The notes below the pieces were generated by a model. That model worked only from the letters and a program-made list of their open reading frames with translations. It did no database searches and was not told the DNA's origin. The position numbers were made by a program, and so were the translations under genes. A DNA stretch of 64,000 bases from Geosiphon pyriformis uo1 (taxonomy: Eukaryota; Fungi; Glomeromycota). Below are positions 1 to 64,000 of the stretch, one piece after another (positions within the stretch are counted from its first letter, which is position 1; the number at the start of each line of letters is the position of its first letter). The stretch covers positions 934,373-998,372 of the forward strand of contig JAAOMT010000003.1 of assembly GCA_016748015.1 (NCBI GenBank), read 5' to 3'.

Positions 1-1726
1 CTTTGCGAATGAGTCAATATTTTCTGTTAATAATAATAAATTAAGGATCTAGACCCAGAAAGAGATTTTATTTAAAGTTTGAGAGATGATTTTCAATCGA
101 TTATTCTGAATTGTTGGTTTGGTTTGGTTTGGTTTGTTTTGCTTTGGGTTTGTATTTTTTACTTTCAAATACCCTCTAGAATACAGATTCCCAAATCTAG
201 TATCGGCTATGTAACCAGTGACCGATCTAGCGGTGTAGATCGGGGATTGTGTTGGGGTAATTTTTACGGACAATTGCTCACATTTTAAAAAAATGCAAAC
301 AGTGATTTTTAATGAGGTAGCATTGCAGAAACAATTGTTGGCCAAATAAAAAGTTGGTGGAATGTTGTTTGTTTTACCTATTTCTTTCTTAATCCGTCCT
401 TTCAAAGGAAAATGGCAGACTTAAATGTCCATCTTTTTTAAACATGCATAAAGTTAAAACTTTAAAAATTGACGACTTAAATCTTTCTTAAGGAGTCAAA
501 ATTAAAGTTCAGGAGATTTGGAAATCAAACCTTTACCAAAGTTCAATACATTTATTGAAATTTTTCTGTGGTCCTGCTTTCAGAAATATATTTGTTCATT
601 AATCTTTTAAGTTTCTTTTGCGACTGAAATCCTTACCTTTGGAATTTTCGTGTGAGACTGGCATATTTTTGTTTCTAATTATAATTATAAGCCAATAAAT
701 TTGGTAAAGGGAAAAATTTTTTTTCTTTATTCTCAAGTTTAAGATTCTGAAGAGATAAATAAATGATTAATAAAGAATTTTTTACATTAAGAAAACAAGT
801 CTTTATATTTTTAAAAATTTGATCAAAATTTCTGAAACATTTATCATTTATCATTTATCATTTATGGGGCTTAAAAATCAATGTTAATTAAAGATCCAAC
901 CTTCATATATATATATATATATCAACTTTTAATATGAATTTAAGATTTCATAATTTACCAAAACGCTATTGTTTTAATATAATATTTTATGATGAGCGTT
1001 TTCATTTCTTCTATAAAATGCTCTTTAAACTTGACAATTAGACTCTTGCGTTGCTTAGAATTGATTTTTTAGCTTTTTACAAAAATTTGTTCATCCATTA
1101 ACATATGATCAATTTTGATACAGTCCCGATTTTTCCACATTGTGGGAAAAATGTACACGCGTGCAAATCAGCAAAAAGATTTTTTTATTTGTAATTGCAA
1201 TACAAACGATAAGATTATTCAATGCTTTAACCTGTGAAATAACACAGATCATTTCTCGATAGATTCAGTTTTCTTCCATCAACAAATAAACATGGTACCA
1301 AATAACTTGAACAACTTTTTTGGCGGTATTATTTCAAGACAAAAATTTTTTTCAAAAAAAAAAATATGTGCAACCATAAAATTTCTTTATCAAGTTTTTT
1401 TCGAGCAAATATTTTGCCAATAAATTTTTTTTTTTTGAATAATAATTTTATCATTATACTATGTTAAAATTACGTTATAGCATGCAGCTTTATCTTCCCA
1501 ACATTTCACAATTTTTAATGCCAATAACCGATTGGGATTTACTGATGCATGCACGCCCTGTTATTGGTCTGCTGTTCTACTTTATCCTTTCTGATCAACT
1601 TTTTTTTTTATTTTATTTTTTGCTAAGCTGTATTTATTCCTTTTACTTTCACTATTTCTCTTTTTAACATGCTCCGCGTTTCAATGAACAAATTGTAGGC
1701 AATTTGCAGATCAGCAATCAGACTCA

Positions 1727-1762
<36 letters not shown>

Positions 1763-2360
1763 CGAAAATCCTGGTCGTGCGTCAGTTCACTGAAAGTTTC
1801 TATTGTAAATAATGCTTGACATCAGTCTGATGATAAAAATCCAGACAATGGGTAATAATACTCGTGACAATTTCAGATTCCCACGAATTATTTTGAAAAT
1901 CTATCGCCCAGTTTCGTTTCTTGCCAAAAACGCAGTAATAAGAGAAAAACACTTTCTCTATTCTCGACTTAAAGAATAAAATTTAAAACAATCGATATCT
2001 AATAAAGTTGCATACAAAAACCCCCCACTCCTTCTCCTCCCCTCCACGTTACTCATAAGTGATAGCGAATAAATTTCGACTGCTACAACAGCCCTGCCTG
2101 TTTAACGATTACAACTTACCTGGAAGATTTTGTACTACACTAAAATTTTCGTCTAAAATATTAAATAAACCAACTAAAAAGTTTTGCTCATCGATTCCCA
2201 CTCTAAAAATCCCATTTCTTACTTTGTATTAATTATATCCATATAAAAGTAATAAACTTGGTGGAGTTTTTGCCATTTTCTACTTTGATGATTTAACAAT
2301 TTTAATTCTTCAAAGTAAAACCTTTTTTTTTGCTTCAAAGCTTTTCTCCTTTGACTTAAT

Positions 2361-5300
2361 ATGTCGTCATTTCCAAATAACAACAGTCACTTCAAGGCTT
2401 CGGGTAACACCGCTTTTTTTGGAAATAATGTCGACCCTTCCAATCCAAATAGTAACTCCCCTCCAGCGGCTAAACGAATCTGCTTGACTTCCCCTATCAA
2501 TGATTCCACTCAATCACATCCCGTTCTTGATAATATCTCTAAAAACTTATCATTATCACATTCCTTACTTTCACAAACTAGCTCCCAACCTCATCTTTTT
2601 CCTGCTGAAAATCAGCAACAGCTTCCATTTTTGCCTCAGCGGCAGCAACAGACACAACATGAAAATCAAAAAACAACTGGAAAATCACCAAATGATGAAA
2701 AGACAATACAAAAAATCTCAACGGATGAGCTCGCCACTCGACAGGATGTCGCACGTCTCGAAAAAACTTTGGAAGATTTAGTCCAAATACTGGAAAAAAC
2801 TTCTTTGAAAAATCTGAATGAGAATTCATCATTTTCCACTGAAAATAATTCAACAAAAATTCAAGATCCTACCCAAAGCTCCTCTACCCACAACAATTCA
2901 ATCATTATAGATCTTCCAATACTTGGAAATGACGAATATTCAAATTTCGAAAATCAAGCGTCCAGAAAATCCCCTTTGAGCGCTTTGTTGAACCATACTT
3001 ATCCAGAATCAGTTGTCGATCTCGTCAATAAAATGTCAAATTTCTCAAGATTCTCCTTTAACCCTAATGCTTCCTCTTCAAAAGTATCTACTTGTGAAAC
3101 TGCGAATAAAGCCAACACGGTTTCTCCTGCACCTCCTTCACGTGAGCTGTGTCGGCAATTAATTGAAGATTTTTTTAATCAATTCAATGTCTATTTGCCG
3201 ATCCTTGATCGTAGAAAATTTATTGACCATTGGCGTGATAAGTCAAAGCCTTCACAACTAATCGTGAGCGCTACTCTGGCCGTTGCCGCTACAAGATTTT
3301 CTGATGATCCCTCAATTCAAAAGACCCAAGAGAAACCAGGTGGCGTATTTTATGACGCTGCAAAGGTATACAACCTGAAATTTTTACTTGAATCTCAAAT
3401 TTTTTGCTTTTTCCTATTAAAACTAAAATTCATATGAATTTGAAAAAAATTCAGAAATTGCTTGACACAATGTACGATAAACCAAGAATAGAAACTTGTC
3501 AAGCATTGTTTTTATTGGCACACGCCCAACTTAGCACAGTACGCTTTGAAACTGCTTTGGTTTATTTAGGAATGGCTGGTGAGTGTTCTGAGAATTAATA
3601 TATCCCATTAACCTGCTCACCTTTCAGTCAATCAATAACAAGAATCTCACTCTGAATTCCTAGTCCAAATGTCTCATTCACTGCGATTAGCTCAAAATGA
3701 GCCAACAATATTACCAGAAGAAGATGAAGAAAGAAGAAGAGTGTTTTATTGTATCTATTGCGTAGACAGGTATGCTCTGACCTTTGATATTTTTTCATCT
3801 TGATTAGTAAAATTCCGTTTTAAAGTTTAATCGATCAACATTTGATTTATTATAGATGGTTATCATTTGTACTTGGCAATCCTTTTACGATTGATGACAT
3901 TAACGTCAATGTGCCATTACCGACCCTTCCATCAGCAAATCGATTGACCCGGAATTTCTTTGTATCTTACATAAAACTTTCTAGAATTTTGGGGCAAATC
4001 TGGAAATTTGGTTATTCCTCACAGCCGACAGCATCTACCGGCAATTGGATTGATCATGCGATGGATCCTAAAAGTATGCTGCGGCAGATACGTGGAGCTT
4101 TAGCTAAATGGTTGCAAGACTTGCCTGAAGATCTTCAATATCAATACTTGCCTTCGACTGATAGAAGGACAATCTTTCAACTGGCAAGCTTTACTACTTT
4201 TGCCGGTATGGACAAAACATAAAACGAGTTATAAGGAGAAATTTAGATTTTTCTATACCTAACGAATATTCTTTATAATCCATAGGCCACCTAAACATTC
4301 TTTTTCATACGTGCCTGATTCTACTTCATCAACCTTATATTAAGCGTCAAAGTGAAAGTGGAAAAATGGGAATTTTACATCAAGGGCCGGTTAAAACTTG
4401 TTTAACCGCAGCCTGTACAATTACTGACATTGCTAAAGTGACGCGTCAGCTCGACAAGAATTCATTCAAAAATTTTCAATATTCAATTTATGGTCTTTTT
4501 CAATCAGCTGTGCTTGAATTGGTTGTAATGAATGGATCACAGGAGCATTCACAGAATGCGAAAAAGCTTTTTAATGACACTTTGGAAGAGTTGAGGTTCG
4601 TGGGCACTAGCAGTAATATTTTCAATTTGAATGATTCAGTAAAGGAGCTGGAAGATTTGGCGCAAATAGCTAATGGTGGTGGCTTGCAGTCTGGTATCGA
4701 ATTTGTTGTACCATTAAAATTAGCCGCCCAATGGTTGGATAATCCGGGGACGTCCATGGGCCCGTTAGGAGTAGGTTCCAATAGCAGTGCTGGAAGCGCA
4801 GGTGGATTCGGGGCGATACGAAAGAACAGCGGACTCCCAACCAGTTCAAGTCAAATAAATGCAGCCCCCCCCATTTCAGGAAATTTTGTAACGTTCAACA
4901 ATAATGAATCACAAAAAATAAACAATTCTGTAAATTCAGAGAACATTCAAAATCGAAACAGTAACAATTTTAACAATAGCCAAAAACAATTCTCTTTATC
5001 ACCTGCCTCCTCTAAGAAAGAAGATATAATAATGACAGATTTTTCAAAATTTGATTCAATGGCAAATGTAATCAATAGCAACTTTGACTCAATATCTTCA
5101 TTTTCGGCGCCTTCACACTCTCAACGAGATTCTGTATCACCAATACCTTCACATCAAACTTCTCAACGACTTGATTTAAAATCTCAGCAACAAAAGCACC
5201 CACACCTAAACCAACCCGATCAAATGTTTGACATGTCACCATCAGGCATTTTTCTTGCAGATGAGCAAGCAATACAATTCCAAAGCCTTGCTCTCCAACA

Positions 5301-5742
5301 TCACCATCATCAAATACAATTGCAACAACAACAACAACAACAACAGCAACACGATAATCATAATAACAGTAGTAGTAATCACAATAAAAATAATAGTAAT
5401 ACCAACAATCAGAATGAAAATCATCATTTCATGCATCAACCACATCACCATCATAATCATCATCAGGATCATCTTTCTATACATCCAGTAGAAGCCATAT
5501 CTACCCAAACATGGGATCATTCTTCATTATTTTTAACAGAGGATGAAATATTTTTCGACTCCTCAAGAGATGGTGTTTCAGCAGCAGGTGGAATATCAAA
5601 TATTTCTTCCACGGGGGAAATAATGGTCGGCGATATGTCTGGACCATATAATACATCATCTGGAGTTATGCAGAATATGACTGATCTATTACCTGGAAAT
5701 CAAAAGCCTGCCCCAGGTGGTGATGACGTTTCCCGACATTAG
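2361..5742 (+). CDS. Fungal-specific transcription factor, middle homology domain (Fungal_trans type), 5 exons, ~1013 aa
   Basis: Hand-spliced exons 2361-3365, 3455-3578, 3664-3769, 3856-4205, 4286-5742 (all GT-AG, 3042 nt, frame consistent). Motifs: LIEDFFNQFNVYLPILDRRKF, YLGMAVQMSHSLRL, EEDEERRRVFYCIYCVDRWLS, YIKLSRILGQI, LILLHQPY. Q/H/N-rich C-terminus. Confidence 0.9.
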
Positions 5743-7905
5743 TTCAAAATTTTGCATTTACTTGAGAAAACATTCAAAAAGAATCAATCTATTTTAATAT
5801 GGGGAAGAAAATGTTCCCACTTTCGAATTTTATGTATAAAAGTTTTATTCTTTTTATTCATGCGATTTAATTACTTTAATATTTTAAGCAATTGGCAACG
5901 CATTTATGAATTGTCTTTTTTTTCTGAGTCCCAGAACCTAAAGTTAATTAGCCATTCCTTTTTTTAAAGATTTATGCAAAGCCTTGTCAAATGCTCAACA
6001 TATTTTGTATAATAAGCTGTTTTACTGGTATGAAGCCATACAGACTTTGATTTTCATTTCAATATTTTAGGTTGTACAAATCCTTAATAATGTCGATTTA
6101 GAACGATTTATTTGCCGAATTTAAGGCATTTTTTGATGTAAATTACCGCTTTTTATTTTATTTTTTTTAGTTAAATTTGAATTTATGAATCAAAATTTTT
6201 GAAGGCATATTTTATGTGCTTTAGTCATATTTTTGGGACCTCAATTGGGATTCCTGATTATTAGAATTTTTCGAGAAAATATGAAATTGCTAGTAGAAAT
6301 TTTTATTTTCATTTCTTCTAATAATTAGTAACTCCAATTTTTTTTAGATGTGTTGGTTTTCGTCAAAAACTTGATCATATTAAACCTGGGTTAGGTCCTG
6401 AGCTCGTACTTTGACGAGATTATTTTCTTCGACTTAAAAAGAAGTTTAGCAAGCGAAAATTTGGTACAAAAACATTCTGAAATTTCAAGGAATCATATGA
6501 TCCTCCTTTCATCGATTTAAGGATAGAAGTATGTGACTTGACTTGAATAATTACAATCTCTGACTTATTGCTCGAAGAAAAAGAAAACTATTTAAAACTC
6601 TAAAAGATTTAAAAGGAATTCTTTTGTATGATAGGCTTGATTCCAAATTTAGTTTTAAAAAAATGACTTTTTTGAGTTTTAATCATGTCTGAACCTGAAA
6701 TTATATAAATATAGTTACTGTTCAAAGAGCCCTTGCCTCAACATCTTTTAACCAAAAACTGTTATTACAACGATATTCAATTAAAGAATTTTAAAAAGGT
6801 TAGCTTATTGACTTTTGGTCAATGATTAAAAACATCATTTTTGAGAAATAGAGCTAATTTTTTTTTTTCAAAAAGCAAATGATATAGAAAATTAATTATT
6901 ATAGGAATTGTTTGAAAATAATAAAAAAGGACTCAGATTTGGATTAACATTAAAATAATTAATCGATGGGAGATAAGTTGTTTTATGGCAAAATGTGAAT
7001 TTAAAAATTTTTTTAATTTTGAGAAAATTTGATTTCTAAACATTGAAAGGGAGATTTTTTTGGGGGGGGGGGGAAGGGGAAGGGGTAGGGGTAGGGGTTT
7101 GGTAAGTTTGATTATTTTTTTAGTGATTGGTAAATTTTCTAAAGATTTTTTGTTTAAAAACTTTCGATTTTCACCAAATAAGTCATGGTTTTTTTAAGAA
7201 TGATTGTTCAATTGATTAGTTCAAGAAATCTATAAAAAAAAAAGTAAAAAAAAAAAGGTGAATTTAAGATATTATCAAATCAAATCAATTTCAACTTTGT
7301 TCAATTTCTAAATTTTTTATTTTTTCATCAAAAAAAAAAAAAAAAAAACTTTTTAGCCCACTTTGGCTAATAAGATTGATTTTTATTACAAATGCTAGTA
7401 TCAAATCTTTACTTATGATTCAACCAATCACAAGCTGTACATGTGACTGAATGATACATTAATGGTCTTTAATTTTTTTAAACAAATTCATCACGAATTA
7501 TCAAATATAATTTTCTGTAATTTTCAACCTATCTGGTATGGTAAAAACGAACAAGTTTTATTATTATTATTCTAACTGAGAAATCGGTTACTTTGAATAA
7601 TAATTTATGGAATCACCTTCTATTGTACCATCAATCATAATTGTGAGCTCTAAGGCCCAGATCCAAAAAAAAAATACATCTGGAAATTCATCAAAACCTT
7701 TTCATTTGTATAACTAGTTTAAATTTCCAAACATTTTAATTTTAAGCAAATAAATTTTAATTTCTTTAATTTCTTGATAGTTCTGTAAAATATTTCAAAC
7801 TAAATTAAGGTAATGAGATATTTTTTGGAACAAGCAATCCATTATAAATATTGCAATAATTTATCTACATCGACTTTGATATTTTAAATAATCAAAAAGT
7901 TATTT

Positions 7906-8242
7906 CTAAATAGGATTTAGAAACATGCATGCAAAAATAAAAAGATGTATCGACCAAGTTGGCAAGCTAAATCGGGGAGAGCTATCACTAAATAGTATAC
8001 CAGTTGGGACATTTGAGGTAGCGCGTGTAGTACTCGTAATTTTGGTAACAATTGTAGATGTTCTAGGTGGTATTATAGTCTCAACTACTGTCACTTGACC
8101 ATCGGATAAAGTAGATGTAACTTTCTCTGTGGTACCTGGTATGATGGTAGTAAATGTTGATGAAATAATTATTAAGGATGTAGAGGATGATTTTGAGGTC
8201 GGGGTAGGAGTAGGGCTAGGGCTAGGGCTAGGGCTATTGTTA

Positions 8243-8300
<58 letters not shown>

Positions 8301-8955
8301 TAGTAGACCGAGGAGGGTCAGAAGTTTGAGTGTTCCGAGTTGTTGGTGATGGTTGAGGAGGTGTTGTAGAGGTTGATGTTGGTGATGGGGATTCTTGTGA
8401 AGTTTGTGTTGCTTTACTAGTAGATCCTTGAGATGAAGAATTAGTTTTGGTTTCGGAAGATGATTTTGTTTGAGTATTTGAATTAGAATCCGTTGGCTTA
8501 CTAATTGAAGATGAAGATGTGGATGTAGATTTAGATGTAGATGTTGCTGCCGTCGTTGAATTACTAGTATTGGTTTGAGATGTTTTTGAAGTAACATTGG
8601 TTGATGATGTTGATGTTGTTGATGAGTTTTGTTCGGATACACTTGTTGGAGAATCAGATGATTGAACAAAAGATTTTGATTGAGTTTTAGTCGCAGTGGA
8701 TTTTGATAGAGTTTGGTCAAGTGTATTAGATGATAATGATGATTGTTTTGTGTTTCCATCACTATTTTTATGAGAATCAGGAGACAGAGAAGGCAAGGTT
8801 AAGTTTGGAGACGACGGAAATTTGTTGTTAAGGCCATTGTTGTAGGTTATAGGTAAAGGTTGAGTTGTTGAGATAAGAACGTCAGATTTGATGGGCGCAT
8901 TCGGAGGAACGATTAAAAGTCGAGGAATAATTTCAAGGCTAAAGTTAGTTTTCAT
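7906..8955 (-). CDS. Ser/Thr-rich mucin-like protein with hydrophobic C-terminus (putative GPI-anchored/cell-wall protein); 5' end uncertain
   Basis: 349-aa ORF, very S/T-rich, with poly-N and SP repeats. Ends SDSSPRFSLPTWSIHLFIFACMFLNPI (GPI-signal-like). No clear signal peptide in the ORF. Confidence 0.65.
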
Positions 8956-10402
8956 TGTGGGAAAAAGGACAAATACAATAAAAATTCAGATATTTTTCAA
9001 TATAACCAAAATTATCCTTGGATATTTAGGGTTAAGTTCTTTTGATTTTTACTCACACAATGAAGACCAAAATTTCAAGAAAGGGTTAACAGGTTGTAAT
9101 ATTGAAAAGACAAAGAGGTTGGCAATGCAAAACATATGGACGGATGGATGGGTGGGTGGGTGGGTGGATGGATGGATGGATGGATAGATGGATGGGTAGT
9201 TGTGGAGAATTGATTCAAGTTTGGTGGAAAATGGAAAAAAATGGATAAGATTTTTGGTGGTTTTTTTTTTTTTTTCGGGACGATAAACTATGTTGGAAAA
9301 CTTACATGTCAAAAATATACCATAGATGTTGAAAAGATGATAGTTTAGGCAAAGATTTAAAGTAGGTGGTAGGAAATTTTGGGTTTTTGAGTTGAATTTT
9401 CATGGTGGTGTTGGGTTAATGATTGTATCGTCCAATAGAAAAAGGAGCAAAACCAAGAAGAACCAAAATATATAAGAATTACACCAATACAAAATTATCC
9501 TCACTGACTCACTCACTCACTCACTCACTCACTCACTCATCCCTGCATTCCCTATGTACCATTCTTCCCTTCGAATGGTCACATTTTTTAGCAATACTTA
9601 CGTTCCGGTAGTTTTATTATCTGCTCGTTTTTCTAGAAGCAATAAACTTTCTTCCATAATATTTTCTTTGATTGGGGATCCAATTACCGTAATAGCTGAA
9701 AAAAAGAGTAAAACAACTACCAAGATTTGAGAAATTTTTAGAGTTTTGGAAAGTCTGGCTTTCATTTTGATAGTTTTTTAATTATTTGTTATACTTGATT
9801 TTTGTAATGGTTTTTTCTTATTTTTAAAAAATTCAACTTTAAAAATTTTTTACTTTTTAAACCTCGAATATTGGAAAAAGTGATAAAATTATTTTTTTGA
9901 AGATTACCAAAAGCGGGGTTTGCTTTAAAGAGAAAATGCGACATTTATAGATGATATAATGTACATATAATTGACAAACAATTCTTTCTCCTGTTCACGT
10001 TATTACGGCACGCCCCATGCATCTCTAAAAATACAATTATTCATTACATGATCTGGTACACAAAGGGGGTATGGGACATATTTTCGTGTATTTTGATACG
10101 AGAAAGAAATTCTTGAAAGAAAGGGTTATTCCAATCAAACAATCATCGGGTCCAGTTTTATGTGAGATCATAATGTTGCGTGACATTGTTAAGATTCTTC
10201 GGAACATAATCGAATTTCAGCCGAAAGGGTTATTAGTTTGAGAAACTTTAGAATTTTTGTTGATCACTAATATGAGGCAAGAATTTTTTAAAATGATTTT
10301 TACTCTTTTTGATTATTTTTTAGGAGCTTAATCAGATCAGTAAGGTATACTATTTTTAAATTTTTAAATTGAGATTGAAATTTTTAATATTATTAATATT
10401 AA

Positions 10403-10444
<42 letters not shown>

Positions 10445-11106
10445 ATTTTATTCTTTGTATGAACCCTGATCTTAAAAGAATTTTTTTTTTTTTTAGAAAA
10501 AGATTTTCAGGAGCTGGCTCTTTCCGAGAAAAATTTTAATATGTGTTGAAATTGAGCCTTATGAACGAAAAATATGATATTTAGTAAAGGTAGACTGGAT
10601 GAAAAATAATTTTCTTTCGTTTCAAAAATTAAATACCATGCATTTGAAACGTGGTTTAATGAAGCATGCACTTCCTTAATGATTGATCAGCAGACCTGTA
10701 TTCACCATCTTTTAGCCACAAGAAAATCAATTTACCGTTCCCAGTAATTTGTGACATTCCTTTGTAAGTTTTTTTGTTTAGATATTACCTAAAATTATTT
10801 TTGTCCTTGTGTTTAAAAAGCATAATTTTTAAGTATGTAATTGGAAGAAAATTAAAAATTTTTGCCGCGCGAAATTTTCAGTTTCTCTTGAGAGTTTAAT
10901 CATAATCATAATCATCATAATCATCATCATCATCAGATTCAAATTGACAGATTATCTAACGATAAATAGATTAAGAAAGCAAAATTTAAAATTTGAATAG
11001 AGAAACTTTAAACCTTAAAAAGGACAATAGTTTGTATTCATGAAAAAAGTCTCATTTCTTTAAAACGCCAAAAAAAAAAAAAAAAAACTTGAATATTATT
11101 TTGTTT

Positions 11107-11338
11107 NNNNNNNNNNNNNNNNNNNNNNNNNNNNNNNNNNNNNNNNNNNNNNNNNNNNNNNNNNNNNNNNNNNNNNNNNNNNNNNNNNNNNNNNNNNNNN
11201 NNNNNNNNNNNNNNNNNNNNNNNNNNNNNNNNNNNNNNNNNNNNNNNNNNNNNNNNNNNNNNNNNNNNNNNNNNNNNNNNNNNNNNNNNNNNNNNNNNNN
11301 NNNNNNNNNNNNNNNNNNNNNNNNNNNNNNNNNNNNNN
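11107..11338. other. Assembly gap (N run)
   Basis: Run of n bases flanked by poly-A tracts. Confidence 0.99.
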
Positions 11339-11351
11339 ATTAAAAAAAATT

Positions 11352-11384
<33 letters not shown>

Positions 11385-12242
11385 GTAAATTTTACCTAGT
11401 TGTATTAGTTAAAAATACATAAAATAAATATTTCGTATTATTTTCAAAATAATTTGGGTAGCTACTTTACCTATTGGAAGTACAATGCAAATTAAATGAC
11501 TAGTTAACATTTTTTTTACTTTCAATTAAAGACAATAATATTTGATTCGAAATTTAGTGTTAATAATTTTTGGGATAGATTTATGAATTAAAAAAGAATA
11601 TGTTTATAAATGTGAAAGTTTACAAATAGATATTTGATTACTCTTATTTGCCCCATACTATCATGATTGATTTATAATGTATTTTACACACACACACCCG
11701 TTTACGATAAATATAAATAAAAATAAAATTATTATTATTTTTTTTTTGCCGATATATATTATTCATTATACCGTATTTATGAGTGTTTACTCCACGATCT
11801 GTGAATCAGATTGACGAAAAAAAGACGGTTGATGAAGATCTGATATATGCAAAAGAATTTCCACTATCCGAAGGAATTTAGGAGATATGACAACAATTTC
11901 AAACACGTGTTCAATTAGAAATCAAAAAAATTTCCTTTTTTACAAATTTACAGAAGAAAAAAATATATTGGGAAGCGGGGGATTGACAGAAAATAGAGGA
12001 AATTTTAAAGTTTCATTTCCAATCAGTGATCCACAAATAGCCAATTCTATAAAGCGTGCAAAATTTCAATTGTTCATACACAGTTTTGGGATCGTATCAA
12101 TACTAATTTAAGTTAGGAAACATCTGCTCTTCCTAAAATTTCCTGGTAAATATTTGATTTGTTTTTACAAATTTTTAGTTTGACAAAATTTTACTCATCG
12201 AAATATTATTCGCATTGATATTCAATCAAAAAAAAATTATTA

Positions 12243-12291
<49 letters not shown>

Positions 12292-13369
12292 TTTTTTTTT
12301 TTTTTTTTTTTTGAAATCTGTCAAAACGAACATTGTTTGCATGTTAACAAAATATTATCTTTTGTGACCATTTTTTCAGAGCTGTTATCAATTGTTTTTA
12401 GATTTGGGAAAGAGGGAGAAACGGTTTTTCCAAATGTAAAAAGGAGCAATGGTTTGAATTTAGAAAAAGAAATGTTTTGATCTTTATCTTTATCTTTGAT
12501 TTCAGTTTTGGCAAAATATTTGATTTCTTTCTGGTTAATTTTTTACTTGAAAAAGAGATTTAAAAGAATTTATAAATTATTTGAGATCTTCAATAAGGGG
12601 GTTTCACTTTCAAATTTTTTCTTTTTGGTCTACAATCTGGTTTTTTTTTTTTAGAATTATCATCAAAAGAACTTTTGGAAACCCTTTTTATGGTTAATAG
12701 AGTCTAATCGGAAAACTTTTTTTGTCGATATTTGTGTTTTATTCGATGTTTAGGCTAGATATTGACAGAATTATGCAGAGTTTTCCCCTCCCTGACCCAA
12801 TTAATTTTTCCGACAAGATTGATTCGTAAATGATAGGAAGAAACTTTATTTTTTATTTTCTTTTCTTTTCTTTTTATATTGTTAACTCTTTAAATTCAAA
12901 TAAAATTATGTTACAAATAGATTTTTTTTTTTGTAAATTTTCAAATATTTATCCTTTATTTTTTTTTGATTTTATTTTCATTCCATTGAAAAATTTGGAT
13001 TTTAAAAATTTATGACTCATTATAATGATGATGAAAAAAAAAAAAAATAATAAAAAAATTTTTGATTTTATTGCGGAATTAATCAGAAATCATGAGAATA
13101 TTCTTAACTGAAACCTGATTTGTTGATCACATCCTTAACATCATCCCAACATTAAAAAATATTGATTATCATTTTAATCATTCAAAAATACCATATTTGA
13201 TTGTTTTCACGGAATCATAACATTTCAGAGTTTTTTTTGTCTTAGAATCACACGGCAATGGGGAACATATTTAGAAAAAAGTAACATTGTTTAACAAAAT
13301 AATAATGTAGATTTTTTATATGTTTTTTTCATTAGAGATTGTGAGAGTTTGAAAAAGCAAGTAATTAAC

Positions 13370-13418
13370 TCACTAACTAAATAATTAAATAAAATAACTA
13401 ACTAAATAAATAAATAAT

Positions 13419-13464
<46 letters not shown>

Positions 13465-13466
13465 CT

Positions 13467-13505
<39 letters not shown>

Positions 13506-13510
13506 TTAAC
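13370..13510. repeat. (TAAC)n/(TAAA)n microsatellite
   Basis: Tandem ACTA/TAAC units seen directly. Confidence 0.9.
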
Positions 13511-13886
13511 TTATTAGATTGTTTTAAATCGTAAACTCAATTCGGAATAACACATATCTTTCATAATTATGAAAATCTAAACCTTGGATATCAGATTTTT
13601 TTTGAGCGGGGTATCATAATTATAATTTCCTAAACTGGGTTCAATCTACATCAAAATTTTCTTCATATACTTTGTTCATTCGGTAAATTCGGTTTGGATT
13701 GTGGTTTTTTTCCTTGGTCGATCTTAAAAGACCATATTCAACATTATATTATACATATGTGAATCATTTGGATATCTAGGAATAGAAGTTCACCTTCCCT
13801 ATTTGACCCCTGGCACTTTTTATTTTAGCCTTTTGAAAATTTCTTAAAGTTATAAATAAAAAATAGTCCCATTAATCCCGAGAAAT

Positions 13887-14345
13887 ATGTTTACTCCTGG
13901 TATAGAACCATTATTATTACTACAACCAACATCATCATCATCATCATCATCATCACCACCACCACCACTACCACCACCACTACCACTACCATTACCATTA
14001 CCACTACCATCAACACTATTACCACCACTACCATCAACATTATTACCACCAACACCACGAGTAAACAATATAACTTCTCGTCAAATTCAAATTATTAATC
14101 AACAAATGCAAATGCCAAGGGTTAATATTATTCCAGATATCCGATATTATAGGCTTCAAAATAGTTTTGAGATCCGTTCAGACTATATGGTGCCTGGAAC
14201 AATAACTAGGATCACATACTGCGTAAGTTTTTTTTTAAAGTTTTTTTTAGAGAAAGTACAATTTTTTTTTTTTATTTATTTATTTATGATTTGAACAAAA
14301 GATTAAAAATATTTTCTTTCATTTCATTCTATTCTTTAGCCATAA
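13887..14345 (+). CDS. Possible small proline-rich protein (~113 aa, 2 exons)
   Basis: ATG 13887, poly-S/poly-P tract, then non-repetitive sequence. Donor GTAAGT at 14223 and acceptor TAG at 14339 give ...TYC|P-stop. Much of the ORF is trinucleotide repeat, so it could be spurious. Confidence 0.35.
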
Positions 14346-14449
14346 AAAACCAACAATAATAATATTAAGATATATAGTTCGATTTCGGAAAAAAATTCAA
14401 CACAATACATGAAATTATGATTCTTTTCACATTAATGAAAAAAAAAATG

Positions 14450-14495
<46 letters not shown>

Positions 14496-14838
14496 TTCTC
14501 ATATGCTTTCAAAAATTTAGATAAAAAATTTAGATTACCTTATTCTGCGCAGAATAAAAAATTTTAGAACATTCGTAAAAAAGTGTTGTACCCAATTTGA
14601 AAATTTTTTTCGTTCCAATCGATTTTGTTTCTACCCTCGTTGTTGGTAGTACTAGATTTTTCCATTTTTCCATTTCTTCATTTCCGTCTTTTCGCTCATA
14701 TAATCTATTCTTCTCGAATTTTCGATTCGCTCTTATTTAATATTTCAGATCACGTTCTCCAAGATGTTTTAGCGATTACACAACTTTTATTTAAAAATTA
14801 TCTCTTCTTTATATAAGCTTAAGAAAATAAGTGTTTTA

Positions 14839-14873
<35 letters not shown>

Positions 14874-15930
14874 TGCCATGTTTGTAATGTCACATTATTA
14901 TGATTGGTTTTCAAACAAAGAATTCTACTATTTCTGATTGATCGTGCAATTAAAATATAACAAGGATTTGAAATATGAATTGTTTTCAATTCCAAAGACT
15001 CTTTTGATAATTTATTAATTATTTTTTACTAAAAAATTTTTAAATTTTTATTCAAAAAAAAAAAAATGAAAAGTTTTTCATAAATATTATTATTTAAATT
15101 TTAACTGATTTCAAGCAATATACAAAAATAAAAGATAAAAATATATGTGTCTTTTAATTTGTAATTTTATATAATTTAAAATTAATTTTTAAACTTTTTA
15201 ACTTGAAAAATAAAATAAATCAATTTTTTTTTTTTGATTGATTAATTGTTTTTTTGTTTTTTTGTTTTTTTGTTTAATTGTTTTTTTGTTTTTTTGTTCG
15301 TTTGTTTGTTCATGGTTCAAATCAATTAAAATTTTTTCAAATTTAGTAGTATGTAATAAAAATTATTTTTAAAATAATAATAATTAAATAAAATTTTTTT
15401 TTGATTTTTTTTTCTTTTTCAATTAAGTAAAAAATTTATAACTTTAGAAAAAAAAAATTTTTACCAAATTTTGACTGTTCATTTTTTTTTTAATTGAAAA
15501 AATTTTGATAATATATATATATCTATATCTATATCTAAACCATATTATTATTATTATTATTTTTATCTTATGTCTTAAAAATAAATTTGTAATAATATAT
15601 AATAACAAATATAAGCAAAAAAAAAAAAAGAAATCAATTATATAGAACAATCAATTAGAAAATATAATAAAACCTTTTTGTTTTGGATTTCAAAGCAAAA
15701 AATATAAAAATAAAAATAAATGTTTCATTGAATGTTACACCTTTTTACCTAAAATTGTTAATGATTAAAAAAAACAACAAAGGCTTAGATCAATCGAACA
15801 CGAACTTTGCATGTAACGAAGCACAAAAGAAATTTGTCTCCTATTAAAAACAATCCAAGTGATCAATTATTTCTTTTATTTAATATTTTTTGTTTCACTC
15901 TTTTACTATTTCTCCAAATAAATTTTAAAA

Positions 15931-17140
15931 ATGAAAAAAATAATGATTAATATTAAGACAAGAAAGTTGAGACGAAACTTCAAGATGATATATTTCTCCA
16001 AACTACAAGGAGTCTTTGTTTCCATTGTATTATTTGTTTCTTATTTAAAGAATGTTTCGGCAATACCTGAAATTGGGAAGCAACTCGAGAAGTGAGTCAA
16101 GATTAAAGATTGAAAATTAAAAAATTTTATGCCAATTACTAAATAATTAATTATTTCTTTAAAGTACATGGCCATACAAGGAAAACCGACTAAATTTGAT
16201 CAAAAGAGTAGTAAGCTCTACTTCAGATACAACAACAACAACAACAACAACGACAACGACAACGACAACAACAACAACAACAGCAACAGCAACAGTAACA
16301 GCAACATCAAAACCATTGGTAAACGTTAATCTCATAAAAATACTTTGTTAAATATGATTCCAAATAATAAAAAACAAATCTCTTCGTTTCTCCTGCCACT
16401 CCATATTAATAGCCAGGGTCGACACAAACTCCAGCAGTGTTGCCACCACCTCAATCAGGACAACAACAACCACAACAAACATTCCCAAATCAAAATACTG
16501 GAAACGTAAACAGACTACCGCCCTCGGCAATTGTTCCCACCTTAAATACTCAAAAAACTGTTACCACAACTCAAATGCCAGTAAATATAAACACATTGAT
16601 TCCTACTGTGATATCGAATTCTCCACCAGCAGATCCTAATATAATGTAAGTATGAACGAAATTTTTCAAATCTCCCAATTTTGATGGTTTAAATAACAAA
16701 CTTTATTTATTATTGATTGAAAATTTAGACCATCAAAAAATGAATATACAACTGTTTACACTTCAGGATACATTTCTACAGGTAATCCTCTTATATATTC
16801 TTTTTCGCTCTCTTTACAAAAAGAAAATAATTTTAATTTTCAATCATCACATTATACACAATTCGTAAATTCTGCAACTTATATAAAACCTATCTCAGTT
16901 ACAGATATTCCATCAAATAATCCCAATACTATTACTAAAACCATTTCTTCAGGTGATTATAATACAAATAATGAGACTATAAATACTGAAGGGGTAAAAC
17001 CTTCTTTTGGTCCAGGCACATTGGAAAAATCAGATGGTCATTCATTAAGGAGGAATTATTTGCTCATATATACAGTATATGAAGGGCTTTTTATTATAAG
17101 TTATGGATTATGGCTAAGTTTTAATCAGGCATTCACATAA
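15931..17140 (+). CDS. Secreted Thr/Pro-rich mucin-like protein, putative GPI anchor, 5 exons, ~280 aa (absent from ORF track as a whole)
   Basis: Exons 15931-16091, 16165-16318, 16413-16645, 16729-16781, 16899-17140 (843 nt, in frame, GT-AG). Signal-like MIYFSKLQGVFVSIVLFVSYLKNVSA (ATG 15985 may be the true start), LIKR dibasic site, poly-T tract, C-terminal SDGHSLRRNYLLIYTVYEGLFIISYGLWLSFNQAFT. Confidence 0.75.
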
Positions 17141-18066
17141 AAAGGGAATATCCACTGCTGAATGTAAATATTAATTTATCATTATGAGAATTATTTTTAA
17201 TCTTGAAAATTTTAATTTTTAAAACTAATTTCAAACATCAACTTTTTAATTAGCTTTCAAAATAGATTAATAAATTTTTAGGGAAATTTTGAAATAATAA
17301 AAATTTTCTTTTTATTGTTTTTAATTTTATTACTTAAAAAGGTGTATTAAAATTCGTAATCAAACATGAAGAATATAAAATTTCATTTTCCAAAAGTAAT
17401 TCCTGTATGTTAATTATTTCCAAACTCATTTTTTCGGTAAAACTTTTTCTATAAAGTTAATTGTAAATTTAGCCTCAACTAAAATTTTAAATGATTATTT
17501 GAAAAGCACATTTTCTTGTGAAGTTTTACTTGGCCAAAATTTTTTGTCAAACTGAGCTGTGAATACATTGATTTTGAGAGAGTAAAAGAAGTTGGTTTAA
17601 CAGTTCTATACATTAAAAATATGTTTCCATAATCTTTTTTGTTTTTCTGTTTTGACATTCAAGAATATTTTTATTTTAGTCTCTAGCCTTATATGTAATT
17701 TGTTTAAGATTATTAATTATTAATTATTATTTATATTAATTTAAGACGTGGTTTTTTTTTGTCCTTTCAAACGCTACTAGTTAAAGATGATTATTCACAT
17801 ATTCTATTTCAACCCTGAATTTTTCTGCATCACACAATATAAATATAAATATAAATATAAATATAAATGTAAATGTAAATGTATCTTGAATTTATGCAGC
17901 CCAAAAAAGCGAACAAATTTTAAACATAAAAATTTTATTGGCTTTTTCTTAATTTACATTGCCTTTCTTTTAATTAATTTTGAAAATTTCATAAATCAAA
18001 GGGGAATTTTCTATTTTCTTTTTTTGTTCAAATGCTTGATAAGTATAAATTTTTTTTCCGTCCTTG

Positions 18067-18100
<34 letters not shown>

Positions 18101-20484
18101 TTAGCTAGATTATTATGTATTAAACCACGACATGATATCCTTTTTTCTTAAAAACCATTGATTTTTGACCATTTTTAAAACTTTCTGCTCCATGCCGTCA
18201 AAAAAATTTGTTCAACATGTGTCTAAATCAAAAAAAATTTTTTTTTTTTTGATATCTTTTGTATGGAATACAATGATTTACAAACAAAACATTCTCCTAA
18301 CTCTTGGCATATAATTTAATTTAATTACTGGTTACTGGTTAATTGGTTACCTATAAGATCAGATTATAAAGCTAAAAATGAGAGTAAGTACAATATGAGT
18401 ACTTTTTTTATTTAAAATTGTCTTAAACGGTTAGAATTAAAAAAAAAATAGTTGATTACTTTAAAAGAAATAATAGTGGTCGGGGAAATCTATTATTGAT
18501 CAACTTTCTGAACGTCAAATTTTCTGAAAAAATAAAATAAAAAATAAAAAATGCAGCAATAAAAAACATGCCAAAACATCAAAAAATCCAAACTTCAATG
18601 TCCATCAAAATTTTAATGAAAACTCTCAAAAAAACCCTCCCCCTCCCCAATATTAAATCCTATATAATGCGTAAAAAGTCGATGATTAATCAAGTAAACC
18701 GCTAAATTTGGCTGAAATTTACAAGCATTAGACCAAGCACCGATTCTTATGGAAAATCTCCGTGTATGATAAGATAAAAAGTGAGTTTCACAAACCTGAT
18801 CATACACGAGCGACCGTTAAAAATGAACACAAATCTATCATGGTATGGATATTTACCCCTCACGTATAACTGGTGAAGCGATATTCCAGAAAGATAATGC
18901 TCCGATTCACAAGTAAAATCTTGTGAAATATTAATGATATCATAATATTTTAATACCAAAATTAGCCGAATCTCGCAGCTATAAGCCACTACCTTTTGCC
19001 GAATTACTTGATTTTAACATCTCTTCTGTAACTTCAAAAAGTGTTTGTAACTTTTGATTAATTAATAATTCAAAAGATATAAATTAAATATACATCCATT
19101 TTCTTATCAAAGAAATAAACAAGAAATGATACACTCTAAAATAATTAATTTATTTTATTTTCTAGTTTTCTTAATAAATGTTTAAAGAAAATCATTACAT
19201 TATCTTTGAACATGATAAGTAAAATTCAATTATTTCTAAATGAAAATTACCCAAGAAAACCTTTTATATTCATATTATTCAATAAATCATTATTTTTTTT
19301 TTTTTGAAAATTTTTTTGAAAATTTCAATTTTTATAAATATTTGTCTGAAAATTAATATATCTAAAATAAGTTTTTAAACATTCATTTTATTAATTAATT
19401 AATTATTATTATTTTTAATTTTATTGAAGAAAATTAAATTTTCATAACACTAATTTCAAATATCAAAAGATCAATTAAAGAAATAAATTTATATTTGGAT
19501 AATTTTATTTGAGAATATTTTTATTATTGAAAAAAAAGAAATGATCCTTTAAACTCCAATATTATTTATTTCATGTAACCATGAGTTTTTTCAAACAGTT
19601 CTCCGATTTTTTGACATGTTAGCTATCGAGAGTCTAAACAAACAAGTCATATATATATATATATATTTCAAAAGCTTCTGTCTATAAATAATCATGTACA
19701 TGTAATTCGAATTGTTAGTAAGCATGTCTAACGGAAAAAATATTACAGAGCTTTCATTTATATGGCGTCAGTAATTATAACTTATTTCCGCAATCACGAG
19801 CCACTTTTTAAACCTGAATCGTCAAATTATTCTACATACTTTGATAATTTTCATTCATATCATTATTTTTCAATGATTCAGAACACAAGATAATATATTA
19901 AAGAAAGAATATACACATGCTGTTGAGATAATACAAAATTTCAATAATGAGAGTTTGCTGATCAAAGCTCTTTAAAACTTATTCTTGTTTCGGGGCTTAA
20001 AGAGCAAAGACAATTAGGTGTAAGTTCAGCATAATTTGATGTTAACGTTTGATTATTGGTCACATATTGTTATACAATAAACATCCCTAATTGTGGCAGG
20101 ACACTGTTACCACCTGAGCCCCAATGGCCGAAAGTCCATATACAATACAATACAATACAATTTCAATTCAATTCAATTCAAATCAAATCAGACGTACATT
20201 TCACTTGAAACCCATTTGAAATGGTTTTTGTTTCTTAAACAGCTATGTATCAAATTAATTTCCGGCTTTTCCACACTTCTAATTAGGTACAATAAAGAAA
20301 TTTATATTTATATTTAATGTCAGTAGGCTAGCGTGTTTTCTTTGAAATCCCCACTTTTCTCACACATACAACTTTCTGTTCAAATTTCTCTGCCACACAC
20401 AAGCACACAACCAATTTTTCCCATCAAAAAAAAAATTTTTTTTCCGTACTTTCTACTACTCTGATCATTTATATATTGGCTAAG

Positions 20485-21795
20485 ATGATATCTCAGAAAA
20501 AAAAATTTTCCTTATTTTATTCTTTGATTGGTTTCTTTACAATTTTTCACACAAGTTCAGCTTATATACCAGAATTAGCACCGCAAGAACAAATTTTTCA
20601 CGAAACTTATCCTGAAGATACGTTAGATTTCTCGGTTATTGGTGATTGGGGTGCAAAATCGCGGGAACAATCTTTAGTTGCTAACGCGTTAGAAATATAC
20701 GCTAATAGATTTGATAGTAAATTTATAGTGAACGTTGGTGGTAGGTTAAATGAACTTTTAAAAAACCTAGAAACTTTCAAATATTCTTCGACTCTTTAAC
20801 TTAACCTTTTGTCCTATTCTCATATTTACAGATAGTTTTTACAAGGATGGAAATTATACTTACGATGGTGTGTCCAATGAAAATGACGAAAAATTTCAAA
20901 AGGTTTGGAAAGATGTTTATAATGGCACACTAGGAAAAATTCCGTGGTATAGCGTCGCTGGAAATCATGATTGGTTCGTATGATTTGAAAAGATTCTTTT
21001 CGCAATATATAAATTTTGCTTTAAAAAGTCTTTTACTTATCTTTTCAATGTTTTAATTATGTTATTTTATTTTTCAGGTATAATAACGTCACAGCGGAAG
21101 TCGATTATAGCTTACATAAAGACGCTCGTTTTTTCCTTCCTTCTCTATTCTATGTTCGACAAACAACTTTTGGCCCAGATAAAACAAAAATCGCATGGAT
21201 CCATATTGATACCAACACTCTCTTTTACGACTATTCTAAAATGAAAGCTAAATTCCCTGAGGTGTATGCGATAATGACTGATATGGGCTGGGGAACGGAA
21301 GAAGGAAAAGAAAAGATATTTAAATGGATTGAAGCTCAATTAGCTCTTAGTCAAGACGCTAAATGGATATTTGTTGTTGGACATCATCCACTCATTGGTG
21401 GTTGTGCAAATAACGGAGTGATGACGAGATTGCCCCCAATTTTTGATAATTATCACGTAGACGCTTATTTCTCGGGACATGAGCATTCATTAGCCTATCA
21501 AGCTCCAAACAATACATATCATTTTGCCGACTTCTTGTCCGGTGCTGGCTCCAAACTAGAAGGGATTTGCGTTCCAAACGATTTTGGATTGATTAAACCT
21601 GGCTTCGTTCATATAAGTATTTCGGATAAGGATGATAAGTTAGATTTTCAATATGTGGACGTATCAGATGAAACAATTAATGGGGGAACAGTCGTTTATC
21701 ACGGAACATTAAAGCCCAGATCCCAAAAGAAAGAAAAGACATCTAAAAGAGCGAAACCTAAAACGTCAAAAAAATCGAAACCTAAAAAAGTCTAG
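20485..21795 (+). CDS. Secreted purple acid phosphatase / tartrate-resistant acid phosphatase-like metallophosphoesterase, 3 exons, ~371 aa
   Basis: Exons 20485-20740, 20832-20973, 21078-21795 (1116 nt). Full PAP signature: GDWG, GDSFY (across intron 1), GNHDW, VGHHP, GHEH. N-terminal signal peptide; Lys-rich tail. Confidence 0.92.
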
Positions 21796-23729
21796 GAAAT
21801 TTTCAAGTTTCTTAAAATCAAACGAGTTCTAAATCATTTTATTCTTTAATAATCATAATTTAGGTGGGATTTTAAATCGTTTTTCCCTTAAACTAATTAT
21901 ATTTTCTCGTAAATTTAGGACGTTTATAATCAATAAATGCTAAAAAATCCCCCCTCTGTAAAGTATTTAGAAATAAAAAATGTGTTACCACTTTTTACAT
22001 AAAATTTCAAATTTATTTTGCAGTCAATAGATGGCTTTAAAAGTCTGTTCATAATTTAATTTTTGATCGTTTTCAAAAACTTTAAATGGTATGAAAGCTC
22101 CCACATTATATGAAGCTGTGCCTTATTTTTGGAATACGAATATAATGATTTGAATGTTTCAGATGAGGCATTAAAAAAAAATTGTAAAAGATTTAGGTTT
22201 TTTTTTAAATTGCGTTTGATGATGAAGCTTCCTCACCTGAATAATTAAGACATTATTTTTAAAACTGATCTCTGTGATCACTAAAATTTTATAAATCCTA
22301 TCAAAAGAAAAAAAAAAGCATGTGCAAGGACTCTGTAAAATGAACTTGCTGGATTATATTCACTAGTTCTAATGCTCTTTGTTATTATTGTTTCATAATG
22401 TAATTACGCTTTAGCTTGATTATTTTAATTGGGCACAGCCCAGAACAAATTCTATGTTTGATGATTCATTCAATGAATATATCGGTTTGTCAACGCTGTT
22501 GGCTGGGGTCAAATAGAGTAAGTTATTACTGCCTTTTTTTGTTTTGTGTATTGATGTTACCTAATTTTGTCTTTTTGTATAGCCCACTTTTGCGATAAAG
22601 GCATGTCTCCAGGTCTTAGCCTTTCTCGTGCCAAGTAATTTCTTTCAGAGAAAGAAGTCAATTGTCTAATGAGTATCGCCAGGCGTGTTGTTCACGAAGC
22701 AAAAGAAAATTAATCAAATCCTTTTTATAAGCATGATAGAACCAATTTTTCTTAAAATTGAAAAAATTGTTATTTTTTCACTGGATATGAGGTTGTAGAA
22801 GGTATCCCAAAACTAATTAATGATTTATCCAGTATTAACAATAGTCATGATAAAAGAGATCTTTTTTTATGCTCAGCCAAGAAAAAACCATTATTTGAAA
22901 CTTGAATTCATTGCAGTCATTTTTGGTCAACTAGGGATTGGATCATCCCTTTTTGCAAGATATCGTTTATTGGAGCTTTACCTGTTATAAATTCCAGAGA
23001 TTTTATTTTCAGAAATCATGTGATTGAATATTTGATTGCACCTAAGAATTGTGAATGGACAGATTCAATTTCTGTAACCCTGGTAACTGATGGTAAAAGG
23101 AACATCAGTACATTTTGGGCCTTCAAAGATTAGAATAAATTTTTACCCTGTATTGGAGATTTCAGAATACAAATTTAAACATATGGCTTCAAGCTAATTT
23201 TTTAAACCAATTATTTTTAAAATACCGTATATGACCGAAAATAGGTAACCCTCGAAAATAAGAAACTTTGAGTTTTAAAAATTTAATAAAATAATATAAT
23301 TTAAAATTTATTAATATCACTTGTACTACTATGTAGGCGAAAGATTCGAAAACAAACTTTCTCGTTTTAGAGGGCTTGATGATCACCAAAATAGGTTTCT
23401 TATTTCCGGGTCATATACTGTACTATTTTTTCTTCAGTTTTAAATTACTAGGTCGTTCAAAATTTAGCTTTTGGACTCTTTTTGCGGGCATATTTCAAAT
23501 ACCTTATTCCTTTCTAAACTATTATCAGCTACCCTATTTCGAAATTCATCACCAATATCAGGTACAGAACTTATTTGTGAAACAGTACGATTATTAATGA
23601 GAACAATCTTAAGATAATAGCTATTTAGAAACTTGTTTTCAGGTATTAAAATTATAATTTACGATTCGAAATCGAAGTTACGAAAATATTTGAAATCAAC
23701 TTATTTATTTATCTAAATATTTTTAAGGA

Positions 23730-24389
23730 ATGGAATCGATGAAAGAATTATTAAAATTATTCAATTCAGCAGCTGATCCAGGCCCCATTAAAAGGCACTT
23801 GCGTAGAAAAATATATAAATGGCTAAATTCTAAAAACATGGAAGCAGAACAGATCTTTAAACAACTTTTGAAAATTGCACCATCCAATCCCGAATACGCT
23901 TGTCTACTTGGATTCTGCTATCGCTATGGAGTAGGCACACGAATTCATCACAAAGCAATGTTAGACTGGTATAAAGTGTCGGCACAATCCGGGGACTTGT
24001 ATGGGCAAAGTCAACTTGGATGGTGTTATCGAGCAGGAATTTGGATTGAGGAGGATTCAAAAATAGCCTTTTATTGGACATTGAAATCAGCCGAGGGGGG
24101 ATGTCCGTGTGGGGCATGTGATGTTGCATATTGTTATCGAAAAGGTATTGGGACGAAGATTGACAAGAGAAAGTCATTTTTGTGGTATATAAGATCTGCT
24201 AAAAGTGGTGTTGCCACTGCGCAATTAGATTTAGCAAGATGTCACAGGTATTGTCGGGGGACGGAACGAGATGTGCATAAGGCTTTATTTTGGTATCGAA
24301 AGGCGATTCAGCGTGGGTATCCATACTGGAAAGCAGAATTCAAGGACCTTTTGAATGGCATGATTGATATGAAGAATAGGTGCTTTTGA
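23730..24389 (+). CDS. Sel1-like repeat (SLR) protein
   Basis: About four ~36-aa repeats: LGFCYRYGVGT, LGWCYRAGIWI..AFYW..SA, VAYCYRKGIGT..SFLWY..SA, LARCHRYCRGT..ALFWYRKA. Confidence 0.9.
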   Translation: MESMKELLKLFNSAADPGPIKRHLRRKIYKWLNSKNMEAEQIFKQLLKIAPSNPEYACLLGFCYRYGVGTRIHHKAMLDWYKVSAQSGDLYGQSQLGWCYRAGIWIEEDSKIAFYWTLKSAEGGCPCGACDVAYCYRKGIGTKIDKRKSFLWYIRSAKSGVATAQLDLARCHRYCRGTERDVHKALFWYRKAIQRGYPYWKAEFKDLLNGMIDMKNRCF

Positions 24390-25850
24390 AAGATTGAAGT
24401 TCCATCTATTATAAGGGATTCTTTCCTCCTATAGATTTTCTGAATATGATTTATTGTGATTCTTCTGATGAAATTACAATAAAAGAATCTTCATCTATTT
24501 TACTGGAACCCTAAATATATAAAATATTTATCCTGCTTTTCAAAGACAATCAACCCTCTTATAGTTTTCCATATATTTAAGAATCATATTATCTTGAAGT
24601 TTTCTTTGATATTTTCCCTTAGATATTGTGGGTGGGAATGGAAACGCTGAAAATTTTCATACATAAAATCTAAAAAAAATAAATCTGTTGAATAATATCT
24701 TTCAAAACATTGCTTCTTTAACAGAAAATAAGGAACTGATTTCCGGCTTGAATATTATAAGGCAATATTTTCCCAATTTTAAGGAAAGAAAGCTTTCTAT
24801 TTTATGGAAATCTGTATTGAACGAATGGTTGTACGGCTACGGGTTTATATATATAAACAGTTAGTTCGCGGCAAACGTATCGATATTATGTTTGCAGAAA
24901 AATCATAATTCCGAAAGATTTCACATTATGAAAGTTTCGTTATTCAGATTTTTTTATTTGAAAGTTTTAAACTTTCTCAAAATTCTATAAAGGGTTCATT
25001 TTTAATTATAATTTTTATTAATTATAGTTTCCTTAAAATTTGCTTTGATTTCATGCTTTTTAATAAAATATTTTCTATAAATATATTGTATTATAGTTTT
25101 TAATAATTTTACAAATTGAAATTTAAAAATGTTTTTAGCAAAATTTTGTAACTATTTATTATTATTATTATTATAAATGTAGTTTTAATAACATCAAAAT
25201 GTCATTCAACAAAATTGATTCAATATATGTCACATAACATAATCGATTATATCCCAAAAATTTATATATTAACAGCTATATGCTAATTTTGGATTTAATT
25301 GTCTGTTTTATATATGGTTTAATGTAATTTAGTTAACAGGTTTTTCAATCCTATAAATTACATTTGTCTAAAATTTTCAAACTTAACATATTAACCACAA
25401 AATTTTTATTAACAATCAAATCACTCTTTTTCAAGTTCATTTTTATTTTAGTTAAAGGAATTCAAATTTTTTTATAATACATTATTATAAAATTTTTTAA
25501 CTAAATTTTCAATTTTAACTTCTACTATTTTAGCATTTTTAAAAAATCTCAGTAATTCAATATGCAAATTTTTTAACCAAAATTGTGTACATGCTTATAT
25601 TAATACATATTTCCATATTTTTATACAAAAGTATTAGATTCCTTTAATTCTGGAAAATTATAGAATTATATTGGTATGTTTAAATTAAAAATTACCAAAT
25701 ATTTCAATAATTACTTTTAATGTCAACTTTTGTATTAGTATTTATATAGCAAACAAATATGTAATTTAATAATTATACTTTATTACACTTGGGACATCTT
25801 ATTATTAATTTAGTTTTAATTAATATTTTATAAATTACATTAATTATTCA

Positions 25851-25894
<44 letters not shown>

Positions 25895-27144
25895 AATATT
25901 TAAAATTTTTACATTAATTTACAAATCTAACTAAAATTTTATAATTAGATAATATACATAGACATTTAATTTACATGTATCAATATAAAAAATTAAACAT
26001 AAAATTGATTCATTATTATGTTAATTGAAAATATGTAGTTGTTAAAAAGAAAGTTTTTGTAGCTGGATGAAAAGTATAATTAATTACACGATTAATAATA
26101 AACTATTTTATTAGTAGTTGGTTAATAATTTTATTGATCATTAACTATTTTTTGCCCAAATTTAATTATTGAAAATTTTTTTTCCTTTGATAATTTAAAA
26201 ATTCTTTACTTTTTTATCATTTGAACTTGTTAATACCTTTGAAAAAAAAATTTAATTCATCTACAAAATGAAATAAAAAAAGTTTATATTAATTTACATT
26301 TATCAGATATAAAAATCGGTAAATATTTGTCTTGAAAAAATTATTTGATTTTTCTATACTGATCACAAAATTATTCTGTTTTTTATCTTGATCATTTATT
26401 GAACTTACTCATATATATTAATTTTTGTGGTATACATGTACCGAATAAAAAAAGAAATAATATCTCTTTTGTCCTTCTTATATAGATGAAATAGCGGTTA
26501 ATGATTATGAGCTTTAATAAGATCATGGTTGGAAGTGGAAAATTGTGTGATCAATAAAATTATTCTTTATTGAAGTGTTCAGAAGGATGATTTATATATA
26601 TTCACATTTGTGAAAGATTCTTTGAGGCAAAGCAAAGTATTTATTCAAATTAATTCCTTTGAGATCAGAAAATTGATTGGATTAATAAAATTAATTTCAT
26701 AAAGTATGAATATTATTCACTAGAGAGATATCTTCTATAAACCTAAATTTTAATTATCCATTGTGGCTGTGAATAATATTTTGCAATAAAATCCCAACGT
26801 TATAATTGAGTTCTTTAAAATAATTGGAGAAAAAAAATTACAAAGCTCTTATTAATTCAATTTTTACTGTAATTGAAAGGTGCTGGGCAAAGAATTTTTT
26901 TTTGAAAATTTATAAATTAAAAATCAATAAACGAAATTGTTTTGCATTAAAAACATGGATTTAAAGATGTCCTTTATTGGTAACAAAGTGGTGGTAGTGG
27001 TATCAGCATTTTGAGAGGTTATCTCAGAAAAGAGAAAGGTAGAAAAAGAAAAAGTTGGGGTAATTTTTTCGCAATTTTGAACCTGATAAGCTTTATTGAC
27101 AGGCATCCTTTTCATTTTTTGCATTTTGTTTTGGAAGTGTAACT

Positions 27145-28080
27145 TTGACATTGAAGCCTGCACTGTTTTCCGCCTCTATCTTCTGCCTTTTTTTCACATC
27201 CCATTTCTTGCACGAGCTTCACCTTTTTACTTTTTTCACCCACAATTTTGAATTTTTCTCTCATTCGAGTTTTCATGGGATATTTCACCGAAATAGAAAT
27301 CCACAACTGACGATCTTCAGTCACATTAAAGAAGATTTTCGCACCATATCCTAAAGCAAAATTTTCGACAAAATCAACAAAGACCTCAAGCAAATTAAAA
27401 ATACATCTATTGCTAACACATACAAAATCAAAGCAAAGTAGATTATTGACAATTGGCAAGTATATGATCGTTTCTTGGAAGTAATTATGGAGGATAAAGC
27501 CTCATTTTTCTACGGATGAGGCTAAAGAAAGGCAAAGAAGCTGGCATATGGCCAAGCCAGAACGCTGGTGAACTGCGCCCCTCCAATTCTTGATATTCTG
27601 TTATGGTTCTTTGCATTTTATTAATTCACTTTTAACAAAGAATGGACGAAATCAATAAAGGAGTCAAACAAGATTAATAAAATCAAGCACAGTATTCAAA
27701 TACTACAGGGAAGCTGGGAAGGTGTACTTTATTCCGGGTATTAGCCAGAAACTAATCCTCTTTTTTTTACACATATATGGATAGATGAGAGGTACCATGA
27801 TGAAGCAGTTTATACTGCAGTTTTTTTTCTTCCCTCTATTGTTTTTTTTATTAGTCATTCTGCAGCTTAACAAAATATAAAACATGCTCCTTTTGACAAC
27901 CTTCTGTGAAAAAAGCTTGCTTAAATATTCATAAAGGTAGTTGTCACATTTCTCTTTGAACCCAGTTTTGATAAGCATCATTTTTTCTTGTTTCACATTT
28001 ATGGTTTGGCTAATTTGGTGGAATTGCTTAGAACCATTGAGTGGATAACAAAAAGTAAAGGAATACACACTTTTGAAAAA
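27145..28080 (+). pseudogene. Possible degenerate coding sequence of unknown family
   Basis: One plus-strand frame runs ~310 codons with only about nine stops by my count. The region is a less AT-rich island between AT-rich zones. No family recognised. Confidence 0.3.
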
Positions 28081-29190
28081 AAAACTTTTGTGAGCTTGTT
28101 TTTTACTTTGTAAAAATTGAGATCACTTTGGTCTTAGCGCACATGTTAAAATGCAGAAGAGACAATAAAATCAAAGCCAAAGATGATCATAAAAAGAGCA
28201 AAAAAAAATTGCTTGGCAAGCGTAAGGATAATCACATTAGCTAAAAAAAGATTGAAATTCACAAAGCACTTTACTTAATACAGATAATTTGTCGCAGCTT
28301 CTTTTTTAGTATCTATTTGTTGCTTTCAATTTTAGGAAGCAGAATAACTTTATCAGTTAAGAGTTTTTAGTTTTAGAAACTAACAAATTTATATTAGTAA
28401 TTTTAAAGATTTATAATTTATATTAAAAAATTGATTTAACTGAAATAATAATGCACCATTTAAAATTTTAAGATTCAAAATAAAAATTAGCATTGGTTAC
28501 AAATTATTATTTATTTAAAGTTAAATATTAATTCTGAACAAAATGATCATTAAAATTAATATTAATAAAATATATTTCTTAAGACTTTTGTATTTAATTT
28601 CATTAAAAACATTATTAAGTTTAGTATTTAATTTGTTCTATCAAAATATTAAAAAAAATGGTTTTAAAATATATTTTTTAAAATTTTTAAATCAAAAATT
28701 AAATATTTGTATTAGTTTGGAATATTAATAGTTTTTCAACAACAAAAAAACAACAACAATAATTTATGTTATGCAAAAATGATTATTTCTTAAACACCAA
28801 ACATTATATCAAAAGGATCTGATAAATTATAAAACATTTAATGAATTATTATTTTAAATTTTCAGATATAAATGTGTTTATTTTTTTTATTTAGGTATCG
28901 AAAAACACATGTTATTATTACTTATTATATATTACCGGTTTATCGTTTTTTAATATATATATATATATACCATAAATGAATGCGATCTTTTTATAATTTT
29001 TAAAAAATCAAAATATGATCTTAGGAGAGTTTTTCTTGATCTATTGTATCATTGTATTATTGTATATCAATTTTAAAAAATTCATCCTTCATAAATATTT
29101 ATATAATTAAAACGATTTGTAACATGATAATTTAATAAAAAAGATATTAAAAGTTTAGAAAATAAAAATAAAAAAAGAAAATAAGGGAGA

Positions 29191-29295
29191 TTAATTAAAT
29201 TAAATTAAATTAAATTAAATTAATTAATCATTCAATCATTCAATCATTCAATCATTCAATCATTCTATCATTCTATCATTCTATCATTCTATAAA
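29191..29295. repeat. Compound microsatellite (TTAAA)n + (TCATTCAA/TCATTCTA)n
   Basis: Tandem units seen directly. Confidence 0.85.
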
Positions 29296-30244
29296 TCAAT
29301 AAATAAATCAATCCTTTTCTTTATGATCTATGAAACAAACAAGTGTTTGTTTTTTTCAAACAATGTTTTTTTAAATGAAATTCAAAAAACTTCTGTTACA
29401 CGTTTTAAAAGATAAATATTTATATGAAAATGTTTTTTTTTGCTATTGAATTTTTTTTATATTCAAATAATAAGAACATAATTAAAGATTTACTAATGAG
29501 AAATTAATTAAACAAGAATTTACTCTCCCTCCCTCCCCTCAAAAGCGACGTGAATTGAGATAATTTAAATGTGATTTGTAATCTGACTGAATTAGGTGAA
29601 CAAATTATCATTCAGATTATTCCTTGGTAGAGTGGATTTTTCAAAACCTTTAAACTAATATCCTTGAATTTTTTTTCATTTAATCAAAATTCCCTTTCGC
29701 ATTATATTTAGCCTTTTAATTGAGGAATTAATAATTCTTCATTCCTTTATAACCATTTAAATTTCAAGCGAATTTAATATTAAAAGACTAAATTTGAAAC
29801 CTCAGTGTAAGTTAAATAAAAATTTGGTTTGGGTTTTAACTTCATTTTGAGTAAACAAATTTATACAAAAATACTTTTATTAAGGTTTAAAGGCGAAACT
29901 TCAAGGTAAAATAATATTCGGCTTGGCAAAATTTTTCCGTGAGAACTGGGTAGGTTTAAACATGTCCATTTGGAAGTTTCCTATGGCGAAGATTAATTCC
30001 CAATTTCTTAATTAAATCTAAAGCCGTATAAATTGGAAGATTGGAGGTTTGCTTTTAAAATATATATATATATAATTTTTATTGAAACAAAGTTGTTGTT
30101 ATTATTATCACTACTACTGATATTATACAAAATAACCCCAAAAATGAATACAAATTTATTTTGAAAAAGATGTATTGAAGAAAAATGTTTTTCAGTTAAT
30201 TTAATTTTCAATTTTCAATTTTTCTACTAATCTTTTTAATAAAT

Positions 30245-31075
30245 TCAATCATCCTCCTCAGGATCAACAACAGCCAAAACGAGCTTGCATTCAGTACACT
30301 TGAGAACAGATTCTCTCATGCTATTCGATACGCAAGGGACCCAAAATATTGGCCAGAATATAAAGCATAAAATCAATGAACAAGCGTATGCATGTGTTGT
30401 TGGACGTTTCTTCAGCACAGTCTCGACATGATTTTGACATTTTGGGCAAAATAAAGTGGTTGATTGTGTCGTAACATTCAACGTGTGGCGTGGTAAGGCT
30501 GAATATTCTGGTGGTGGTTCTGAGATCAGAGGCAGATGAGCATCAGAACTGAAATTCATATCACGATAATTGGATTGATGATTGTATGGATCATTTGATC
30601 GTAGAAATCTTGAGGAATTAATTAATGATCTAGAGAAAAATGATCTCGGGTTTCGGTTTTGCCTTGAAGTCCGACTGGTATTTTCAAGAGATTGATATGG
30701 CGGTGGTGGTGGTATGTCAAGATATTCATTGTTTTCAAGTGGCATATTTAATATATAACCTAATGGTAAATCATCCAAATCCGATATTTCGGATTGAGAG
30801 ATCATTGTGTCTTGATTTGTCATTGATTCTGAAGTTGGTAATAATGAAGGTAGAGTACTTTGTTCGTTTTGTATTGATTGATTTTCGGGATTATTATTAG
30901 AAATAATTAAACTTCGATTCGAAGTTGTCGAAGAAGCAAAAGAAGAAGAAAATATTTGTGGATCAGAATTTTCATTCAAATGATGGGATGTGATAAGATT
31001 GTCTTGGTGATTGATTATTGAAGTTGTTGAATCGTAATGATTCAGGTTGGGGAAAAGTGGAGTCTGTTCAAACAT
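30245..31075 (-). CDS. LITAF-domain (LITAF/CDIP1-like) membrane-associated zinc protein
   Basis: PPPPY and PPPEY (PY) motifs. C-terminal CPKC - hydrophobic segment (ACSLILCFIFWPIFWVPC) - CTEC arrangement. Intronless 276 aa. Confidence 0.88.
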   Translation of the reverse strand: MFEQTPLFPNLNHYDSTTSIINHQDNLITSHHLNENSDPQIFSSSFASSTTSNRSLIISNNNPENQSIQNEQSTLPSLLPTSESMTNQDTMISQSEISDLDDLPLGYILNMPLENNEYLDIPPPPPYQSLENTSRTSRQNRNPRSFFSRSLINSSRFLRSNDPYNHQSNYRDMNFSSDAHLPLISEPPPEYSALPRHTLNVTTQSTTLFCPKCQNHVETVLKKRPTTHAYACSLILCFIFWPIFWVPCVSNSMRESVLKCTECKLVLAVVDPEEDD

Positions 31076-31236
31076 TTTTTTAAATAAGAATCAAAAGAGA
31101 TTTTCAATGTCGCCGATTTGTTTAATGTACAATTTCCAAAAGAAATAAAGATACAGTATCTTTGAATAATATTAATGAAAATAATAATGACGATAATAAT
31201 GACGATAATAATGATGATAATAATGATGATGAGGAT

Positions 31237-31272
<36 letters not shown>

Positions 31273-32240
31273 TATTGTTTTGGTTCAATGAAGATGTTAT
31301 ATTTTTTTGATGAAAAAGTTTTCTCTTTTAGACTTTCAGAATTTAGCTATAATAAATTCCTTTAAATAACAATAACAAAACAATAATGATTGAAACCTTC
31401 CCAAGCCTACGAGATTTTGAACACTATTTTATACTTTTTCCTTCGGGTACAAAAAGGTTAACATTATTCTGATAAACAAACAGTTAATCTTGACATATTT
31501 GTAATATTTGTAATCTTATCATCTCGTCGATCAAACTATTCTTGGATTATTCATTCTAAAATCTCTGACTAGTCTCATTATAGATTTATGAAAGAGAAAC
31601 TTTTTAGGTTTTCGTTGATATAACTAATAAAAAAAAATTAAAATTTTCTTAAGAGTTAATATATCGGGAGGAAAATCTATGACAAGAACCCAAGTAAATC
31701 TTGAGAGTTTGTATTTTTTTCATTGTTATTTTGATTTACCATTTTTTAATCAGTTATTTCATTTCACCGAATTGATAACCAAAAACATGATCACACCTTC
31801 ATCGATCGTACCTTTGATTTTCGGATTAAATCAAGTTAAATTTACAATTGATTCCAATCATAATCATCCGGAGTTTTTGTGAGTTGAAAAGATGCAAGTT
31901 TAAATTGGTGGAATGAATCCCAATAGTAAAGCTTCCAAGGGAATATCTTTTTTAAAATATGCTGTACTAATTCTTGGAAATTTTTGTAGATTGTTTCCTT
32001 CTTTGATTTTCATGTCAAACGGAATTACGGGGGACAATGTTACATGATGTAAATGAAAACGGGAAGAGAAGCTATTTTGAAACCTAGAATTTTCCTAAAC
32101 AGTTTCAATTGTTAATTTCCAAATCTGGTGAACTCTTTCGAAAATCAAAACATTACAAGTTGTGAATAACGGTTTAAATTTCCAAAAAGGATTCTTAAAT
32201 ATTTAGTGAAACTTTTATTATAATTATTATAATTATTATA

Positions 32241-32285
<45 letters not shown>

Positions 32286-35200
32286 TGTTTTTTTTGAGAA
32301 ATTTGAATGAAAACTTAAACCTTATCCGAAAAACGTTTACAAAGCCTATTTCGAAAATGGATTTCATTGTTCAACCAAAATTTCATTTTTGGTGCTTTTA
32401 ATGAAAAAGGGAAGAAGTAGATTAGTTTTACTTTGGATAAAATATAACAATAGCTTTCAAAGTTGAAACATTAATTTTTTTAAAGTATTTTTCCTTTTTG
32501 AATTTTTCTTTATAGATGTAATTAGTTAACCTTCTCACGAAACTCCATCTAGAAATTTTATTTGAGAAATTAAACTTTAGACCGATCGACCACCGACAAG
32601 GACGTCACTTTTCAAATTTTTATTTTTTTCTCAAAATGATCATGGTATCTAAACATTAAAAATTAAAATCTTTTTAAAGGGGGTATTTTGGCGAATTACG
32701 GTATTGTGATGAAGTTAATAATTTTTTCAGGGGGGGGGGGGGGGGGGGTTGTATAAAGAATGACATTTGTTCAAGTGAGAAAATGGGGCATACTTTTTAC
32801 ACTCCTTATTCTCGCACGCGAATTTATTTTGCTAACTTTTGCCACAATACTCTATTCGTCACAATATCGTAATTCGCCCTTTTACCTTATATAAAAAATA
32901 AAATAACGATTACTTTTGATTTGTCATATTTATCTTAAATTGATTTGATTTAACTTGATTTGATTTGATTTATCCTTTTAAACATTTCACACAATTAATA
33001 AACTATAAATGATTGTAGCCTAAGCTTTACCTTTTAAATTCTTTTTACCATCCCCATACAATCGAATCATAATATTGATACTCAAAAAACCTGAACATTC
33101 AATTCAATTTTTTGAAAATCTAAATTAGCGATTCAAATCTTTTTGGGAATATTTTTTATTTTGTTGCATTTTTATGATTACCCTTATTCGATATCATAAA
33201 AGAATTACTCTACCTTTTTATAGAGGATGAAATTTTAAAACCTTAATTTTTATCAAACCCCCTAACAAATCATTTTTCAAACCAAACCGTCTTTTGAATG
33301 CAAAATTATATATCCACCATTTTACCATAAATGATCCATATTCAAACTTTTTTTTGATATCTACGAATGGAAAGGTTTCAAAAGATTATTTGTTTTTAAA
33401 AATGTGTTTGGGGCGTAAGATTTTTCTAATCAAGCATGAAATTTATTCTATATTCATTTTACTTTATTAAATTTTTGTCAAAAAGTTTTGAGATTTTTAC
33501 TTGAAAAAGAAAAAAAGAAAAAAAAAGTAATTCCAAGATATTCAAGCTTTTATTCTTTATAATCCAGATAGAGGGTTAAATGTATTGAAATTTTTGTTTC
33601 TTTGATCAAATCTGAACTCATGAAATAATCTTGTTTGAGTCTATTCAATATTTCAAAGTTAATTAAAGTTTGAAATTTATTAAAAAAAATTTCTTTAGTT
33701 CTTGGAAAGAATAATTTTTCTATTTGAAATAAACCAATTTATAATATGAAAGCAATTGAAAAGATTGAAAAAAAAAAGTTTTGGTTTCGACCACGCTCCA
33801 ATTTTCTCTAAATAGTACCTCTTAAAATTCAGGTCGATTTATCCCTCCATTGGTTTGCTGATTCTAACACACTGAAAAATTCTCAGCGCAAGATGGCTTT
33901 GTTGTTTCTTGGATCCCCCAACTAGACATGAATGTTTATTCCTAAATTTAGATTGTTCGTAATAACCTTGACGTAATAGGAAGATCTTTATTTTCTGATT
34001 CATTCTCGTATTCAGTATACATAGTAACAAATCTCTGCATTTCTTTGTTATATTTTCGTGAAAAAGGCTATAACTTTTGTATTAAATAAAAGTATAATAC
34101 AGCGAAAATTAAAAAGCTATTCATAGAAATAATGGTTAGAAATTATTTCCAATAGAGGTAAAACTTTTCTCGTGAGTCGATATATTCTATCAACAAGAAG
34201 GAGAATGGGAATTTCATTATTAGAAATAAACATCCAAACATCTTTTGATGTAAAAAATTTAATGAAACACAATTCTAAATAAGTTTTTACATGTTTTTCT
34301 TTCAAATCTAGGTTCTTGGGGAGGGGAGTGGGCTGGGTTACAAAGTACAAAAAATGGAACATCCATGACGAAAGACTAATTTTAAGCTACCAAAATTTTG
34401 TTTTTCTAGTCTAGAAAAGCTTTTGGACAAGAAACTTATTATTGAATATCTATGCTAAATTTTATAATTTCTCATTTTTAAAGTACATGTACATGTACAA
34501 TAAAGCTTTTCTCAATCAATGTCCCACCCAGTAAAGAATTGTATATATAACTTTTAGAATGAATTAAATTTCTAATTTTAATAAGAACATTTTTTCGATT
34601 TTTGTAACTTGAAAATCTAATTAAATCTCTTTATTCACCTTTTAACTTCTTTTATTATATTTTAATTCAAAATATTCAAATCTCCTTCTGATAGAACTCT
34701 TTTTATTTTTATTTTTTACAATATATGTATTATATAAATCGTGTATCTTTGATCGAAGATCTTTGTGGCTATAAATGTTCATACGGAAAGTTTTTTTTTT
34801 AACCTTCTAAAAAATGAATGGTAAATCAAAACTTGATCGTGAAAGAGAATAAAAATTGGATCAGATTCCAAGATCTTTGAATATTTTCGATTTCAAAAGC
34901 CTCAATTATAGAATAAAATTTACGTTGATCAAATTCAATATGCTTTTGATTCACAATTTTCAGAGTGTTTTAATATAAATTTAATTATTACTTGTATTAA
35001 AATGACATTTCATCTGGTTTTTCAAAAACAAGAGAACAAAAAATTAAGTTATGATTTTAAAGAGTATTGAAATAATTCAAGATCCTTTAGATGATTTTTT
35101 TTAAATGATTTACATAAATTAAATTTTTTTTATCAATATCATTAATTGAACAGAAATTCCAAGAAAATAAACAAACTCAATATATATAAAAATATTTGAG

Positions 35201-36141
35201 CAAAATTAATTAAATTAAATATTATTGATTATCAACATAATGTCTACGGCTCTTTTTTTTTAAAAAAAAAAACACTTTTCATACAAAATATTTTTTCGAT
35301 AATTGAGCACATCGATTGAAATTAAACCTTTCAAAAGAATCATAAATTTTTATTAATATCGATTCCCACAAATATTACAAAGGATTATGAGGATCAAAAA
35401 AAAGCTAACCTATATAGATCATTGAATCGAAAATTATTTCAGTTTCGATTTGTACCAGAAAGATTCTTATTTGACAAAGAACTTCGTTTGTCTCATAATC
35501 GAACTTTGAAATATAAATTTTTGATAATTTTCGCCAATTTTGTTTTTTTGGAAAAATCCTTGGTTCGAGAGTATTCATTAAAGGGATCCCCATTTTTTTT
35601 TTTATAAAAGTTCGAACTTGGACCAATCTACAGAAATTTTAATTAATCCAAGTTTCCAAATATCAAATTTAGAATTCTAATGTATTCTAAAAAAATTAAG
35701 AATATATAATCAACAATAATTGGAACAAGTGAAGGCTTAAAATATCAAAACTTTCCTAAACCATAAAATATTTAAAACTTTACAAAAAAAATTTACTTGC
35801 TCATTCACATCAAAAATCTTCAAAGTAAAAAAATTTCCCACAACACTTTTTTTTTGTTGTTGATTAATTTCTTTAAATAACAAAGGACCTAAAGATTATT
35901 TGGTAAATATAACATATTATTCGTTTTTAAATCATGCATCAATTATGAACCACATGTGTTCACTTAAATCAAATGTACCCCGTTTTAGGAATTTGTATGC
36001 AAGCTATTTTTGAATCCAAACAGAACTTTCAAGGTTTTCTTATTTTATATAAACTTTATTCATTGAGTTCAAACTTTGGCGTTTTATATATCTGTTAGTT
36101 ACTACAATTCTCCAGAAAATCTGGAGAAATAAAATTTGAAA

Positions 36142-38257
36142 ATGAGTTTCTTTTCGAAACGCTGGAGTAATTTTAAATGGCAGTATGATCTCATTTCCAA
36201 TTTGTCTCCCAAGCTAGAAAGGTATGCTGTTTATCTTGGTAAACTTTAGTTCATACTTTATATATATATTGAATTCTGAATCTTTTTTTTCTTAAAAATT
36301 TATTGCAAAAGTTTAGGGGGAATACAAAATTCAGATCCCAGTAAAATTCACCTTGAAGATTTGGGTAAAGAAAGCTTACTCGCTGATTGTCACTGTACTC
36401 CTGGAACTTCTGAGAACTCCTCAGATTATGATGATGAAATAAAAGACTTTGATAACTTAAGAAGGATTAAAGACGATATTCCACCAGGTTATTATCATAT
36501 TTTCACTAAAGTTTGATTTTACTCGAAAAATGTTGACAAACTTTTTCAAATTAAAGCTGCTTGGCTTATTGTTTTGTGCGAGCTTTGTGAACGATTCACA
36601 TTCTATGGAGTATCTGGTCCATTCCAAAATTACATCCAATTCCCACCTCCCAAAGAAAAAGGTGACCAGCCGGGAGCACTAGGCCAAGGGCAAAGAGTTG
36701 CCACAGCATTATCATGTTTTTTCGCATTCTTTTGCTACATTACCCCTATCCTTGGGGCCGTAATCGCTGACAAGTATATCGGGAAATATCGAACAATTTT
36801 GATTTTCAGTTGCATTTATATGACTGGCCTCTCTATATTGATCTTGACCGCCACTCCATTAGCAATGGCAGCAAACGCTTCACTACCAGGATTAATTCTA
36901 GCAATGATTATAATCGGATTTGGCACAGGTGGTATAAAATCAAATGTCTCGGCCATGGTAGCCGAACAATATCCGCACAAGAAGCCATTTGTAAAAACTT
37001 TGGAAACTGGGGAAAAGGTTATCATTGATCCGAAATTGACGGTTCAGAGTATTTTTCATTGGTTCTATGTTGCGATTAACATTGGAGCTTTGTCACCGAT
37101 TATCACCACAAATTTAGAGAAATATCATTCTTTTTGGTTGGCTTTCTTGATACCCTTCCTGATGTTCGCCTTTGCAATTTCGATTTTTTTCTCGGGTCGA
37201 CGAAAATATATCAAAAAACCTCCAGATGGATCAATTATTTTTGATGCGTTTCGAGCTCTTAAAATAGCATTTTTCAATGGTCGAAATTTAGATCACGCGA
37301 GTCCTTCAAAAATGTCTCCATATCAATTGCATAAATACCGTGTGACATGGGATGATAAGTTCGTCGGGGAATTACGATCAGTCTTACAAGCTTGCAGTGT
37401 CTTTATTTTCTTTCCAATTTTTTCGGTCGTGTGTGGTCAATCACACACAAACCTAATCTCACAAGGAGCCACGATGAGAACCGGCTTTCTTCCAAATGAT
37501 ATTATGAATAATATTAATCCAGTCACGCTCATAATTTTTATTCCAATCCTTGATAAATGGATTTATCCAGCAATGAGAAGAAATGGAATCAAATTGAGAC
37601 CCGTCACTCGGGTATCTATTGGCTTTATGTTTGCAGCCAGTTCCATGCTATACAGTGCTATTATCCAGTGGCAGATTTATAATACTGGGCCTTGCTATGA
37701 AAATACAAGGTGTATCGTGGATGGAAAGCCTGTTCCAAATGATATTAGTATTTGGTGGCAGGCCCCAATTTATATTCTTATAGCTATTTCCGAGGGTGAG
37801 AATTCTCAGAATTCAATTTTCAGAGTTTGTAATTTATCCAATGAAAGCTTTAAAAATATTTATTAAAATCTTTCAAAATTTCTATTTAGCCTTCACCTGT
37901 ATTACTTGCATAGAGTACGCTTTTCAAAAGGTAACATCCCCTCATCACAAATTTGAAATGATTAACAGATCAATTTTAATGGCTTTTTCCCTATTTGATA
38001 ATTGAAATTAGGCCCCAGCATCAATGAAATCGATCGCAACGTCATCATATCTAGGAATGTCGGGGATTGGTGCAGCTCTTGGACTTTTAGTTGTCCCATT
38101 TTCAAAAGATCCTTACTCGATTTACATCTACATTGTTTTGGGCAATGCTACGTTTATCGCCGGGTTCGTTTTACTATATTTGTTTCGAGATTATGATCGA
38201 AAGGATAATGACATTGTTCAGGAACCAGAGACAAAGGAACGAGAATCTGAAGAATAA
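36142..38257 (+). CDS. PTR2: POT/PTR family di-/tripeptide transporter, 5 exons, ~593 aa
   Basis: Exons 36142-36221, 36312-36487, 36557-37795, 37890-37930, 38012-38257 (1782 nt). Motifs ELCERFTFYG (ExxERFxYYG), GAVIADKYIGKYRTI, GTGGIKSNVS, FYVAINIGA, EYAFQKAPASMKS. Confidence 0.95.
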
Positions 38258-38801
38258 TACAATTTTTATAGATAGAGGAAATTTGACAAAATACTGTGAA
38301 TTTAGGGTTTCTTTTATTTCTAGTTTTGTAAAGTTAATTGAATTATAGAGGTGTGCAAGTCATGAAGAACAATCACCAACTTGAGAAAATTTATAAAGTT
38401 ACTTTTGAAATTAAGCACAATTTAAACATCTAGTCTATATTTAAAAGTATAGTAAAACGATACTTTAGTTCTTTACGACACCTAGCCAAAAGAAACTTCT
38501 TTAAAAAATAATTAAAAAGCATTTCAAATAGATAAATTAAGATTTTTTTTTGTTAAAAGTTTAATTTTGTGTAAAATTTTTTGATAAATAAGAAAAGGAA
38601 CAAATTTAATTTTAGTTTTGAATTTATTAATTTTTATGCTAATTATTATTATAATTTCTCAGAATTAAATTATTTAAAACAATAAACCATATTTCATTTA
38701 TTAAAATTTGGCTATTCAGTTGATATATTTGTTTTTTACAAATTAGATTTTTTTTTAAAAAAAATCACAAAGTCAAACTTTTGGTCAACTAAAAAACTCA
38801 A

Positions 38802-38851
<50 letters not shown>

Positions 38852-40322
38852 AGCTAATATTTAATGCTTATTTACATAATTTGTAAATATAAAATAGATG
38901 ATAAAATAAAAAATATGATATAAAACTTTAAGAAATTGTTAAATTAATGTTTAAAAAATTATAAAAAATAAATATTAAATATTACTGAATTTTTTTTTGA
39001 ATATTTTATTTAAAAAAATTATTTATTTAATAATAACTTGAAATATTTCAAATATTAAAATTATTTATTTAAATTCTATTATATTATCAGTAATAAAATT
39101 TAAATATAAATAAACTTATACCAAATATTAATATATAAATTAAACTTGAAAAAACAAATTTAATACAAGATAATAAAAAGTAAAGCGAAAAAACAAGATT
39201 TAAAAAAATTCATAATTGATTTAATAAATTTATATCTAATAAATTTAACAAATAATAATATTTAAAACTTTTAAATATTATACTAATGCATTAAAATAAA
39301 TTTTGAAAATAAACTTATTCTTAAAAGTATTTATTTAATTTGTTAAATTTCAACCCAAAATATTTTTTTATTATTAAAATCAAAAAATTAAATATTTTAG
39401 ATAACTCGGAAGGCAAATAAGTAAAAGCAACAAAATAATTTGGCTTATGTTTAAAAATCGTGTAAAATTAAAATTTCCAAAACAATTGTATATTTGAATT
39501 AAAGGGTCAAAATTATTATGAATCTTTGAATTGAACTTCTAAATCTATTTAGACTAGGCACAGCACTTTGAAATCTACGTAGCATTGAAACCATGTATCA
39601 TCAATGATCCTGGTTAAGAGTAAAAGCTCTCAAAAAACATCACTCAAGCAACGCCAGAAAATTTATATATAAAAATTTATTTAATTACTGAAAATAATAT
39701 TTGTGAAAGCCTTGTTAGAGATATTGATAAAAATGATCATCAAAGGTAATTAGGGGCCAAGATAAAAAATTTAAAAGTTATTATCTGAAAAGAGGAAAGA
39801 AGCTGTTGCTAATCTGTGTGAATAAAAGGTTCAGATCTATAATTGAGAAAATGTGAAACATCAAAAGGAATTTTGTAACTACTGAGTATTCTACAAGAAC
39901 GGCAGAGATTGTGGGAAGCAACCGGTTATAACTTCCAACCTATGTTTCGTACAAAGCTTCTTTACTTGTGTAGAAAAGCAAATGCTGGGTAACACATGGT
40001 TTTCTCTTGTTTCGCAACGGAAGTGAGTAAGTTCTCGACCAACCAGGATGTTGAAAAACCTGATCAGGCTGGCAATTACTTCCAGCTATAGCCGACTTCA
40101 GAGCAAACATGAATGTCTCAGCGAAAACTCTAGGTTTCAATGAGATTGTAGCGGAATGATTGTCAGTAATTTAAAATTTTATAAATCAGGGGAAACAAAT
40201 ATCAATTAACTTACCAAAAAGTTATGCCCAATCAGCACTTCGCAACCATGAAATTGATTGCTAATGATGAAAAAGCTACTGGAATATGCCCATAAAAATC
40301 TTATGTTTCACAATAAACAGGG

Positions 40323-43300
40323 TCATACTAAGTCCTTGAAATCCTGAACTCCTATAACATAGACGTTCTGGATATGTGCTTTAATTCGTAGGTTTCGATC
40401 ATTTGTCAAAAGCACCACTGGCTCCTTTTGGGTGCCGGTGCCATCTTGGTTGATTTTTTCTTGTCGATTCTCTGCATGCCATATACAGATCCCCAATATT
40501 ATATCGTCAAGATTCTTCTTTTTATCTTCTCCATCTCCAAAATCAAATTCTTCGTTAAAGCAAATATCTGTTAAGTAATTCCCTTTGCCAGTTTGTACTT
40601 TTAACTTCAGGGCTCTATTTTCACGTGACATAGCTTGCTCTAAATAAGTTATTGCCTCTCTGGCAGCCGTTCCAAGTGGTGGCGGATTTAGTCTGAGTCC
40701 GTCTAACTCAGTGACAACTTGAAGAGAGAATCCGGTTAGCTGTCTCTTTAAACGATGATTATAAATTACATAACCTTTTAAATAACATAGTCACCAGCCA
40801 TTGGTACAACCACCATCCATTTTTCGCATTGTATTATTTTCTTCACCATGCTTAGATCTGCGACCATACAATTTGTATCAATAACAAGTGTAGTGTATCC
40901 AGGAGATATTATGGATAGCATGGAAACCGGTTTTTTGATAAAGGGCGGCGGCTGTACTTTATGTATACTGGTTGAAAGCCTTGGTGGATTTTTAACGCGG
41001 AATCCATTGCTTCTGGCGGCTACTAAGGCTTCCAATTTCAAGCGACGCTCCTAAAAATAATCAGTTCGGTTGTTTGATGATTTATTATCATCTCAAAATA
41101 ATTAGATTTAAAATTTTACCTTCAATTCGGCTATACTACCAGAAGCTGGGTCATCAAACCAATTATCTTCAGCTGCTTCGACTTCATCAGCCCAACTGAA
41201 GCGCTTCGATTCCTTATTCTCATCCTCAAGCGGTAAACCAATCTCAGGATTGAAAGACTCTTCTGTTACACTTGAATCCGTTCCAATATCCAAATATAGA
41301 GATGACGTAAACGCTTCTTCACAAAATTGGAACCCGTCGATTTTCTGCAAATTTTTGTAGGAATAAGAGCTATGTGAAAATTTTACAAAAACTTCCCCAA
41401 AAATGTTACCTTAGTTAGCATGATTCCAAGTTCAAACACCCTGGCTCGCCGGCGAATTTTAGAATCTTGATCTAGATTCAATACATTTTTCTGTGCAACA
41501 CTCTTTAACATTCTTTCAATATCAAGATCATGTGAAGTGTCGAATAGATCCATTTTATCGTCAAAAAGGTTGAAATGATGCAAGTTTCGTAACCACGAAA
41601 TTCCACGTAATTCCCAATCTTCAGCTAAGGGTGGAGGAAGAAGAGCACTATCGGAGGCGATAATTTCTTGTTTTGTAATGGGAGAAACTTGACGGGCAAT
41701 TCGGGTCATAAACTGGGAAAGAGTAATCCAGAAGTTAGGAGATACTTTTTTCCCGACTAATTGTTCCCAAATGCTGGGATTTGATCCGTTGCCGAAATTA
41801 TCAAAGGTGGGACTAGCGAGCATCCATAGTAAAATAACTTCGCAGTAGAGAAGCCAACCTTCCGTATTATCGTTGTCTCTAGCATCAATAACATATTTGG
41901 TCATAAAATGTTTCATAAGTTCAAAAGTAACAATGGCCCCTTTTGAAAATGCATAATCTACATCGGGTGCTAGAGAATTCTTCTGCAAGTCTTGATTTTG
42001 GCGTTCAATGGCCGTAATAAGAGATCCATCTCTACTGCCGTAGCAATACAAGCTTGACAAGTTGATAACAGCCATTTGCAAATAAAATTCTAGTCTGCGA
42101 GATTCATCTGTCTTATCATTAACCTGGAAATTTTGTCCTTTACAAGTTTTTTCAATTAGAACACGCAAGGTATCTTCAAAGTGATCGAGTCCGATCTTGG
42201 TGAAAAGCATTCCGTGCAATCTAACGAAGAGAGCCTGAACGTCTTGATTTTCCAAAGCTTCTGGTCCCTTAGTCGAGCGGGAAGGGGATAAATTTTCCCT
42301 TTGATGCAAATAACTACGACGAGTCTTTTGCTTTCCATTATTGGGTATGAGAGCGAAGCGTTGACGATTCGCCTCAAAAAATGGTATCGCAGATTCACGA
42401 GCACTGATAAACGGAGTTTTAACTACAAGGCTGTGTTTTCAAAAATATATAAAGTTAATTCGAATTTTATCAAGTATATTACAAAATTGTGATTGAACTT
42501 CAATTACCTGCGGCAGAAATAATATAATTTTTTCATCTCGTCATTGGTAGCCAAAATGGCAAGGTGATGATAAAATTTACCTAAAGGGAAAACATCAATT
42601 AAATTTATAATTGATAATCCGCTTAACAAAATCAGATAAGTCTAGGCAATCGATACCATTTGTCGGAATCAACCTTATTCCTAATTTATACCATAGTGAG
42701 GCATTTAAAGCCCAATAATCTGGGCCCATATTTTGATTGTGGAAGCCATGTGTCCACTGATACCGACTGATATCACCTATAAACCCCACACAGCGGAACC
42801 ATTTTGGAAGTGTGGATTTTTCTTTAGATTGAGCAAGAGACATAGTGTCTTTGGCAATTTGTTTCAGCAAATTTTTGAAAAAACTTTCGGATTTGTCTAA
42901 GAATTTGCCAAATTCGGCAAAGACAATTAAGCCGGAAGAATCACGATTTCCTGATCGAAGGCGCTCCACTGCGAGAGCATGCCTGAACTCTTCAATTAGA
43001 GTGTAAAAGGCGAACTTCCAGCATCTCGTTTCAATCTCTTGTTTTGCTGCAGCTGTGTAATCCAGGTGCAAATACTCTGCATACCTTTGACCCAATCTAC
43101 AAGGCGACATTTACTATTAAAATATTCGTAATATATTGAATTTTAAGATAAGTGATATTAAATAGGTACCGAAAATGAAAAGCTGTCCTTTCTTGCCAAT
43201 ATTCTTCGTTGTTATGATTTTGTGAGGGAGCTGTTATTCTAGGAACCTCTTCAATTGTATTGACCTGGTTTGAAAGATCATGAAGCTGCTTCTCCATTAG

Positions 43301-43897
43301 AGCAATTTCTTTCAAAAGAATTTTCGCCGATTTCGCATCTCTTTCCTCTTTAGTCAAAGGTTTGCGAACGTCTATATGATGCTCTAAATGATTATTTTTA
43401 ATCTCGTAGGCACTTTTGGTTCGCATATGAGTAGGATTACGCTTTACTTGATCTTGATTAACAGATTGTTGCAAATTACGCTGTACTTCATCTGCATAAG
43501 GATCAAATAATTTTCGGCCTGCACCTGCATGGATGCTGGCACGTCGAGTTGAAGTGTGAGAGTCGCTAGGAAGGACAGTATGGGGCATAGCAGCTTTGAC
43601 TTTGAGATTAATACTATCAAGAGTTACGTTTTGCTTAGGAATCATAATAATCGGGTCACGATCGGGATTGTAAAGACGACGAGTAGGAGGCGGGGCGTCG
43701 CGTTTAAATTCATGCATATCATTTAATTTTGTCATTTTTGCTTGAACACCATCGCTGGCTTTCCATGGCTTTCGAGGAGCTTGGAAATCTCCTTTACCAA
43801 TTCCTTCTAATGCTTCAGGAGAAACTGCTTGCACACGTTCAGGTTTACGGTGCTTTCTTCGTCCGTAATTGCCTTTGGAAATGCGTTCGACTTGCAT
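40323..43897 (-). CDS. SMG6/EST1-like nonsense-mediated decay factor: disordered N-terminus, EST1/TPR-like domain, C-terminal PIN endonuclease; multi-exon
   Basis: ATG 43897. EST1-like ETRCWKFAFYTLIE, IGDISRY, PTNG..YHHLAIL, FVRLHGMLFTKIGLD, LAEDWELRG. PIN motifs LVIDTNC, VPMA|VVTELDGL, NLDDIIL, LLTNDRNLRIKA. Introns located at 43169-43097 and 40794-40718; others approximate. Confidence 0.9.
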
Positions 43898-45480
43898 GAT
43901 TAAGCTGGAAAGTGTCACTGGGTAAGAAGTTTCCGGTTTGATTTGCACAGTATTTATTTGATTATTCGCACTTAAATTATAACAGCATTAACAGTTAATA
44001 TTGATTTATTACTTTTAGGTCTAGGCCTGATGTTTCACATTACATAAGCTCATGAGTCGATTTTAATTCATGATATGATTTTACATATATTACAATGTCG
44101 AATTTTAAGTTGCTTGATAATTTAACAATTGCAAACAACTTTCACTATAATACATAAGGATGTTTGAAATAATCACATATAAATTTAAATTTTTAGTTAT
44201 TCTTTTTTATATGCAATTTTATCATTTATATAATAATAAAATAAAAATAATTTTTAAATTTTAAGTTAAATATTAAATAATTTGTTTTTATTTAATATAT
44301 ACATATATATGGTTTTATGCAAAAAGTTTAATACACCAAAATGATTCTTCAAAGTATTGTTATAGCAAAAAATATAAATTTATCTATAAAAATAAAAAAT
44401 TACATATAAATTAATTAATTAATTAATAATAACTATATTAATATTAGTATTATTTTATTTGTTTAATCCAATTGTTATCTATTTTATAAAACTAACATGT
44501 TTTATATTAGATATAAGTTATGTTTAAACCACATATGACCAGCTATCTAAACTAATTAAATTATATTCACAGAAATTCTGAATTTATCACTAGTCAAAAA
44601 TTATTTAACAAAGTTATTAATACATAAAAAAACTTTGTTTAGAACATATAATTCAAATATTCTAATAAATACAAAATAATAGACAATTTAACTATGTTTA
44701 ATATTTATATAAACGAAATAATTGGGTTTTATATTAAACAATAAATTATGTTTTATATTTAGCTTAAAACTTTAACATAAATAATTATATTTTATTTTAT
44801 AAAAAATTACAATAAACCAAACAAATTTTATAATTTTAAACATAATTAATTTAATTAAATCAAACATTTTAAAAATATTAAAATATTATTTTTTTATTAT
44901 AAAAATCTTTGTTAAAATTATATACAATTAATATAATAATATCTTATTATTATAAAAAAACATATTAAAAAAATTTGCAAAATTTTCAATTTACTAATAA
45001 TTAACTTTAATTTATGCCAACTTGATTCATTAATAAAAACAATATTTATTTTAATATTTATATTAATAACATATTTAAAAACACAATAGATAATTGTTTT
45101 TATTATATTTAATTTTTATTATATTAATATTATTGGCTTTATATTTTTTTATATACTATTACAATATAATGTTTTCATAATATAAGTTTTAAGTTTGGTA
45201 AATTTAAAACATAAATCTAAATACCAATTATTATTTTTTAATTTATATTATTTATTAAACTATTATTTAAATACTTTTTTATATGCTTTAATTTTTATTA
45301 AATATAATTAATAATATTATATATAAAACAAAAAAAATAATAAGTATTTTTAAAAATAATTATTTTATTAAAACTTTTTAAAAAATTTTAGTAAATAAAG
45401 TAATTATATTAATTATTTAATCTGTTAGCTTATTTTTATAATATTTAAATAATTTTTAACTTTAATAAAACTTATCGCTT

Positions 45481-46999
45481 AAAGGACCAGGTGTTAAAAC
45501 TAAGAAAGCATTGGGCAAGCCACTGGAAAGAATAGATTTTTCAAGTTATAATAATGATAATAATGTCCTCTTGGATATCCCCTTGGAACTGCTCCCTTCC
45601 TTAAAAAACTTGGTTGCTGTTTCTGTTAGGAAATCTTTCATTTTGGATATTGGCTTAAATAAAAGTGGTTAGAAAATCCTTTCAAGAAAAGCTGATGGTG
45701 GTTAGAAATTTGTTCTCAAAAGTTAATGGTTTTGGGGGGGTCTCTACCCCCACAAAATCCTCAAGGATCATCCATGTTTTCTTCACTTCTGAATCTAGTT
45801 TGGCACAGACTACTGAAAAGGCAAGAGTGGCAAATATTTTAGTAAACACTAATCTCAAGAAATTATTTAGTCATTCAGATCGGGCTGTGATGGTTAAAGA
45901 AATTCCAGTTAGAACATTAGCTAAGGCTGTGCATGCTGTACTTACTGAATTTGGTTCTGTTGTGTCAATCAAAATACAACTGGTAGAGCTGTGGCAAAAG
46001 GCTGTGGTTGAATTTGCCCAATCAGATCAGGCTAATTTGGTTGCAGCTAAATGGTTCATCTTAATTGGGAAAGATGCTGTGAGAGTAGCCAAGGCTAATA
46101 CAGACAAGAAATCATGGAATACAAAGGATTAGCATAGAGTCTTGCTCTATACACTGCCAATGAGCACCAATGCTCATGATATCTGGGATTTCATTGGCTC
46201 TGTGGGTAAAAAAACTTGTGTCATTAATTGACACCCTGTTACATATGTTCAGGCCAGGTGTACTGTTGTTTGTTTTGATTCTGCTGCTTCAATTAATGCT
46301 GTTATAAAAACTACACCTGTCTTAAAAGGTGCCAATTTGCATTGGTCTTACATGAGTTCTGCTAAGTGTGCTAAGTGTGAAAATTTGGGTTATATTTCTC
46401 TGGATTGTTCTGTGAATAGGAAAGTTTCTTCTGGTGGCACAACTTGCAGGATATTGTTGAATGATGATAAAAGCAGACTGGCTTCCATTTATGCTAGATG
46501 CTCTGCTCCAATTTCCCATTTGGTTTCTTTTGGTGGTGTCTCTTGGGCCAATATTGTTGGTGGGTCTTCATTCCCTTTTCTCTCTGTATGCTATGGCTTA
46601 GCTGCTTTTGGTTTTTCTTCAAAAATGAAACTTAATCTGATGGTGTCTATAGAATTGAATGATAGGTTTGCTGCTCTTGAGTGTAGTCTTACCAGCCTCA
46701 TGGAATGCATTGACAAGTTGGCTAAGAGGTTGAACTTACCTGAGCCAATGGTTTTCCAGCCTAGCCTTAGATATCAGTTATTGGTAACCTCTTCATCACA
46801 AAATCAAGAGGTGGATATAGTAATGAGTGAGAATTTGGGTGTGGTCACTAGTGGTGAAACTATTGTGGAAGTGGCAGTTTTTGATTCTTCAGTTGTTTCT
46901 AAGATGGAAAAAACTCTGAGAAATCTTTCAATCACAGTTATGGGCCTTTTGGCCAAAATCAACAATGCTGGTTTAGTTTCTACTACTCTCTCTTCTTAA
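45481..46999 (+). pseudogene. LINE ORF1 (gag-like, CCHC zinc knuckle), disrupted
   Basis: ORF fragments 45665-46132 and 46337-46999 plus an upstream frame KGPGVKTKKALGKPL. In-frame stops and a frameshift near 45660. Confidence 0.8.
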
Positions 47000-49900
47000 T
47001 AATAGAGCTGGTATGGAAGTTTACTGCATGTAATGTTTGGGGTCTTAATGTCTCTGCTAAGCAGGAAGACATTATTCAATAACACAAGGAGTCTGGAAAT
47101 ATGGTATCTATAGTTACAGAAACAAAATTGAGGTCTAATGTTAAACTATAGATTATGAAAAAATTTGATGGTGTGTGTATTTTTACATCTGGGCTGGTTG
47201 ATGGGTATTTTGGGACTGGAGTAACAATAGTTATAAACAATTCTCTGGCTTGACATGTTTCTAAGGTGGAAGAGATCTCTGGTCATGTTATTTTGGTGCA
47301 TCTCCTTTTTAAAGGCAAGGTTTTGGTCTCAATTATTGGTTTGTACACTTGTGCCTTTTCTGGTGACCAGTTTGAATAGATGCCCAGAATAAATTCTTTC
47401 ATAGTTCAGATGGTCAACTCTAGTAACTTTATTGTTTTGGAGAGTGATTTCAATAAAGACAAGTCAATAAGAAGTGCAAGTTTCAGGTTCTGTTTGAGTA
47501 TAGATTTGGTTAATTTTTTTGGTGGACATCTTCTGGCTAGAGCTTCTATGTGAAGCAACTCAAGAGGCATTGAAAAAGTCATTAATTATGTCTTTGTTAG
47601 TGAGAGCCTGATCTCAGCTGTGGCCAACCACAGAGTAGAATCTGTGGCTGAGTTCTTTGACACTGATCATAGAGCTATTTTAGTCTCAGTTGATTTGGGT
47701 GGTCTTTTGGATATGTGTTTGGCTGGTATATATAAGCATGCTAATATGAATTGCTGGAAATTCAAGCTAAAAAATGTGGATACCAATAACTGGAGGCATT
47801 TTATGGAGTGCTCTTCAGAAAAGTTTTTGATGAAATCAGCTGTGTTTCATGATGCAGAACATGATAGTAATTTGGATGGTATGTGAGAAGTTCTCAGGAA
47901 AATAACAATTGATTCTGCTAATGCAATCTTCTCCAAAATTTGGTATTGCAAATTTGATAATACAAGGAACAAAACTTCCTCAAAATTTTATGGATTAGAG
48001 TTACTAATGTCCAAGATTGTCAAAAGTATGAAAACAGGCCTGAGCTTGAAGACTAACCATTTAGTTAACACTTGGGTGGACTTGGATAATGATAAAGCAT
48101 CCAAAATTCGGGCTATAATCAATGAAGATACTAGGATTATGGATATTGTACATCACATTTCAGTTGTCAAGAAGGAATATCATAAGTCCAAATATCATGA
48201 ATTAAAGGTTGTCAGAGATGAGTCTATCAGAGCAGCTGTAGTAAAACATATGAAAAATTTCTGCTCAGATAAAGGAAAAATGATTAAGAGCATTCTGGAT
48301 CAATCCTTCAGAAAAGTGGTTCTTAATCATTTAGTTGTTGATAGAGAGCTTATCTTGGAGCCTCAGACTGTCAAGTCTTCAGTTGATACTATAATAGAAG
48401 ACTGGACAAAAAAGCATTTGGTCTTTGATATCCTCCCAGCTCGGTGGCTTGATCAATACACTCTTTTAGAGTACATTGCTGATAATACATTCTCAAAGAT
48501 TATGTGTAATATCAGTCTGGACAAACTTTTGGTGATTGTCAAGGAATTGTCTGATGGCAAGGCTGCTGGACTTTCTGAAATTCCTAATAAACTTTGGAAG
48601 CACAGTGGGTCTCTAGTTCTCAATGGTCTTCTGAGCATTCTCAATAGGTGTTTGAAATCTGGTAGTGTTTCCACACAGTGGAGAAAATCTTGGGTCTTCA
48701 TAATTCCTAAACTGTACAATTGGGAGGGTACTCTCACCAACACTAGGCCAATAGCACTGGTTGAGACCACTCAAAAAATCTTGTTTAAGATTCTGTTAGA
48801 CAAAATTTCTTTGGTTTACAGCAGGTGTGATGTTTTGCATGATAATAACTTTTTGGTGTTGAAAGACACTTCCACATAATCCTCTATTTTTACTGTTGGC
48901 TCAATTGTAGAAGATGCTTTGGAAAAAAATAAAGAGTTATGGTTGGTCCTTCAGAATATGTGCAAGGCTTATGACTCTGTTGGTTGAACTCATTTGCACA
49001 ACAGTCTAGTTAGGATCAAAATGTGCCCCCATTTCATAAGCTTCTTTGGTAGTATACACAATGGAAGATTCAATCGGATTATGATGGATTTTGGTTTGTT
49101 TGATGGTTATATTGTGCATGATGGTTTAGATCAAGGAGAAATATTCTTACCACTTCTATGACAAATCTTTTATGACCCATTACTCTGTAAAGTCAAAAAA
49201 CATGAACAGTTGTATGGCTACAGAATATGCTCAAATTTCTATACTAAGTCTGATAGGCCAGATATGAATAATAGCAGTACTTTATTTTTTGCAACAAGTG
49301 CCTTTGTTGATGACACAATTTGGATTGGGAATTGCTTAACAGCAACACAAAACATTTTGAATATAGCTAGTGAGTTCTTTTCTATTAATGACATCTCCAT
49401 AAATACTAAAAAGACTGTTGCTATTCTTATCAACTAAGATGTCCAGAAAGCTGATCTATCTATTAGTGAATCAAAGATTTCAGTGGCTAGAAGGAATGAA
49501 TCTCATTGTTATCTGGGAATTTTTTTGTTTACTGAGGGCTTGTTCAAGCCGAGTCTAGCCAAGGCCCATGCCGATGTCAGATTTTTTTTGAATGTGGTTC
49601 TAAGAAAAACTATTACTAAGAAACAATTTTTGTATTTAGTTTCTGCTGTCTTGCAGCCTATTGTTTGCTACAGACTTCAATTTAGCTTTGCATCCAAAAA
49701 TGTTTGTAAAAAATAGGACAAATTGCTAAGAAAAAGACTTAAGCTCAAAGCAAATTTACCTAAAGACTTTCTTAGTATGGCATTGCATTATCCCGAGTTG
49801 TATGGCCTGAAGCCTTTTGAACAAGTGCTAACTAAAAATTTGATGGCCAACCTAGTCAACTTTAACAATGCAGGTGGAACTCTTGGCAGGTTTTTCAATT

Positions 49901-51666
49901 ACAGAGCAATAGACTTACAAGCAGCCAGCTGGATGCCCTGGCGCCTTCTATGTTTTCTGATCACATTACCTATTAGCTTTTTGAATTGTTTTTTAGCTGG
50001 TGCTATGCACACTCTTGCTTTGTGCAACACTTTCTTGAGTGGTATCTTTTCTAATGTTTTTGGAATTGGGTCTGGTGTGCCAATCCTGGACGTGTTAGGT
50101 GTGAGGAAATCTCTCAGAAAATATGGCCTCATTTTCGCCAACCAACTGTTAGATTGTCATGGCAAATGTTTCACTTGGAACACTTTTCGCAGATGGAAAA
50201 AGCTTAATTCCAGAGGTCCTATTCCTATTTGGTTTGTCTCTGTTTCCAATTTCATCAAGTGCAGTGGTATGAGCAATGACGTGGTTGTGGCATTTTATCC
50301 TGCTCTTGCCAATGTTGTTTGTGACACTGGTTTTGTTTCTGAACAGTTGCTTGCCACCAAATGTGGCTCCATTGATGTATACATAGATGGTTCTGTTAAG
50401 AGTTTGGGGTTTATTGATGCCTGCGGTAGTACTGCAGCTTATTTTCTAAAAGCCAATACAAGTATTAGTGTAAAAGTTCTTGGTTTGTTGTTCTTTATGC
50501 TGGTGGAACTACAGGCTATTACTTTGGTATTGGAGTGTGTTCCTTACTCCAGCATAGTCACTTTGTTTATGGACAGTCAGGCTTCACTAAATATATGCAA
50601 GTTTGATGTAGATGGTTTTGGTCCTAATTTTCAATGCAAATGCTGGATTGAGAAAGAGCATATTTGTCAAGCTATTTTAAATAAGAATTTATCGGTCACG
50701 TGAAAGAAGGTCAAAGGACATTCAGGTGTAATCGAGAATGAATGTGCAGATTTTTTTGCAAACACAGCAACTTTGTCCAAGTCTGTATTGTTTTTGAGTA
50801 TACTATATCACTTTTTTAGTGTTGAAAACAGGTCTGTTTCTGAAAACGTGGATCATTTTGTTAGGAATTTGTTTGAAGCCATCAATTTCATCAGTTGGAA
50901 GTCCAAATTTGGCACCAACATTGTTGATGTTGGTTTTGCTAATGATGTTGACTTTTCCAAATCTTTTAGTATGTGGCACTCTAATGATGGGATTCACTCT
51001 GGTTATACTGGCTCATTTTCTGCTTCTCTATAATCTTACCTTATGAAATCTTTGCATCATTGCCTGCCAGTTGCCATGAGGAATAGATTGTATGATCCTA
51101 AATATCCTAGCATAGTGTGCATTAGGTATAGTGTGGTTAAAGACTCTGATCACTCATTTTTGTGTAAGCATAACAATGTTGCCAGACTGAATATACTGTT
51201 GAATATTGGCGTGGAGTGGTGTAAAATGGCTGGTAAATCTGCTGAAAGAAGTAGGATAATGCAATTCTTAAGTGAAGTTGAGTCTTCTAATGACCTGTAC
51301 ATACTATTGGCCAAGGAGTTTGTATTGAAAAACTGGGTGTCAAATGCTGTTCTGTGCCTTGGTTTGGCTTTTGACAGTGACTTGATAGTCAAGTTGGTTC
51401 ATAATCTTGCTAAAAGTCACAGGTCAGATATTTGGTTGTCTGCTGCTAAATTGAGAGTCTTTTATGAGAAACACAATCTTTTGCCATGTGATGGATCTGC
51501 TGTGTTATTGATTAATGGTTTGTCGGGTTTGTGGGATACTAGTGTTATCCGCAGCTTTGGTTTCAGGTTGGGTGTTCATTTGTATTTCAGTTTGTGTCCT
51601 TGTTTCACTAAGCTGGGCTTTGGTTTCTTGAATAGTATACTTTTAACAGATCCTGCATGTGCATAG
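47000..51666 (+). pseudogene. LINE ORF2 (endonuclease-reverse transcriptase-RNase H), many premature stops
   Basis: ORF-track fragments 47620-51666 all lie in one frame separated by point stops; domain motifs as listed for the element. Confidence 0.9.
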
Positions 51667-52509
51667 TGCTGCCTTGATTGGGCCGAGTGTCTGATCACAT
51701 GTAAAAAAGGCATGAGCCACATTTAATTTGAAATCTTTTTTTGATTTTATGTATTTAGGTAGTGGTTGGATTGCACTCATTAAACTTGCAATAAAAAATA
51801 AATAAAAAACTTATTACCAAATTTTTGTTAATTATAATATTGATAATTTTGTATTTTTTAATTTAATACTTATTTTAAAATTAAATTTTTTTGGCTTTAA
51901 TTTAAATTTATATATATATGTAATTATTTTATTATTTATAATAATTTTACACTTATTTTTTACAAAAATACAATCTAAAATTAAAGTAATAACTATAAAT
52001 TCAATATAAGTTAAAATATAATTTTATAAAATTTTATATTTATATTATATTTAATATTATTAAAATTTGCAATAATATTATTAATCATAAAAATTGAACT
52101 TAAATTTTTATTAGATTAGTACTTTATTATTTTTATATTTTGTTAAATTTAAATAAATTTGACAATATTTTTAAAGAAAAAACCAGCTGCAAAACAATTT
52201 ACTTATACAAATTTAACTTATTGATTAAAAAGTAAAAACAAAACAAAATTATAAATAATTACTTAGCATTTTATTTATTTTTAGCAAGAATTTTAAAAAA
52301 ATATTTATATATTTAAAATTAAATTATATATAATATTAATAATGATTAAAAATTTTGGTGTAATTAAAAAATTACAAAGACAGTGTATAATTTTAAAATA
52401 GTTTTATATATTATTGATAAAAATATTAAAAATTAGATTAATATTTAAATTAACAATTTTTTAATTTCTATATTACATATTACACATTTTATATAATCTT
52501 TTGTTTATT

Positions 52510-53255
52510 AGAGAGTTTGCGCTACAATGATTTCTTTGTAAATTTACTTCTAGCAGTCCCAAATGGAATTCCTTGTAGAACAGAGTTTGCGCTACGATGA
52601 TTTTCCTTGTAAATTTATTTCTGCAATTGGCTAGTGATGTCACGTAATTTTAATGCAAACGCGTATCAAATCTCACCATATGGAGCCCGAGAACTTGAGT
52701 TTTGACAGCCTGCGAATGGCTACACTTCTGCTACTACTTCATAAGCGTCAACAGCAACTGGCCATAACAATGAAGACAATATTTGAACCTGAACGTCCAT
52801 TGATTCCCAATACGAGACTTGATCTAAATGCACTTGATGAGGGTGTGTAGCATTTTTCCGGTATGAAGATTAAAGTTTTATATGATTAATGTGACAATAA
52901 TGTTTTGAAAAGTATATTGAAGACAACGGCTTATAGATTCAACAAAACACAGATAGAACAACTTGTTGAACACTTCCGAATTCCATCAGTTAGTATAGTG
53001 AATGCTTATTCACTAACAATAAAAATGGTCCACAGTCTTAAAATAGGTTCGAGAATATCTCTCTTAGGTTTGGACATATTGTAAGACATACCTTGTCAGC
53101 TTTTGGGCTACAGATTGCAAAAAATTAGATAACAAAAATCTCTTACTTGTAGAGGAAATCTACAAAGAATTCCGGTTTTAAATTTCTTTGTACAAGCCAC
53201 AAATTTGTGGCTACAGGTAAATTTACAAAGAAAATCATTGTAGCGCAAACTCTCT
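52510..53255 (+). mobile_element. Non-autonomous, internally deleted PIF/Harbinger-like DNA transposon (746 bp)
   Basis: ~45-bp TIRs AGAGAGTTTGCGCTACAATGATTTCTTTGTAAATTTAC... and ...GTAAATTTACAAAGAAAATCATTGTAGCGCAAACTCTCT. 3-bp TSD ATT (52507-52509, 53256-53258). Internal transposase N-terminal relic RLDLNALDE/CVAFFR|FNKTQIEQLVEHFRIP with intron 52861-52936. Confidence 0.85.
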
Positions 53256-53654
53256 ATTAACTAATATTAAACTAATAATAATAATAAAACTTCATTTTTA
53301 CGATATTATTCTTGTGGTTATTATTAAAATAAAGAACTGACCACAATAAACTTTAAATAATTAAAACAATCAAACACAAAGATTGATGAATTCTAATAGT
53401 TTGTTAATTTAAAGTGAAAGAACTTGTAATAACGATACTGATTTTCGTGAACATAATCGTCAAACACAATAGTATGATATGTTGATAACTACATTTAATT
53501 TCTATGAATCAGAAATTTCCCAACTCGATCGTAGGTGTTATATTTTTTGATTTGATTAGAAAGCTGAGACTGTTCAGGACCTTGTTGTTTACTTTTAAAC
53601 GGTTAATTTAAATAGTACAAATTGGAGGAATACTTTAGAAATTATCATGAGTAG

Positions 53655-53820
53655 TTAGTGTATGGGAGATTTTGGAAAGAGAATTATTGCTTCTGAATCT
53701 TTTGTTGCGATCTCGTCATCATTTGTTTCTTCACTGGATTCCTCCTCTTCGGATGATTCTTCATCTTCTTCCTCCTCCGCCTCGCTTGATTCCTGATAAT
53801 CATCATCATCCTCCTCCTCC

Positions 53821-53852
<32 letters not shown>

Positions 53853-56800
53853 CTCTTCCTCCTCTTCCTCTTCGCTCTCCGATGATTCATCTGTTATTGA
53901 ATCATACCGAAGGGCTGTAAGGATGAATTGTATTAACAAAATTGAAATTTAACGATAAAAGCCTAGAAGGGATTTGAACAGAATTAATTTGATGAAATTC
54001 TAAAAGTAAAAACGTACATGACGCTTTTGCTCCCCTAGGCTCCTCTTCTTCTGACAAAGATTCAGCAGATTCATAGAAATTATCCAAATCATAATTATGC
54101 TTCTTATGTGAGGTTTTCTCGTAACGTGATGGTGTTGTGGGGGAGTAATGCGGTCCGAATGAATCACTTCCAAAGCTTTTAGCCGCTTTGGAACGATTGT
54201 AAGCCTCATCTTGCTGTCAAATAATAATGTAATATAAATCAAATCCTACTTGAGCGTAAAATTTAAAATAACTTCTTATCTTACCAAACTATTCCGGAGA
54301 GAGCTATCAGGTTTTTCTGTCGGCCAATCTGGCAAGGCTTCATAACCTGGTAAGGTATGATTGAGTACAAGAGCCATTGATCCAATAATAAAACGGTCGC
54401 GTCCTTTTGAAATTGAAATGAAGAGGTCTAATGAATTGCCAGAGGCTTTGAACTTTTCAAAATAATTCTTCTTACCAGCAGAAGGACTTTCATCACTTGG
54501 CGCCTCTTTTTCACACAAAAGAATTTGCTTCAAATTATCCGTTAATAAGGTACTTTTACTTTCATCTTTTTCATTTGAAGCTGCCTGATTGCTTTCAGCC
54601 TTTCCACTCGAGACTCCGTTATTGTTACCTAACAAAATGAGACCTCTCAAAAGACGAGCCCGATCTCTAATATCATAGTTCAGATCATAACGTGCCAAGT
54701 TCAGAACATATTGAAACAGGAGGTTGAGGGTATGATTTGTTGGATGAAGAGAAACCAGCTTTGCACTCAGATTTATTGTTTGCAACTTCACAATATTATC
54801 TTCATTACTGAATGTCTTAGCAGCTTTTCTAAGCACATCAGGGGCGACCTTTTCTAGATTCTCAGCATATTGGCCAACCAGCCATAAAATGCTCGCTCTC
54901 GCCCGTGGTACTGTAATTTGATCCAAGGATTTCGCAAGCTGAATTATCATATCGGCATTATCTTGGGGTTTTAATTGTAAAAGCCTCTTGATAACCACGA
55001 TGGATTCTGCGACAACAGCATCTTGATAATATAAAATGATTGTTAATAATCCCTCAAGAAATAATACATATGAATAAAATAAGAGGCAAACCATTTTTGC
55101 TCCACAATAATTTCATCAATCCATCCAGACAGTTTTCAGCCATTTCCGGTATTCCTATGGCGCATCGCCCAATCGCCTGTATAGCAGATGTTGCAAACTC
55201 TTTGTTGGGACTCTTGACGTATTCCTTATGGCAAATAAAATTATAGTTATAATTAAAGCAGCCTGATTTTCAGATAAATTATTTGGGTGAAAAGGACTGT
55301 ACCTGCAACTCTCTCAAAAGGACAGTTACATTACTTTCTGTTCCGATCAAAGTCATGATTTCCATCTTTAAGTTACGCACAAAACCGGGGTCTGTAGATC
55401 GAACAAAAAATTGTTGAAGATGTGGTTCAAAAAGGTACTATTCGAAGAAATGTACGTCAAATATCAGCCTCCAGGAATAATTTTGAAGTTGAACACGGTA
55501 CAATATTTCATGCTTTTCAAAAGGGATTGCAAACCGGCCGTTGAGTCGCCATTGTGGCTATATTTGCCAGCACAACATACTGAATTTCCCGATGTGTTCT
55601 CAACAATCTTACTAGAGGTTTGCTTATCTTATATGAATCTGTAATTGGAGCTAAATGATAATATATTTTTGCAACTGCGAGGACTACCTAAATAGATGTT
55701 AAGCAATAAGTTATCTTTATTCGAGTATTTCAAAACAATGACTTAGTTAAGAGGAAAACATACCCCACTATTTCGACTTTGTAAGAGTGGTAAACATGAA
55801 CGTAGAAGGAGCTCATGATCAGGGTCTAAAACATATGAAAAATCGATTGTTCCTTCCGTACTATCTGAATCATCATCGGAATAGAATTCCTTGGAGGCTT
55901 TATGTGAATTGGATCGTCCAGACTTTTAAATTTAAATTTTGTTAAAAAGTAGAGATCGAATAATAAGCAATCATATTAATTCTACAAATCGACTTACATT
56001 ACGGTTGGGATCTAAAAATTGAGTCCTGGATGTACAAAAATTATGTGAGTACTCCTCATCATTTGGAAAAGTTTTGGATAAAAAATTTTACCTCGCATAT
56101 CGTAATAATAATCCCATTATAACAATTTGCCCCCATTCGTCGGCGTCTATTAACATACGACATAATTTTCGATAATGAGGATGTATTAAATCCAGTCGTT
56201 CTGGACAGACTTCATTAAAAGCCATCACGACACTTCCAATAGTAAATGATGAATTGTCGTTTAAGAGTGTAGTAATTGTGTCAACCAAAGTGTCTTTTTG
56301 GGTCGGGTCTAAACTTTATTGGACATTGTTGAAATTGTTTTTTAAAACAACGCCAATCAATTAGGATGAAAAAACATCAAAGATTCGGGTGTCTTACCTG
56401 TAGCATTTAGGAATGGCGGTCGCGGCTGTTTTGCGAACATAGGGTGACAAGTCGTTCATACATTTTTTGATCGCAAGCAATACAATAGGACTTATCACAG
56501 GAACGCGAATTCCAGACATCACCCGCAATGCCATTGCCCTTATTAGTTGATTTTGATCGGTAAGATCTTTTTGAAATGTATTAATGGAGAGTAGAGCGAG
56601 ATCTGGCTCTTGCTCAGCGTATCGTAATATGTAAATATAAACAAGCTTGCGAATTTCAATGTTCTGCGAGGCAACATTTTTCACAACATCTGGAAAGAAT
56701 TCTGATACATTGCGTCCTTTGGAAATCATCTTTGAATTGAGAAGCAAGCAAAGGTATGTAAAATTGAATGAGCATTTTAATCCATACCATTTTGAGAAAA

Positions 56801-57113
56801 GTGGGAGTAAATAAAGTGAATGGAAAGAGCAAAATAAATATTTGGGCGTTGACAAATTAATTGGCGGAAGATTATTTCGAAGTCGTACCGCAATCAACCT
56901 TTTAAGTCCATCCATTTTTTCGCGATCGTGCCTTGAATCTAACTGTCGTCTTATATCGCGCATTTTTTCTTCTGATGTGTCAAAATAATGCCCCGAAGAG
57001 GTAGCCTCCAGCCCGAACTCACGCGCATTTTCGACCAAACCCTCAGAAACCTTTTTTGAAAGTTTAGCTGCGTTTTGAGCAAACGCAGCCGCTTTGTAGA
57101 GATAATCAGACAT
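53655..57113 (-). CDS. APL6: AP-3 adaptor complex subunit beta (Apl6/AP3B), multi-exon
   Basis: KRLIA|[53 protein letters not shown]; [19 protein letters not shown]; [11 protein letters not shown]; [14 protein letters not shown]; LPDWP. Acidic poly-E C-terminus with no visible ear domain. Confidence 0.95.
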
Positions 57114-57372
57114 GTTTGAAATACTGATTTGAATGAGATTTCTTAGAATTTGTTTTTTTTACAATAGTCCAATTCTTTGTTAGGCGCTAGAGTTAAAATC
57201 ATCATTCGTGTGACATCCCTTGTTTCTGAATAAAAAATATTATATTTTACAATATTTATTTCAACAAATATTTATTAATACAAAACAAAATTTTAATACA
57301 AATTTTATAATGTAAAAAAATTTAATATTTTAAAATGTAAAATTACTATTATGCAAAAAAACTTAATTAAAA

Positions 57373-57903
57373 TCATGTTGTAATGTTGTAATCTATTGAT
57401 GTACACATGTTGCGATAAAATCTTTCTCGAAGGTCGAGGCGACCACCTCCAAGATAAAAAACCCCAAAGCCTAAAATTCCGAATATGAATAAGACTTGGT
57501 ACAGGTTCATACTTGTATCTTGATCATCAGTGGCGTTAAGGCAGTGAAATTGGAATCCTTCAAGATTAAGTGTATACCTGCCAGGATGATTTCCAAGCGT
57601 TTGGAGACGCTGTTGAGATTTGCTATAAGTTAGGTCGAGTTGTTGGACTAGGAAAGTTTCACCTAGTGAAGTTTGTTGATCGTCATGCCGATTAAGAAAC
57701 TCGAATTGAAAAGTTTCTGGAGGTGCGAACGTTTGGAAGAAGCAGAGAAAGCACTTGATGTCCTCTTTATTTTTCAGCAATTTGGGTTTTATGATAATCT
57801 TGTTAAATTCGGGATTTCGGTTGATTAGAAGAAGGCTTGATAAATCTGGAAAATTTTCTCGTAATCTATCTAGAAGTGAGCCAACTCCTCGTGTAATTTG
57901 CAT
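57373..57903 (-). CDS. Hypothetical protein, 176 aa, single C-terminal transmembrane segment
   Basis: Intact intronless ATG ORF with gene-like composition between AT-rich flanks. Hydrophobic LYQVLFIFGILGFGVFYLGG near the C-terminus. No family recognised. Confidence 0.6.
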   Translation of the reverse strand: MQITRGVGSLLDRLRENFPDLSSLLLINRNPEFNKIIIKPKLLKNKEDIKCFLCFFQTFAPPETFQFEFLNRHDDQQTSLGETFLVQQLDLTYSKSQQRLQTLGNHPGRYTLNLEGFQFHCLNATDDQDTSMNLYQVLFIFGILGFGVFYLGGGRLDLRERFYRNMCTSIDYNITT

Positions 57904-58189
57904 CGTTAAAATCAGAGTATGAAATTTTTTTTACCAAAAATCTTTTGCAAGCAATTTATAAAAATTCAAATTCTTGATTTCATCCAGAATTGAAAACCTG
58001 TTTTTATTTGTGTTCGAACTGTACCATGGAAAAATCCTTTATTTTCTTGATATAAAATAAATGAATACAAAAAAGGTTGTTTTCAATTGAGTTGAAAATC
58101 TCGATGGAATACTTTTCCCACGCCATAAATCAAATTTGCCATTGATGAGATACAATATTAGTTCACTAATTAAGAAAATAAAATGGTGT

Positions 58190-59620
58190 CTATCCATTTT
58201 CATCTTTGCCAATTACAGCCCTGCAATTCCGGCAGTTGTACACTTCGAACCCTCCAATGCTTTTATGTTGCCACACCAGCTACAAGTCTTGGATTTATAA
58301 GACTCATTTGGATACAACACGGACTCCTAACTCCTCGGCCTTGGCGATCAGACATTGATGGAAACGGTAATGTGCCCAGGGAAGCATTTTCTACACAGTC
58401 TTCGTATAATTTTTTCGGCTTACGATTTCTGAAATCTCAAATGACGGGATAAAGATTGCTTCAAGCTCTCGAGTGAAGAAGACGATCGCCTTCATTCTGC
58501 AGACGCATAATCCTTCGCCGTAGGTGGGAGACTGCTTTTTCAAGTTGCCGGCCCCTGCATTTCTTACGAGACACCCAGTTTAGCTTTTTTGGAATTAGGA
58601 CATCCATATACTTGTGCACACGAACAATTCGTCCGATATCATTAGAGCCTATTTTACCATGCCTCTATAGGGAGAATACCAAGTGAAGGGTATGCGAACG
58701 CCAGGACCAATAGAGACTACATGGGTGGAGCTGTCCGCTTGGTTTTCGCGGATTTGTCTTTGCGTCTCATAGACCAAGGAAAATCTCCATTCGTTGGTTT
58801 TTTGAGAATATGTAGATTTGCCATCAGATGTAATCTTGTGCGGATAGGACGACTTATTACTTGTGCGTTTAGTTTCGAAGTGAAAAGGCAATAGCATACG
58901 TCTATCCTATAGGAAGTTTTGAATTAAAAAAATGTAGTTCTAGAATTTTTTTAAGAAACTAAAATCCTTATCTTGCATATGCATAACTGGTGAAGTGTGA
59001 ATATAAGACAAAAAATGATCCCAAGATGATGAAAAATTCAGAGCGCGAATTGTAATAGTCTGATGCAATGACTTATGTGATCGGAAAGAAAGATGATGTG
59101 CTGGCGTACCTTGTTATCGCTTTGTATTACGTCTAATAATTCTGATCAATAGCCTCATCCGTGATATTAGCAGGGCTCTACAAAACTCTTGTTTGCCCCA
59201 GATCCCGAAGCATCATAGACTTCGGCCATTTCTTTTCCGTAATATCATTTTACCACAACACCTTTTGTTCCACCCGACTACGGTATAAACGCAAATCTAT
59301 CTATCGCTTCAGAAGCTACCTCTGCACCTTGACCAGCAACGTGTAGGTGAGAGTTTCTCCCGAATGTCGTCACTTGTTGCATACCGCCATTGTACTGGAT
59401 TTTTCTTGTGCTTTTTGCTTGTTCTGCGATGAAGACAGTGTTGCTGGTGGAGATTTGATCGTCGAGAACGACGAATTTGCAGAATGGAGGGAGATGTATT
59501 GAAGGAGGTCGAGAATGGGTACCCACAATTCTGGGAAAGGACCCGCTTTTGTCGCCCGAGATCCTCTTCCGTAGAGGATGCCTTTTGTATGTTTAATTTG
59601 TAAAAATCGCTTTTCAATTC
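58190..59620 (-). pseudogene. Fanzor2-like (eukaryotic IS607 TnpB-derived RuvC nuclease) pseudogene
   Basis: Colinear motifs across shifting minus-strand frames: LSQ/LWVP, LRLYRSRVEQKVLW, SPANITDEAI, LSFRSHKSLHQTITIRA, ENQA..VVSIGPGVRIPFTWYSP (RuvC-I), GKIGSNDIGRI, AIFIPSFEISEIV (RuvC-II), KMLPWAHYRFHQCLIAKAEELG, ESYKSKTCSWCG...CRNC (Zn ribbon), GKDENG (RuvC-III). Confidence 0.9.
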
Positions 59621-59799
59621 ATTTCGACTTGCTTATTCTAATCACAAATCTCATTAGCTATCCAATAAAGTAGCCTTTCTTGGCAGCATGCAGATATTCA
59701 TGACAAAACACATGAATTAAAAATTAATTTACAAATAGTCATTTTCAATATTTGATTTATTTTAAAATGAGAAGTATAACAACCCTTTTTTTTATTGAT

Positions 59800-62700
59800 T
59801 TTTTGACAATGCATACATCTTTATTAAAAGTCTTATTTTTTTTATTCTTTAAAAATTTGCTACTTTAGTCTTTCATATTGTTTAAATTTAAGGTTTTAAA
59901 TCTGTTTATTCAAAAGTTTTTTTAATAATAGTAGTAATAAAAAATGGTAAAAAAAAGCTAAAGTTAAGTTTTATTAATACAAAGTATAAAAAAACAAAAC
60001 CATTATAATTCTAATAATAGCAAAAACAAAATAATATTTTTAAATAATAATAATATAATTAATAAAAACAAAAATAGTTTATAAATAATATATTTATACA
60101 ATTAACAAAAATCAAAAAATTAAATTTAAAAAAGGTATACTGTTTATTATAAAACATAAATACCAAAAAAAATATTGTTGTATTTTTGTATTTTGCTTTA
60201 TTGTTTTAATTTAAAAAAAACTTTTATTATTAATATATTTTTATTATTATTATTTAATATGTAAACTCAATCAAAACCTAATATAATATAACAATTTTAA
60301 TGCTTTAAATTAAGTATAATTCATATTTTTTCTATATATAATCAGACATAAACCCAGTTTAGATTAAATTACATTGAATTTATAAAAAAAAAATTATTCT
60401 TAAGTGTTATTTTCTGTATAATAATAATAATAAATATATTATTATTTTTAACAAAACTACTTAATTATACAATAGTTGTATTTGTATTAGATTTGACAAA
60501 ATCAAGTTAATGCTTCCAAAAAAAAATCAACTTAATATAAAATTCATTATTAAGAAGATTAATATTATACTTATTTATATATTTAATATTAAAACTATAC
60601 TTATTTTTAATAATTATTATATCTATAGAAAGCTAACTTATAATTTTACCAAAAACAAATACATTATTTTATACAACACAAACCAAACTTTTAAATTCTA
60701 TATATAAAGCAAAAAAAATGTTCAAAAAAATAGTAATTAAAGCAATTAAAAAATTAATAAACTTAATAACAGATTTAATCAAAGCAATTAAACTTAAAAT
60801 TTAAAACTTCAATTTAAAATTAGTAACAGAATTAATAATAGACAATAACAAAAAACAGCAAAAAAAGAAAACAAAAAAGCAAAAGTTTCAACATAAGATT
60901 TTTTACTAATAAAAAAAAACAAAAAACATAAAACCAATAACTAATTTAGTAAACAACTTAAAAAAAAATAATATCTTGTAATTTTTAAATATATAATCTA
61001 ATTCTTAATATTTATAACAATAATAATACTTAAGAGTTTTTTACCAAATATAATTATTGATTTAAAAACTATATTATTAATTCTAAAAGCAATACAACCA
61101 AAAAAAAATTAACTAATTTGGTTTTAAAATTTTTTTTTAAAATAATAATCTTTTTTTAATTAAAAAAAAATCTAAATATTATCTTTTTTAATTAATACAG
61201 ATTAATTATTAAAAACAAAAACAGCAAAAAAAAAGTTTTTAAAAGTTATAATAGCATATTGTTACAAGTTAACAAACTTTAATTTTATTAAAATAATAAT
61301 ATTAAAAACACCAAAAATATTTTTAATATTAATAAAAAAATATAACAAGAAAGATATTATGAAGTACAACAAAAATAAAAAAAAAGATTCAGAAATTACT
61401 ACAAAAAATTTTGTAACTTTAAGTATAATTAAAAAAAACCCATTAATAAAAATTTTAATAATAACAATCAAAGAATTTTTAAAAGCAAAATTCAAACAAA
61501 TTAACTTAATATTGTTTTTAAAAATTAACTTAAATTTAACAAAGCCAAATAACAAATAAAACAAAAAATCAATTAAGATTAATTTAACTTTAAAAATAGT
61601 ACCAAGTATTAAAATAGAAGCTACTTATTTAAAAAAATTTTAATAATTGAAAATTGTTTTTTATATACTATTAAAAACAATATTAAAAAACAAAAAAACA
61701 AAAGTTAATTTAGTTGTTATTAAAAAAATTTTATTTAAGATTTTATTTAAAACTACAAAAGAGTTTAATATAATAATAGCAAATACAAATAACTATTATT
61801 GTTTTTTTGATTTTCTGGTTTTTTTGGCTATTTATAAAGTAATAATAATAATATTAGTAATAAGAACAGAAAAAACCAACTTGTTAATTAGTGTTATTTA
61901 TAGAAAAGTACAAGAAAAAAAATAGGAAAAACAGATAAAAAATAAACCAATAGGAAAATAAGACTTAGCAAATAAGCACAATATCAGTAAATTATGGTAC
62001 ACTGTTTAACAATAAGCATATTGTCAAAAAATTATGACATATTACTTAACAATAAGCATATTGTCAAAAAAAATAAGACATATTGCTCAAGAAAATATAA
62101 GATTTTATATATAATAAAAGTATTAAAAATAGAAAAAGTAATTCCAGAAGAATTTAATAAAGTTCATATTAATTTAGAACAATACTTCTTTCTTTAAAAA
62201 ATAGTTTTTTACAACTTGAAATGAAATTATTTTTATATTAATAAAATTATCTATTATCATTGAATCCATATTATTATCATTTAATTAAGAATATTAATTA
62301 CTTTTGTCACTATTAACACTTTATATTAATAAAATCCAATATTTAACTATATTAGAACAATAGCTCTTGATTATGACTATTAACAGAATACTAATTTTTT
62401 ATTTTTTTTTATTTTATTTTTTTTATTTTTTATTTTTTTGTTGTTTATTAATTAATTAAAAAGATTAAGCACTAAGTATTTGACATTAAAAATAGTCTGA
62501 TAAAAGACCCAAAAATAAAAGTAAAAATTTAAGAATAGCTTATTAAAAAAGCATAACTGTCAAAATAAACTAGTCATCATATTAAAAAAAAAAATTTATG
62601 AAAAAAATTATTAATTGAATCTTTGTCCATTATACAAAAAACTTAATCAAAATCTTCAGAAATAATTAACTTTACCAACCATTAAATACCAAGTTATGAG

Positions 62701-63720
62701 TTTGTTATTTGTTTCAATACTTTAAATAATCATTTATAATACTGGTTTATTATTAAAAACTTTAAAACTTTTAAAAAGAATAAAAACAATATTTGAACTA
62801 ATCTGTATGTATTTCTTGAAAAAAACTTTAATTAAAAAAAATTACTAGTTAAAGATAAAAAAATGTCTTAGAAACTGCTTTTAATAATTTATTATTACTA
62901 ATATTTAAGAAAAATATTACCAAGATATTTTGTTTAATTGTTTTAATAATAAAAAAATCTTCTTTTATTAAAATTTTATTAGTTATTATAAAAAAAGCAA
63001 TATTTGAAACTTTTTTACTTTTTGTTTTAATTATGGTCATAAAAATAGGAAAAAAAAAGTATATTAATATTAATATTAAAAAAATTTTTTTAAATATTTT
63101 TATATTTGTTTAAAAAAACAGCTTATAAAAAAATTGTTTTTATTTTTAGATTAAATAAAATTATTATAATAAAAAAATAATATAATTGAAAAATTAATGT
63201 AAAATTTACATATATATAATTAAATTAAAAAAAATTAATAGTCAAAATAAAAATATTAATAAAAAAATTGAATTACATATTTGTATTTTGGTTTTTTTGG
63301 TAATTATACATAAATATAAATAATTAATTTACTATTTACTTATTTAAAAAAAATTAATAGATTTATTATACTATAATACAATAAAACCAAAAAAAAATTT
63401 AACAATAAAAACATTTAATTATTTTAATAAATTGTTTTATAATAAAATAAAATAAATTAAGTTAATATTATTAAATTATAAAAATAAACAATAATTATTA
63501 AATTAATATAATTAACATAAAAAATATTAAAACAATTTAAAATATTAAAAAAAAATTATAATATTAATATAAATTAAAATTAAAATATAGTATTATTAAT
63601 TAAAATTTAGTTTAAAAACTTTTCTAAATTTTTTTTAATTTTATTATCAACATAGAATTTTTTTATTGTTTAATATTTACAATTTAATAAATTGTTTTAT
63701 GTTTTAAAATATAATTTAAT
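59800..63720. other. Extremely AT-rich zone, probable hypermutated repeat relic
   Basis: G and C nearly absent. Residual K/I/N/L-rich frames and A-rich strand bias; abuts a probable LINE 5' end. Confidence 0.55.
62006..62086. repeat. Tandem duplication of a ~40-bp unit (2 copies, ~20-bp subunits)
   Basis: TTAACAATAAGCATATTGTCAAAAAA... starts at both 62006 and 62046. Confidence 0.85.
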
Positions 63721-63731
63721 TATAAAAAAAC

Positions 63732-64000
63732 TTCTTTCTCTCTTACTTCCACAAACCCTCAAAAAGCGCTTTTCTGATAAAGAAGTTTTTTTTTTATTTT
63801 TATTTCTCTTATTAGTATTTCACAATTTCTCTTTCTAATAACCCATTTTTCATGGATCTGGAGACTGTCTCTAATAGCAACATGTCTAAAAAAAAGGCAC
63901 CAAAGGGTGCTTTTTATAGTCCTGCTGGTGATTTCTTCTTACAAAAGAAGAAAGTCATGTTTGGGAATGTTAAACACTCAGGTGATGAAAAGGATATTTC
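63732..64000 (+). mobile_element. Probable 5' end (pyrimidine-rich UTR + ORF1 start) of a second LINE, running off the window
   Basis: Abrupt compositional change at ~63732. ATG 63852 opens MDLETVSNSNMSKKKAPKGAFYSPAGDFFLQKKKVMFGNVKHSGDEKDI, CpG-poor like the upstream LINE. It resembles from memory the ORF1 N-termini of this family. Confidence 0.6.

Follow-up and report, generated by a model that had tools for sequence, protein, structure and literature searches.

Very probable fossil of an IS607-type transposon that encoded a Fanzor2 nuclease in an AT-rich eukaryotic genome

The relic and its genomic setting

Within the window (the whole stretch of DNA analysed here, 64,000 nt), the minus strand carries at 58193-59568 the relic of a repeated element that is truncated at both ends. 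Its surroundings are unique DNA, and an adaptin gene, with its exons on the same strand, follows ~1.1 kb downstream. The other ORFs of the window include Adaptin_N (split over exons), PTR2, EST1 and LITAF, indicating a eukaryotic host context. Intron-bearing eukaryotic genes flank the relic on a contig of 1.6 Mb, and its base composition is AT-rich, like that of the host, a eukaryotic (fungus-like) genome of 29% GC assembled to 128 Mb. By the size of the assembly and the ORFs of the window, the element thus resides in a eukaryote, which is a criterion for Fanzor2. Independent Illumina-type contigs (run X1) showed 0 differences from the window over 58100-59700, so the defects of the relic are not assembly errors. 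An Rfam search of 57500-60000 returned no match.

At the 5' end of the relic, 59325-59568 holds a putative, degraded C-terminal part of an IS607 tnpA gene (serine recombinase), together with what is left, in the +1 frame, of the Fanzor2 N-terminal domain (ELWVPILD..NSSFST..), broken by several frameshifts and deletions. DNA homology with the paralogs extends to 59568, and the flank beyond is single-copy. Against the tnpA/Fanzor piece of the closest paralog, L002, this remnant scored 78 with a null maximum of 38; its alignment with a more distant TnpA (from locus L052) was not significant, and the tnpA search of the genome gave no support for a remnant in the window copy. It is through L002 only that a tnpA remnant is weakly suggested here. 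The start of the nuclease, a remnant of the HTH_OrfB_IS605 domain with stops and a deletion, follows at 59253-59342 (TLLVKV..LLKR*IDLRLYRSRVEQKVLW); it aligns with LLVKVYPNRPQKQLLKGWMRLARFAF of L002, and intact relatives have PF12323 at the same position. Frameshift-aware comparison of 59230-59720 with distant Fanzor N-termini and the L052 TnpA gave scores within the shuffle range, and the assignment of this upstream part therefore comes from homology within the genome. The upstream motifs LSQ/LWVP and LRLYRSRVEQKVLW (59250-59570), which a preliminary description of this DNA had read as part of the nuclease, do belong to the same repeat, by paralog DNA homology and by the L002 score, but they do not stand out from shuffles against distant proteins.

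A REC/WED remnant at 58943-59194 (FCRALL.., PANITDEAI, LSFRSHKSLHQTITIRALNFSSSWDHF) contains one TAA stop and one frameshift; it aligns to intact relative P0002 from residue 274 onward when frameshifts are allowed, and it also matches paralog pieces. Overlapping with it, 203 nt (58906-59108) are absent from the contigs of runs X2 and X3 and have GT..AG bounds on the minus strand (AACAAG/GTACGC ... TTCCTATAG/GATAGA). Next come a WED strand and the RuvC-I motif at 58652-58906 (LLPFHFETKR..HKITSDGK..VVSIGPGVRIPFTWYSP), with VVSIGPGVR at 58694-58720. The stretch 58394-58664 has a helical linker and, past a frameshift, the canonical RuvC-II strand (GKIGSNDIGRIVR..LRRRIMRLQNE, KAIVFFTRELEAIFIPSFEISEIV; IPSFEISE at 58427-58450), and is terminated by an in-frame TAG at 58391-58393. 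The TNB/zinc ribbon and RuvC-III occupy 58193-58390 in three frames (KMLPWAHYRF..AEELGVRVV, NESYKSKTCSWCGNIK and IGGFEVYNCRNCRAVIGKDENG), with WAHYRF at 58361-58378, SKTCSWCGN at 58267-58293 and, at 58190-58240, YNCRNCRAVIGKDENG plus TAG.

That last TAG (58190-58192) lies at the junction with unique flanking DNA. All paralog matches stop at query position 1455-1457, equivalent to ~58194, and the downstream flank is single-copy, whereas the paralogs run on for ~70-90 nt beyond their stop codon. Missing from the window copy are thus ~17 codons at the end of the gene and the right end of the element (~70-90 nt), where, by analogy, the guide RNA would be encoded. A stop directly after DENG, as previously noted, is indeed present; it marks the cut-off end of the repeat copy and is not a point mutation.

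Homology and catalytic residues

A frameshift-aware alignment, the check that the preliminary description had proposed, matched minus-strand 58193-58906 colinearly to P0001, an intact metagenomic relative, with 134 of 235 positions identical (57%) and a score of 568, against 31-41 for eight shuffled queries. The alignment requires four frameshifts (~58665, ~58500, ~58309 and ~58250) and spans the in-frame TAG at 58391-58393. Single-frame tblastn of the relic gave E values of 3e-52 against P0001 and 1e-39 against P0002. Taken alone, pieces of the window scored 13.7 and 18 bits to PF07282 (the Pfam Cas12f1-like TNB family), below the cut-off. Other matches from single-piece Pfam and PDB searches (bZIP, Phenol_MetA_deg, vWF repeats) were misleading or too weak and were set aside.

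All peptides of the minus-strand motif series described earlier are present, in the order given and spread over three frames. At RuvC-I, the codon that had been reported as GGT (Gly) in place of the catalytic Asp is exactly that, at 58706-58708; it aligns with Asp324 of ApmFz2, and DPG is invariant at this position in the paralogs and in 34 relatives. The other two catalytic codons are kept: the Glu at 58303-58305, in NESYKSKTC, maps to ApmFz2 Glu467, and the RuvC-III Asp at 58202-58204, in KDENG (the second D of DRD), maps to Asp501. Beside the latter, a nearly invariant D is replaced by G (58208-58210) and an invariant R by K. The catalytic Glu had been placed in IPSFEISE, which proved incorrect: in this clade it is the invariant E of E.YTSKTC, and the canonical strand has an invariant Pro.

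The TnpB/Fanzor superfamily has been defined by an ordered motif, the RuvC-I D, a [TS][TS]xx-C4 zinc ribbon and RD (Bao & Jurka 2013), and these elements are found here in that order. The window version reads IGPG (D>G) ... YKSKTC-SWC ... CRNC ... KD and is colinear with P0001. Mutation has removed the first D from the window copy, and the R of RD as well. With at least four frameshifts, at least four in-frame stops, the Asp to Gly substitution and truncated ends, the copy is dead, in agreement with the earlier judgement.

Paralogs in the host genome

The genome contains ~100-140 copies with a mutual identity of 64-90%. Matches numbered 73 by DNA, 99 to the RuvC-I piece and 139 to P0001; PF07282 matched 82 times, 69 of them over the cut-off, with paralogs reaching 72.9 bits. 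The existence of intact paralogs had been suggested. Among the 136 of 463 candidate places scored, no match covered the whole query free of stops, and open frames in the genome copies reach ~300-350 aa at most; intact relatives do exist in other sources (P0151, P0002 and P0010), and these combine HTH_OrfB_IS605 (PF12323) with TNB. PF01385 (OrfB_IS605) had no match in the genome and only sub-threshold matches in the intact relatives.

The IS607 tnpA search returned 131 matches, many of which immediately precede a Fanzor copy in the same orientation. The serine-recombinase genes beside the paralogs are degenerate; L052 has an intact tnpA ORF of the MerR-plus-Resolvase type (64.2 bits), upstream of and overlapping the nuclease ORF. 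Carriage by an IS607 element with a serine-recombinase TnpA, as applies to Fanzor2, was thus found. At least 100 copies, old, mutually diverged and apparently all dead, record a large burst of an IS607/Fanzor2 element of bacterial type that had its own serine recombinase.

Assignment to Fanzor2

Best hits, fold, N-terminal domain, shifted Glu and tnpA synteny support assignment to Fanzor2/IS607-TnpB, the family originally proposed: paralogs pass PF07282, relatives carry HTH_OrfB_IS605 plus TNB, and tnpA relics lie upstream. A profile built from paralog pieces found 9313 proteins, led by full-length proteins with HTH_OrfB_IS605 plus TNB. The best solved relative by sequence is ApmFz2 (Acanthamoeba polyphaga mimivirus Fanzor2, TnpB-like protein L79, PDB 9B0L), with E 3.9e-11 for a paralog piece and 6.8e-18 for P0151 (phmmer), and it is also the best by fold (Foldseek E 9.8e-20; VIA Z 21.3 over 400 residues). 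Sequence and fold best hits thus place the family closer to IS607-type TnpB/ApmFz2 than to Fanzor1.

The catalytic site is rearranged, with the Glu ~50 residues C-terminal of the canonical RuvC-II position. Invariant residues of the 34 relatives include E586 (EAYTSKTC), which aligns to ApmFz2 Glu467, and P535, on the canonical RuvC-II strand. A Fanzor2-type N-terminal domain (NTD/RuvC-R) precedes the HTH in the predicted model of P0151. Only 9b0l aligns to this model from residue 74 (chain residue 53), while TnpB and Cas12f align from ~178. The model contains a helix at 80-88 (pLDDT ~90), and PFWN..LS.KLWLPT is a conserved motif of the domain; the window retains of this domain a degraded ELWVPILD only.

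ApmFz2 shares with the family the DPG of RuvC-I, the shifted Glu in NE.YT.KTC, a C4 ribbon with LGAS.VY.C, DRDEN and a structured N-terminal domain, which TnpB and Cas12f lack. It differs in length (520 aa, against ~600-650 aa in the fungal and metagenomic relatives) and has 16-19% identity over the fold; the window copy is a broken fragment that lacks the RuvC-I Asp and the 3' end. ISDra2 TnpB (PDB 8H1J/8EXA) agrees in the core WED-REC-RuvC-ZnF fold, with Z 18.7-18.8 over the part that starts at model residue 178. Its RuvC-II Glu is at the canonical place, however, an N-terminal domain is absent, and the partner transposase is a Y1 enzyme of the IS200/IS605 type. Prokaryotic IS607 "pro-Fanzor/TnpB2" elements (Moorena, Calothrix, Chloroflexota, Thiomargarita) likewise have tnpA followed by tnpB on the same strand, with a long overlap of tnpA with tnpB in frame +1. 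Their identity is 25-47% in the best tblastn segment and their matches span residues ~35-630; their hosts are bacteria, whereas the element studied here is chromosomal in a eukaryote, multi-copy and decayed. Across eukaryotes, giant viruses and bacteria, tnpA was seen nested in frame -1 within the Fanzor2 N-terminal domain.

The window copy is thus very probably the broken fossil of an IS607-type DNA transposon that once encoded Fanzor2, now dead, without the first half of tnpA and the 3' end, and one of ~100-140 copies that all appear dead.

Alternative interpretations

Fanzor1, a clade restricted to eukaryotes that Mariner, hAT, Helitron and similar transposons have captured, is the type described for early-diverging fungi (Spizellomyces, Rhizopus, Mucor), and the full-length relatives of the window copy, at ~600-650 aa, approach SpuFz1 (Spizellomyces punctatus Fanzor1, PDB 8GKH) in length. 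SpuFz1 also comes from a eukaryote and has the common core of a TnpB-type RuvC and a zinc ribbon. It is nonetheless a much weaker match: it was absent from the sequence matches at E<=1 and ranked 33-35 by Foldseek (E ~1e-6 to 2e-6, with 2e-6 at rank 35), GtFz1 likewise ranking 33 or lower, whereas ApmFz2 came first by both measures and alone aligns the N-terminal extension. SpuFz1 has another N-terminal/REC architecture and is carried by TIR transposons, not IS607. In the family described here, the PF12323 HTH is present, IS607 tnpA is syntenic and paralog homology ends ~70-90 nt past the stop codon; these observations speak against a Fanzor1-type architecture and against carriage by eukaryotic TIR, Helitron or similar transposons, and make a Fanzor1 relic very unlikely. 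That the sequence is an intact gene, its apparent frameshifts being introns or assembly indel errors, is more improbable still. Introns are common in eukaryotic Fanzor genes according to the literature, and one GT..AG segment, of 203 nt, is skipped in the contigs of two runs. However, the four frame changes of the core each occur within a few bases and leave no space for introns, in-frame stops lie within conserved blocks, the X1 contigs agree base for base, the catalytic Asp is Gly and the 3' end is missing; the 203-nt skip itself costs conserved coding sequence, its length is not divisible by 3, and no ORF >82 aa remains after it. Similarity by chance, or to an unrelated zinc-ribbon or Cys-rich protein, has a negligible probability: an isolated CxxCGN piece did match von Willebrand factor repeats better than Cas12f or L79, and single window pieces fell below the Pfam cut-offs, but the colinear match at 57% identity extends over ~240 residues of an intact TnpB-family protein, far above the shuffles (at most 41), and the paralogs score well on PF07282. 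An unrelated zinc-ribbon family, named at the outset as an outcome that would overturn the assignment, is thus not borne out.

Close relatives with an equal tnpA-tnpB layout are common in cyanobacteria, Chloroflexota and Thiomargarita, but the length of the contig, the intron-bearing neighbours, the host-like AT-rich composition and at least 100 diverged copies over many contigs leave next to no room for bacterial contamination or a very recent bacterial transfer. Co-option of the relic, whether as a non-coding RNA that is transcribed and spliced or as a transcript upstream of the adaptin gene next to it, is unlikely, if less so than any of the foregoing. In X2 and X3 the contigs are confined to ~58103/58136 to ~59576/59535, and 58905 is connected to 59109 across GT..AG bounds that fit the splice consensus well on the coding strand. 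Run X1 was made from the X2 sample; its contigs contain all of the DNA, at even depth, and do not have the 58905/59109 joint. Downstream, the exons of the adaptin gene are in the orientation of the relic. The relic may therefore be transcribed and spliced, and a dead gene is not necessarily inert DNA. Against co-option, the kinds of the runs are only guesses ("DNA?", "RNA? probably DNA"), neither strand nor transcript ends can be read from contigs, 3 bases at the junction are ambiguous, a 203-bp deletion allele would look identical, and transcription by itself is no function.

Overlap of transposase and nuclease genes

An intact element of this type has two genes, encoding a TnpA serine recombinase with a MerR-type HTH and a Fanzor2 nuclease. 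The nuclease is built of an N-terminal domain, an HTH, REC/WED, a split RuvC, the Glu of which is displaced C-terminally by ~50 residues, and a C4 zinc ribbon. If TnpB and ApmFz2 are a guide, TnpA would mobilise the element, and an omega RNA transcribed from its 3' end would direct the nuclease to cut TAM-flanked sites that lack the element, so that repair would copy it back. The window copy is incapable of any such step, because half of tnpA and the 3' end are gone and the nuclease has frameshifts, stops and the Asp to Gly change. In itself it is an ordinary fossil of a known family, and since this copy and every paralog seen are dead, no new editor is to be had from it. The interest of the locus lies in description, as the record of an old and large IS607/Fanzor2 burst in a eukaryotic genome and as an example of relics that escape ORF tracks.

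We suggest tentatively, and with some doubt, that 59325-59568 is the fossil of a dual-coding segment and that throughout the clade (fungal, metagenomic, giant-virus and bacterial members) nearly the whole tnpA catalytic domain is contained, in frame -1, within the opening ~150-215 codons of the nuclease ORF. In the literature consulted, the IS607 ORFs are described only as "partially overlapped". A long, frame-specific overlap would bear on both the origin of the Fanzor2 N-terminal domain and the annotation of these elements. The structured N-terminal domain of Fanzor2 (NLS plus RuvC-R in ApmFz2) would have been encoded by overprinting on the transposase gene, which, should the long overlap be unreported, would explain its origin. 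The evolution and expression of transposase and nuclease would be coupled, and tnpA would be systematically hidden from gene callers.

Our search of the literature on IS607 or Fanzor in Rhizophagus and mycorrhizal fungi found nothing relevant. In the Fanzor census of Saito et al. 2023 (PMC10432273), Fanzor2 is already described as broadly present in fungi and a glomeromycete protein is listed, CAG8578432.1 of Gigaspora margarita. Going by its listed sequence (..AIDPGIRT..DDLISRTTHAPYKKRN..IIIIPPFNGS), this protein, an annotated gene model from a different species, is close by eye to L013, a member of the second subfamily in the genome (..DRLISLTAQAPAKKRN..IIIIPPFNAS).

Identification of the relic and its relatives

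The preliminary description had read an ordered series of Fanzor-like peptides on the minus strand at 58190-59620, and all of them are present, in the same order, across three reading frames. They include the RuvC-I piece VVSIGPGVR (58694-58720), IPSFEISE (58427-58450), WAHYRF (58361-58378), SKTCSWCGN (58267-58293) and, as the last peptide, YNCRNCRAVIGKDENG followed by TAG (58190-58240). Single pieces were nearly silent in Pfam, with 13.7 and 18 bits for Cas12f1-like_TNB (PF07282), and in the PDB too, the CxxCGN piece even favouring von Willebrand repeats; identification therefore had to go through relatives. An alignment of tiled open pieces from the paralogs and the window (A3), searched against 1.84 billion representatives, gave 9313 matches, 807 of these below 1e-30. 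Among the best were P0001, a 286-aa "putative transposase" from a JGI metagenome (395 bits), and the full-length proteins P0002 (647 aa), P0151 (648 aa) and P0010 (596 aa); the full-length relatives carry HTH_OrfB_IS605 and Cas12f1-like_TNB domains in Pfam.

Frameshift-aware protein-to-DNA alignment, which had been proposed as a check, was done with our own implementation, using shuffled queries as the null. Window 58193-58906 matched P0001 colinearly with 134 of 235 identities and a score of 568, as against 31-41 for shuffled queries, and the motif series is therefore real and far above chance. This alignment contains four frameshifts (~58665, ~58500, ~58309 and ~58250) and one in-frame TAG (58391-58393); with P0002 as the query it reaches 59194, with four in-frame stops.

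P0010 is an uninterrupted 596-aa Fanzor2 ORF (L078; NCBI GCA_040384025.1, contig JAWVHG010002864.1) with eukaryote-type neighbours, namely ferric reductase/NOX, polysaccharide lyase 14 and Evr1/Alr. It is possibly a still-active nuclease gene in another eukaryote. At this locus the tnpA (IS607 serine-recombinase) frame runs open through 233 codons but is interrupted by a stop inside the MerR HTH.

Assignment to Fanzor2

By its best matches in both sequence comparison and structure prediction, the family is assigned to Fanzor2 rather than Fanzor1. The mimivirus Fanzor2 ApmFz2 (L79, PDB 9b0l) was matched by the C-terminal piece of a paralog (E 3.9e-11) and, with the HTH included, by P0151 in phmmer (E 6.8e-18); ISDra2 TnpB and Cas12f ranked after it, and the Spizellomyces punctatus Fanzor1, SpuFz1, was absent among the P0151 sequence matches. 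An AlphaFold model of P0151, made with 34 homologues, had an overall pLDDT of 66 and a well-predicted core. Its first Foldseek match was again 9b0l (E 9.8e-20), with a VIA-align Z of 21.3 over 400 residues, whereas SpuFz1 entries ranked only 33-35; a Fanzor1 identity is very unlikely. ApmFz2 was also the sole structure to align into the N-terminal extension of the model (residue 74 with chain residue 53), whereas the alignments of TnpB and Cas12f begin at about residue 178.

Fanzor2 was described by Bao & Jurka (2013) as an IS607-linked clade and listed from a few yeasts, and Saito et al. (2023) found it broadly present in fungi; the locus is therefore a new, dead copy of an already described kind.

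Catalytic residues

Across the 34 aligned relatives, D440-P441-G442, E586, four cysteines and R617-D618 are invariant. The phmmer alignment maps D440, E586 and D618 to Asp324, Glu467 and Asp501 of ApmFz2, the published triad, in which the Glu is shifted by 50 residues. The window copy has accordingly lost the RuvC-I Asp, for which the reported GGT (Gly) codon at 58706-58708 was confirmed, and retains the catalytic Glu (58303-58305) and the RuvC-III Asp (58202-58204), with the nearly invariant D616 changed to G and the invariant R617 to K. The Glu of FEISE, earlier read as the RuvC-II Glu, is not the catalytic one: on the canonical RuvC-II strand the 34 relatives share an invariant Pro, and it is E586 that corresponds to Glu467.

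Ends, surroundings and integrity of the copy

Paralog matches all end at ~58194, but the paralogs share homology among themselves for 70-90 nt past their stop codon; the final ~17 codons are therefore missing from the window copy, and so is its right end. The guide RNAs of TnpB and Fanzor are encoded at the right end of the element. The stop noted earlier after DENG does exist, but this TAG is the first flanking triplet and not a change within the gene.

Both flanks of the relic are single-copy. About 1.1 kb downstream lie Adaptin_N ORFs (Pfam; 54276-57113, minus), which are evidently the exons of a single gene for an AP-complex large subunit, and PTR2, EST1 and LITAF-type ORFs occur elsewhere in the window. 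These flanks and genes mark the relic as resident eukaryotic DNA and not contamination. Nor are the breaks an assembly artefact: Logan contigs of sequencing run X1 show zero differences over 58100-59700, and those of runs X2 and X3, the latter from a different study, agree with the window wherever they cover it. A 176-aa ORF between the adaptin ORFs and the relic (57373-57903, minus) has no Pfam match. Extremely AT-rich blocks (GC 8-20%) occupy 60000-64000, starting just upstream of the relic, and 52000-52500; they show only weak similarity to other loci, consistent with low-complexity sequence.

The X2 and X3 contigs, whose coverage stops near 58103/58136 and 59576/59535, join 58905 to 59109 and omit 203 nt (58906-59108, minus) with GT..AG borders that, on the coding strand, fit the splice consensus well. 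The joint would reflect either splicing or a deletion allele. X1, which shares its sample with X2, carries the complete sequence at an even depth. A spliced transcript of the relic is the probable reading and a deletion allele the less likely one, the kinds of run being guessed.

A repeat family in the genome

The assembly, in which the window is C787:934373-998372, comprises 128 Mb in 792 contigs (GC ~29%), and scoring was limited to the best-ranked candidate places. Among these, the 1.5-kb stretch has at least 73 DNA matches elsewhere (64-90% identity), and the RuvC-I piece at least 99 at the protein level. PF07282 was found in at least 82 places, 69 above the curated cut-off; a search of the genome for PF01385 gave no match. 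The intact paralogs hoped for did not appear among the scored matches, nearly all of which contain stops, with longest open frames of about 170-350 aa. At the position of GPG in the window copy, the paralogs have retained the canonical DPG.

A second, younger-looking Fanzor2 subfamily is present at L013/L060 (contig C701, ~385600-386150), L015, L016 and L028. Identity among its copies is 85-89%, and they are less broken, with one TAA separating two long pieces; the highest TNB score (72.9 bits) also comes from this subfamily. A table in Saito et al. (2023) lists a Gigaspora margarita protein resembling it.

IS607 context and nesting of tnpA

The metagenomic contig of P0151 (L052) carries an intact 246-aa ORF (2078-2818) with MerR-HTH and Resolvase domains (64.2 and 28.6 bits), which is an IS607-type TnpA. 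With this query, at least 131 matches were obtained among the best-ranked genome candidates, many of them immediately 5' of a Fanzor relic in the same orientation, as on contigs C708, C621, C411, C718, C694 and C669, and also on C704, C773, C658, C778 and C702; PF00239 has three matches in the genome. DNA homology between the window copy and its paralogs extends upstream to ~59568. Window 59325-59513 aligned to the tnpA/Fanzor piece of L002, the closest paralog, with a score of 78 (null maximum 38), and gave no significant alignment to the distant TnpA; only a trace of tnpA (59325-59568) is left in this copy.

Nearly all of the tnpA gene is nested within the 5' portion of the Fanzor2/pro-Fanzor ORF, with overlaps of 300-776 nt, as at L052 (tnpA 2078-2818, nuclease 2202-4148); the other overlap loci were L078, L080 and L082-L084, viral L085-L163 and bacterial L164-L243. 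In six diverged intact metagenomic/eukaryotic elements the nuclease ORF stays free of stops in frame +1 over about 140-215 tnpA codons. Synonymous shuffling of tnpA, element by element, predicts 2.3-5.3 stops in the overlap (P of zero stops 0.0005-0.049 per element), so the open nuclease frame across tnpA is maintained. Of 62 giant-virus/IMG-VR loci, 52 share this layout, as do 56 of the 71 bacterial loci, the nuclease always lying in frame +1 relative to tnpA wherever nested. The overprinted part has a conserved motif, persists in one element where no tnpA is detectable and, in the predicted structure, corresponds to the Fanzor2-specific N-terminal domain. Published IS607 descriptions that we located mention only a partial ORF overlap. 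At L052 and L080-L084 the recorded gene calls list the long nuclease ORF alone (about 580-650 aa) and miss the intact tnpA ORF that lies in another frame; databases built on such calls will under-count IS607 transposases. In the window, 59325-59568 is a fossil trace of the nested tnpA/nuclease segment.
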